Part shown: positions 1 to 64,000 of the stretch, piece after piece
How the letters are laid out: every line of letters starts with the position of its first letter
Numbering within the stretch: position 1 is the stretch's first letter
Assembly (NCBI RefSeq): GCF_030684315.1
Contig: NC_081356.1
Coordinates: 101,227,242-101,291,241, forward strand
DNA from: Stegostoma tigrinum
Lineage: Eukaryota
Direction: 5' to 3'
Length of the DNA: 64,000 bases
Notes under the pieces: model-generated
The model's input: the letters and a program-made list of their open reading frames with translations, nothing else
Told to the model about the DNA's origin: nothing
The model's database searches: none
Program-made: the position numbers and the translations under genes

Positions 1-102
1 TTCTTGTAAAGGAGCTGGGAATCCACCTGTTGGAATGGACAAATCCTTTATCAGAAAACCAATTTAAAAGCCATGATGAATTTAAAGGCTGCTCTAATAC
101 TG
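1..102 (+). CDS. RAD17: RAD17 coding exon, 5'-truncated by the window edge (LVKELGIHLLEWTNPLSENQFKSHDEFKGCSNT)
   Basis: Matches human RAD17 LSKEHGIQVQEWINP...FNT; donor G|GTACGA at 103; phase joins the next exon. Confidence 0.9.
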
Positions 103-1264
103 GTACGAGCAGATTTCGGCCATTTTGGTGTTCAAGTGCATTGTTCCAAATGATCCAGTTTTTGCAGCAGTGCACGTACTTTCTGTCATCTAAGTTGAGA
201 CACAGAATTAAAACTTGTTTCTGTTTGAACTATATAACACAATTATTCTATAAGAAAATTTTATTTTTGAACGAACAAACCTTCAGAAAGCTTTTTGTGA
301 TTAGTTACATGGCAAATGGCATCTGTGTAGGGTAAGGATTCATTGTTTCATAGACAACACACTGCCATTTTTTATATTGCACCATATCACTGCTGATTTT
401 TAGATTAGCTAATTTGATCATGCGTACTGTTTTCCTGTGTTCGTGGCGTGTTATGGAAACAGATGTTAAAATAGAAGATTCTGACAACTGGAAGTGCTAA
501 AATGCACTAAGAAACTGTCGACTGTTTCAAGTTAATAATTGGATAAAATTACAATGTTATTTGGAAAAAGTTATTTGTTTCCCAACAGTTCTGATTAGAC
601 AATTGATGGGATCTTTTGAACTTTCAGAGATCATGAGTGTGTGATGTATTTGAACAAAGAAATGTTACTCAGTCACCACTTTTTGAGTAAGGTTGTGCTA
701 CTTGCTTCCTAAAAAGCAGGATGAAAATAAATAATTGTCATAATTTTAGAACTAACTTTGGTCCTAGTTGCAGCATTTAAACAGAATCCTAAATAGTTTG
801 CTTTTGTCTGGAATGGAGTAGTTTTTAGTTTCTCATTTATTCTTTTTCACTTATGCAAACAAAAGAAATGGTGATAAGTAGTGTTTTCAATTTTGATGGA
901 AGTGAACAAACAGTGGGTGATGGGGTGGGAGTCTTGAAATTTTTTTTTAAAGGGCAGTATTTTTGCTGCTCCTTTTTTTTTCCTTCTTTTGGCTTCCTCT
1001 TGAAGACTTGCTAACCTGGTCTCGGAGCTGAAAAGGAGCCCTTCAATTGATCATGCCATTAAGTTATTGATAATTTAGAAACTTGGTGTTGCCATTCATG
1101 TTTTGCTGCCTAATCATTCAGCCAAAGTAAAAATCTCTTGTGCAATTCTCCGTACAACACTTCCTTTTTATGTCTATATACCAATTTTACTTCCTGAATT
1201 GAATATGAACAGGTTTCTCCAGCCTATTTAAGTTTTAAAAAACATGGTTTTTGATTTTCCTCAG

Positions 1265-1401
1265 AAGCAGGTCTTCGGATAAATATCAGCAAGTCACAGT
1301 CTGTTCTATTTGAAGAATTTTTATTGAGAGCCAACAAGTACAAAAAGCTTCAGATGCTGGGCGATAGAGTGGAGACGGACAAAAAACTGATTCTTGTGGA
1401 A
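1265..1401 (+). CDS. RAD17: RAD17 exon (EAGLRINISKSQSVLFEEFLLRANKYKKLQMLGDRVETDKKLILVE) with the KYxxL motif and start of Walker B
   Basis: Matches human FKEFLLRATKYNKLQMLGDDLRTDKKIILVE; acceptor ttttcctCAG, donor GTGAGT at 1402. Confidence 0.93.
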
Positions 1402-1809
1402 GTGAGTATGATCTTTCTGAATTCTTTGTTCACTGTGAAGAATCTTTCCGTAATCAACCTGTTTAATGAAGGGGTGTTAATCTTTTGACTATTATGGTAA
1501 GGTAATCGTCAAAACTTCAGGAAATAGTGCATCTTAAATTTTTTGATCATTCCACTCATTTGTGCTTTTCAAATATTGATTTTTGAAATATACAAGATTT
1601 TTTAAAGTTGAAAAGTATGTTCTGTGCTCATCAGAAAATAAGAATTCTACAATGGATACAGCAATCACCTTGTATTCTAGAATATCAAAGTATTGATCAT
1701 TCACAATCATTGAATATATTTGCACTTTTCAAAATATCAGACCTCCCTGTTCACTTAAGAGAAACTAAGTATGTACAGCTTTTGATAACTCTTATTTCTT
1801 GATTCACAG

Positions 1810-1862
1810 GATATTCCGAATCGGTTTTATAGAGAACCTTCCTGTATGCATGATATTTTGAG
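1810..1862 (+). CDS. RAD17: RAD17 exon (DIPNRFYREPSCMHDILR)
   Basis: Matches human DLPNQFYRDSHTLHEVLR; CAG acceptor, GTAAGT donor. Confidence 0.93.
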
Positions 1863-2784
1863 GTAAGTTTTCAGAAGTATACATGTCAGTGAAAATTACT
1901 ACTGTTTGTACTACAAACATTTGCAGTTTTCCGATAAACTGTTTTTAAAATTACTAAAGCAGTAGGTGTAGAACTGCCATTGAGCCAACGTTTAATATGT
2001 AGAAATTATGAAGACAAGAATAATTTTCTTACTTAACTATCACTTTACCATGAGTACTAATTCCAAAAAGTCAAACATTTCTTCCAAACTGAATATCAAT
2101 AGAGATTCTTCAATACATGTTAATTTTTTTAGCTTTTTAAAAGCTACTTTGAAGCTTTTTAAGACTTTGTTTTAAGTCAAGTCAATTACTCTTGAGTTCT
2201 AATTGTCTAAAATCACTCACATAAACCTAAGCTAGTATCATATTTTTTTTTAAATGCAGCTAGTGTACTATTAAGCACAAAATTCTTCACTGGGGTCACT
2301 TCTGTCTGCAAGCAGCTCTGTGAAGGTTGTTTTTTTCTAATTCATGTCTTTGTTCACCAGTTTTCTTTAGGCCTTTACACAAATCACGTCTTTCAATAGA
2401 ATTATCATTCTTTTTCCCCGGGATCTCGCTCTTGATGGTCACTTCCATCCAGCTGTTCATTTGGTTGAAATATCCATCTAAATTCCCCCAACATTAAAAG
2501 CTCTGTGTCCTTTTCTTTGAGATTATGTCTGGTAGTGTCAACGTTTTGTTTTAACTTTTTAAAGATCTCCTGCGGACACAAACTAAGTTTCCCCAACAGG
2601 CAATAGTCTGGTCCCTTCTGTGGATGAAAGTCAGGTGATGGGTGTGGGTTTGACAAATTGAGCAATGACAATATCTGGAACTGACTGAGTCGCCAAAGTT
2701 GAGATGATGGTTTACAGCATATTCGTTCACCATTCACTCACTGGTCCCTTCCAAACGAGGATGACTCTCTTCCACTCAGTTGAG

Positions 2785-2995
2785 GTTGGTTGGCTCACCG
2801 AGCTGGTTTGTTAATTCGCAGACGGTTCATTACCATGCTTGGTAACATCCTCAGTGCGGCTTCCAATGAAGCGTCGGTGTGTTTTCCTGCCTGGCTTTTA
2901 AACTCTGGGGTCCATTGAGACGGATTGCCTCACTTCTGGTTTTCCTTCGTAGTGGAATGTATATGGGGTTGGGTTCAATGTGTTTATTAATAGCC
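2785..2995 (-). mobile_element. Poseidon-type Penelope pseudo-LTR (pLTR) remnant with a degenerate hammerhead
   Basis: Reverse complement reads CTGAGGA-TGTTACC-AAGCAT-GGTAAT-GAAC-CGTC; resembles the 41.1 kb element. Confidence 0.65.
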
Positions 2996-4242
2996 TGAGA
3001 GTAGAAGGTCAAGAGAGAGTTAGAGCATATAAGAGTTGTGTTGACTGCAGTTTTGGTGGCTTTGTTGTGCTATGCTGTGAATGGGGATGATTAATTTGCA
3101 TAATTGGTCATGAGAATGCATGAAACAAAACAGAAACTGCTGAGTTTCTCCAGCGAGTCTGGAAATGTCTGTGGAGAGAAAGCGACATTCATGTTTCAAG
3201 TCCAGTGAACCCTCTTCATGTGCTTGCATGACTTTTTCCTTGCTCAAGGAATTAGCCTAAAATGGGGACAGGTGAATTTGACATGGTAAGTTCATATTCT
3301 GGCTGAATTAAAACAGATAGAACTGTTTTGACTGTAAATGGCCTTTAATAGGGTTTTTAAAAAACCCTATGTGGTTGTAAACGTGGAGAACAATCAGTGA
3401 AGATGCATGCCATGCATAAATGAAAGAGACCCTCTATCAAAGGTGTTTTTAAAAAAAAAAACTGCTGGGTAAGGGACAAAGCAGTGCCGCACTCTACAAA
3501 CACTCCATAACTGATGAAGTGGTACACCTGCTGCATCAGGTCACAATATTGTCCTTTTATCGTATTCAAGAATATCTCTCCCATTGGACGACACTGCATC
3601 ATACCTGCCAGGTGTTGTACTGGATAGTATGACAAATTCTGTTATGATCCCTGCTGATGTTACTGCTGGACAGGTCTGATCCCAGATTGAGTTAACATTT
3701 CTCTTATGTTTTTTGAACTAGTCCCTTCCTCAAGGAAGAACTATTGTTATATCTGACCCCAGCCAGTCTTCAGTGACCTGCACCTAAAGGATTTCCATAA
3801 TTGAAGCTATCCTGAAGCAGAAATCAATTCTTGATTTCATGTAAACCAAAAGCAAGCTAATAACTGTCCACATTTTTGCTCCCTGATCATGATATTCTCA
3901 GAATATCAAGAAATTCCAATTTCACTCCAGGAGGGCCCCAATTTCTGTTACATACAGGTTTAAAATCATGGCTTGAGAAATGCTGACATTAATTATTTAA
4001 GCTTGTTATACACACAGACTAAAACCCACATTACCCCAGACTCTGAAATAGATGATGAAATACATAAATCACACGTATTACACCACAATACATATTACAC
4101 CACAATACATTATTTATAAGTTCTGTGAACAGATGCAATAAGTAAAATTTATTGATTTGATAGTTCAGATTATTGACAACACTTTGCTTTAAGTTTACTA
4201 CTTGCCTACACTAAGCCTATAAACAAACTTACATTCCTGTAT

Positions 4243-4679
4243 CAGAGATAATGGGAACTGCAGATGCTGGAGAATTCCAAGATAATAAAATGTGAGGCTG
4301 GATGAACACAGCAGGCCAAGCAGCATCTCAGGAGCACAAAAGCTGACGTTTCGGGCCTAGACCCTTCATCAGAGAGCCGGTTGGTCCGGAGGGAGGAGGG
4401 TAACTTCTTCAGGTTAGGAAGAGGCTTCGCAGTGAGGTTAAAATAGTATCAGAGATAATGGGAACTGCAGATGCTGGAGAATACCAAGATAATAAAATGT
4501 GAGGCTGGATGAACACAGCAGGCCAAGCAGCATCTCAGGAGCACAAAAGTTGACGTTTCGGGCCTAGACCCTTCATCAGAGAGCCTCTCTGATGAAGGGT
4601 CTAGGCCTGAAATGTCAGCTTTTGTGCTCCTGAGATGCTGCTTGGCCTGCTGTGTTCATCCAGCCTCACATTTTATTAT
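4243..4679. mobile_element. Neptune-type Penelope mini-insertion: two tandem minus-strand pLTRs plus one inverted pLTR, three hammerhead motifs
   Basis: Units match the 3' end of the 13.4-16.1 kb element; TSD CTTACATTCCTGTAT at 4228-4242 and 4680-4694. Confidence 0.85.
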
Positions 4680-5207
4680 CTTACATTCCTGTATATCATC
4701 TTGTGCACATTCATAGACCAGCATGGCATAAATTCAAGAGAAAATGTACAAGTATCGCACAAGTCCCAAAGTGATTATTCCTCAAATATTTCATTCTGCC
4801 ATTTAGCTGAATGAGTTGTAATCACTTTTGACCCGTAGTTGGATACGTGCCTGTGATTGTCCTCTCGCTTCATACTGAAAGTCATTTTCACTTAGTTTTC
4901 ACTGAACCAATAAGATTACACATAATCCAAAGGTACACAACTGACTGGAAAAGTCTACCTATTGAACTATTGTTGGTGAAAGCAAAATTGTAAATGGCCA
5001 ATTTACAAGCAAATTACTGCAGATACTGGAATTTGTCTGAAAACCACAAATGCTGGAGATCACAGTGGGTCATACAGCATCCACTGAGAGCAAACTAACA
5101 TTTCAAGTCTAGATGACTCTTCAGAGCTGACACCAATTTACATCTGATGCATTCATGGTTTTGGTTAAGTATATTTCACAATCTTCATTTACAAGTCTTG
5201 TTTATAA

Positions 5208-6218
5208 GGGCAGTAGTTAGCATTGCTGCCTCACTCTCCCAGGGACTTGGGTTCGATTCCACTCTCGGGCGATTGTCTGTGTGGAATTTGTGCATTCTGC
5301 CAGTGTCTGTGTAGGTTTCCTCCAGGTGCTCCAGTTTCCACAGTCCAAAGATGTGCAGGTTAGGTTGAATTTTTTTTTAAAAAATGAAAGAAACCAAAAC
5401 AGAAGTAGCTGGAAAAGCTCAGTAGGTCTGGCAGCATCAATGAAGAGAAGTCAAGTCAACGTTAACATTCTGCCTGCAAAAAAGACCCTAAGCTTCCAGT
5501 TGCCTGTCACTTTCATACACCACCCTGTTCCCTGGCCAACATCTGTCTCAGCCTTGTTGCTGTGCTTCAGGACAAGCTAGAAGAACAACGCCTCATTTTT
5601 CACTTGGGGACTCTGCAACCTTCTGGATACAATGTTGAGTTACATAGTTTCAGGGCCTGAACTCCCCCCTGTCCTGGCCCCCTACCGTATACACCAGACC
5701 GTGTTGTCCCATAGTCTGTCATTGCACACTGGCTTTTATTAGTCACTAGTAGTCTCCATTAGCAGCTATTCACCCTCCCAGCCAGATAGTTATGAACTCC
5801 TTTGTCCAACAATTTTCCTCTTTGGGTTCTATCCCTATCTATTGTTTACTCCTTACCTCTTCTCTCCCCCCCACCCTCCTCCCCATCTGCTGCGTATAAA
5901 CCAACATTTTTCGAACTACCATCAGTTCTGAGGAAGGGCCACCAGATGCAAAATGTTAACTCCATGTTTTCTCCTCGGATACTGCCGAGCTTTTCCAGCA
6001 ACTTCTGTTTTTGTTGCAGGTTAGGTTGATTGGCCATGCTAAATTGCCCATCGTCTCCAGCATTGTGCAGGTTAGTGGATTAGCCATGGGAAATGCAAGT
6101 TTACAGGGATAGGTTCAGCGGGGTGTGAGAGTCTGGTAGCATGCTGTTTGGAAGGTCAGTGTGGACACAATGGGCCAAATGGCCTACTTCCACACTGTAG
6201 AGTTTCTGTGAATCTATG
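5208..6218 (+). mobile_element. HE1-type (V-SINE) tRNA-derived SINE split by a Penelope-like fragment (about 5369-6014)
   Basis: B box GGTTCGATTCC, V-domain body CAGTCCAAAGATGTGCAGGTTAGG and a CR1-like 3' tail; TGCAGGTTAGGTTGA duplicated at 5354-5368 and 6015-6029. Confidence 0.8.
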
Positions 6219-6486
6219 CCTTTGACTTAAAATAAAATCAATGTTCTTAAAGGTCTTTAAATTATTCTTTGTGTATAAACTATATAAAATGACTACAGAA
6301 GCTTAAAGTAGCACAGCACAGAATAAGATGACTTAAAACATTGTGCTAGCATACTCAACAAACCTGTATTATAAGAATCTTTGGTAATTACAAATACTCC
6401 AATGGAAGAAGAGTATTTAAAATCTGTTGTTAGAACATGAAATCTGAGCACAGAAGGAAATATTAAATGCTCTGTTCTTTTAATAG

Positions 6487-6612
6487 GAGGTTTGTGCAAG
6501 TGGCAAGGTGTCCATTGGTGTTTATAATTTCTGATAGTGTTAGTCAAGACAGTGGTCATCGGTTACTCTTCCCTAAAGACATCCAAGAGGAATTGGGTAT
6601 TGCGAACATAAG
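6487..6612 (+). CDS. RAD17: RAD17 exon (RFVQVARCPLVFIISDSVSQDSGHRLLFPKDIQEELGIANIS) ending at a GC donor
   Basis: Matches human KYVRIGRCPLIFIISDSLSGDNNQRLLFPKEIQEECSISNIS; donor AG|GCAAGT. Confidence 0.92.
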
Positions 6613-6829
6613 GCAAGTACTAACTGTACTGTTAATGACAAATCTATGTTTAGGTGGTGGAGTATGCCTTTTAAACAGGTTCTCCTGATCCTCTTGTTTA
6701 GTTTACATAATAAAGCAGTATGATCTGGAATTAAATTATTTCCTGGATTTTTCAAAATGTTATAAATTGCAGTGTTTTTATTGGAAAAGTGAGTAAGTTT
6801 TAAGTTTTTTTTTCTTATATTCTATCATG

Positions 6830-7140
6830 TGTTGTGGGCATCACTGGCTAGGCTAGCATTCATTTCTCTTCCTTAATTAACATTGTGAAATGTGGTGATC
6901 AGCTACTTCCTTAAGCTGCTACATTCATTGGCAATAGCAATTCTGTTTGCAAAGGAGTTCTGGGATTATGACCCAGTGACAGTGAAGGAACGCTAATACT
7001 GTTCCAAGCCAGGATAGTCCATGGCTTGCAAGGTGTTGTTGCTCCTGTGCATCTGCTATCCTTGTCCTTCTAGGCATTAGAGGGCATGGATTTGGAAGGT
7101 ACTGTTGGAGAGCCATGGTAAATTGCTGCAGTGCATGCTA
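6830..7140 (-). mobile_element. Old LINE 3'-end remnant (CR1/L2 group)
   Basis: Similar to a recurrent repeat also seen near 21415 and 30115; family assigned from memory. Confidence 0.45.
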
Positions 7141-7204
7141 GAATGTTCACAAGTAGTAGCAAATTAATGGTAATAAAGTCTGAAGCATTGTGATTATAGG
7201 TAAC

Positions 7205-7415
7205 AGGAGTTGATTAGCTCAGTTGGCTGAACGGCTGGTTTTGTAATGTAGAGTTAAGCCAACAGTGTGTTCAATTTCTGCACCAGTTGAGGTTACCATG
7301 AAGGACTTTGCTTCTCAGTCTCTTCCCTCACCTGATGCATGCTGACCTCCAGTTAAACCATCAGTTCTCTCAAACGAAAAAACAGCCCTGTGGTCTGCTA
7401 AAACAATAGAGACTT
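7205..7415 (+). mobile_element. tRNA-derived SINE remnant
   Basis: A box TAGCTCAGTTGG and a degenerate B box GTTCAATTTC, followed by a SINE-like body. Confidence 0.55.
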
Positions 7416-10400
7416 TTTTTAAACCTTTTTTTATGGCAGTAACTTTTTCCAGTCCTGATCACAACTGTTTAGATCGTGTCTCATTTTTGCCAGCAGTCTT
7501 CCAAGTGCATTTCCCACATATCAATTCTTCTTTTGTGGCCAATACTGCGGGTGTTAATCAATATGAAAAGAGTTACTACCAAGCAAAACCTACTGAGAGA
7601 TAGGGACAAAAGTAGGTCACACAGCCCTTTGGGCCTGCTCTGCCTTTCAGTATGGTCATGGCTGATCATGTGTCTCTACTCCACTTTTCACCCTTTTCCT
7701 TTATCCCTGAATTTACTGAGAGTCTGAAATTTGTAGATTTTCAGCCTTGAGTAAACATCCATAATACTTTCTGGATAGAGAATTCCAACAATTTGCAAGT
7801 CTTTGAGTAAAAATAATTTCATCTCTGGTATCTGAAATGACTAACCCTTTTACTGAGTCAGGGCCCCTGTGTTCTAGTTTCCCCAAGTCAGACAGAACAA
7901 TCTTGTTGTCTGTCTTTCTTTTGAGAAACTTGTATTTCAATGTCATTCCCACTCATTCTTCTAAACTCTAGAGAATATAGATCTAATTTATTCAATCTCT
8001 CCTGAATGGACCGTCTTATTGGAACCAGTGTAGTAAACCTGCCTCCATTGTAACTAAATCTTTCCTGAGATATGGTAGCTAAAATTGCAAACGGTACTCC
8101 AGGAATGATTTAATCAAGTCAAATACGATTGTAATGAGACTTTTTTTTATTCCTGTATTCCAATCCTCTTGTAATTAAGGCCAGCACCTAATTTTTTTTC
8201 TTCCTGATTTGCTCTCTGTACCTGCAAGCTAACTTTCTGTTTGCTTTGTATAAATACATGCAATCTAAGTTGTTAACTTCTTGCTTGTCACATTACATTC
8301 CATCTGCCATGTTTTTGCCAATTCACTTTATCTAAATCTCAAGTTTCTCAAGAGCCAACACTTGCTACTGATATGATTGCTTGGGTACACTGGCTTCCAT
8401 CAGCTCCTACATACTACAACTGCGAAACGTTGGCTGTCCAGTCATTTGTCTTTTGATTTTAATTAAGTAAATTGGATGTTTAATATTTTTAAGGTGAATT
8501 TCTAAACTGTACTCTGTAACTATAATAGTTTCCTTTTTTTTAAGCAACTTCACCATTCAAAACAGATACTGAAGGAATACCTACCAATCCCATACCTGTT
8601 TTCCTGTGGTATTATTCTTCAGCACTGACAAGTAGAAATAAGCTGAAGGGGCTTGCTGCTGCCAGTTTTTAATCTCCTGCTGTCTTTGTTGCACAGGTCA
8701 CGCTCCCTGTCTGTTTCATAGTGCTGACTTGCTGCACATTCCTCCCCTGAAAATTATTCAGGACAATATTTATTCAAAGGAAGAGACTTAGAATATTGCA
8801 AAGATTTGTAATAGGCCTGAGAATCAAGGGAGATTAGAGATCACCAGAAAGCAACCAAAAATTTGATAAAAAGGGGTAAAATATTATACAAGAAAACACT
8901 AGCCAAGTGTTTAAAATAAATTTAGAGTTTATAAAAAGTTAATCCAAGACTATCCTTATTTCCTTAATGAGCTATTTTCCTCTTAGGAGGTTTCATTTTT
9001 TAAAAATTAAAATATTTTTGAAATATTACAACATTTTTAGTGCTTTCCATTGTTCACTTACTTATTTGTAAATGCAAGTAGCTAAGGACCCAGTGCTGAT
9101 CTTTCCAGCACCTCACTAATTAACAGCTAACTTGAAAATACCCTGTTGCAACTCTCTGCTTCTGGCTCATTAATCAATTCTTCATCCATGCCAATGTATT
9201 ACCCCAACTTCACAAGCACCTACCTTTGCATATTAACCTTTTTAGTACCATCTTATTCAAATGCCTTTTGGAAAGTTATGTACACTACATATTTTAGCTC
9301 CTCTTTGTCTACCTGTTGGAATCATGTACAACAAAACAAATTTGTTAAGCTTGACTTTTTTTCTAAATCTTGTTTGCTTTGATTGTACTACAACTTCATT
9401 TTTCTAAGAGCTTTGTTGAGACTTCTTTAATAAATTACAGCATTTTCCTAATTAACTAGTATCATATTAATTGACCTGTCGTAACCTGTTTTCTTTTTTG
9501 TCTTTCTTCCTTCCAACATTCGCAAATGTTACATTTGCGAACTTACAATCTGAGGTACCATTCCAGGATCTAGGAAAGTCTGTAAAATTATAACCATTAC
9601 ATTCTTCATCTCTACAACTTCCTCTTTTTTAAAATCCTGAATACGGGCCATCGTGCTCTGGTGATTTGTCAGCTTTTAACCCTTCAGTTTCTCCCAAATT
9701 TATCTCCGCTGGTATTGAATGCTTTAAGTTACTTGCTCTTCATTGCCCCCTTGTGACTTCTACTGTGAAGACAGAGGAACTGTAGTTTTCAGTGTCTCTG
9801 ACATTTCCTCACTTCTCTTAGCTTATTCTGTCTCTACCTCTACAGCACTAACATTTACACTAGCTTCTGTACTTTGTTTGTACAAGCTTTTACAAAGAAT
9901 ATAATCTGTTTCTATTCATGGCTAGCTTACTTGATTTTCATAATCTAAGAAAGGCAAAAGTAGATTAACTTTTTGGTCCCATTTTACTGATTTCTAAAAC
10001 TTCCCCAATCCTCAGGCTAACTTTGTTCTTCAAAACTTTATAAAGTCGTCTTTTACTGAGAGCATAGACGCAAGAGTATGACACTCACCTATTGAGCCTG
10101 CTAACCCATTCATCAGATCATTACTGATTATCTACCTCCAAGCCATTTCTGCACTATTCCCATATTCCTGATGTCATTAGTGTTCAGAAATCTATTGATC
10201 TCTGTCTTGAACATGCTTAATAATTGAGTTTCTACAGCTTTCCAGTTAGAAAATTCTAAAGATTCATCACCCTCTGAGTAAAGAAATTCCTTTGTCTCAT
10301 TTTTAAGTGGCTTATCCCTTATCCCGAGACTCTGCTCTGGTTCTTAACTCACCAGCCAGAGGAAACGTCTTACCTGCATTGACTCTTTCATACCCCGTAA

Positions 10401-10926
10401 GATATTAATATCCAGTACTTGTTCTTCACAAGCCATTAGTGAATCTTTGTCACTAATTTTTGCCTTAAAAGAATATAGTTTTGTTGAAAATTGTGAATAA
10501 CTTCTTTACTTGTTTCCCATAGTTTAGTTTATTTACTGCTATAACTTCTATTTACCCAAGCAACCATAACTAGCTCTTCCTGCAAGTTTGATCCTGTCCC
10601 CATCCGATATATGCATTTTTTTTTAGCAGGGCTAGACATCACAAGTAACAAATTATGGTTTTTTTTGTTATCCTTCTACCTAGTTTGAAATTTGCTGAAT
10701 TCCATTCTATCATCTCATTCATTCCTGGCTAAAATGAGATTATTTTGGTTTTACCAAAGATTGAACCTTGAATATGCTGGTCTATGCGGTTCAAATCACA
10801 GCTAATAAAAGCTATTGTGAGGGCTCATCACGTGTTAATTATTGCATTCCTGATGAATTCTAAATCAAGATTTTCCATTTCTGCCATGTTCCATTATATT
10901 GAATATGTTCCCCTGTTTTTTGGCAG

Positions 10927-10996
10927 TTTTAATCCTGTGGCTCACACAAGCATGTTGAGAGTTTTAAATAGAATAGCTTCTCAAGAGGCTAGTAAG
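10927..10996 (+). CDS. RAD17: RAD17 exon (FNPVAHTSMLRVLNRIASQEASK)
   Basis: Matches human FNPVAPTIMMKFLNRIVTIEANK; CAG acceptor, GTAAGT donor. Confidence 0.93.
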
Positions 10997-11564
10997 GTAA
11001 GTTTTTAACAGTGTTAACTTTTTCCGTATTCACCCCGACTTCATTGAAAGGGTTTGTTTTGGAATTTACTTTAAGTGTCAGTAGCTCCCTGCTGATTTGC
11101 TGAATTTATAGTGATGCAATCTGACCTCACTTGAGAGTACTACATTTGATTCTGGGCACTATACCTTGGGTATATACAGAGAAGAACAATGAAGCTGATT
11201 CCAAATTTAATGGAGATGACCTTTTAAGAGAAAAGATTATACATGTTTACTTCTATATTATGCTAGTTAAGATACCTCTGCATCTCAGTCCAGAGCTCCT
11301 TCAGTAATTACAGGCTGTACCTTCATGTTCAACAGTATCCGGATTGGACTTTTGCAGAGCAGAGAATTTTCCAGACCACAGGAGTCTATATGTCCTGTAC
11401 AGTCCAGGCTCGTGGCCTGTGCCACACTTGACACACTGAGACCAAAACTCAGTTTGTGGCTTGTGTGGCTGTTCTTTCTGGCCATCTTTACCTTAGCTGT
11501 CACTTGTCTTGAGGAAAATGAGGTTGGAGCTGAATTACAAATTTGAGGAGGTACTTCAGATCAC

Positions 11565-11580
11565 CAGCACCTCCTAGTGG
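11565..11580 (-). promoter_or_regulatory. Candidate CTCF site
   Basis: Reverse complement CCACTAGGAGGTGCTG is close to the CTCF core consensus; motif evidence only. Confidence 0.4.
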
Positions 11581-12066
11581 AGTTATGAGAGTTACAGGGA
11601 GGAAGGAATCTAACCAGCAGTGAAATAGTCAACTCATTCTGTAAGTCAAAACTTGACTTCTTAGAATGAATCTTAAAATTGTAGTGGAGGGAATGAGACA
11701 GGTGCTGACTTAAAACTGAAGTATTGTGCGTGCTGGCCCATAATTTACTGGACCAGCGAATATCAGATAACTGAGGTACAAACTGTACTTGAATATTCTT
11801 CTTGAATACCTTTTTGTAAATATGTTGTTAGAATTATGTTTTCCATACCCTTTCCAGCTTTGCCTTTATAACCACACTCATATTTGCTAAGTTAATTGTT
11901 TTTAAAAATGGATGTCTTGTGCTCAATTAATTGTTGATTTGTGACTGTTATGTTCAGATTGTCTTGCTTGCGGTGAATAATATCAATCAGTTGGGTAGTG
12001 AAGTTGATGTTTTTATCCAAATAAAAATCACAGATGAAATAATTTTCTTAATATCCTGCAATGCAG

Positions 12067-12178
12067 AAGGATGAGAAGATTACTGTTCCTGACACAACTG
12101 TACTAGAGTTACTCTGCAGAGGCAGCGCAGGAGATATCAGAAGTGCAATAAACAACCTCCAGTTTACTTCAGTCAAAG
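12067..12178 (+). CDS. RAD17: RAD17 exon (KDEKITVPDTTVLELLCRGSAGDIRSAINNLQFTSVK) with the GDIR sensor-2 region
   Basis: Matches human GKITVPDKTSLELLCQGCSGDIRSAINSLQFSSSK; donor G|GTACCT. Confidence 0.93.
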
Positions 12179-13416
12179 GTACCTATTTAAAAGGATAAAT
12201 TGAAAATAAGTTAACTTCGTAAATAGTTTTAACAATACAGAATTAGCGATTATTTTAAGTTAGTAAAGTAATACTTCAAAATTAAACAACTGAAAACTTG
12301 AAAGATGTTTTTTTAAAACCTAGCATGTTGTAGCATTTAAGGGCTGGAATCTCAGAGCACCGTAGTCCTCATCCTCTTGCCAAAAGGTTAGGGTGAGGAG
12401 CTGTGCCAAGGAAGGAAACAGCTGCCATGTGGCCAATTAATGATCCATTTGTCATTAATAAACTGGAGGTAGGACTTCCTCCCTTCAGACTGGAAGTCCT
12501 GACTCCACTCCTGGCCAGTCTCAGGCCAGCAATCTTCAGCACTGGCAGCAACTATGAGAGTGCTGGCAATTGCTGGTCTGCACTCGGTACTTGAGTTGTG
12601 CTGAATCGAGTTCTGCAAGTGGGTAAATGTTAGGGTGGCAGGGGGCAACATTTTGAGGAGATCATGAATGGAGGGGAATTTAGGGGGCACGTGCCTTGAC
12701 AGGGTGGAGTACCCTCCAAAAGGCCATTCTTAGCTCTAGAAGGAAACTATTCCCTCACCCCTGCCACTAGGTAAGCCTAGGATGGGGCCCCTTGTGATGA
12801 TTAATTGTCCACCAAAAGACATCAATTTGATCTGCAGTGTGTCAGCCACTTGTGCCACCCCAGCAGTAATAACAATGCAGTGGGAATGGGGAGGGAGAAT
12901 TGGGTGGTGGACAGATCAACTGATTTTATTTCTCTGCTCCCACCTTCAAAGCCAATGGTATGAAATCGTAAGTGCTAAGTACTCCAGAGTGAACCTGTAA
13001 GTTTTAACTGGAGAATGTAAATAAAATAGATACTTTTTGAGTTTTCTCATGGGAATTGCTACCAAATGTATCCTTCAGCTGATGGAGGGTTAGAGAGGAA
13101 TGTAACCAAGCTGCAGATCACAAGCTTGTTTGATCCTCACTTTAAAGTTGTGCATTCTTTATTTTGCAATGTGCCTCAAGTTTTGCTATTTAGCTATAAA
13201 CATTGTATGGTTATGAAATGTTGTATGAAAAGAGAAGTAGAATTTTTGGAGCAGAGGTACAAGAGAGTTGGAAGATCTAGAAGATGCAGAAATGAGGCAC
13301 CACACCACTAAAAGCAAGAGTTGCAATTAAAATATGACCTTTTTTTGTATGGGAATCTTAAATGGGAATTTATGAAGGAAAGACTTACAACTACCCATGT
13401 GCACAGACAGATACCA

Positions 13417-16129
13417 CGGCCGACGCCGACGGAACCCCGCCCACGGCCGACCTCATTGCTCCGCCCACAACCTCCACAGCCAGCAACCCCAGAGGAGACA
13501 GCCACACTGAGCCCTGCCGCATCTTCACCATCCCCCCAGACCTCCCACTGACTGAGGACGAACGGTCAGTCCTGAGTAAGGGGCTCACCTTTGTCCCCCT
13601 ACAACCACACATCAACGAATACCAGTCACAATTGGACATAGATCAGTTTTTCCGTCGTCTTCACCTCCATGCCTACTTCTTCAACCAGGAACCTAACCCT
13701 CCCTCCACTGACCCCTTCACCCGCTTCCAACACAAGTCCTCCTCCTGGACACCACCCCCAGGCCTCCTACCCTCCCTCGACCTCTTCATCTCCAACTGCC
13801 GTCGCGACATTAACCGCCTCAACCTCTCACCCACTCCAACCTCTCCCCTACAGAACGGGAAGCCCTCCGCTCCAACCCCAACCTCACCGTCAAACCCGCA
13901 GACAAGGGTGGCGCAGTGGTAGTATGGCGCACTGACCTCTACATCACCGAGGCCAGACGACAACTCTCCGACACCACCTCCTACCGCCCCCTTGATCATG
14001 ACCCCACACCCGAGCACCAAACCATCATCTCTAACACCATTCATGACCTCATCATCTCAGGGGACCTCCTACCCACAGCCTCCAACCTCATTGTTCCGCA
14101 ATCCCGCACGGCTCGTTTCTATCTCCTTCCCAAAATCCACAAACCTGTCTGCCCTGGTCGACCCATCGTCTCAACCTGCTCCTGCCCCACCGAACTCATC
14201 TCCACCTATCTGGACTCCATTTTCTCCCCTTTGGTCCAGGAACTCCCTACCTACGTCCGTGACACCACCCACGCCCTCCACCTCCTCCAGGACTTCCAAT
14301 TCCCTGGCCCCCAACACCTCATCTTCACCATGGACGTCCAGTCCCTATACACCTGCATTCCGCATGCAGATGGCCTCAGGGCCCTCCGCTTCTTCCTGTC
14401 CCGCAGGCCCGACCAGTCCCCCTCCACCGACACCCTCATCCGCCTAGCCGAACTCGTCCTCACCCTCAACAACTTCTCTTTTGACTCCTCCCACTTCCTA
14501 CAGACTAAAGGGGTGGCCATGGGCACCCGCATGGGCCCCAGCTAGGCCTGCCTCTTTGTAGGTTACGTGGAACAGTCCCTCTTCCGCACCTACACAGGCC
14601 CCAAACCCCACCTCTTCCTCCAGTACATTGATGACTGTATCGGCGCCGCCTCTTGCTCCCCAGAGGAGCTCGAACAGTTCATCCACTTCACCAACACCTT
14701 CCACCCCAACCTTCAGTTCCCCTGGGCCATCTCCAGCACATCCCTCACCTTCCTGGACCTCTTAGTCTCCATCTCAGGCAACCAGCTTGTAACTGATGTC
14801 CATTTCAGCCCACCGACTCCCACAGCTACCTAGAATACACCTCCCACCCACCCTCCTGCAAAAATTCCATCCCCTATTCCCAATTCCTCCGCCTCCGCTG
14901 CATCAGCTCCCACGATAAGACATTCCACTCACGCACATCCCAGATGTCCAAGTTCTTCAAGGACTGCAACTTTCCCCCCACAGTGATCGAGAACGCCCTT
15001 GACCGCGTCTCCCGTATTTCCCGCAACACATCCCTCACGCCCTGCCCCCGCCACAACCGCCCTAAGAGGATCCCCCTCGTTCTCACACACCACCCTACCA
15101 ACCTCCGGATACAACGCATCATCCTCCGACACTTCTGCCATCTACAATCCGACCCCACCACCCAAGACGTTTTTCCATCCCCATCCCTGTCTGCTTTCCG
15201 GAGAGACCACTCTCTCCGTGACTCCCTTGTTTGCTCCACACTGCCCTCCAACCCCACCACACCCGGCACCTTCCCCTGCAACCGCAGGAAATGCTACACC
15301 TGCCCCCACACCTCCCCCCTCACCCCTATCCCAGGCCCCAAGATGACATTCCACATTAAGCAGAGGTTCACCTACACATCTGCCAATGTGGAATACTGCA
15401 TCCACTGTACCCGGTGTGGCTTCCTCTACATTGGGGAAACCAAGCGGAGGCTTGGGGACCGCTTTGCAGAACACCTCCGCTCAGTTCGCAACAAACAACT
15501 GCACCTCCCAGTCGCAAACCATTTCCACTCCCCCTCCCATTCTTTAGATGACATGTCCAACATGGGCCTCCTGCAGTGCCACAATGATGCCACCCAAAGG
15601 TTGCAGGAACAGCAACTCATATTCCGCCTGGGAACCCTGCAGCCTAATGGTACCAATGTGGACTTCACCAGTTTCAAAATCTCCCCTTCCCCCACCGCAT
15701 CCCACAACCAGCCCAGCTTTTCCCCTCCACCCACTGCATCCCAAAACCAGTCCAACCTGTCTCTGCCTCCCTAACCTGTTCTTCCTCTCACCCATCCCTT
15801 CGTCCCACCCCAAGCTGCACCTCCATCTCCTACCTACTAACCTCATCCCACCTCCTTAACCTGTCCGTCTTCCCTGGACTGACCTATCCCCTCCCTACCT
15901 CCCCACCTGTACTCTCTCCACCTATCTTCTTTTCTCTCCATCTTCGGTCCGCCTCCCCCTCTCTCCCTATTTATTCCTGAACCCTCACCCCATCCCCCTC
16001 TCTGATGAAGGGTCTAGGCCCGAAACGTCAGCTTTTGTGCTCCTGAGATGCTGCTTGGCCTGCTGTGTTCATCCAGCCTCACATTTTATTATCTTGTATT
16101 CTCCAGCATCTGCAGTTCCCACTATCTCT
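13417..16129 (+). mobile_element. 5'-truncated Neptune-type Penelope-like element: RT, Cys linker, GIY-YIG endonuclease, 3' pLTR; disrupted
   Basis: ORF pieces 13362-13922, 13916-14545, 14567-14833 and 14944-15774 carry RPIVS, MDVQSLYT, GVAMG, YIDD, CNRRKCYTC and YCIHC..LYIGETKRRLGDRFAEH; TAG stop at 14543 plus frameshifts; candidate TSD GATACCA at 13410-13416 and 16130-16136. Confidence 0.92.
16002..16029 (+). ncRNA. Minimal type I hammerhead ribozyme motif in the Neptune pLTR
   Basis: CTGATGA-A-GGGTCTAGGCCC-GAAAC-GTC: intact core, palindromic stem II, minimal stem III. Confidence 0.75.
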
Positions 16130-16818
16130 GATACCATATTTGAACAGATTGGTTGGGCGAACGTCCATACTTTGTAGGGACGTTCGACGTTCTAGTTAGT
16201 TCTCTGCTAGCAAGTGATATAAATAGCAGGTAAATTTGTTTATTCTTTGTTGAACTTGAAAGCATAAGAATAAAACAGCTTTGCTTCTGATTAGTTAACA
16301 GTGGCACTTGCAGCAAAGGAATCTGGGAATTGTATGGAAACAGAATCACAATGAGCTACAGTTGCTTCCACAGTAAAAACAGCCTGCCACTGTGAATTGC
16401 CTAAGTTAAACTTTGAAAATTAGTGACTTTTTCAGGGCACCGTGGGCTTTTGGTTCTTGTGAAACCATTTTCCAGTATGAACCTCTACTTTAACAGGAAG
16501 GAAGAACAAATTAAACTTCTATGCAAGACCTCAATGAACAATGATGTAGTAGTGTCAGTTGTTGTATTTTTGTAATGAGTCATTCCCGTGACGAGCTCAC
16601 TGAAACTGGTGCTACTCTAAATTGTCCTTGTGCAGTAATCCTAAAATGTAGAATATGCTAAAGGTAATCAACTTTAAAATGATATTCCGTAATTTAACCA
16701 ATTAGCTTCTACACGCTGGTTTATTCAGATTTCTACTGCAACATATTTCATAATTGCAGTACTTCATCTGCATGTATATCTGCCTGCACATAAACATGGT
16801 AATCTTCTGACAACTCAG

Positions 16819-17013
16819 GCTGCCCATTGGAACTGAATTCAGCACAGAACCATAAAGGAAAAACTTTAGTAAAAGCAGGCATGTCTTCAAGAGGAAAACA
16901 GAAAGAAAAATCTTCAAAGGCAAATGAAAAGGGAGGTGGCCTGCACACCATTGGAAGCAAGGACCAATCTCTCTTCCTGTTTCGAGCTCTGGGAAAAATA
17001 ATTTATTGTAAAC
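16819..17013 (+). CDS. RAD17: RAD17 exon (basic linker, then IGSKDQSLFLFRALGKIIYCK)
   Basis: Matches human IGGKDVSLFLFRALGKILYCKR; CAG acceptor, GTAAGT donor; phases consistent. Confidence 0.9.
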
Positions 17014-17279
17014 GTAAGTAGAACAAATCTTTTGACAGCTTCTTCCAAATCTGTTTGAATTTGTCAATTTGTGCAGGATTCACTGCGTTTGTATATGAGC
17101 AGGGCAGTTATCCTATTTTACACAATATATTAATTGCCCAAATTAAATAGGTTTACATTATTTTAAGGCCTCAACATTAATTGATCCAAGTAGACATATC
17201 CTGAAGTAAAGTATGACTAACTGGTTTCTTCTTGAATAGGATCAACTAAAGAATATTTTACACTTGTAATGCTACAAAG

Positions 17280-18020
17280 TATGATGTCAGGTGGTAGGAG
17301 ATAGAAGGACAAGTATTACAACTTCTGCAGTTGCATGGGAGGTGCCATGGGGGGGAAGAATGAAGTAGTGTTATGAGTGTGGAGGAGAGCACCAGGATGT
17401 TAGGGACAGAATGGACACCGCAGAATGCCGACAAGGGAGAGGACGGTGAGAGGTTGCAGAAATAGTGAGGATGATCTTTGAATACAGAGGCTAGTGTGAT
17501 GTAAAGTGAGAACAAGAGAATGCCTGTTGTTGTTCTGAGAGCAATGGTAAGGGATGAGGCACAAGTGATGGAAATGTCAGAAATGGTTGAAGACATATGT
17601 GGGAAATGGGTCAGACAAGGCTGAAGACCCTGTCACTCGGTGGTTGTTGTCCTTGGTTAAGAAAAGAGATGTCAGAAGCACCCCTGTGGCAGGTGGCATT
17701 ATTGCAGCAGATAATCAAAGAAACTGGTAGAATCGAATGGAACCTTTACAGAAAGAAATTCATGATGATACTTAGTCAAGGTAACTGCGAGTCAGTCGGT
17801 TTGTAATGGATATTGGTCCTGCCTCCAGAAATGGAAACAGATCGGTTCTCGTTTCTGGGGTTAGATGAAAATGAGAGAAGAATCAGACTTCGCAAAATTG
17901 ATACATCTTCCAATTTTGGAGGAGAGGAGGAAGCACCAGCAATGTTATTGTCAGTGATCCTGAGAAAAGTGTTTGGAGGGTAGTGGGCAGAAGGACTGGA
18001 GCAAGATCTGCCCTGTATTA
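17280..18020 (-). mobile_element. Degenerate Neptune-type Penelope fragment
   Basis: Minus-strand translation has LSAF and CNCRSCNTCP, homologous to the 15.2-15.3 kb region. Confidence 0.65.
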
Positions 18021-18519
18021 ACAATTATTTTTAACACATGATCGATTTATTTCCACATAATCTACTACTTAAATCTATTTTAAATGAGATTAAGTGCCTT
18101 TTTTTAGGAGGAGGAATGTTTTAATGGCATACCTGAAATGTTCTTGTGTGGTTTTCCTCAACAAGTCATTTTTTTATGACATCATCGATTTATCCTGCAT
18201 TCATCAGAAGGAAGACTTGACGACATTAATGGGATTCATCACAATGTCTCCTTTTATCTTAGAAAATCGTCATCATAGATGACTAATACTGAACTTTTTT
18301 TCTATATCAAGTATGCCCTAATAAACTTAACTTCCCTAATAAAAAATGCTTTCCTGACTGCAGCCAGGAACATCAAAACAAAGTTAAACAGGTTATGCAA
18401 TTTTGCTTTGCGTTATTTCATTGGCTACAAAATAGAGCAGTGGCTGTACTTCTGAAGTAACTAAACAGAGGTGAAAAGGTTTGAAATGATATGTTATACT
18501 AAGTACAATGCAGATCTTC

Positions 18520-18865
18520 CTCCCTTCCTTCCTCCCTCTCACCTCAAGCCCCACCCTATCTCCTACTGACTGACCTCATCCCACCCCCTTGACCTGTCCA
18601 TACTCGCTGGACTGACCTATCTACTCCCTACCTCCCCACCTGCACTCACCTTTACTGGCTACATCCCCGCCTCTTTGACTGGTCTATCTCGTCTCCACTT
18701 ATCTTCTCCTCTATCCATCTCCTATCTGCCTTCCCCTCTCTCCCTATTTATTTCAGAACACCCCTCCCCTCCCCCCACTACTGAAGAAGGGCCTGGACCC
18801 GAAACTTCAGCTTTCCTGCTCCTCTGATGCTGCTTGGCCTGCTGTGTTCATACAGCCCTACACCT
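18520..18865 (+). mobile_element. Neptune 3' UTR/pLTR fragment with a hammerhead motif at 18781-18808
   Basis: Aligns by eye to 15790-16080; CTGAAGA-A-GGGCCTGGACCC-GAAAC-TTC. Confidence 0.8.
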
Positions 18866-18899
18866 GAGTGCAAAAAGTTGACGTTGGCAGTCAAGTGAA

Positions 18900-19210
18900 A
18901 TTCAGATTGAGTGCTGCACTCTCAAGACACCATCTTTCATTTGAGACATTAAACCGAGGCTTCCGTGTTCAGTTGGCTGCATATAAATGATCTCATGGCA
19001 CTATTTTGACAGGCTGAGTTATTCCAGTGTCCTGGACAGTTGTTATTGCTCAATCAACATCACACCAGATATTCTAGTCAATATTGTATTGCTGTTTGAA
19101 AGGTTTTTTAATGTGCTTCCTACCTTATAACAATGACTATACATCATTTGATTGCAAAGTTCTAGGAGATATTGATCATAAAAAGCACGATCGAAATGCA
19201 AGTGTCTTTT
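18900..19210 (+). mobile_element. Deu-domain SINE (SacSINE1-like) remnant
   Basis: Deu-domain words GAGTGCTGCACT, TGAGACATTAAACCGAGG and ATGGCACTATTTTG, with the tail AAATGCAAGT; a weaker copy lies at about 33590-33760. Confidence 0.7.
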
Positions 19211-19224
19211 TTTAATCAACTCTA

Positions 19225-20168
19225 TAAAACAGGACAGTACAGGCCCTTCGGCCCTCGATGTTGCGTCGATCTGTGAAACCAATCTGAAGCCCATCTAACC
19301 TACACTGTTCCATTATTATCCATGTTTATCAGATGACCATTTAAATACCTTAAACTTGGCAAGTCTGCTACTGTTGCAGGCAGGGCATTCCACGCCCTTA
19401 CTACTCTCTGAGTAAAGAACCTACCTCTGACATCTGTCCTATATCTATCACCCCTCAATTTAAAGCTATGTCCCCTCGTGCTAGCCAACGCCATCTGAGG
19501 AAAAAAGCTCTCACTGTCCACCCTATCTAATCCTCTGATCATCTTGTATGTCTCTGTTAGGTCACCTTAACCTTCTTCTCTCTCACGAAAACAGCCTCAC
19601 ATCCCTCAGCCTTTCCTCACAAGATCTTCCCTCCATACCAGGCAACATCCTGGTCAATCTCCTCTGCACCCTTTCCAATGCTTCCACATCCTTCCTATAA
19701 TGCGGCAACCAGAACTGCACGCAATACTTCTCGTGTGGCCGCACCAGAGTTTTGTACAGTTGCAACATGACCTCGTGGCTCCACAACTCAATCCCTCTAC
19801 CAATAAAACCTAACACACTGTACGCCTCCTTAACAACCCTATCAACCTGGGTGGCAACTTTCAGGGATCTATGGACGTGGACACTGAATCTCACTGCTCA
19901 TCCACACTACCAAGAATCTTACCATTGTACTCTTTGTACTCTTTGAATACTTTGTATTCCTGTTACTCCTTCCAAAGTGAATCACCTCACACTTTTCCGC
20001 ATTAAACTCCATTTGCCACCTCTCAGCCCAGCTCTGCAGCTTATCAATGTCCCTCTGTAACCTGCAATATCCTTCTGCACTATCCACAACTCCACTGACT
20101 TTAGTGTCATCTGCAAATTTACCAAAACATTCTTTATTGCCCTCATCCAGGTCATTTATAAAAATGTT
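19225..20168 (-). mobile_element. CR1 LINE 3' fragment
   Basis: FINDLD..KFADDTK, LYKTLVRPH and TRGHSFKL..FFTQRVV, with a 3' stem-loop like the 62.8 kb copy. Confidence 0.92.
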
Positions 20169-21663
20169 CATTTTAAGTACTGTGCTTTTTTTTTGATTTG
20201 CTGGTTTAGGTTAAAATATGGTCTAAATTTGAATATTTACACTGTTTGAATTTTAAGCACCAGCTGCTGTGTTGATTTGCTAAACTGGATCAGAAAGTCT
20301 TGATTTTAGAGTTCCTTTATTGTGGTAAATCGAGATTTGACCTGTAGAATGAGTCCTGTTTGGTTTCAGTTTATACATTAACTTATTTTATTTTTCCATG
20401 TAATTAGCATGAGATGGTAGTGTTTGAGATCAATTGCACATAACTTTTCAATAACAGCATGTGTTAATTTAGTAGAAATGCCTTAAGACACAGAAAGAGA
20501 CTGTTCAGCGAATCAAGTCTGCTTGGCCGTTCAGTGGTATCATGGCTGACTGCAGCACTCTGTAAAGAATTTCACAGATTCACTAGTCTTAAGGAAAATA
20601 AATTATCCTTTGTTTCTGTTTTAAATAGATGATCACTTACTCTGCAATTTATGCCCTCTACTCCTAGACTATCCCATAAGGGGAAGCAAATTCTCCGCAT
20701 CTACACTATAAATTCCCCTAAGAGCCTTAACTATTTCAACAAGGTCAGCTTTCATTCTTATAAATGGCAATTTCTGCAGACCTAAATCTACTTTAACCTT
20801 TCCTGACAAGAAAATTCTAACCAGGATCACTGGTTACTTCACAGTATTGTAAATAGAAATAGAAACTGAACCAAAGAAACAAATACCAAGAGGGGTTGTG
20901 AAAGTTTGAACAACGTTTTTTGTTTTTTATTTAAGAAGCCAGGTGAGCTAGAAGCCCGGTGAGAAAATGGGAATGGACAAGACGTTAGAGTTGAAGGATC
21001 ATTATCAAGACTGTGTTAGTTTTTTTTTAAATTGTGGATTGAAATGGGAAAATGACTGATTTGAAAAGCGAAGATTGTGGAAAGTATAACAGTACTTTTT
21101 AAAACCTGTTAGCTAACACACATTTGTAGGATGTAAGTGCTGGTTGTTTGATGGGCTGGAGACAGCAGTTACGTAAGGAGATAATTACATAAGGAATGAG
21201 ATTTGTCCAACTACATGTTCGTGATGGTTTGTGAAGTGGTGCTCAGTTGTTCAAAACTAAGGCCTTCTGCATGCCCACAACAGTGTTGTTGCCAGGTAGC
21301 TGAACAGCTTGTGGTTATGAATGTTTTTGCAAAAGCCATCAGACCTCAAAGAAGCAAAAAGTTTGCCATTCTCTCCTGTAAAAATGACATGTTTTTTTTC
21401 TTTTATTCGCTCATTGGATGTGGGTGTCACTGGGGAACCACAAAAGAATCACTTGACCTGCAATGTTAACTCTGATTTCTCTCCACAGATGCTGCCAGAC
21501 CTGCTGAGCTTTACCAGCAAATTCTGTTTTCATTAACTTTGTTGCAATTTATTCCAAATATACTTCTGTTCAGAAATCCAGCTTTTGAAATAGTTATCTC
21601 TCAAATTTGTCTATTTATTTATACTTGGCCAGTTTTCTTTTAATGAACAATTTTATTTTTAAG

Positions 21664-21749
21664 GAGAGCTGCCGAATGACTTGAATTTGAATCCATTACC
21701 AATCCATTTATCTGAGCATGAAAGGGATCCACTTCTGATCAATCCTGAG
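21664..21749 (+). CDS. RAD17: RAD17 exon (RELPNDLNLNPLPIHLSEHERDPLLINPE)
   Basis: Matches human PRLPSHLSEYERDTLLVEPE; poly-T/AAG acceptor, GTAAGA donor. Confidence 0.92.
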
Positions 21750-22056
21750 GTAAGATGAATCCTAGGCAGAAACACTGAAGGTGGGAGTGGGTGGGCCATG
21801 TCAAATATTCACATGCTTTGCATTGTTTCTATGTTTGTCAATTCAAATTTTCAGCTTTGCCCAAACTTCCATTTCAGTTTTGTTTTGGGCATTCAGGACA
21901 AGATACTATCAAAGGAGACTTGGAATTGTTTGCCAGTTAACAAAATAAATTCCTGGAAGGGCATAGACTTAAAGAATAAATTGTTAAAATTATTAAAATT
22001 TATAGCGTCACTTTACATCAGTTTTTAAGCATGTTTTTATGTGATCCATATTTCAG

Positions 22057-22203
22057 GAGGTGATTGAAAATTCACACATGTCTGAGGAGCTATTCAATCT
22101 TTATCTTCACCAAAATTACCTTGATTTCTTCAGCGACATAGAAGACGTTGTACGGGCTAGTGAATATCTTAGTGATGCAGATTTCTTAACGGTAGATTGG
22201 AAT
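22057..22203 (+). CDS. RAD17: RAD17 exon (EVIENSHMSEELFNLYLHQNYLDFFSDIEDVVRASEYLSDADFLTVDWN)
   Basis: Strong match to human EVVEMSHMPGDLFNLYLHQNYIDFFMEIDDIVRASEFLSFADILSGDWN; CAG/GTAAGT. Confidence 0.95.
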
Positions 22204-24606
22204 GTAAGTAACTGATGCATAGCAACACCGTGGTAATTTTCTTAAATCCAATAATTATGTTTGAAATATAAGGGAAGGACTGGATCTCCTCCTGTGTTTT
22301 GCTTTTGAGCTAGTTAGTGTACATTGCTTATTAATTTGTTGCCACTAATGATGGAAATAAGTTTGAAATTTCAGAAGGTATGTGTACTAGGGCTGTATAC
22401 TACCACTTTTTTTTGATTTTCATTTAATAAAAGCTAACAATCTTTTAAAATATTGTGTGATGTTTTCAAACTTTGGGGAAACTGCTTAAATCACAGGCAT
22501 TGATGCTATAACTCTGGTGCTTTTCAAAAAACGTTTACTTTTTGAGTACGCTTGCTTTAAAAAAACAATTTTATTTAATGGATGTGAATTAAGGAAGCCA
22601 AGCAGTGGCCTTTTCTCATAGTATGCCATGTAGCCTGTAATCCTTCATAATGTGCAGCATTATTTGTGTCCCCTCACAAGTGAATAATGGATTTGCACTG
22701 AGCAGTGACAGTTGACTGCATGGAGGCCTTGACTGTCCTGAACCTGTTTAACAAGGTTAATTATTAAATTGTAGTTCAAAATCTGCAATTTGATAGATTG
22801 GGTTTGTCACAAGGAATTTATTAGTGACTTTCCTTGCTTCTGATTGCTTGATCCAAAAGACTGTGGATTTTGCTCAGGAATCTTGTGCAGGAATAGGCCT
22901 TCAACCTTCATGTCTAATCACCATTTTATAATCACTCTAGTTAATAGCCTGTCCCTGCTTTTGACCCATATTCTTTAATCCCTTCAGCCCGAGTGCTGTA
23001 TTCAACTCCTTCTTGAAATCACACCATGTTTTGGCCTCGAATGCTATCTGTGGTAGCAAATTCCATAGGTGCAGCACTCTCTAGATGAAGAAACTTCTCC
23101 TTATCTCAATCCTTTGCCAGTGACCCCTGGTTCTGAACTCTCCCATCATTGGCAATTTTTCTTTTTGCACCAATCCTGTCCAATCCTGTTCGAACTTTAT
23201 TGTTTTGTAAGAGGTCCCCCTTTCATTCTTTTGAACTCCAGTGAACATAATATCCTAACCAATTTGAACTTCTCATGAAACATCAGTCCTGCCATCGTAG
23301 ACTGGCAGTGAGGCAATTTCAGAAGCTTGTGGCTTTCATCAGTCAGTGGATATGAGGGGGAATGTTGTTTTGTGAGGAATCAGCAGAGTGAAATTTCTGG
23401 TGCACATTGCTGTATTCAATTAAGTGTCAACAAAGTTTGTGAATGGGGCTATGTGTATTTGTGTATGCATGTGTGATTATTAGATTTGTAACAGCAGTGC
23501 CCCATGTAAACCCAGTAGTTACCAAGGATCGCTACTGAAAACTGCAAAGTTCTAACCAGAGTCAGTCAGCCATGTTGGGTTGCAGTTGTGCCTTAATCTT
23601 TAGCCATCCATATAGAAATGCAATTTTTTTTTGAAACTAGCATTGTGGAGCTGGAATTTACAGGATATGGTTTCAGAGGCTTTGAGAAAACATGATTTTG
23701 TGAACTTTTCGAATAAAATTAACAAAAATCCTACAGAAAAATATTAAAAAACACATCACTTTTTGATTGTAAATAAATATCAGACTGGGGTTGAAAAGTG
23801 GCCAAAAGAAGCCCTTCCCACAACCATAATACACTCCTGGGCAGGCTTCCCTGTTTTTATACTCTTGATGACACATCAATATTCCTGACAAAGGTATTAG
23901 TCCTATGTTGTCCAAACGATCAGACTTAAATTTAATAGGTTTTTGGTATCCAAGTACCTGGTTCAAATTGATTGGCTAAATTCAACAACCTGTTGACTGG
24001 GTGAAATCTGCTGCTTGGCCTCCTAACTGATAACTTGGCCTTTTGATACAAATGTTTCAAATGTGGGTGTTGTCTGTGTACTGGCAAACTTTCAAGCTGC
24101 TGCTCACAGACATTCTTGTTCAAATTTCCACCACAGAGAAAGCACATAATCTTTTAAAGGGATCCACAATGCTTCTCCCACCCCTCCCGCCCTAGCATTT
24201 TAAAACACCAAATTCTGACTTCCTGGCTCACATTCCACATGTACACTCCCAACTTGGCAACGTTTAAAGCTTGGACAGTGTAATATTCCCATTAATTGGC
24301 TTTGTAACAAATTCATTTGAGTGTCAACTATTTATTTCACACTCAGTTGGGTAGAATGCTGATGAGCTGGTCACCCCTTGTATTTTACTTGCTCCTGTGC
24401 TAGGCAATGGGTCTATAAAATCCAGCCCACTAAATGTGTCTTTTCAACAGAATTTATACATGACTCCTCTCTCCCCAAAAATGTTTTGTTGTTTTCACTT
24501 TTCCTAACCAGCTTTCATCATTCTGTCTGCATAACTATCTCCACTTCAAATCTGTTCTTTCAGATGCACTTGGGGAATTACAATTCAGACTTGATTTATC
24601 TGTATA

Positions 24607-24810
24607 AAAACCGAAAGAACTGCGGATGCTGTAAATCAGGAACAAAAACAAAGTTGCCGGAAAAGCTCAGCAGGCCTGGCATCATCTGTGAAGGAGAAAA
24701 GAGTTAACATTTCAGGTCCGGTGACCCTTCCTCAGAACTCCCGTTTTCTCCTCCACAGATGCTGTCAGGCCTGCTGAGCTTTTCCGGCAACTTTGTTTTT
24801 GTTCCTGATT
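24607..24810. mobile_element. Fold-back Penelope pLTR remnant
   Basis: Inverted arms AATCAGGAACAAAAACAAAGTTGCCGGAAAAGCTCAGCAGG... and its reverse complement; degenerate hammerhead on the minus strand (CTGAGGA-A-GGGTCACCGGACCT-GAAA). Confidence 0.75.
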
Positions 24811-25966
24811 ATTTCTACGTTCGACTTTTTTTTTTGTTCCATGTTTTGTTCACATTAGTTTATTGTGTAATCTGTAGTCTTTATTTATCTGCAGACAGCT
24901 TCTGTTGCTTCAGTGATGTTGCTAACAAAGGCATATTTCTAAGGAAATTGGAAGGCAGATGAAGTGTTATGTTCATATTCTTATTCAAATTCTTTGTAAG
25001 TGGGAAGAACATTTTTAAAGTAAGGCGGCAAGAACTGTGATTAAAGGCTGTTCGTACACAAGTTTTCAACTCTAGCAGGATAGATGTATTTGTTTTTAAT
25101 TAACCTAGTTTTGTGTATTGTGATACACCTCTGTTGCCGTAATTCTGAGGTAGGGCGTGAACCCAGACTTTCTGACCCAGAGTCAACACTAGTTTGGCCC
25201 TGTCTTGGGTCCAATTCTTGGCACCACAACTTTGGAAATATGTGAAGTCTTTGGCGAAGGTGCAGAGAAATTTACTAAAACGGTTCCAGGAATGAAGTAA
25301 TAGAGCCACAAAGATTGCCTAAACAAGTTGTCCTCGTACTTTGAAGATAGAAGTCTCAAAGGAGATTTGATAAGTTTAAAGCTGGGATTCTTGTGATTCA
25401 CAGTGACACAGTGGTAGTTTGCTTATCTCTGAGCCAGGAGAGCTGGGTTCAAGTCCCTTCTACTCCAAAGCTGTGTAATAATATCTCTGAACAAGTTATT
25501 TCGAGAATGTTAAAATCAAGAAAAGTTTTTAATTGGAAAAAATGGAGCGTCTCCTGTAATTGGCCGAAGGGCCATTAACCAGTGGACATAAATTCTGAGT
25601 GCTTTGCAAAAGGGCCAGAAATAAGAGAAGGAAAAGCATTTGTACATATCAGGCGGTTACAGTTTGGAAAGCAATAACTGAGTATCCACCACCCTTTCAT
25701 TTGTAGCCTTCACAGGGAAATTGGATAAATTCTTAAATAAAGAGAAAAATCGTTGGACTGTGGAAGGGGGAGTGAAGCAACTTGATTTTGAAAGCGTTGA
25801 CCAGCCTACTTTATGATTCTACATAACTGGAAAGCAGATATATATTTTGCATTGTATCCTAATTTACAGACAAATTAAACTCTGAGAATTGGTCATGTTT
25901 ATGGTCCTATCTCGCACCAAATTTTAATATACCTATTTCTCTGTACATTCAATACAACTTCCTTAG

Positions 25967-26113
25967 AATCGTTCAACTATGCAGAAATATAGTACGTCTG
26001 TGGCCGCACGAGGGTTGATTCATGCTAACAAAGCTAGAGCTCGAGCTAATTGTAGAGGAGGAGCTGGCTTCAAACCTTTACACAAACCACAGTGGCTCTC
26101 AATAAGTAGAAAG
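25967..26113 (+). CDS. RAD17: RAD17 exon (NRSTMQKYSTSVAARGLIHANKARARANCRGGAGFKPLHKPQWLSISRK)
   Basis: Matches human TRSLLREYSTSIATRGVMHSNKARGYAHCQGGGSSFRPLHKPQWFLINKK; TAG/GTATGT. Confidence 0.94.
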
Positions 26114-26332
26114 GTATGTACAGAACTTATTTGGCTGATAAATTCTGGTAGTGACTTATCCAGGTGCTGTTCAATCAGATGGGTTAATTCTCTGGAATGT
26201 GAATGGTGCAATCCAGCAGCAATGTACTTGTTGCAACAACTCTCATTAATGAATTACTTGGTTATGTTACTTCATGTTAGATTACAATCACAGTTTTTTT
26301 TAAAATTAATACTTGTCTTCCTGTTCTTTCAG

Positions 26333-26453
26333 TATAAAGAAAACTGTCTTGCAGCCCAAGGATTTTTTTCAAATTTCTGTTTGGCCCCCTATTGCCTTCA
26401 GACCCAGCTATTACCATATCTTGCTCTGTTAACGAACCCCATGAGAAACCAAG
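26333..26453 (+). CDS. RAD17: RAD17 exon (YKENCLAAQGFFSNFCLAPYCLQTQLLPYLALLTNPMRNQ)
   Basis: Matches human YRENCLAAKALFPDFCLPALCLQTQLLPYLALLTIPMRNQ; CAG/GTAAGC. Confidence 0.95.
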
Positions 26454-28329
26454 GTAAGCAGTTTAATATTAATAGAATAGCAAAAATTTGTTTTCAGTAA
26501 CGTATAATTTGATGTAAAGGTAGTACCAACAAGGTATAACAGTTGTTGCATGTGTACTTTTGGGGAAAGTTATCTAATTATTATGTTAATTTTCATTTTA
26601 TAACTTCCAAGGCAAAATTCTCAGAAGCAAGAGGATGCATGTGTATTTTTGATTCTTGCTTTTGTTGGCTTGGAGACTAAGTGTGGAGATGGGCCTGAGT
26701 ACAGAAGGCATTTCCACTCAGGCAGGTTGGGGTTTCTCCCAGGATTATGTTCTTGGCACAGCACGTTTTCATGCCTGGGTGAAACACCACATTTTATGGG
26801 CAAGAAATTTTGCCCCCTTTCTGGGACCTTCCAAGCACCATATTTGAATGTACCCTTACTCCAACTCTCTCATTATTTGGTCCATCCTTTGTACATGCTA
26901 ATATACTACTTCCAACACCCATGAGCTTGTTAAGTAGCCTAATATGTGGTACCTTATCAGTGCATTCTAGAAATACAAATATATTGTACCCGCTGCTTTA
27001 TCTACCCTACTTGTTACTTCAAAGAATTCTAATAAATTTGACAGGCATGATTTCCAGTTTGTGACTGTGCTAACTATTCTTGATCATATGATACCTTTTC
27101 AAATGTTTTAGTGAAGAAATGTTAAGCTGAAATCCTATAGTTAGCTGTTTTGTGTTTCCTTTCCATTTTAAATAAAGTGTTACATTTGCGGTTTTCCAAT
27201 CCTTGGTGACTTTTCCAGAATCTAAGGATTATTGAAATATTACTATCAGTGCTTTCGCTATCTCTGTAGCTAGTTTGTTTCATGTACGAGGAGGAATCCC
27301 ATTAGACCCAGTGGTTTTATCAGTTCTTGACCTCATTGTGGCTATCCTAATCTACATGAAGATTAAAGTTACCCATGATTAATCTATGTCATTTTTATAT
27401 GCCCCCATTACCTTCTGATTTATTCCCAGTCCTACTAAATAGCTACTGACCGGGGGCCTCTTGACTACAGCTGCCAGTGTCGTCTTTCCCTTTTTCCACT
27501 TCTTACATCCACCTATTTGGTACTGCATCTTCTGACACCAAATCATTTCTTGCTGCAGTATTTATTTCTTTCCGTACACTCAAATGTTAACTCCCTCCTC
27601 CATCCTTTCCTTCCTGCCTGTCTTTTCAAAAGTCACTTACCCTTGAATATTTATTCATAGTTTTGATCTCCTACTTACCATGTTCTTGTTGTTTTTGTTT
27701 TGGCTATAAGATTATATCCATTTACCTGTAATTATGATCATTCGTTTATTTTGTTTCAAATACTTTGTGCATTCAGAGCCATTAATTTTGACTTTTTAAG
27801 CATGTTTCCCTCTAACCCCATTTACTGCTGTTTTACAGTTTGCACACTCTGTCCCTTCCTGATCCACTCAGGGTTTCATTATCCAAATACCTGCCCTGTA
27901 GTGCTGCTAAGTCCTCTAGCTTCAAAAGCCGGTACTTCTAAACTCCCCAAATTCCACCCCCAACCCCGTTTGACTAATTATTCAATTTGCTAGGACACTG
28001 GTCCCAGCATGGTTCAAGTGAAGACAATCCTATTGGACCAGCTCCCTTCTACCCCAGTACTGGTGCCAGTATCCATCAACTGAAAGACTTTTCTCCCCCA
28101 CTACAATCTCTTTTTAGCCATGTGTTTAGCAACTAGACTTCATTTACCCCTGCATGTGACTTCGGTAGTAATTCTGAGATTATTACCTTTTGGAAGCTCT
28201 GGCTCCTGATTTTAGCTCCTAACTATTGAAAATATTTCAGCAGAACCTCATTTCTAGTCCTACCAATGTTGAGGTACCAACTATGTGATGACAATTGGAT
28301 CCCTCTCCTTCTCTCTTTTCAAGGGTATA

Positions 28330-28560
28330 GTTCCCTGCAAGTACACCTGCAGCAATTGCTGCCTGTGATCAGAAATGAACTGACCCCTGAGGGAGTGAAA
28401 TCCGTTCCTGTTCAGGAATCTAGCTGGATTAATGCCAGAGAGGTTCAGTTGCTGCAGGTGTGTAGTCAATTGTGCCTTGTCCCTGATGAACCTAGCAATG
28501 TCTGCATATCTGTCCACTTGGTCATCTTGGTGCCCTGGGTCCACAATGAATTGGAATAAC
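28330..28560 (-). pseudogene. PIF/Harbinger (HARBI1-like) DDE transposase remnant
   Basis: RFLNRNGFHSLRGQFISDHRQQLLQV resembles the Harbinger motif NRKGxHSxNxQxVCD. Confidence 0.65.
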
Positions 28561-28989
28561 TATATCGCTTGCCTGTAAAAGGCATTGGGGAACCACAATG
28601 CCCTTCTGGGCTGCCAATTAGAAAATGTCAAGACGTGTCCCCAGTTGAGGTTTGAAAGGAGCTACTGGTTAGGAAATTCAATACTGCTGTCACCTTCAGC
28701 ACTGCAGGTGTAGCACATCCTCCCAAGCCACACAGCTGCAGATCTTTCTGCAGAAAGTGGAAGATGTACGTGATTGAATTCCTAGTCATTGCCAGGACAC
28801 GTCTCGTACTGCCTTTTCCTTACTTGCAAGGAGCTGCAAAGCCTTTATTACATTCTAGCTTGGTACAGCACTTGACATTGAAGGTCCTTATTTCCCTCTT
28901 CTTGCCTGCATATTCATGTGCAACTATAGGCCCTTGAGCCCCATGTCTCTGTTCCACTGGGTTGTTCGTTACCCCTCCTCTTCCTCCTT

Positions 28990-29720
28990 TTGATTTGATT
29001 TATTATTGTGACGTGTCTATAGGCACAGTGAGACGGTTTTTTTTGTTGGGCATGCAGTACTGGCGCATCATACCATACAAAGTGCATTAGGGTAATAAAA
29101 CATAGTGAAGAATACAATGTAATGGCTGCAGAGAAGCTGCACGAAGAGTGAGATCAACATTTAAATTTAAAATTTGAAAGATACATTCAGGTGTTCAATT
29201 AACAGTATGAAAGAAGCTGTTCTGCAATCTTTTGGTACATTTAAGTTTGTGTCTTCTCTGCCCAACAGAAGAGGTTGGAAGAGATTATAACTGGGGTAGG
29301 AGTGGTCTTTGATTATGTTGTCCGCCTTTCCGAGGCAGAGAGAAGTCTAGATGGAGTCAATGGATGGAATGTTAGCTTGCATGATGGATTGGGCTGTGTT
29401 CACAACTCTATAGTTTATGGTCCTGGGTAGAGCAGTTGCCATCCAAAGCCAAGATGCATCTGGATAGATTGCTTTCTATAGTACATCTGTAAAAATTGGT
29501 AAGCATCTTTACCAACATGCTGAATTTCCTTTTAGCCTCCTGAGGAATTACATGAGTTGTTGTGCTTTCTTGCCCATAACATCAATGTGGGTGGAACAGT
29601 ACAGGTAATCATCACTCTCAGGAACTTGATGTTCTTGACAATCTCCACCACAGCACCATTGATGTAATTAGGCGTCTGCCCTCCATTCTGCTTCCTGAAG
29701 TCAATAACCAGCTTTTTCGT
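28990..29720 (-). mobile_element. Rex1/Babar-type LINE 3' remnant
   Basis: LNVTKTKKLVIDFRK..YINGAVVEIVKNIKFL is typical of the Rex RT C-terminus. Confidence 0.75.
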
Positions 29721-30109
29721 TTTAGTGACATTGAGGGAGGGATTTTTTTTATCTCTTCCCCTTCCTCTCTCAGCCACATAATAACCATAATTCAGCTGTT
29801 TTGGTTTGGAAGTACTGATCTGTAAAGTCATTGCAGATTTATGTTTTCCATTTGAGATCTTGACAAAATCATTATACCCTTATCAAGCTGCTTTTTTTAA
29901 AAAATAAAAGCCTATCATACAGCTACCTGCACAAAATCAAGTGCATCCTCCATGACTGGTTTTTCCCTTTCTCATTCGGCCATGTCAGATGTTTGTTGTC
30001 TGAACCTTTACATTGCACTGTTTGCCACGTGCGTGTGGAACAATCTGACTCTTGGTGGGATGTTGATGTGTTATGCTATAAGCGTTTATATCACTAGATA
30101 TAGCCATCT

Positions 30110-30410
30110 CTGGTGAGGGCAGCATTTATTGCCCATCCCTCATTGCCTAGAGGGCAGTTAAAAATCAACCACATTGCTGTTGTTCTGGTGTCACATGTGG
30201 GCCAGACCAGGCTAGGATGACAGATCTCCTTCCCGAAAGGAGAACTCAATGGTGTTTTTTTTTTTATACAATGGTTTCATGGTTATTGTTAGAACCTTAA
30301 TTCAAGATTCTTTGTGGAATTAAAATTCTACCTTGACAGGATTTGAATGCGTGTTCACAGAATATTAGCTGAGTTTCGGGATTGACATTGAGTGACAATA
30401 CCACCAGGTG
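30110..30410 (-). mobile_element. tRNA-derived SINE remnant (related copy at about 31395-31630)
   Basis: The two copies share motifs (GTGGGCCAGACCAGG..CAGATCTCCTTCCC and GTAGACCAGATC..CAGATTTCCTTCCC). Confidence 0.5.
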
Positions 30411-31629
30411 CCACCCTCACCCAGGGTACATTCTCTGTTAATGTCATGCTCTAGTGCTGCCTCCAAATAATGTTCGACATAGAGTACTGAAATCATCAGC
30501 CAAGGGGTGATAGTAGGCAGCTAACAGCAGAGAGCTTTTTTGCCTGTGTTTGAACTGTTACTGTACATTGAGTCTTAAGTATTCCCAGAAGAATAACTTC
30601 CTGACTGTTACCATTTCTGGTCAGTCTCCCTTGCCAGTGGGATAGGATATAATCCAATGATGATGATGTCCGAGACATAGCTATACTCCGAATCATACGT
30701 TTAGAATGTTAAGCTTGACTAATCTGTGGGACAACTCTCCCAATTTTGGTACAAGCCTCAGGTGTTAGTGAGGAACACTTTATACCTTGGGTGATGCCAC
30801 ATAGTCCTATAAAAGTTTTTTTTATTTCTTTCTTTTGACTTTTGTAGCAGTCTCATATCACTGGAACATAGAAACTAAGAGTACGAGTCTGCTATTTGGC
30901 CCTTTACTCCTATTCCACCATTCAATATGATTCATGAATGATCCTCTGACTATGGTCTTAATATAATCCCATTTTCTCAATTTCTCCCCCATACACATTG
31001 ATGTCTTTCATATCTAAACATTTTATCAGTCTCTCTCTTAAATTTATTTCGTGACTTGGCCTTTGGAGCCTTCTACGATAGGCAGTTCCACAGATTTACT
31101 ACCTTTTGAGCAATCACACTTTTCCTCATTGTCAGTCCTAAATGGTTTACCCCATATCCTGAAACTCTCCCCTGGTTTTAGACTTCCTAAAAAGTGTTCT
31201 GAAAATCTAAATACAGCATATCCACAGGTTCTCCCCATCCATACTTTTTACAAAAAAACTCCAGTTGATTTGTTAAACAGATTTCCTTTACGTAAACCTA
31301 CGATGGCTTTGCCCAATCCTGTTAATGCTTTTCAAGTGTTCTGTTATCATAGCTTTTACATTAGACTCTAGCTTTTTCCTGAGTGGCTTAACTAGTCTCT
31401 CAAATGGCCTGGTAAGATTCAACTATGTTGTTGTGGGTCTGGATGATATATGTAGACCAGATCACGACAGCAGATTTCCTTCCCTGAAATATATTCATGA
31501 ACCCAGTAGATTTTTTTGAAATGACAGTGGTTACATTGTCACCATGTAAAGCTAGGTTTTGATAATTCCAAGTTTTATTAAATTTAGTTTCACAGTCTAC
31601 CATTTAAATCCCATGTCCCCAGGACATTT

Positions 31630-32100
31630 AAAGCAAAGTACTATGGATGCAGGAAGTCTGAAATAAAACCAGAAAGTGCTGGAAAATCTTATTTGAGACT
31701 GGCAGCATCAGTGAAAAGAGAAACAAAGTTTCCTCTGTTCTGAAGACAACTGTTAGACTCAACACATTTTCTTTGTTTCTCTCTCCACAAATGCTGCCAG
31801 AGCTACTAGGTTTCTCCATCATTTTCTGTTTTTATCCCTAAATTCCCTCTGAATTAGTCCAGAGACATTACAGCCAAGCCAATTACATCTAATTAAAATC
31901 CCCTGCCCACTTTTCTAGGCCAGTATTTGACAATGACCTACAACTAATTAATTGAGTAGTACATTTCTCCGAGATAGTGGGAACTGCAGATGCTGGAGAA
32001 TCCAAGATAACAAAGTGTGAGGCTGGATGAACACAGCAAGCCAAGCAGCATCTCCGGAGCACAAAAGCTGATGTTTCGGGCTTCGACCCTTCTTCAGAAA
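31630..32100. mobile_element. Two Penelope pLTR remnants: an old fold-back at 31630-31835 and a minus-strand pLTR at 31972-32100
   Basis: Inverted arms in the first; the second matches the 4243-4372 unit. Confidence 0.7.
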
Positions 32101-32358
32101 AGCCGTGTTGGTTTAAGCCTCCAAACTCAACTGTCTACCACATCATATCTTGAGACTAATTTGGAATCAGTGCACAAATGGTGAATATTCACCGTTTGGG
32201 CAGTGCTTAAGAGAATACAACAGAAATTGGAAACAACTTCTGATAAATTGCAATAAAACAGCAAGATCACTTCACACAATGATGACTGCAGTTTTATAAT
32301 GTTACACTTTTTTACATCTGTATTAAATTTACAAAATTGTTTTCTATTTTCTGGACAG

Positions 32359-32416
32359 CCCAAATTAGTTTTATCCATGATGTGGGAAAGTTTCCTTTCA
32401 AGAGATATTCTACTAG
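32359..32416 (+). CDS. RAD17: RAD17 exon (AQISFIHDVGKFPFKRYSTR)
   Basis: Matches human AQISFIQDIGRLPLKRHFGR; CAG/GTATGT; phases fit both neighbours. Confidence 0.92.
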
Positions 32417-34231
32417 GTATGTAGAAAGTTCTCTCCAAATATGTGACAAGTCCTGAAACGTTGCAAGTTGTTGCATGTTGTTCTGTATTTATCCAGGATG
32501 GGGGTGAGGCGGAGGGGTGGGGAGTAAAATTGTATTATACAATTTTTATTGCTTGAACCAAATTGAGGGGGGAGTGGAGAGGAGAAGGGTGGAATGTAGT
32601 TACTTGTAATTTTGTTTTAATTGCTGGTGAATAAGAACTTAAATTAGAATTCTGAAGATTATCTTGGACCGGCCTGAAATTCCAATTTGTGCCTCCTTAG
32701 CAAATTTTGGTTTAAAATGTACTTAAGTTTGAAATTACAACAGCACTGCAGAAAGGACAAATAAAGGAAGTGTTTAACTGCTCTTATTACTAAATGTTTA
32801 CACACTTATTACATTTAGATTTTGACAACATCAATATTTCTAATTCCAGGAATATCATGTTCTGTGCTTTGCTGTAATATAAAACAATTTTAGCTAAAAA
32901 CTCAAAGAATTGCAATTAATTTTCAACGCCTTGGATATAAATTTTTAAATAATATTCCATGAACATTTTCCCGAAGTACAGAATAGATTTGACAATACTT
33001 TTTCCTTGACAATTGTGTAAGTTTTTTTTTCAAAACGTTTGCAAGTCTCTTAAATGATTCAAGTGCCTCTGCCTTGACTGCCAGTTGAAGGCCACAACTG
33101 GTATAGGAGGCTGCTCCACATGAAACGCGACAGCACAGCAGCTAATAAGTGAAATCAATAATGGATCTTCCAACGTGACTGGGATACCTTTAATCCATAC
33201 TATGGAGATCTTTGTGCTGAAGAAACAACTTGGCTGCATAACTGGGGGGAATAATTAGAAAACTGTCCTTAATTATCACTCTAGAAATTGAAGAGACAGG
33301 TGATCCTCACATTAAAAATACATGTTAATATATATACACATTTTAATCTATCCATATATCGTACATCTAACCTTTAAAAATGGTATGTTAACACTGCAGA
33401 GAACAAAATACTTTCATATCATACTTTGTATGTGAGGGCTAACATGTCTCTAGTTGCTAAATGGAACTTCCCACAAAACTGGTTTGTCAGGTTTTGATAG
33501 CTCAGGGTTCTGATCTACATCATGACCTGTAGCAGTCTTAGCATTAATTTCAAAAATGCAGGAAAACTATACTTTGTGATCTGAAATCTAATCTAAATTG
33601 CAACTTCAGTGAGTTGATGTTGCATCATCTGAGTCCCTTCTTTTCAAATAAGGCATTCAAACTGGAAATTTGGTTGCCAGTTCATGTAAATGAAGAGATC
33701 TTGGTACACTATTTGAGAAGCATCAAATTAATTCTTTGATAACTGGATTGAAACTTAGCTGTTTTGTAGTGAATTTGCATAACAAAGGAATCAAACTAGT
33801 CAGTGAGAACAGAAGTTCCCAGGCAATAGAAAATGCTAGAATCTGCTTCTCTGCAGCTTCTTCATTCATGTCAACAGCCATAACCTTTTCTGTTTTTAAA
33901 AAAAAAAGTGAGCAGACTCTGACTAATAGTTATTGATAGTCTAAACAGCAATTAAAATCTGATCTCCATTTTTTTTCTTCTCCCAGTTCGAAGTCCTGGA
34001 GTTGAGTAATACCAGTTCAAATTAGCAGAATAAAACATTCTGTAATACCTCTATTCTTTATAAAACAGTTTGTCCTCTAATTAATTTGGCATAAATAGTC
34101 CTGTCGGCAAACTTCTTGCATTGTTTTGAAAACATGAATGTGAGGTGCATTTTCTCCCTCACACCCTGGATTTCAGCCCGACAAGATGGAAAACACTTTT
34201 TTTTAAATACAAAAAAGCCAGTAATTTTAAC

Positions 34232-34430
34232 GTAGACAGACAAGAGGCTGAAAGAACACATAAGGCCAGGCAGCATCTGGAGGAAAGGAGCAGTCAACGT
34301 TTCAGATATTGCCCATCTTCGGAACATTGACTGCTCCTTTCCCCAAGATGCTGGCTGGCATGCTGCGTTCTGCCGTCCTCCTGTTTGTCTACCTTCATTT
34401 CCAGCATCTGCAGTTTTTTTTTTGTCTCTC
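34232..34430. mobile_element. Fold-back Penelope pLTR remnant of another subfamily
   Basis: GTAGACAGACAAGAGG...AAAGGAGCAGTCAA and TTGACTGCTCCTTT...TGTTTGTCTAC inverted arms, plus the CCAGCATCTGCAGTT tail. Confidence 0.7.
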
Positions 34431-34889
34431 ACCAGTAAATTTTAATCCTGGGTCCATCTGACTTGGAACAGATCATTAAAGTTTCCTCACCATGCAACAT
34501 TTCTGAGATCTGAATGAGCAAAAGATTTGATGCAACATGCAAAAGAAGCTTTCTTTTTCTAAAATGGAAGCCAATAATTCTGTACACATCCAATCTGAAC
34601 TTTTCACAAAACTATTAAACTCTGATGCAGAAAATAACATTAAACCGTCATCAACTAGAAGTTTTTTTTCAACATAAAAAGTTATTTGATGCTACTTGCC
34701 TCCAATCTGGAGCCACTCCAAAATGCAATTGACCTCCAATCTGCGTCTCTTTACCAGTAAATAGACTTGGCCTGAAAAATACAGTTTTGTTTTAGCTGCA
34801 GAACATGTGCAGTTTTTGACGACACACTCTCCTGTCCTTGTGAAAACGGCTTCAGTCAGATTACTGCAAAGAATGCCACGGGAAATTGA

Positions 34890-36471
34890 ATGTGAGTTTG
34901 CTCGCTGAGCTGGAAGGTTAGTTTTCAGACGTTTCGTCAACATTCTAGGTAACATCAGTGAGCCTCCAGTGAAGCACTGGTGTTATGTCCCGCTTTCTAT
35001 TTGTCTGTTTAGGTTTCCTTGGGCTGGTGATGTCATTTCCTGTTCTTTTTCTCAGAGGATGATAGATTGATTTGGAGCCAATGTGTTTGTTGATGGAGTT
35101 CCGGTTGGAATGCCATGCTTCTAGAAATTCTCATGCGTGTCTGTTTGGCTTGTCCTAGGATGGATGTGTTGTCCCAATCAAAGTGGTGTACTTCCTCATC
35201 TGTATGTAAGGATACTAGTGATAGTGGAGGTCATGTCGTTTTGTGGCTAGTTGATGTTCGTGTATCCTGGTGGCTAGCTTTCTGCCTGTTTGTCCAATGT
35301 AGTGTTTGTCACAGTTCTTGCAACGTATTTTGTAGATGACGTTTGTTTTGCTTGTTGTCTGTATAGGGTCTTTTAAGTTCATTAGCTGCTGTTTCAGTGT
35401 GCTGGTGGGTTTGTGAGCTACCATGATGCCAAGAGGTCCGAGTAGTCCGGCAGTCATTTCGGAAATATCTTTGTAGGGGAGAGTGGTTATGGTTTCTGGG
35501 CCCGTTTTGTCTGTTTGTTTGGGTTTGTTGCTGCGAAATCGGCGGACTGTGTTCATTGGGTACCCGTTCTTTTTGAATACGCTGTATAGGTGATTTTCTT
35601 CTGCTCTTCGCAGTTCCTCTGTGCTGCAGTGTGTGTGTGTCATTAACAAAGCTGCATTAGAACATTATTCCAACGAGCCACCACACACTGCAGCACAGAG
35701 GAACTACGAAGAGCAGAAGAAAATCACCTATACAGCGTATTCAAAAAGAACGGGTACCCAATGAACACAGTCCGCCGATTTCTCAACAACAAACCCAAAC
35801 AAACAGACAAAACGGGCCCAGATACCATAACCACTCTCCCCTACATCAAAGACATTTCCGAAATGACTGCCGGACTACTCGGACCTCTTGGCATCATGGT
35901 AGCTCACAAACCCACCAGCACACTAAAACAGCAGCTAATGAACTTAAAAGACCCTATACAGACAACAAGCAAAACAAACGTCATCTACAAAATACGTTGC
36001 AAGAACTGTGACAAACACTGCATTGGACAAACAGGCAGAAAGCTAGCCACCAGGATACACGAACATCAACTAGCCACAAAACGACATGACCCACTATCAC
36101 TAGTATCCTTACATACAGATGAGGAAGGACGCCACTTTGATTGGGACAAGACATCCATCCTAGGACAAGCTAAACAGACACGCACGAGAATTTGTAGAAG
36201 CATGGCATTCCAACCGGAACTCCATCAACAAACACATTGGCTCCAAATCAATCTACCATCCTCTGAGAAAAAGAACAGGAAATGACATCACCAACCCAAC
36301 GAAACCTAACCAGATAAATAGAAAGCGGGACATAACACTAGCACTTCACCGGAGGCTCACTGATGACGCGACCTAGAATGTTGACAAAACGACTGAAAAC
36401 TAACCTTCCAGCTCAGCAAGCAATCTCACATCCAGAAACTCAACCTGAGCTACAAATCTCAAAATTCACTA
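34890..36471. mobile_element. Poseidon-type Penelope 3' half present as a ~750 bp inverted repeat, with GIY-YIG on both strands
   Basis: ORFs 35215-35649(-) and 35761-36285(+) are near identical (VIYKIRCKNCDKHYIGQTGRKLATRIHEH); no Cys linker; degenerate TSD at 34878-34889 and 36472-36483. Confidence 0.92.
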
Positions 36472-36924
36472 ACAGGAATTTGATCTAGTTTCAAAAGTGG
36501 GAATTGAAGATGATAAAATTACTTGGATTCAGATCTTGGAAGGTCTGTCTTAAGTGAAAGAGCATTGTATTTGTATTGTGAAACTGGACTGCTTCGGCCT
36601 AAAGGAATGGTAGATTTAATCGTATGAAGCTGACAGTGAGGCACTAGAAATCAGCTGGGGACAGTTTTATTTTGATGCTTCATGGCAATGAGATCAATGC
36701 TGAACAAATATTTTCATTGGGTGTAATCTACCAGTTAGACTTTGTTAGTTACTCTGTCAGGATTGTAATCTCTTACCAAATTTACGACTTGAGCTTTGTA
36801 CTGCTAAGAGGTCACCTTATATTTGTGTTAGTCTTCACAACACTTACAATGTGTGTATTGTTTATATGGTTGCAACAGTTATGAGATGCTGCCACTTAAC
36901 ATTTTTGATTTTGGGATTTTTCAG

Positions 36925-37168
36925 GTTAACGTTGGAAACTTTAACAGATAAGGATCCAGGTATTCTGGAATTAGATAATGAAGATGACTGTGCCCAGTCT
37001 CAGTCATTAACACATGATCAGGCAACAGCAACATCATTGTGTTCAACGAGCAACACAAGTCATTCTGGCGCAGGAGACTTACCAAGTAGCCAATCACAAC
37101 TGACCATAACCCAATCCTTCCAAGAAGAAGAGGAAGAATTAATGATAGAGGAATATGATAGTGACTAA
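36925..37168 (+). CDS. RAD17: RAD17 last coding exon (LTLETLTDKDPG...DLPSSQSQ...EEEEELMIEEYDSD*)
   Basis: Matches human LKMEALTDREHG...ELPASQPQ...EENIIIEDYESD; TAA at 37166-37168; acidic C-terminal tail conserved. Confidence 0.93.
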
Positions 37169-37695
37169 GATAGTTATTTTGGTCTAAGTTGAGTCTATAA
37201 ATATTTATTAGATATATTCAATCTGGTTAAGTATTGGATCTGAACATAATTCATTGAAAGTGTTTCTGGAACCACAGTAACTATGAGCATTTTTGAAAAT
37301 TGTGTAAGTGACAATAATGTTTGCCTGACCACATCCACAGTTGTGGAATCATTGGAAAATATTCCATATCTCCACTGACTAGCACACTAAGTTTAATAAG
37401 ACATGCATGTTTTCAGAAAACTTAATGGAACCATTTACTTCCATTATTGTACCAAAGGATTCTATTTGTTATGGAAACTGTGTACAAAAATTGATTTCAA
37501 CCATAACACTTTGCTAAAAATTCAAACATATGTAAGACTTTATCTCTTAGTTTCATCTTCAGTAATGTTATACATAAATCTTTGGCCTTCATTTTACTGA
37601 GCCTGTTTACCAACAGTGCTTTGTATCAAAATTTTAATCAACTTTTTTTTGGAAGAAGTCTAGAAGTGAGGATGATGTTCCTGAATCTAAATATA

Positions 37696-37895
37696 AATAA
37701 ATATTTATATTTATACTTGCCAAAGTTTTTGATAAACAAGAGGCCGTAAACTCCTTGTACAGCAATCTGAGCCCAATAACACTGAATTATTTATGTTGAA
37801 ATATGATGTATCCTTCACCTTTTTTTGGTTGCAGAATTTACAACTTTCGAGTTTCATGGTCCATGGCTTTGCTCCCATTTTATTAATACATTAAA
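37696..37895 (+). terminator. Candidate RAD17 polyadenylation signals: AATAAA 37696-37701 and ATTAAA 37890-37895
   Basis: Hexamers 0.5-0.7 kb after the stop in an AT-rich 3' UTR; usage not verifiable from sequence. Confidence 0.45.
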
Positions 37896-39574
37896 CCTTT
37901 TATTGAACACGGCAGTATTTGGTTCACAATATTTTCAGTTGTTTATCATAAACAATTCCAAATGCCTTGTTATCAATCTCATGTTGTAATTAAGTCCGAT
38001 TATTGTTTGTATTCTACAATGGAATTGTTAGCAAATTCTAACTTCATTCATCTTTCTTATATTTTTATGGTCACAAAGTGAGCTACATGACAATGAACAT
38101 TACTAATGTGAACCTTCACTTGTATTGATTTGACATTGCTAAGTTCATTTACTTGAACAGCCCATCAGGAATCAATATCGGAGTGCACCTATTTTACGAT
38201 TATCAAAATGATGTAAATCTTGTACCAAGGAATGAATTTACTCTGCTGAAGAACTAAAATATCATGTGAGACATGGTTAAACATTCATGAGTTCAGAGGA
38301 AGAAGGTAAAATGAAAATCTTTCATGCATAGTGTAATGATTGTTTTTATTGAGGTCGACAGCGTAAATACGTTCTTGGTATAATCAGTTGCTTCCCAGAG
38401 AACACTGCTTTATAATCATTAAGTTGATAATGGGTAGTCTTTTATTTCATATCTTCCTCCCAACTTTGGTTTCTCCATGCGGCCCAGGTTACAGGCATTT
38501 AAGATCTCATAATTATCTAGAATTTCTGGAAAATAAACATGTAATTTTGAATATTAAACAACAGAAAGAAGTTGTTCGGTTTGTCCACTGCATCAACAAG
38601 TTTTAAAAACCTAACCGAATACTTCCACTTCCTTGCCTTTTTGTTATAATACAGCAATTTTCTTCGCCTCGGGTATTTATTCACTTCCTTTTTTGAAAGT
38701 CACAATTGAATCTGCTTCCTCCACCCTTTTGTGGACTGTATTCCAAATCATCATGTCACTACTCTTAAAAGGAAATTCCCACTTAACTTTAAACCTGTGT
38801 GACAGTGACCTATCAGACCTCTGCCATTGAAACAGTTTATCCTTACTTATTGTTTCAATTTTGAACACCTATCGAATCTCCTCTTAAATGTCAAGAGACC
38901 AATCTTTGTTTGACTAGTCTGTCCACATAGTCGAAGTTCCTTATCTCCCACCACTATTCTAGTAAATTTTTCTGCATCCTTGACGTCCAAATATTTGTAC
39001 CCAGAACTGCACAAAGTACTCCTGCTTGGGCCTGACCAGTGGCTTTTCAAGGTCTAGCATAATCTCTCTATTTTTGTACAGGTGCCTGCATTTATAAGGC
39101 AAGATTCCATATGATTTTTAAACATTTTACAAACTTGCCCTGCTGCCTATCTAGTCTATGTGCAATTCCCTAGGTCACACCATTCCTGAGCCCCTTGAAA
39201 ATTTTGCCACTTAATTTGTTTCCTCATTCTTCATAAAATGATACAGTTTGCTAACACTTATTGCATTAAATTTCATGTGCCATGAATCTGAGCATTTTAG
39301 TGATATGTCCATCTCCTGCTGAAATGTAATTATCCTCCTTACTGTTTACTATTTTCTTCATTCATGTCATCTACATAATTTGAAATTATGCTACTTGGTT
39401 AGTTTGTGTGAGCTTAGCAACTGAGGTGCTCACTTAAAAAATAACAAGTTTAAAAAAAAATTTGAAGACTGTCAATTTAAGATCGTTAGGACTGAAATAG
39501 CTTTTCTAGCTAGTTTTAATTTTTAATCGCTGATATTTCCAATATTTGACTATGTAATTCTGGACATATTTATG

Positions 39575-40220
39575 ATTTGGTTTTTATTGTCACATACCAA
39601 AATACAGTGAAAAGCTTGCTTACGAGCAGTTCAAGTAGATCACAGCAAGCAAAGGATGTACAGATCAAGAAGACTTAGAGGCATACAGATGAAATTGCAG
39701 CTTACATTATTTGATGCTAGAATCCCTTCAACAGTCTGATAATAGCCAGGAAGGAGGTGTTCCTGAACCTGCCTGTGCCTGTGTTCAGGCTTCTGTATCC
39801 TCTGCCTGACAGAAGAGATTGTAGGAGGTCATCACAAGAGTGCAATGGGTCTTTGATATTGGCCATCCTTCCGCAGCAGCGAGACATATAAATAGAGAGT
39901 CCACAGATGCAAGGTTGGCTTCCATGATGGTCTGGGCTTTGCACACAACCTTCTGTAGTTTCTTATTGACCTGGGCAGAGCAGTTGCTATGCCACGCTGT
40001 TATGTACCTGCACAGGATGCTTTCAATTGTGCGTCTGTAGAAGTTGGTGAAGATCCTTATGGGCATGCCAAAGTTCCTGAGCCGCTGGAGGAGGAGAAGT
40101 GTTGCTTTGCCTTCTTGACTGTCGCAACTGGAGTTGTCGTCACTCTGAGGAACTTGATGCTTTTCACTCTCTTAACTTCAGTTCTGTTGTTGTACACGGG
40201 GGCATGTTCTCCTCCTCTAT
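39575..40220 (-). mobile_element. Rex1/Babar-type LINE 3' remnant
   Basis: TNFYRRTIESILCRYITAWHSNCSAQVNKKLQKVV and EVKRVKSIKFL. Confidence 0.8.
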
Positions 40221-41064
40221 GAATGACATACATTGATACTTTCATATTCAAAATGACAGGCAGGAAAAGATTTCTTGGACCATTCTAGCCTGTTCCATAC
40301 AGTTATGGTCGCTTCCCACCCAGTCATAAACTATGCATGTAATCTCTTCTGATCAAGTTAAAAATGATATTTCTGAGAGATTCCAGTGCCTGAGTTGCTC
40401 CTAATGGCATTGTTTATGAATACATGATTCATCTCTATGATGTCTAAATCTCATTCTTTCACTGATTCAGTTGGGTTCTTTTCCCAGAAGTGTCTAACAT
40501 AATATGCATTTTTCCAGGTTGTATGAGAACACCATCACCTGCAAGATCCCCTCCAAATTGCACATCATCGTGATTTGCAACTGTTTTGCCTTTTCACTGT
40601 TGCTGTACCATAATCGTGGACCTTCCTTTCTAATAGCACTATGTGATATCTACACCCTGAAGGACTGCAGTCATTCAAGAAGACCAGTCATCACCATCTC
40701 AAGTGCAATAAATGCTGGCCCACGTGTCATATAGTTATAATTTAGAAAAAGATGTCACCCAGTATCTGGTCCAGTTTACCCCGACTGCATCAAATCTGCT
40801 TGTGATTGTTAAGCATTGTCTGGAATCCTGATTTCTCCCACGTTAGTTGGTACTATTACCTATGGTCCTCAGCTGTACCTAGTCTGCCTCAAGTTATGCT
40901 GGAAGAGGAAGGTGTCTCAAAAACATCAACAGTGAGTGAAACTGGCAGTCACATATTCCTGCAATGCAGTGAATCCATTTAGTGATTTATTTCACTAACA
41001 GGATGCTACCATTTACCTGTGAGGAATGTAATATGAATTTTTAAAGTTTAAGAGAAATTTTGTA

Positions 41065-41268
41065 GCTTGAGTTGTGGATGTTATGGTTGGTTGACTCGCC
41101 GAGCTGGTTCATTGTTCCACAGATGTTTCATTACCCTGTTGGCTAACATCATCAGTGCAGCATCTGATGAAGCGCTTCATTGAACGCTGCACTGATGATA
41201 TTATCCAGCAGGGTAATGAAACGTCTGCAGAACAAAGAACCAGCTTGACCAGCCAACCAACCACAATA
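41065..41268. mobile_element. Poseidon-type fold-back pLTR pair with hammerhead motifs
   Basis: Inverted arms; + strand CTGCA-CTGATGA-T-ATTATCC-AGCA-GGGTAAT-GAAAC-GTC-TGCAG (41187-41230). Confidence 0.8.
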
Positions 41269-41599
41269 TAAATTTTAATGCCCGATACATAGGCCAAACA
41301 TCCAACAACTGGCTGATTGTATCAAACTTGTCCCAGTGACCTTTCATGGCAAGCAACATGCTGATACTGCACAACCAGTCTGTGCTTGGAAAAGTATATC
41401 CACCATTTTGATGTGATTCTGCTATTGAATATCATTTATTATTAAATAAGCCCAACTGTACTACGATTAACAATCTGGTTTACAGTGTGAATATCCTAGA
41501 AGGGTGAGACAAGTAGAATGCAATGGATTCTGCACGTTCTGCATTTGGTCTCCATGTGCTCCACTCAATGATGCTGGGTATGGCTAGCACCTTCACTGA

Positions 41600-41990
41600 T
41601 GCTGCGTCTCTATTTTGTACATTCTAGATCAAGCAATTTCCACATGTCAGTGGGGATGTTGCATTTGTTTCGGGAGGCTTTTGGGGTGTCCTTGTACCAT
41701 TTCCTCTGCCCTACTAGGGATTGTGTACCATTGCAGAAGTCAGAGTAGACCATTTGTTTAGGAAATCATGTGACTGGCATGTGGACAATGTGGCTTGCCC
41801 ATTACAGCTGGTCATGTCTGACCTGAACCTTGTTATTAAGGATATTAAGCTGTGCATAGAACACTCACGTCGGGATGCTTATGCTGTCAGTGGATTTGCA
41901 GTACTTAGCGAATGTCGGAGGGATTTGAGATGTCGGCTGTGTATGGTCCATGTTTCTATAAATGCAAGTCAGGAACAGCAAAACTGAACT
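41600..41990 (-). mobile_element. RTE-clade LINE 3' remnant
   Basis: Reverse translation QL*WASHIVHMP..PKQMVYS..GQRKWYKDT resembles RTE QLRWAGHVVRM..PKQLLYSEL..GQRKRFKDT. Confidence 0.65.
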
Positions 41991-42808
41991 CTTCCCACTA
42001 GAAGGCAAGATAGTTCTTTTCCTGATTTAGTTAATCTCAGACAGAACTTTGTTAGAAGCACTGCGGTTTATTTTGGTGGCCACAGGCTATAAAGCCAGAA
42101 CGCAGTGTTGCTCAATACTATTTAGTCATCCCTGTTGACAAACTCGTGAGCAGATTTAAAAATTGAATTAGTTTCAGCTGTGACTCAACTCTTACCCTAT
42201 TATCTACTATAATTTACAATTTTTGCTGCTGGATGAGGACTGCCAGCATGTAGTAATAGGCCAGTATTAGTCACTACTCTCAGACAAAATATAAGCCATG
42301 ATTGCATAATGTGGGGTTGAGAATACGAGTACTCAAGTTTGCATCTTGTTAGCTCTTTCAATAGATGTGCATATTTGACAAATCTTTAGCCATTTTTTGT
42401 TCAGACACAGTAAAAATAAGATGCTAATGTTGTGTTCTATGAGCAGTGTTACAAACATTCTTTCCCCACCTCACCCCCACCCCCACTTCCAAACTGTCAT
42501 GGAAAAGCGACCTGAAATGTTGCTCTACCCCTTTTCCTGAAAGAAACATCAGCTTACATGATTTAGAACTAGTCAAAAACTGTCATGATACACAAAAGAC
42601 AGATTTAGTTTTTAAGTTTGAGGCACTGGGATTATTACAGCAAACGTGTTTTATTGAAATAATCAGGAACAGGAAATCTGTAAATATGAAATGTTGAAAA
42701 AAATCATACACTCAAAATTCTGATGTTTAAAATAATTACACTCACTCTGTTTCAGTGATCTGAATGGAGAGCAATAACATTTTGGTAATTAAAGCAGTGC
42801 CTGATTTG

Positions 42809-43039
42809 GAGATAGTAGGAACTGCAGATGCTGGAGAATCTGAGATAACAAGGTGTAGGGCTGGATGAACACAGCAGGCTAAGCAACATCAGAGGAGCAA
42901 GAAGGCTGACGTTTCGGGCCTAGACCCTTTTTCAGAAATTGATTTTCTGAAGAAGGGTCTAGGCCCGAAATGTCAGCCTCCCTGATCCTCTGAAGCTGCT
43001 TTGCCTACTGTGTTCATCCAGCTCTACACTTTTTATTAT
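42809..43039. mobile_element. Neptune fold-back pLTR pair with back-to-back hammerheads
   Basis: Inverted arms centred near 42940; TSD CAGT(G/C)CCTGATTTG at 42795-42808 and 43040-43053. Confidence 0.85.
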
Positions 43040-43431
43040 CAGTCCCTGATTTGACCTGCATCCTCATGCAAAATTAAAACCTGAATTACAAAATAATATT
43101 TTTCTTGTTGAGAATGTTCATTCTTAAATTCTATTTGAATTTGAAGAAGACACATTTCCAAATTGAGCTATCTAGAAATCTTGTGCCTAGTAGAGACATC
43201 TAGCAACTTTTTGAGAGTAGTGTTGATTGTGTGTCTCTGGTAGACTACCCCCATGTGAAAATGAGCAGCTGGATTCAATTTTTGGACTGATGCCAAGAAT
43301 TTATTTGTAATATTGGTAATGTAGACTAATATGAATGGAATTAATAAATTGGGGAAATTGTGAGAATTTAAGTATTTGTTTATATGTTGCAGCGTCAATA
43401 TGAAAACAACCAGTCTAAAGATTTTTTTAGT

Positions 43432-43599
43432 GATAATGGGAACTGCAGATGCTGGAGAATCCAAGATAATAAAATGTGAGGCTGGATGAACACAGCAGGC
43501 CCAGCATCTCTGATGAAGGGTCTAGGCCCGAAACGTCAGCTTTTGTGCTCCTGAGATGCTGCTGGGCCTGCTGTGTTCATCCAGCGTCACATTTTATTA
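43432..43599. mobile_element. Neptune fold-back mini-insertion with an intact + strand hammerhead (43510-43537)
   Basis: Hammerhead identical to 16002-16029; TSD CTAAAGAT(6-7)AGT at 43415-43431 and 43600-43615. Confidence 0.85.
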
Positions 43600-44654
43600 C
43601 TAAAGATTTTTTAGTTTTTTTTAAATTAGAGCCATTGACTCTTTGGCTGAGGAGATGAAAATAGGAACAGAAGTGGGTGATTTGATCTTTTTTCAGCTTG
43701 TTTCACCTTTCATTGAATTCTGGTCTATGATCAGCATTAATCTTCCTACATTATTCCTATATTCTCTGATTCCTTTAGTATCGTTTAAAATAAAAACTAA
43801 GAGAACTGCAGATGCTGGAAATCAAAAACAAAATCAAGTTTGGGAATGTTTCTTTCATGTAGCAAAAGCTATAATAGATATTTCAATCTTTATTCCATTT
43901 TAGCAGAGTTCTCTGGTCTGACTGTTTAATTCGAGGTAGGTCTGCCTGGAGAATGTAAGGGCAAAGGTTGGTGGATGGGGTTGGCATGAAGTTGAAATGG
44001 GCGCTATCAGGATCATTGGGAATAGTTTGCTGGTATGTATAGGCCATAGGAATAGTGGGAGTGGTGGAGTTAGGGCCAAAGGTTATAATCTTTAAAACAA
44101 CTTGGAATAAGTCTCAAGGAAGGTTACATTTGAAAATTCAAGTTCATTAGTTGAGATTACTATCTAGAACATTGCAGATGCCTTCTGGTGCCCTGGTTGT
44201 AGGGAGTTACCATTTTGTTCTGGGTTAATCTGAGTGATTTTGTTTTTTCACAGAGAATGTGCAGTTTGTGTCTGGAACTGAAACAACTTGGAAATGAGGG
44301 GGGAGAGAGAGAGAGCTGCATGAGGCACAGACCAATGAGTAAATATAATAAAGCCCACGCTTGAGCTGGGAAATCCAGTTGAGACACTTCAAAAGAACTT
44401 CAGGGTCACCTGGCTAAACACCAGTGAAAGGAGCCAAAGAATACCTATACCATGGAGAACTGTTGAACATGAGGGAGAATCAAAATTTATAAGAGCTGTG
44501 GAACATCCTCATTTTGTTCCAGGAGGAGAAAGGAAACACCCAAGATGCTGGAAAATATAGGAAACGAGTGAAAATATAAATAGAACAGTGAGTGACTGGG
44601 ATTTCTTGGTCTTAAATATCTTCATAAAAGTGTTAAATGAGTATAGTTAAGTGG

Positions 44655-44910
44655 GACTGGCACAGTGGCTCAGCAGTAAGCACTGCTGTCTCTCAGCACC
44701 AGCAACCCAGGTTCAATTCCAGTCTTGGGCGACTGTGTGTGTTGAGTTTGTACATTCTCCCCTTATCTTAGTGAGTTTCCTTCAGTTTGCTCCCACAATT
44801 CAAGGATGTGTCAATTAGGTGGATTGGCCATCTTAAATTGTTCATAGTGTCCAGGGATATACAGACTTGGTAGGTTAACCATGGTAAATGTTAGGTTATA
44901 GGGTAGGGAA
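44655..44910 (+). mobile_element. HE1-type SINE
   Basis: GGCACAGTGGCTCAG A box, GGTTCAATTCC B box, and a body homologous to the 5.2/6.0 kb copy. Confidence 0.8.
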
Positions 44911-45104
44911 TTAATGTTGGAAGTTAAAATTGATATATGCTCATTTGAGAAAGAAATCTATTTAATGATATCCTCCTTGCGGTGAACAGATATTTTCACA
45001 CTCATCTGTCAGGGAATTTGGATTAGGTACCAGAAGTAACTTCAGTGAATCATTCTCGGGCAAAGCATTAATGTCTGTGAAGAGTCAGTCAGCAAACTGA
45101 TACA

Positions 45105-45780
45105 TACATGAGGATCAATGGTCGGCACAACATTGTGGGCTGAAGGGCCTGTTCTGTGCTGTACTGTTCTATGTTCTATGTTCTATGTTCTATAACTTTT
45201 ATCTCCTAATTTTGAAATCAATTTCTTTTTAATGTCCTAGATTTTCACATTTACTTAATTAGCCTGAAGCTTATCTACAGTAACTGAATATCAAATACTG
45301 TGATTTGCTAAAAGAAAATATCAAACTACTAATCCTGTTCACCTGATTATTTGACAATCTAAGTTATACTGTCCTACAGTAGAGGCCCTTTGGCCCATCA
45401 AGTCTGCACCAATTAAATAAAACCCATCACCTTTCTACACAAATCCCACGTCCAGCACTTGGCCCACAGCCATCAATGTATGACAAAGTACTGATCCATG
45501 TATATTTTAAAGGCTGAGAGGTTTCCCATCTCTACTGCCCTCCCGGATTTCCACCAACATCAGGGTGAATAGAAATTTTCTCAAATCCTCTCTCAATCTC
45601 CTGCCTTTCACCTTAAAATCATGCCCCTCATTACTGACCCTTCAACTAAGGAGAATAGCTGCTTCCTGTCCACTTTTTCCATGACCTTCACAATCTTAAT
45701 ACACCTCAAACAGGTCCCCCTTCTCCCTCCTCTGCTCTAAAGAAAACAACCCGAGTCTATCCAGCCTCTCTTCAATAGCG
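45105..45780. mobile_element. CR1 3'-end remnants: + strand tail with (GTTCTAT)n at 45105-45192 and a minus-strand fragment at about 45370-45780
   Basis: GGGCTGAAGGGCCTG stem-loop plus tandem tail; degenerate ORF2 end on the minus strand. Confidence 0.7.
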
Positions 45781-46609
45781 ACAAAAACAAAGTTTCTGGA
45801 AAAGCTGAGCAGGTCCAGCAGCATCTGTGATGAAAAAGAACCAGAGTTTTTCTGGTCCGGTGACCCTTCAATTGCTTCAACCTAGGCAACAAACTAGAGG
45901 AGCTCCTCTGCATACACGTCAATGCAATCAATTGATCCATTCCTGGAGTCTGGTATCTAAATGGTAAGCTGGGTTTCTGGGGGCAGTCTTATGATGGGTA
46001 ATCTGGACATTCAAGTGTGAGGATAGGAGGCAGCATGCCAGGGTGCAAGGGAACAATCACACTGAAGTGGGTGCAACTCTACAAGGGGTGGAAGACAACG
46101 TAGCATGGGAATACAGTGGGTACTTTGGGAGGGGGCTAGTCGTTGACAGTCATTACCACCTTGGCTTTAAGGGGAAGCAATGCCTTATAATGCATTTGTT
46201 GAAAAAATAGGCTTTGGTGAAAACATGGGAGGCTCAAACCAGATGGAGTTGACATGGACTTCAATGCAGAAAAAAGCATGAACTTTGAGAAAGTACCATC
46301 CAGCATAATGGATGCAGCCTGCAATTCTATCTGGAATGTGATCTGTAAAGCTTTCCATCTCCATCTGATTCTCAGTTGTGCAATGAAAATGAAAAATAAT
46401 TACCACACTGGATAGGTAAGTTTGTTTTGTCTACAGGAGTGGAATATACTTGTTGGTCACCTGAAGCGTCTCAAGAGGCAATTGCATGAATCAGACACTT
46501 ATATTAAAGACCAAAAAATCATCAAAATTCTGCATGTACATCTCATGCATTGGTAAACTCTGTACAAATACAAAACCTGGCCACAAGCAATCTTTGCCAT
46601 GTCATTGAT

Positions 46610-46954
46610 GTGGATGTGAGTTTGCTCGCTGAGCTGGAAGGTTAGTTTTCAGACGTTTCGTCACCATTCTAGGTAACATCATCAGTGAGCCTCCGACGAA
46701 GCGCTGGTGTTATGTCCTGCTTTCTATTTATCTGGTTAGGTTTCCTTGATGGAGTTCCAGTTGGAATGCCATGCTTCACCAACCCAAGGAAACCTAACCA
46801 GATAAATAGAAAGCAGGACATAACACCAGCGCTTCGTCGGAGGCTCACTGATGATGTTACCTAGAATGGTGACGAAACGTCTGAAAACTAACCTTCCAGC
46901 TCAGCGAGCAAACTCACATACAGAACCTCAACCTGAGCTGCAAATCTTCTCAAA
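46610..46954. mobile_element. Young Poseidon fold-back: 135 bp inverted arms, each with an intact hammerhead
   Basis: Arms 46614-46748 and 46785-46919; TSD ATGTCATTGAT at 46599-46609 and 46955-46965. Confidence 0.9.
46848..46881 (+). ncRNA. Minimal type I hammerhead motif (mirror copy at 46652-46685 on the minus strand)
   Basis: TCA-CTGATGA-T-GTTACC-TAGAAT-GGTGAC-GAAAC-GTC-TGA; stems I and II pair. Confidence 0.78.
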
Positions 46955-47639
46955 ATGTCATTGATCATTACAAATTAACCTCTGTGAAGCATAAGTGATC
47001 ATAGGCAACCATTAAAGTGTCACCCACAGTCAACAATACCCAAACACATTCCAAGGTCTCACTGCTTGTACAATGGTGTTCTCTTGTTTCCTCTCACATT
47101 GAATTGTATGTCATAACTTACAAGAAATGCCACAGTTCTTGGATGATATGATTGTTGGGGGTTGATGACAAAGTTTCAGTAAGTTTATTGGACATACAAT
47201 CTCCTACTGCTTTTACACAACGTGGCTTGTGCTGCATGTATCTGAATAAGGTCTACACTATCACCAGTCCATGTACAGACATCCCATGGTTCTCCCTGTT
47301 GGTCCATATTGACCTCTATCAATGACAATGGTAACTTCTCATTTGTGCATACTGCAACTGCTGACTGGTGATATTACAAAGGAGCTGTTTTGTTTCTTAT
47401 TTTCTCTCTGTAAAGGAACTGTCCTCAATGGATCCAGCCACAACAGGTGTTATCGTCTTAACAGCCTCCGCAGGAAGAGGACACAGCAGAAGATCCCTCA
47501 TGATACGGAGCAAGGACAGGAGGCCCAGGGTCTATTGTCTCTGATGTCATTTTCTCAAGACGAGTGAAGTGCAGTACTACCACCCCTGCAGTCCGAGGCC
47601 ACCACCATGGAACAGCCTCATCAACTCGAGCAGGACTTG

Positions 47640-47790
47640 TGATTTAAAGGGTTGAGTGGCCATTCGATCCCAGTGACCATCACAGTGACTGCAGTGTCTA
47701 ATTTTAATGCATCTGGCTGCTTCCAAGGATCTAATGTGAGATTCTCCACCTACAAACGCATCATGGCTGTTCATGATATAATTTGCACAA
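47640..47790 (+). pseudogene. PIF/Harbinger transposase N-terminal remnant
   Basis: GHSIPVTITVTAVSNFNASGCFQGS resembles the HARBI1-like segment (P)VxxKVxxALNF(Y)ASGSFQ. Confidence 0.6.
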
Positions 47791-49893
47791 AATCACACAG
47801 CTACAGTTTGTTTCCCCATGACAAGGTCAGTGCCAAAGTGTGGCAAGCAGGCTTACTCCAGGTGTAGGGTGCAGTAGCTTCTACGTAAGCCCAGAAACTA
47901 ATGTTGCCTTTTTGTTTGTCCTTTCTTTGCTTTTCCTGTTCTTTAATAAAAGTTAATCTTATCAACTGTTTGAGAGCTTTTCGCCCTGTGATGTTTCCAT
48001 ATTTAATGTTGACAAGATGCTGTACTACAATGAGCACTAGAAAAAAAGAAGCACTCCTTCAGAACATTGAATGGTGTTAAAGAAGGGTAGTTTCTCAAGC
48101 TTCATTTTTGTAGCTACAGCTGAAATGACGGATAATGATTTAAAATGCCACATTATTAACATACCTTATTTTCTATCTACAGTGATATGTCACCTGTGTC
48201 AACTTGAGCCCTCAGTTTTCTTTCTTGCCCTTCTTCTACGTCTGTTTGCAGTTCAGGAGTCTGCAGCTGGAGTGGAGTCTATTAGTCTTGTAGGTTGGAC
48301 AGACAAGGTTATTTGTGTCGAGAGAATCCAGATATGCTGGGAGTGCCATTCCTGAATGCAGGCTCACTCTCCTCAGCTTCACAGGGTTAAGGGTGAACCA
48401 GCCTCACCCTTTGTGTCCTAAAAGGGAAATGCTGAAGGACCTACTTATGGTTTCTGGGTTCCTCCGGGCACCACTGCCTCTTTGAGAGAAATGAGCACTG
48501 TGGTCATTGGGGTCGAGGTCCCTTGTTCCCATACTACCCTGCTGTTGATACTGACCACTAGTGGCTAGATCAAGGCATTTCTGGCAGCCACTGAGCACTC
48601 TGCCAGACCTGGCTCTCCATTTCAGCCATTAACTTGTCCAAGGAGGCAGCTAGGCTTGTGCCCGTCAAACCTAGCACAATACTGCTAACATTGGACTCCT
48701 CCACCCTTTGATCCAGCTTACTGAATAACTCTGACAAACCTTTCTGTTGCTACTGTGTCTGTTTGTGCATTTTCACAATATTATTAATACTGCATATGTG
48801 ACTAGCACCTGGTGTGGATCTGAGAGTGACATAGGTATGTGGCATTCAGCAAAATATCCAACCATTTGACTGATGATTACTGACAATGAAGATAAGTTGC
48901 CTTGCTTGAAGTTTCTACTAAACTTCAAGGCAAAGAAGATGTATTGTGAGCAGCTGAAGGAGCAAAGGATAAAACTGTAAGGAAAGGCAAGGCAATGAAG
49001 AAATGCTATGAGCATCCAGGCAGGTGTGTAATGAATGAGTGCTAAGAGGGCAAGTAAGCAGCCCTGAGATGCAGCCTGTGAGCTGGGTGCCTGTCCCTGA
49101 GTGCAAAGTGTTTTTGCAGGAGCCGTCCAATGAGAAGTCTGGTGCACTGCAAAGTACATCATTAAAATGCAGAAATGTCCTGAAAAAGGATCACAGATGT
49201 GTCATGATGAAGCAGAAAGGCTGGTACATGTCAGATGTTACTGCCGATAAACATGGGTCCAATGTGGTCACTACCCGCAGACCATGTCCTGAGATATTGG
49301 TGCCAGGTGTCCAAGGTGGAGATGTAGACGAGCAAGCAGCAAACGAGAATAAACAGGTACCCACTCTGACATTCATGTTGGGAATTCTCAGTGCATAGTG
49401 TCTATTTAATGATTGAGAGAATTAGGGAGGGTGTATTCGTGAGATGAGATTAGGTACTGATGACAGTGGTAATGAGTGATAATCCTCATTAATAGGCCTC
49501 TTGCTGATCACAAGTGAGAACCTTGTCTTGACTCACTCAATATAAGTATTCTTGGTCATTTCTGTGATTGGTATCATTGTGATGTCATGAATGCTCACAA
49601 TATTGAGGTCCTCGCATGCTTCTAATCCTCTATTAATGGTCCACTCATGTCCGCCAGGTAGAATACTTGCCATTAGCTGTACTTGTTTCAAGGAATGGTG
49701 TTCTATTGTATGCCCTTAATTCTTCTGTATCGTAGACTTGTAATGTATACCTTCCAAGGTACATACCTTTCAAGATTGTGATTGCTAGGATGTTTACAGT
49801 GGCTCTGGTGTCAATTCTTACCTTGGGTGTGTGCTTGCATTATTTTCTTCAGGCACATGACGCTAATCGTGGTAAATGCTTCCAACTATTTAA

Positions 49894-50045
49894 GAACCAA
49901 AACAACTGCGGATGAATAAATCAGGAACAAAAACAAAGTTGCTGGAAAAGCTCAGCAGGTCTGGCAGCACCTGTGGAGGAGAAAAATGTTAACTGTTTTC
50001 TCCTCCACAGATGCTGCCAGACCAGCTAAGCTTTTCCAGTAACAT
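49894..50045. mobile_element. Fold-back Penelope pLTR remnant with the hammerhead deleted
   Basis: Inverted arms of the 24.6 kb family; TSD TGCTTCCAACT(A/G)TTTAA at 49877-49893 and 50046-50062. Confidence 0.82.
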
Positions 50046-50412
50046 TGCTTCCAACTGTTTAACTTCTCCTTACAATGTGTCATATTCACAATGTTAAAAG
50101 CCTGTTTGCCTTCTAGTTTGATTACTGATCTACTCTGAAATTTTACGCTGGTTAGTATTGCTGCTAATCACATGTGTGTGCTTGTGCTTATGCAGGTCTC
50201 TAGCATACTCTCTTGTTGCCAGCACACTGCTTATGTTCCGGTGCATCCTGTTGTAGACTCGTTATATCTTTAGAACCAGATTTCTTCCATAGGTAAGTCT
50301 AATGTCCTTTTGCATTAAATTATTTGCTAACATTTTGGAACATACAACAGCTTTGTGGTGGATACAACAGACCTCACTTCTCACACAGCTTACTCTATTT
50401 GTGTGTTTGTCT

Positions 50413-50524
50413 AGAACACAGAACACAGAACACAGAACACAGAACACAGAACACAGAACACAGAACACAGAACACAGAACACAGAACACAGAACACAGAA
50501 CACAGAACACAGAACACAGAACAC
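50413..50524 (-). repeat. (GTTCTGT)16 tandem tail of a CR1
   Basis: 16 perfect AGAACAC units on the + strand abutting the CR1 3' UTR. Confidence 0.95.
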
Positions 50525-52428
50525 GCCCTTCAGCCCACAATGTTGTGCCGACCATTGATCCTCATGTATGCACCCTCAAATTTCTGTCACCATATACATG
50601 TCCAGCAGTCTCTTAAATGACCCCAATGACCTTGCTTCCACAACTGCTGCTGGCAACACATTCCATGCTCTCACAACTCTCTGCGTAAAGAACTTGCCTC
50701 TGACATCCCCTCTATACTTTCCACCAACCAGCTTAAAACTATGACCCCTCGTGCTAGCCATTTCTGCCCTGGGAAATAGTCTCTGGCTATCAACTCTATC
50801 TATGCCTCTCATTATCTTGTATACCTCAATTAGGTCCCCTCTCCTCCTCCTTTTCTCCAATGAAAAGAGACCGAGCTCAGTCAACCTCTCTTCATAAGAT
50901 AAGCCCTCCAGTCCAGGCAGCATCCTGGTAAACCTCCTCTGAACCCTCTCCAAAGCATCCACATCTTTCCTATAATAGGGCGCCCAGAACTGGACGCAGT
51001 ATTCCAAGTGCAGTCTAACCAAAGTTTTATAGAGCTGCAACAAGATCTCACGACTCTTAAACTCAATCCCCCTGTTAATGAAAGCCAAAACACCATATGC
51101 TTTCTTAACAACCCTGTCCACTTGGGTGGCCATTTTAAGGGATCTATGTATCTGCACACCAAGATCCCTCTGTTTCTCCACGCTGCCAAGAATCCTATCC
51201 TTAATCCTGTACTCAGCTTTCAAATTCGACCTTCCAAAATGCATCACATCGCATTTATCCAGGTTGAACTCCATCTGCCACCTCTCAGCCCATCTCTGCA
51301 TCCTGTCAATGTCCCGCTGCAGCCTACAACAGCCCTCTACACTGTCAACGACACCTCCGACCTTTGTGTCGTCTGCAAACTTGCTGACCCATCCTTCAAT
51401 TCCCTCGTCCAAGTCATTAATAAAAATTACAAACAGTAGAGGCCCAAGGACAGAGCCCTGTGGAACTCCACTCACCACTGACTTCCAGGCAGAATATTTT
51501 CCTTCTACTACCACTCGCTGTCTTCTGTTGGCCAGCCAATTCTGTATCCAAGCAGCTAAGTTCCCCTGTATCCCATTCCTCCTGACCTTCTGAATGAGCC
51601 TACCATGGGGAACCTTATCAAATGCCTTACTGAAGTCCATATACACCACATCCACAGCTCGACCCTCATCAACTTTTCTAGTCACATCCTCAAAAAACTC
51701 GATAAGGTTTGTAAGGCATGACCTACCCCTCACAAAGCCGTGTTGACTGTATTTGATCAAGCCATGCTCTTCCAGATGGTCATAAATCTTATCCCTCAGA
51801 ATCCTTTCTAACACCTTGCAGACGACAGACGTGAGACTTACCGGTCTATAATTGCCGGGGATTTCCCTATTTCCTTTCTTGAAGAGAGGAATTACATTTG
51901 CCTCTCTCCAGTCCTCAGGTACGACTCCAGTGGAGAGCGAGGATGCAAAGATCTTCGCAAGTGGCGAAGCAATTGCATTTCTCGCTTCCCAAAGCAGCCG
52001 AGGACAAATCTGATCCGGGCCTGGCGACTTGTCAATCTTAATGTTTGACAAAATTTTCAGCACATCAGCTTCCTCTATCTCTATCCATTCCAGCATGCAC
52101 ACCTGCTCTTCAAAGGTTTCATTCACTACAAAGTTGGTTTCTTTCGTAAAGACAGAAGCAAAAAACTCATTTAGGGCTTCCCCTACCTCCTCAGGCTCCA
52201 CACACAAGTTCCCTATGCTATCCCTGATCGGCCCTACTCTTTCTTTGACCATTCTCTTATTCCTCACGTAAGTGTAAAATGCCTTTGTGTTTTCCCGGAT
52301 TCCTTCTGCCAAGCCTTTCTCGTGCCCCCTCCTGGCTCTCCTCAGACCATTTTTGAGCTCCTTCCTTGCCTGCATGTAATCCTCTCTAGCTGAACTTGAC
52401 CCTAGCTTCCTCCACCTTATGTAAGCTA
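50413..52428 (-). mobile_element. Young 5'-truncated CR1 LINE with an uninterrupted RT (ORF 50576-52375, 599 aa)
   Basis: GNYRPVSLTS, QHGF, YMDFSKAFDKVPH, GVPQGSVLGP and FADD with no stops; no endonuclease domain. Confidence 0.96.
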
Positions 52429-54309
52429 CTGTGGTTTGTTTCAGTAACTTTCAGATATCATTATCTGGCTATTATTTCTGCCACTGTGTAGCAGTATATT
52501 GATGACATTAACTTTCTTTTTCTTCAAGAGAAATCTTGAAAAACTTCAATAGGCACTGAAGCTGTAACTAGCTCCAGTATCCACTCAAACGTGTCATTCT
52601 TTTGAAATATCACAGTCTTCATCTTTGTCATAGCATCTACTGACAAACTAATCAATTAATTCTTGTGGCTGTTGCGTATATGACATAAACTCTAACTCTA
52701 AAACATGAATTCTAATGTTTGGTTTCTCACAAAGCTAATTTTCCAATATTTCCAATAGCATAGCAGGATCATTCTGGTCCTCAAGAGGCCTGAATTGTCA
52801 ACACTGTGCAAACTCCATTCCATTGGCCACCTTTATTTTCAGAGCTTGATTATCTGGTTGCAAACAGTCACTGGACTTGAAACTCTGTTTCTCTCTCCTG
52901 AGATGCTGGCAGAACTGCTGAGCTTCTCCAGGATTTTCAGTTGTTGTTTTCAGATTTCGAGCATCCACTTACTATTTTGGTTTCTTTTTACCCTGCCCAG
53001 TGATATTTCTAGCTGCAGCTTCAACATTTTTGTTCCAAATCAAACATTGTAGTTGTAGTTACAGTTATTTCCTTCTTTCTGAGGTCCCTGTGAAGATGTG
53101 TCTTTTGCATAGGTTTCTCGTTTTCTGCCTTTCTCTTTGATTAAAATCACCATGTGCTGTCTTGTGTTTTCTTGTTATTAGTGCCGTAGATTGAATTGCT
53201 TTTATTTGCCATCTATTTCAGTTTTTTGAACATGGTTGCAAAATGAATAATTTTATCGTTATTGATAAATACTAAATTATAGGACTTGAGAAAAAGAGAT
53301 AAAATGTAGAATATAACATAAAAATACATACTATTGCAATGGTCAAATAGTTATAAAATACAGTTCAATGTAGAGAAATGTAAAGCAGTACTTTTTACAA
53401 TTACTGCACTTTTAATGAAGAAACAGAGATCAACAGACATTAATCTTTAAAGATGAGAATGCAGATAAAAAAGGTCACAAATGCAATGGCTTCGAGTTCC
53501 CTCGCTCTGTAACCTCCAGCCTAAGAACCCTCCAAGAAATGTGCATTCTTCAAATGTTAATCCTGGTAGCCATGTCTTCAGCTTTCGAGGCTATCAGCTC
53601 TGGAATTTCCTCCCCGGATCTCTTTCACACTCCTCCATTGATACAAACTTTGAATCAATCATGATCGTGGAGAAGCAGGCTCACAAGCCATATGTTCTAC
53701 TCCTACTCCCATTTCCCTTGTTCTTACGTTACAACCTATATCTTTCACCAAGCTTCAGGTAATCTGATCTTGTACATCATTATAAAGCTCTATATTTTTG
53801 TCAGATAATGTTCCTGTGAAGCTTCTTGTGAGGTTTCACTTAGGGACAGATGCTCTATAAATGTAAGTTGGTCTTAATGTAGGTAATGAATTCCAAAAAT
53901 GAGTGGTGATAAATTTCAATAGTCATAGAATGATACAGGGATGTCTCCCCGACAGTATTCTTTAAGTAACAAATGAGGACCATAGTCATGCATTTAAACA
54001 AATGAGGGAATGATACAGTTGTTTGGCTGGCTAAGATTTTGGTCACCTTGGATGATCCAAGCTATGAAAAAGAATGGCAATCAGCCATTAGAGGCTAGAC
54101 TAAATGTGTCACAAACTGATCGTAAAGGAGAATGAAAGGTCATATTAAAGTCACATGTGAAGAGTTGTTGTCAGCAAATTCCAGGAAGGTTTAGGTAGTG
54201 TCAGGTTTTGTGAACACTTGTATTTTAAGCTGTTTATTTTGTTTCAAGATGCAATGAAGCTGGGACTTTAAAGGATAATTAATTAGCATTTCAAACTGGA
54301 TACAAGGAC

Positions 54310-55465
54310 TCTGTGATTCACTTAAAATGCATAATGGTAAATAAATCCCCAGGACCTAATGAAATGTATTCCAGGTCTTTGTGGGAGGCTATGGAGGAAA
54401 TTGTGGGGCCCCTAGCAGAGATATTTATATCATCAGCAGCCACTGTAGAAGATAGAGGGTGTGGGAAAGGGTTGTTTTTCAGACAACGTGCCTGTGACCA
54501 ACAGTATGTCACAGGGATTGGTGCTGGGTCCCCTGTTGTTTGTCATTTATATAAATGATTTGAACGAGAATTTCAGAGGAATGGTTAGTTAGTTCACCAA
54601 TGACACCAAGATTGGTGGTATACTGGACAGTGAAGCAAGTTATCTAGGAATGCAGCGAGATCCTGAACAGCTAGGCCAGTGGGCTGAGGAACAGCAGGTG
54701 GAGTTTAATTTAGATAAATTCAAGGTGTTGCATTTTCATAAGGCAAACCAAGGCAAGACTTACACAGTCAATGTTAGGGCCTTGAGGAGTGTTTAGAACA
54801 GAGTGATCTAGGGGTACAGGTCCATAGGTCCTTGAAAATGGAGTGACAGGTCAACAGGGCGGTGAAGAATACTTTCAGCATGCTTGCTTTCATTGGTCAG
54901 AGTATTGAGTATAGTAGTTGGGATGTCTTGTTGCAGCAGTTGCAGGCCACATTTGGAGTACTGCATGCAGTTTTGCTACCCTACAAAAGAAAGGATATTA
55001 TTAAACTAGAAAGAGTACAGTCAAGATTTACTAGGTGGCTACCGAGACTGGCAAGTTTGAGTTATAAGGGAAGGTTGGATAGGCTGGGACTTTTTTCCCC
55101 TGGAGCATAGGAGACTGAGGGGTGACCTCATAGACATTTATAAAATCACGAGAGGCATAGGTAAGGTAGATGGCCGACAGCTTTTCTCCATGGTAGGGGA
55201 GTCTAAAACTTGAGGATATAGTGTCCAGAGGGGCAATCTTCTTCACACAGAGGGTGGTGAGTGTCTGGAACAGGCTGTTAGGTGCAGTGGTGGAGGTGAG
55301 TACAATTTCGTCATTTAAGAAGCATTTAAACAGGTATGTGGACGGGATGGGCATGGAGGCATATGGACTAAATGCAGGCAAATGGCACTATTTTAAATTC
55401 TGAAAACTGGGTGGCATGGGTAAATTGGGCCGAAGGGCCTGTTTCCATGCTGTAGAAGTCTGTGA
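54310..55465 (+). mobile_element. Degenerate CR1 3' fragment with an internal deletion
   Basis: KSPGPNEMYSRSLWEA, LERVQSRFTR and FFTQRVVSVWN; GGGCCGAAGGGCCTG stem-loop. Confidence 0.85.
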
Positions 55466-58400
55466 CTCTGCTGCCCTGGAGATGGCTGTGAGAAGGCGAA
55501 AGTCCATTGAGGGCTTTATAGTATTGCTTTACAAGGTATTCTCTTAAAATATGATTGAACCTCACAGTGATTATCAGTCTGCAAAGCTCTGACTGTCAGG
55601 GAAATGAGATTCAGAATATTTACCTTCACTTGGTATATGGGTTCTGGTACAGGACTAATGGGAAGAATATGCTCAGAAAGCAGATTTTGAACTGTTGATG
55701 ACTGTCAACATTAAATATACTTAATCCTACAATAACTTCCACATGATTCTAGCCTAACTGGTTTCAAACAATAGACTTTATGCATAGATGAGTAACAATA
55801 CTGTTGCATTGAAATTGTACTGAAGGTTACATTAAATGACAAGCAATTAATACAACCTGACTCCTCAGCCCATAGTGAGCTGAACTGAACTCTGGGCCAT
55901 CTCCAGTACCCAATATCCCTTGTCACCAGGCAACAACCTATCTCATCTTAGAACCCAGAATCCCCCATCACTGAATAACAGCATCTCTGCACTAGGACCT
56001 AGCAAACCTCTCTCTGCCTGGAGCCCAACACTCCCACACTCTGCCCACGACCCAACAATCCCTCTCCCCCCAGTACCCAACAAGCCCTCTACCCCTGGGA
56101 CACAACAACACCCTCTATCACCGGATCTGACAACTCATGTAACCCCAAGACCCTAAAACAGACCCTGCCACTGGACACTATATGATGTCCCCACTCCTGG
56201 GATCTGACACAACCCTCCTCCACTGGAATCTAACAATCTACTTCTCTTCCTTGGACCCAGTGACCCCAGTTACTGCTTGGAATACAGCCTTTACCTTGCC
56301 CAGTGGACCCAGCATTCCAAACTCCTGAAACCGACATCACCTTCACAGACCTACAATCCCCACTTATCTGCAGCTGTACCAATAAACCTGACCGACCTCC
56401 AGATCGAGTGCTCCCAAGAGACCCAGTACCTTCCCTCCTAGAGCGCAGCAGGTGTCTTCCACCCATCCTGGCCTACCCTAAACACTCCAATACTTGCCTG
56501 ACCTCCTTTTTATCTTGCATCCTGGCACCCTGCCCACCTGCTAACCCACCAAGCTGCCACCATACCTACGTGGTACACTACCTGCTAACCACACGGCATC
56601 CTCTGCATCTATCACCCTACCTTCTTTTTGCCCTAAACCATACTTAGCTTGTGTATTTATAATTTCACAGGAGCTGTCAAGAGTGGCTGTCTGTGGTGCT
56701 GAACATTTAAATAAAAATAATATGGCAAGCGACTACTGTAAGAAAGGGCACACCTTTTGCCCTCCCCTGACTATCTTAGACCACAAGAAACCCGACGGAT
56801 TTAAATGATGCTCCAAATTTCTAAAGGAACACAGACTGAAGTCTCCTGTCAGAAATGTGGAGTCTGTCTTCATGTTTTTAAAAAAAGACAGCAGAGTCGT
56901 ATTCCATGGAAAATTTCTGTTTTGAAAAGGACGTAACATTTGCAGTTCTTCACCTCTGTGATGCCACTAATAGAAGTAAGAAGTACTGAATGATTATTGC
57001 TTGGGCTTTTGAAGTTTCCACTGTTATTGTCCTCAGTATTTTGTACTAATGGACATGTTTATTTCAGGTTGTACTGGGACCCAGCAAGATAAATTATGGG
57101 ACCTCAAGACTTGCTAGAGACTTCTGGAACTTGTGTTTTTTTTAAGCTTGAGAGAAATGCTCATAGTTTAAAGGGATGTTGGGTTTCAGTTTTTACTACA
57201 GGTGGAGGCCTCCTATGGAGTCCTTGGAATAAATTGCCATCTACATCTGTACTCCTGGGGAGGGAAGGATATACAGTGAATTAGATTATCTTAGGATGAG
57301 AAGTTAGTGTTAGTTCATGACCAGAAGTATTGGGATAAAGCCCTGAAGCAGTTACTTAAAGCAGAATACAGTGAAGCTTAGGTGGGTGATAGCTCTCGGA
57401 ACAAGCTATCAACTGTTCCAATCTAAAAATTGAAGTCATAAGTGACTTAAACCTAATAGCACTGTATAGTTTGTGTTTTGGGTAATATACATAAGCTGTT
57501 GTTCTTTATTTTAATTTTCAAAGAAGTGTTTGGAATTAATAGAATTACATTTTTATTCTGCATTTAAAAATCCAACTTTTGTTATAAGTCAATGGTTTGA
57601 CATATTCTATTTTATCTTGTTTTAAACAAACTACTGTTTTGTTGTTAAAGCAAAATCTGCAGCACTGCATTTACTATTTATCAAGAGATCACTTTGTTAA
57701 AACCAAACCAAATCTGTCTGGTATCTGATTTGTCCAGTAATATCATCAGCTGTTAACATGGCAGTATTCACATAAATACATTTGTAAACCTAATTCAGAC
57801 CATATTACATGCCATCTTATTCAACCCAGCAACTTCTCCCCTTTGGCTAAGCAGCCTTATTGACCGACCAGCTTGATCTGAAGCTTGGTGTTACATGAAA
57901 TTCCTTGCAGACCATGCTTTGTGTCTGAGTTGCATTGTATTTTGGCTCACCAGGTAGAGGGTCAGTCCTTGTTCTAATCACAATAAACTAGGAGCATACC
58001 ACATCTTTGCGTGAGTTGGTGATATCACAGTAATCTCCAGTGGAATGTAGATGACTGTGGAATTTCCATCTTCCACAACTACCATCGTTGCTCTTCAACT
58101 ACATCAAAGGACCTTGAAAAGGACAGCTGTCAATTCTGAATATGCCTCCCTTTACCCCAATTCATTCTTCAAGTATTTCATCTCACCAGATAAATTTTCT
58201 GAGGATCTTTTTGCCTCATTTTCTTGTAGTTATTTAATTCACCCATGGTTCTTCAGATTCATCTGAGACAAGCACCATCTACAGGCAGTTTTGCTATGAT
58301 GCGTGTTTTGTTAATGCAAATTGGCTATAATGCAATTGATTAAGTGGACACTGGATAATGTGAACTTAATGCTGTACAGATTTAGCAATTTCCCTAATAA

Positions 58401-58824
58401 CATGATCTTCCATGGTGATTTTCTTGAGCACAAGATCACAGCAGAAGAACATAATTATTGTGTTATAGAAGAACTACTTGTATCTTTAAAAAAGTCTCCA
58501 TATTGCTGCTGCAATATTTATAGCATTGTAATGTGGGTTCTGAGGTCTTCATTCACGCTCATACTAAATTTATTGTTATATTAAACAATGATTTTAAATA
58601 GATCACAAACACCCAGCTGTATGGGCTCCACCTTTTCAGCACAACATTAACACGACAATGGGGATTAGTGATATTGCATCTTATCTCAGATGATCAACTA
58701 CATATTTATTTAACTCAATCTGTACACCTATCTCCTTTACTCTGGGTTTGTAAGTATTTTGCAATTCGCATTTTTATTTTTCCTCAGTTCTAACGTAAGA
58801 TTACCGACCTGAAGCATTAACGCT

Positions 58825-58930
58825 GAGCAGGAGCCGACACGGGACTGGTGAGTGAGTGAGGTAATATATTTGTGTGGTTGCGTTACCCGAAACACTACCC
58901 GGGTAGTGTCTCCCACCCATCCTCCTCCTC
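58825..58930 (+). ncRNA. Candidate full-size type I hammerhead-like RNA in the CR1 5' UTR (core variant CUGGUGA)
   Basis: Stem I GGGA/TCCC plus GAGCAGGAG/CTCCTCCTC; stem II GGTAAT/GTTACC; GAAA; stem III ACACTAC-CCGG-GTAGTGT; GTC triplet ending at 58910. Confidence 0.5.
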
Positions 58931-59020
58931 TAACCAAAAAAAAGGTTCTGTATGCCTGATTGGTAAGGTAACAAGTTTATTTTTTATTCTTTATTTTTTA
59001 AGTCTTGGGAATTTAGAATA

Positions 59021-59956
59021 ATGGGAACGGAGGTCAGGGCAGTTGAATGTTCCTCCTGCAGAATGTGGGAGGTAAGGGTCGCCACTAGTGTCCCTGCTGA
59101 CTACATCTGCGGGAAGCGCACCCAACTCCAGCTCCTCGAAAACCGCGTTAGGGAACTGGAGCTGGATGAACTTGGGATCATTCGGGAGGCAGAGGGGGTT
59201 ATTGAGAGGAGTTACAGGGAGTTAGTCACTCCTGAAGTACAGGAAAAAGGCAGATGGGTTACGGTCAGGGGACGGAAAGGGAACTGGCAGGTAGTGCAGG
59301 GATCCCCTGTGGCCATTCCCCTCAACAATAAGTATACCGTTTTGGATACTGTTGGGGGGGACGACTTATCAGGGGAAAGCAGTGGGGCACAGGTCTCTGG
59401 CACAGATTCTGTCCCTGCTGCTCAGAAGGGAAGGGGGAAGAGGAGCAGAGCATTAGTCATTGGGGACTCCATAGTTATGGGGACAGATAGGAGGTTCTGT
59501 GGGGACGAGAGAGACTCACGGTTGGTGTGTTGCCTCCCATGTGCCAGGGTGCGTGATGTCTCTGATCGTGTTTTTGGGATCCTTAAGGGGGAGGGGGAAC
59601 AGCCCCAAGTCGTGGTCCACATTGGCACCAACGACATAGGTAGGAAGAGAGACGGGGATTTAAGGCAGAAATTCAGGGAGCTAGGATGGAAGCTGAGAGC
59701 TAGGACGAACAGAGTTGTTGTCTCTGGTTTGTTGCCCGTGCCACATGCTAGTGAGGCGAGGAATAGGGAGAGAGAGGAGTTGAACACATGGCTACAGGGA
59801 TGGTGCAGGAGGGAGGGTTTTGGATTCTTGGATAATTGGGGCTCTTTCTGGGGTAGGTGGGACCTCTACAAGCAAGATGGTCTTCACCTGAACCAGAGGG
59901 GTACCGATATCCTTGGGAGGAAATTTGCTTAGGCTATTCGGGTGGGTTTAAACTAA
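59021..59956 (+). pseudogene. CR1 ORF1 (CxxC finger, coiled coil, GDSL/SGNH esterase); premature TAG at 59930, probable ancestral stop TAA at 59954-59956
   Basis: CSSCRMW, VIGDSIV, HIGTND and DGLHLN motifs. Confidence 0.9.
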
Positions 59957-62820
59957 TTCAGCAGGGGGATGGGCACCAAAATTGTAGTTCGACTATAGAA
60001 AAGGTTGAGAGTAGGGTGGTCCGAAATAAAGTTTCAGGGAAGCAAGATGGCACCAGCAAGCAAGACGTTGGTTTGAAGTGTGTCTACTTCAATGCCAGGA
60101 GCGTCCGGAATAAGGTGGGTGAACTTGCAGCATGGGCTGATACCTGGAACTTCGATGTTGTGGCCATTTCGGAGACATGGATAGAGCAGCAACAGGAATG
60201 GTTGTTGCAGGTTCCGGGATTTAGATGTTTCAGGAAGAACAGAGAAGATGGTAAAAGGGGCGGCGGTGTGGCATTGTTGGTCAAGGACAGTATTACAGTT
60301 GCAGAAAGGATGTTTGGGGACTCAACAGCTGAGGTTAGAAACAGGAAATTAGAGGTCACCCTGTTGGGAGTTTTCTTTAGGCCTCTGAATAGCTCCAGAG
60401 ATGTAGAGGAAAGGATAGCAAAGATGATTCTCGATAGGAGTGAGAGAGACAGGGTAGTTGTCTTGGGGGACTTCAACTTTCCAAATATTGACTGGGAACA
60501 CTATAGTTCGAGTACTATAGATGGGTCAGTTTTTGTCCAATGTGTGCAGGAGGGCTTCCTGACATAGTATGTAGATAGGCCAACAAGGGGCAAAGCCACA
60601 TTAGATTTGGTACTGGGTAATGAGCCTGGCCAGGTGTTAGATTTGGAAGTAAGTGAGCACTTTGGTGATAGCGATCACAATTCTGTTATGTTTACTTTAG
60701 TGATGGAAAGAGATAGTTGTATACCACTGGGCAAGAGTTATAGCTGGGGGAAAGGCAATTACGATGAGATGAGGCAAGATTTAGGGAGCATAGGATGGGG
60801 AAGGAAACTGCAGGGGATGGGCACATAGAAATGTGGAGCTTATTCAAGGAAAAGCTCCTGTGTGTCCTAGATAAATATGTACCTGTCAGGCAGGGAGGAA
60901 GCTGTAGAGTGCGGGAGCCGTGGTTTACGCAGGAGGTGGAATCTCTGGTCAAGAGGAAGAAGAAGGCTTATGTTAAGATGAGATGTGAAGGCTCAGTTAG
61001 GGCATTTGAGGGCTACGAGGTAGCCAGGAAAGACCTAAAGAGAGAGCTCAGAAGAGCCAGGAGGAGACATGAGAAGTTGCTAGCAGATAGGATCAGGGTA
61101 AACCCTAAGGCTTTCTACAGGTATTTAAGTAATAAAAGAATGACGAAAGTAAGATTAGGCCCAATCAAGGATAGTAGTGGTAAGTTGTGTGTGGAGTCAG
61201 ATGAGTTAGGGGAAGCGCTAAATGAATACTTTTCAACAGTATTCACTCTAGAAAACGACCATGTTGTCAAGGAGAATACTGAGATACAGGCTACTGGATT
61301 AGGTGAGATTGAGGTTCAGAAGGAAGAGGTATTAGCAATCCTTCAGAGGGTGAAGATAGATAAGTCCCCGGGCCGGATGGGATTTATCCTCGGATCCTCT
61401 GGGAAGCCAGGGAGGAGATTGCCGAGCCTTTGGCATTGATCTTTAACTTGTCTGTCTACAGGAATAGTGCCAGATGACTGGAGGATAGCAAATGTGGTTC
61501 CCCTGTTCAAGAAGGGGAGTAGAGACAACCCTGGTAATTATAGACCAGTGAGCCTTACCTCAGTTGTTGGTAAAGTGTTGGAAAAGGTTATAAGGGATAG
61601 GATTTATAATCATCTAGAAAAGAATAAATTGATTAGGGATAGTCAGCACGGTTTTGTGAAGGGAAGGTCGTGCCTCACAAACATTATTGAGTTCTTTGAG
61701 AAGGTGACCAAACAGGTAGATGAGAGTAAACCAGTTGATGTGGTGTATATGGATTTCAGCAAGGCATTCGATAAGGTTCCCCACAGTCAGCTATTGTACA
61801 AAATGCAGAGGAATCGAATTGTGGGAGATATAGCAGTTTGGGTCGGAAATTGGCTTGCTGAAAGAAGACAGAGGGTGGTAGTTCATGGGAAATGTTCATC
61901 CTGGAGACCAGTTACTAGTGGTGTACCGCAAGGGTCGGTGTTGGGTCCACTGCTGTTTGTCATTTTTATAAATGACCTGGATGAGGGCGTAGAAGTATGG
62001 GTTAGTAAATTTGCAGACGACACTAAGGTCGGCGGAGTTGTGGATCGTGACGAAGGATGCTGTAGGTTGCAGAGAGACATAGATAAGCTGCGGAGCTGGA
62101 CTGAGAGGTGGCAAATGGAGTTTAATGCAGACAAGTCTGAGGTGATGCACTTTGGTCGGAGTAACCAGAAGGCAAAGTCCAGGGCTAATGGTGAGATTCT
62201 TAGTAGTGTAGATGAGCAGAGAGATCTCGGTGTCCATGTACACACAGATCCTTGAAAGTTGCCACCCAGGTTGACAGGGCTGTTAAGAAGGCATACAGTG
62301 TTTTAGCTTTTATTAATAGGGGGATCGAGTTCTGGAACCAAGAGGTTATGGTAAAGCTGTACAAAACTCTGGTGCGGCTGCACTTGGAGTATTGTGTACA
62401 GTTCTGGTCACCGCATTATAAGCAGGATGTGGAAGCTTTGGAAAGGGTGCAGAGGAGATTTACTAGGATGCTGCATGGTATGGAGGGAAGGTCTTACGAG
62501 GAAAGGCTGAGGGACTTGAGGCTGTTTTCATTAGAGAAGAAGGTTGAGAGGTGACTTAATTGAAACATATAAAATAATCAGAGGGTTAGATAGGGTGAAT
62601 AGGGAGAGCCTTTTTCCTAGGATGGTGACGGCGAGCACGAGGGAGCATAGCTTTAAATTGGGTGGTGAAAAGATATAGACAGATGTCAGGGGTAGTTTCT
62701 TTACTCAGAGTAGTAAGGGAATGGAATGCTTTGCCTGCAATGGTAGTAGATTCGCCAACTTTAGGTACATTTAAGTCGCCATTGGATAAGCATATGGACG
62801 TATATGGAATAGTGTAGGTT
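59947..62820 (+). pseudogene. CR1 ORF2 (AP endonuclease + RT) with stops and frameshifts
   Basis: YFNARS, ISETW, GGGVAL, GDFNFP, SDHN, YMDFSKAFD and FADD across ORF pieces. Confidence 0.92.
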
Positions 62821-62982
62821 AGATGGGCTTCAGATCGGTATGACAGGTTGGCACAACATCGAGGGCCGAAGGGCCTGTACTGTGCTGTTATGTTCTATGT
62901 TCTAATCGTGTCTCTCTCTCCCTCCCTCCACAGAAACTGCCAGATCTGCATTTTCTCTTGGACTCCACGATTACAGTTTCAT

Positions 62983-63078
62983 CTGATGAAGGGTCCAGAC
63001 CCCAAACGTCAGCTCTTGTGCTCCTTAGATGCTGATTGGCCTGCTGTGTTTATCCAAATCCACACTTTGTTATCACAG
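62983..63078 (+). mobile_element. Neptune pLTR remnant with a dead hammerhead (GAAA>CAAA)
   Basis: CTGATGAAGGGTCCAGACCCCAAACGTCAGC followed by the standard pLTR body. Confidence 0.8.
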
Positions 63079-63199
63079 TTTTTACTTCTGTGCATTTTGG
63101 GGACCTATCTAATGGAGTAGCGATATACTGTAATTTCACACCTGTTTGAATTTGACGGTCTTTCAAAGCGAAATCCAGTAACCATTTTCAGGAGATGGG

Positions 63200-63470
63200 C
63201 TCGTCGAGTCGGAGTGGGGAACTCTGCGCGGGACTGGGCCACCGATATGAGCATACTCGCAGGTGCGGCGGGTCGGTGCGCTTGCGCTCAGCGGGAGGAC
63301 GCCCACCTGCGGACACCTGGAGCAAGGCCGACGTGACGTCACTGGGATGGGTCATGTGACCGTGTCCCTGGCATTTCCGCCATTTCTCCCGGGGACGGTG
63401 GAGAACTTTCTGCTCTGATCCGGAGGCGCCAGGTGGGGAATGCTTTCTGTTTTTACCCCTCCCCCTATAA
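63200..63470 (+). promoter_or_regulatory. CpG-island promoter and probable non-coding first exon of an unidentified gene
   Basis: Sharp rise in CpG; NRF1-like TGCGCTTGCGC 63277-63287, CRE GTGACGTCAC 63333-63342, E-box GTCATGTGAC 63351-63360, ETS/YY1 ATTTCCGCCATTT 63373-63385; possible donor AG|GTGGGG at 63433. Strand is inferred. Confidence 0.75.
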
Positions 63471-64000
63471 CTTTACCCCACGTCAACTGCTGAGGGCGAG
63501 GACGGTATTTTGTTTCTTTCACTGTGGCCAGAGCCCACAGGGAGTGGAGGGTTTTGATCTGGATGGCCCGGTTTGGGATGGGGATGGAGAGTGTTGCTGC
63601 TACTTCCCGAGAACTGAGCCACGCCTTTATCTGGGGCTGGGTTTCCCCACGTCCGGCGATGAATTCGATTGTAATTTTTTTTAATCATTTCCATAACTTC
63701 GGATGAAAGAAAATGCAACATGGTTTCAAATCTCCGCTGGGAAGCTTTTTCATCGCCGGTTCGGTAACGGTGATTATTTCTCCTTACGGTGCTTGTAATG
63801 AGAGAGGCATTGCTTCTTGTAATGCTTTGCGCTCAATGTTTTGATTTTGAAGTTTTATATTGTGCATTGTCTCGTTGATCGCTTTGAATTCTGTAACTAA
63901 TCTTGGAACCTAAAAACGAATTATTTTTCATTTGTGAGAAACTTATAAAAAAGGTCTCTCTTTTCTGATACACCAACAACTGAAATCTCTCGATCCTTGC

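Follow-up and report, generated by a model that had tools for sequence, protein, structure and literature searches.

Canonical CR1 retrotransposons of vertebrates probably make their ORF2 enzyme by conserved programmed -1 frameshifting, which would yield an esterase-endonuclease-reverse transcriptase (RT) fusion. This reading comes from the ORF1/ORF2 junction of one shark element and its relatives, whose anatomy, phase and conservation can be observed directly: ORF1 ends in the slippery heptamer U_UUA_AAC with a stop codon immediately 3', and the endonuclease lies in the -1 frame.

A decayed CR1 element and its junction

The window, a 64,000-nt stretch of Stegostoma tigrinum DNA, contains one near full-length CR1 copy; a second full-length copy was sought within the 64 kb and not found. 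Its features are:

58794..62905, + strand: canonical CR1 LINE, cartilaginous-fish type, decayed and near full-length (ORF1 homology and Pfam; 5' limit tentative)
59021..59956, + strand: ORF1, with Cys-rich N-terminus and SGNH/GDSL esterase, ending Gly-Leu-Asn-stop (PF13472, alignment A1)
59930..59932, + strand: premature TAG in the ORF1 frame, private to this copy
59947..59953, + strand: slippery heptamer T_TTA_AAC in X_XXY_YYZ phase (sequence; kept in loci, proteins and published consensuses)
59947..60072, + strand: -1 frame linker of 42 codons, starting FKLIQQGDG, free of stops and of ATG
59954..59956, + strand: ORF1 stop TAA, directly 3' of the heptamer (sequence; TAG or TGA in relatives)
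59964..59973, + strand: G-run (GGGGG-AT-GGG) spaced 10 nt from the heptamer, a candidate stimulator or protein-binding site
60073..62817, + strand: ORF2 body, APE endonuclease followed by RT (domain matches, translation)
60310..60312, + strand: earliest in-frame ATG for ORF2, 79 codons inside the endonuclease and past its FNARS and ISETW motifs
62889..62904, + strand: CR1-type 3' tail, TATGTTCT twice, without poly(A) (sequence)

Judged by its Pfam domains (GDSL, Exo_endo_phos and RVT_1), its tail, its named shark homologues and its likeness to published CR1 consensuses, the element is a canonical vertebrate CR1. ORF1 matched a Mustelus protein at 76% and a Stegostoma protein at 71%. The SGNH esterase was recognized by PF13472 (E 1e-13), and the profile matched the ZfL2-1 esterase structure 4c1b (E 1e-38); the predicted coiled-coil stretch of the CR1 layout presumably also lies in ORF1 (59021..59956). 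ORF2 matched PF03372 (APE endonuclease) and PF00078 (RT), with a weak match to the LINE-1 endonuclease, to whose QET the SET of ISETW aligns. The 7-nt GTTCTAA occurs at 58787 and again at 62899, which makes it a weak candidate for a target duplication.

This copy is dead. The ORF2 body is interrupted by stops at 60565-67 and 61437-39 and shifts frame around 60810-60825, around 62250 and further on. A preliminary description overlooked the TAG at 59930-59932 in the ORF1 frame. Because A replaces the T of 59930 in the closest run, X1 (63096 of 63601 depth units), this stop is private to the decayed window copy, on which a ribosome would therefore halt eight codons before the true ORF1 end.

The junction itself was as first described. 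The ORF1 frame reads GGT TTA AAC TAA at 59945-59956, with TTTAAAC in phase at 59947-59953; the endonuclease frame, -1 to ORF1, is open from 59857 to 60567; and the G-rich tract CAGGGGGATGGG begins at 59962, with GGGGG at 59964. TTTAAAC occurs 20 times in the window (both strands), and only once, at the CR1 junction, is it followed by a stop codon.

Conservation of the heptamer in DNA

TTTAAAC was present in all seven loci whose best match was an LN-ending protein at at least 45% and whose contig reached the junction, loci that had been collected by their esterase motifs and not by the heptamer. Locus L017 also carried it, and locus L002 had G_TTA_AAC. Heptamer and stop occurred together in 15 CR1-labelled published consensuses (from alligator, crocodile, bowfin, frog, chimaera, rays, sharks and coelacanth) and in one published lizard consensus. 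The proposed conservation check was borne out: heptamer, phase and adjoining stop recur from sharks to amniotes. In three runs conservation peaked locally at the junction, and the Leu and Asn codons were TTA AAC in every DNA junction seen, with no synonymous alternative. These signs support selection on nucleotides rather than on the peptide. From heptamer to endonuclease motif the -1 frame was free of stops in all five junctions with the motif parsed; the decayed loci L004 and L060 each had a linker stop.

Start codons and reinitiation

The statement that ORF2 has no ATG stands for the window copy, in which 42 codons without Met separate the heptamer from LKCVYFN, but not for all CR1s. In three of the five junctions readable to the endonuclease motif, the linker held one to three in-frame Met codons at unrelated positions, and P0092, P0093, P0095 and P0096 also had in-frame Met codons at their start. 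By eye, two shark consensuses (ScyCan_CR1-1a and SquAca_CR1-17a) have a TAATG stop-start in the ORF2 frame, a frequency of 2/15 among CR1-labelled consensus junctions and 0/9 among junctions in the locus set. An in-frame ATG before the APE domain, which had been named as evidence against frameshifting, does therefore occur in many linkers and in these two consensuses, the window copy having none.

Such codons could serve termination-reinitiation, in which a separate ORF2p would be restarted at an overlapping or nearby AUG, at a near-cognate AUU, GUG or GUU, or at a linker AUG, and the conserved motif would aid termination or ribosome retention. SART1 UAAUG coupling and AUG-independent initiation of LINE-1 ORF2 provide precedents in the excerpts of the published accounts consulted, and the window has ATT at 59956-58. 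We nevertheless judge reinitiation rather unlikely. The codon overlapping the stop varies freely (ATT, GAT, GGT, GTA, AAG), and ATT to ATG stayed below 5% in run X1 (by count). No conserved AUG overlaps or closely follows the ORF1 stop, the arrangement of SART1 and LINE-1, and the linkers share no Met position. Nor would reinitiation predict a T ahead of TTA, or the replacement of LN by the QGN and SKN endings described below.

In another clade ORF2 follows ORF1 in the same frame with a single stop between them, TGA-C in 17 of 36 scorable loci. Readthrough of this in-frame UGA-C stop would be a second route to the same ORF1-ORF2 fusion.

The G-run and the search for a stimulator

GGGGG stood at the 10-nt spacer in seven of eight junctions, and no variant of a G in the run reached 5% in run X1 (by count). 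No stable local fold was found downstream of the heptamer in the eight junctions (z -1.5 to +1.0), and no stem-loop or pseudoknot was found 5-9 nt downstream, the position typical of a classical -1 signal. Among nested folds and pairwise duplexes, the structures computed, no hairpin, pseudoknot or consensus structure was predicted at the G-tract. A G-quadruplex was predicted in two of the eight junctions, not including that of the window, and is not general. An Rfam search of the junction returned nothing relevant, its single hit being a weak mir-378 match under the threshold. A common long-range pairing partner was sought in five elements and not found. The best duplex of the window element involves ORF1 sequence 646 nt upstream; it has no clear counterpart, given a duplex at -665 in L003 and none in the three remaining elements, and was taken as chance.

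An island conserved at the nucleotide level and lacking a classical stimulator might instead be an RNA or DNA element, the heptamer, stop and G-run together acting in splicing, in subgenomic RNA or in binding a protein within the particle while ORF2 is reached otherwise. The 11-mer GGTTTAAACTA also occurs in the 5' UTRs of two dogfish consensuses, and a donor-like GGTGAGT lies at 58847 in the window element's 5' UTR, both of which would fit. However, a binding site needs neither codon phase nor a switch to other slippery heptamers phased with the stop. For a splice signal, the junction lacks a preceding pyrimidine tract, the interval from 58780 to the donor-like site is free of ATG, and no recurring intron was seen among the 15 listed of 101 joints (from the three contig runs, which are not recorded as RNA). 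We consider such an element quite improbable.

Conservation read from proteins

The C-terminus was Leu-Asn-stop in 109 of 175 ORF1 relatives. For homologues reaching the last esterase block, LN endings numbered 55/67 in one set and 54/108 in another, counts in which related rows are not independent and for which the ORF1 profile had been built from chosen LN-ending rows. The residue preceding Leu was one with no codon ending in T (E, K, Q, M or W) in only 1 of the 109, compared with 50 of the 109 one position further up; Gln preceded LN in none (0/109). Ten distant relatives end in GN, nine of them after Gln, and four end in KN after S, G or A; at the protein level only, these endings are compatible with G_GGA_AAC and A_AAA_AAC, respectively. 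QGN, SKN/AKN and FLN endings were found together in one 25-row clade of a quick tree. TTTAAAC, GGGAAAC and AAAAAAC are three of the four heptamers named as most shifty in a review (Atkins 2016, PMC5009743). GGGAAAC or AAAAAAC junctions were sought in the first 400 letters of each vertebrate supplement consensus, and none was found. Five proteins continue from the esterase into FKL, which is the -1 reading; 50 of the 175 relatives have an ending incompatible with the strict heptamer. A search for ORF1 relatives in viral and prokaryote contigs found none.

We also considered that Leu-Asn might be kept for the ORF1p C-terminus, or Phe-Lys-Leu for the start of ORF2p, with the heptamer as a by-product. 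In vertebrate rows LN lies at a nearly fixed distance past the last esterase helix, and a peptide motif alone can look heptamer-compatible (as in 55 of 175 relatives at the DGLHLN offset). Yet LN also closes tails of other lengths, and the esterase fold does not need it, because the solved ZfL2-1 esterase fits the profile without LN. Peptide selection is very improbable, and largely refuted because synonymous variants are absent: besides the exclusive use of TTA AAC, none of the 23 listed of 46 synonymous-variant matches in the supplement fell, by eye, at a CR1 junction. For want of a long homopolymer, transcriptional slippage was discounted.

Proposed mechanism and known systems

We infer slippage, a fusion product and a role for the G-run. 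The preliminary description had proposed fusion by frameshifting, and the conserved heptamer, phase and stop support that mechanism. As the last two ORF1 codons, UUA AAC, are decoded, most ribosomes would terminate at the adjoining stop and release the esterase ORF1p, while a minority would slip back one base onto UUU AAA, read the variable linker and continue through the endonuclease and RT. Frameshifting would set a low ORF2p:ORF1p ratio, and the fusion would keep the enzyme attached to ORF1p, much as Gag-Pol is tethered to Gag. The pause would probably come from the adjoining stop and the G-run 10 nt on, acting as a protein-binding site or non-canonical structure, and not from a classical pseudoknot. 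In arteriviruses frameshifting is stimulated by protein, with a short C-rich motif lying some 10 nt past the shift site. That motif and the CR1 run are both short, rich in a single base and placed at a fixed distance where a structure would otherwise be; the CR1 run is G-rich and a candidate only.

The closest arrangements are coronavirus (IBV) U_UUA_AAC and retroviral/LTR gag-pol, in which, as in CR1, a phased heptamer of the same kinds ends the upstream ORF and the polymerase lies in -1 (Atkins 2016, PMC5009743, in part). CR1 differs from those systems in being a non-LTR element whose signal is predicted from sequence and whose heptamer is followed by the fixed-distance G-run, with neither a stem-loop nor a pseudoknot predicted 5-9 nt on. 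Non-LTR precedents are Dictyostelium TRE5-A and TRE3-A, stated in an excerpt of PMC5911963 to require a -1 frameshift for ORF2; they differ from CR1 in belonging to the L1 clade and having an unrelated ORF1. Penelope-like elements, also retroelements of non-LTR type, are drawn in PMC8557442 with an ORF1 set apart by a frameshift and pseudoknot from the RT that follows, but are of a different RT class and have the pseudoknot. LINE-1 and SART1 share with CR1 a bicistronic LINE RNA needing low ORF2 expression; in the excerpts consulted, reinitiation there gives a separate ORF2p from a defined AUG position, and no slippery heptamer is described. The vertebrate canonical CR1 of PMC13343379 has an esterase ORF1, an APE-RT ORF2 and a short tandem 3' tail; the window element is a member, and the consensuses carry the motif. 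In the main text of that paper, the terms frameshift, overlap, translat- and start codon do not occur.

More tentatively, and with less than even confidence, we suggest that LINEs with an esterase ORF1 may as a group follow a Gag-Pol-like strategy. Vertebrate CR1s would have retained frameshifting at U_UUA_AAC since jawed vertebrates arose, with the adjoining stop and a G-run recognized by a protein of the host or the element as its drive in place of a pseudoknot; sister clades would fuse their ORFs via other heptamers or UGA-C readthrough. On that reading a fusion of esterase, endonuclease and RT would be the active enzyme of a transposon family that is among the commonest in vertebrates, and present ORF2 annotations would begin at the wrong place.

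Our literature search, outside which the papers of 1997-2003 lay, found neither a -1 frameshift reported for CR1 nor an account of how CR1 makes ORF2p; the seven-letter site offers a directly testable answer. If it is correct, the CR1 enzyme would be an esterase-endonuclease-RT fusion, unlike the separate LINE-1 ORF2p, and the esterase, as a piece of that enzyme, would have a further role. Both the annotation of CR1 ORF2 starts and the scoring of intact copies would change. To the recoding field it would add a very old chromosomal -1 frameshift lacking a classical RNA structure. CR1 is the commonest repeat in chicken and is abundant in sharks, crocodiles and birds. CR1-group elements make up 22-34% of shark and ray genomes, according to PMC13343379.

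The ORF1/ORF2 junction and its variation

The junction combines a slippery heptamer, an adjoining stop and an overlapping downstream frame, an arrangement conserved among relatives. Its features in the window are as follows.

59021..59956 (+): ORF1 frame, encoding the esterase
59930-59932: premature TAG in the ORF1 frame
59857 to 60567: stop-free stretch of the endonuclease frame, -1 relative to ORF1
59947-59953: slippery heptamer, T_TTA_AAC
59964..59973: G-run, GGGGG-AT-GGG
60310: earliest ATG of the ORF2 frame

The ORF1 frame reads GGT TTA AAC TAA at 59945-59956, so the heptamer lies in X_XXY_YYZ phase directly before the stop, as the preliminary description held. TTTAAAC occurs 20 times within the window, and only at the junction does it adjoin a stop codon. 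From the heptamer onward the -1 frame begins FKLIQQGDG, and its 42 codons up to LKCVYFN include neither a stop nor Met. The claim that ORF2 lacks an ATG holds for this copy, as the first lies downstream of both FNARS and ISETW; ISETW aligns with the QET motif of LINE-1 endonuclease, and its Glu is presumably the metal-binding residue. The preliminary account of the junction was confirmed as a whole but had overlooked the premature TAG. ORF2 is itself interrupted by stops and frame changes; this copy is dead and speaks only for its family.

Contigs of three runs, from three coded organisms, were aligned over window positions 59840-60140; a fourth run yielded no alignment there. T59930 reads A in 63096/63601 depth units of the closest run, X1, and the TAG is therefore private to the window copy. 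At 59950-59960 depth rises to a local peak, 3.6, 9 and 14 times as high as in the trough at 59917-59927; from this peak, in depth that pools unlike contigs, we take the junction to be better preserved across subfamilies than the final codons of ORF1. No variant fell within 59944-59958 among the 40 rows listed of 85 across the three runs. Because the 23 of 32 X1 variant places listed include every G>A, G>T, T>C and T>G place, a hand count establishes that at the 5% level X1 has neither T>C nor T>G in the heptamer, no G-run change and, at the stop, no conversion of ATT to ATG; the other nine places (three each of A>G, C>T and T>A) could include heptamer letters. One X1 variant, A60041T at 7%, creates an in-frame ATG at 60040.

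Junction DNA in relatives and published consensuses

Relatives' DNA was gathered with two esterase peptide patterns, using the best 80 of at least 126 loci. An LN-ending protein was the best match, at 45% identity or more, for 15 of these 80; eight stop short of the junction, and TTTAAAC is present in all seven that reach it (L003, L004, L006, L007, L008, L015 and L060), the stop having decayed in two. Locus L017 has TTTAAAC with TGA, and L002 has G_TTA_AAC TAG. The G-run, whose conservation with that of the heptamer and its phase had been proposed as a check, is likewise retained: GGGGG follows a spacer of exactly 10 nt in 7 of 8 junctions with enough sequence, and of 7 nt in L002. Its Gly codon is always GGG and the neighbouring codons supply a flanking G whatever residue they encode, which points to selection on the run as RNA. 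The open ORF2 frame of L002, L004 and L008 begins only 13-16 nt upstream of the ORF1 stop, leaving just room for the heptamer.

The supplement of PMC13343379 was searched as well, over the opening 400 letters of every consensus, and the matches were read by eye. Of 23 matches to TTTAAACTA, 22 were listed, and 15 are CR1-labelled junctions, a set chosen by motif and so having no denominator; row names indicate alligator, crocodile, bowfin, frog, chimaera, two rays, coelacanth and two sharks. The remaining listed matches are a row labelled Crack that resembles a junction, two in dogfish 5' UTRs and four at unrelated places. One lizard consensus has TTTAAAC TGA. Six synonymous heptamer variants gave 46 matches, with none at a CR1 junction among the 23 listed. 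The dogfish consensuses SquAca_CR1-18 and SquAca_CR1-3 carry GGTTTAAACTA in the 5' UTR, upstream of ORF1.

ORF1 protein endings

Among 91 ORF1 homologues, 67 are long enough to include the last esterase block, of which 55 have a terminal LN. A profile search of 50%-identity representatives gave 10,194 matches; the best 150 added 139 new ids, 108 of which extend to that block and 54 of which end in LN, a count that the profile, built from 27 selected LN-ending rows and the window's protein, may favour. In the 175 pooled rows, a residue whose codons never end in T (E, K, Q, M or W) precedes LN in 1/109 cases and stands one place further upstream in 50/109. The terminal tripeptide could encode a strict heptamer in 124/175 rows, versus 2-55 at offsets 1-24 (36 at offset 1; the maximum is the conserved DGLHLN), related rows not being independent. 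For the 66 non-LN rows the count is 16, versus 2-7 at other offsets. About 50 of the 175, including the ZfL2-like clade, have C-termini incompatible with a heptamer.

Ten rows end in GN, nine of them after Gln, a residue that precedes LN in 0/109; at the protein level these are compatible with G_GGA_AAC, and four KN rows (after Ser, Gly or Ala) with A_AAA_AAC. A quick tree placed the QGN, SGN, SKN/AKN and FLN endings in one 25-row clade. Among proteins P0154-P0243, one clade shows these endings or FF, GF or LN plus one residue, a pattern that looks like repeated replacement of the slippery site. In P0034, P0075, P0080, P0138 and P0194 the esterase passes straight into FKL, as TTT AAA CT is read in the -1 frame. 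The profile matches the ZfL2-1 esterase structure only up to position 306 of 310, which makes LN dispensable for the fold. Two shark-type proteins, P0006 and P0094, are filed in public databases under Pseudomonas aeruginosa and Carnobacterium maltaromaticum, probably through host contamination.

A second arrangement at the same junction

Of the 80 loci, 36 show where ORF1 ends as well as where the endonuclease begins. Four of them carry an in-phase heptamer; in 20 a single stop separates ORF1 from an ORF2 that shares its frame; two (L019 and L053, the latter with Arg at the stop position) are in frame without a stop, and ten are broken. The 20 single-stop loci, from distant esterase-ORF1 LINEs, form about 10 sequence groups, mostly of one clade.

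Loci with a single stop at the ORF1 end
L005, L018, L022, L023, L027, L030, L033, L037, L039-L041: at the ORF1 stop
L048, L050, L055, L057, L059, L061, L064, L067, L075: at the ORF1 stop

The stop is TGA-C in 17, TGA-T in two and TAA-C in one. UGA-C is the usual leaky stop context, and the clade looks like a case of conserved stop readthrough. Two unrelated recoding signatures at one junction suggest that the ORF1-ORF2 fusion is itself the object of selection.

Mechanism and precedent

Comparative evidence supports the -1 frameshifting proposed in the preliminary description, and we consider it probable that programmed slippage yields an esterase-linker-endonuclease-RT fusion. Most ribosomes would terminate at the ORF1 stop, giving ORF1p; a minority would pause with UUA in the P site and AAC in the A site, and slip onto UUU AAA. 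What pauses them may be the adjoining stop, along with a factor or an unusual structure on the G-run. None of 8 junctions has a stable fold downstream of the heptamer (z -1.5 to +1.0), and a G-quadruplex is predicted in L003 and L007 only. The junction alignment gave no consensus base pairs, the elements no common long-range pairing partner, and an Rfam search nothing relevant.

Reinitiation at or after the ORF1 stop might act alongside frameshifting or replace it, since in-frame Met codons occur in three of five readable linkers, where the claimed lack of an ATG fails, and TAATG, a SART1-type stop-start, lies in the ORF2 frame of two shark consensuses. Several ORF2 proteins also begin with an in-frame Met, a start choice biased by gene callers. 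We regard reinitiation as unlikely, and frameshifting as the better account.

Haas 1997 and 2001 and Kajikawa 1997 are said to be the first descriptions of CR1; there is an appreciable chance that these, or Kapitonov and Jurka 2003, already remark on the overlap or heptamer. Our search of full-text literature, which the earliest CR1 papers lay outside, found no description of programmed frameshifting in CR1. None appears in the portions seen of PMC11835228, PMC3708506, PMC4255032, PMC3905857, PMC2734521, PMC1965478, PMC8557442 and PMC5408684. The first 300,000 of 449,034 characters of PMC5009743 mention CR1 0 times, their non-LTR cases being HeT-A, TART and LINE-1. The PDF supplement of PMC3905857 names Neptune1_Ren and lacks the word 'frameshift'; a term search of the PMC4120745 text had no match, and its supplements, outside that search, may bear on ORF1 ends. 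A legend in PMC5911963 states that TRE5-A and TRE3-A require a -1 frameshift. The CR1 junction would be a known kind of recoding, without a classical stimulator, in a setting where we could not find it reported.

Identity of the element and its surroundings

The element encodes a GDSL/SGNH esterase in ORF1 and both an APE endonuclease and an RT in ORF2. Two TATGTTCT units stand at its 3' end, and among named ORF1 proteins those closest to it come from sharks and rays. By these features the element fits the canonical vertebrate CR1 as described in the parts of PMC13343379 consulted. Within 58847-59020 its 5' UTR holds donor-like GGTGAGT (58847) and GGTAAG (58962), with a T-rich tract ending in AG immediately upstream of the ORF1 ATG, making a 5' UTR intron possible; similar GGTGAGT/GGTAAGT sites occur in published shark CR1 consensuses.

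Further 5'-truncated ORF2 fragments of other CR1 subfamilies lie at 50591-52447 (-), 19228-20177 (-) and 54304-55370 (+), with short pieces near 27000, 39050 and 45150-45780; none of the additional fragments within the window extends to the ORF1/ORF2 junction. A tandem (AGAACAC)n array at 50414-50525, at the 3' end of a minus-strand CR1, is apparently an expanded tail. Beyond the element, 63170-63480 is GC-rich, contains CpG and TGACGTCA, is free of CAATATG and looks promoter-like; it is possibly the promoter or the first exon of a gene.
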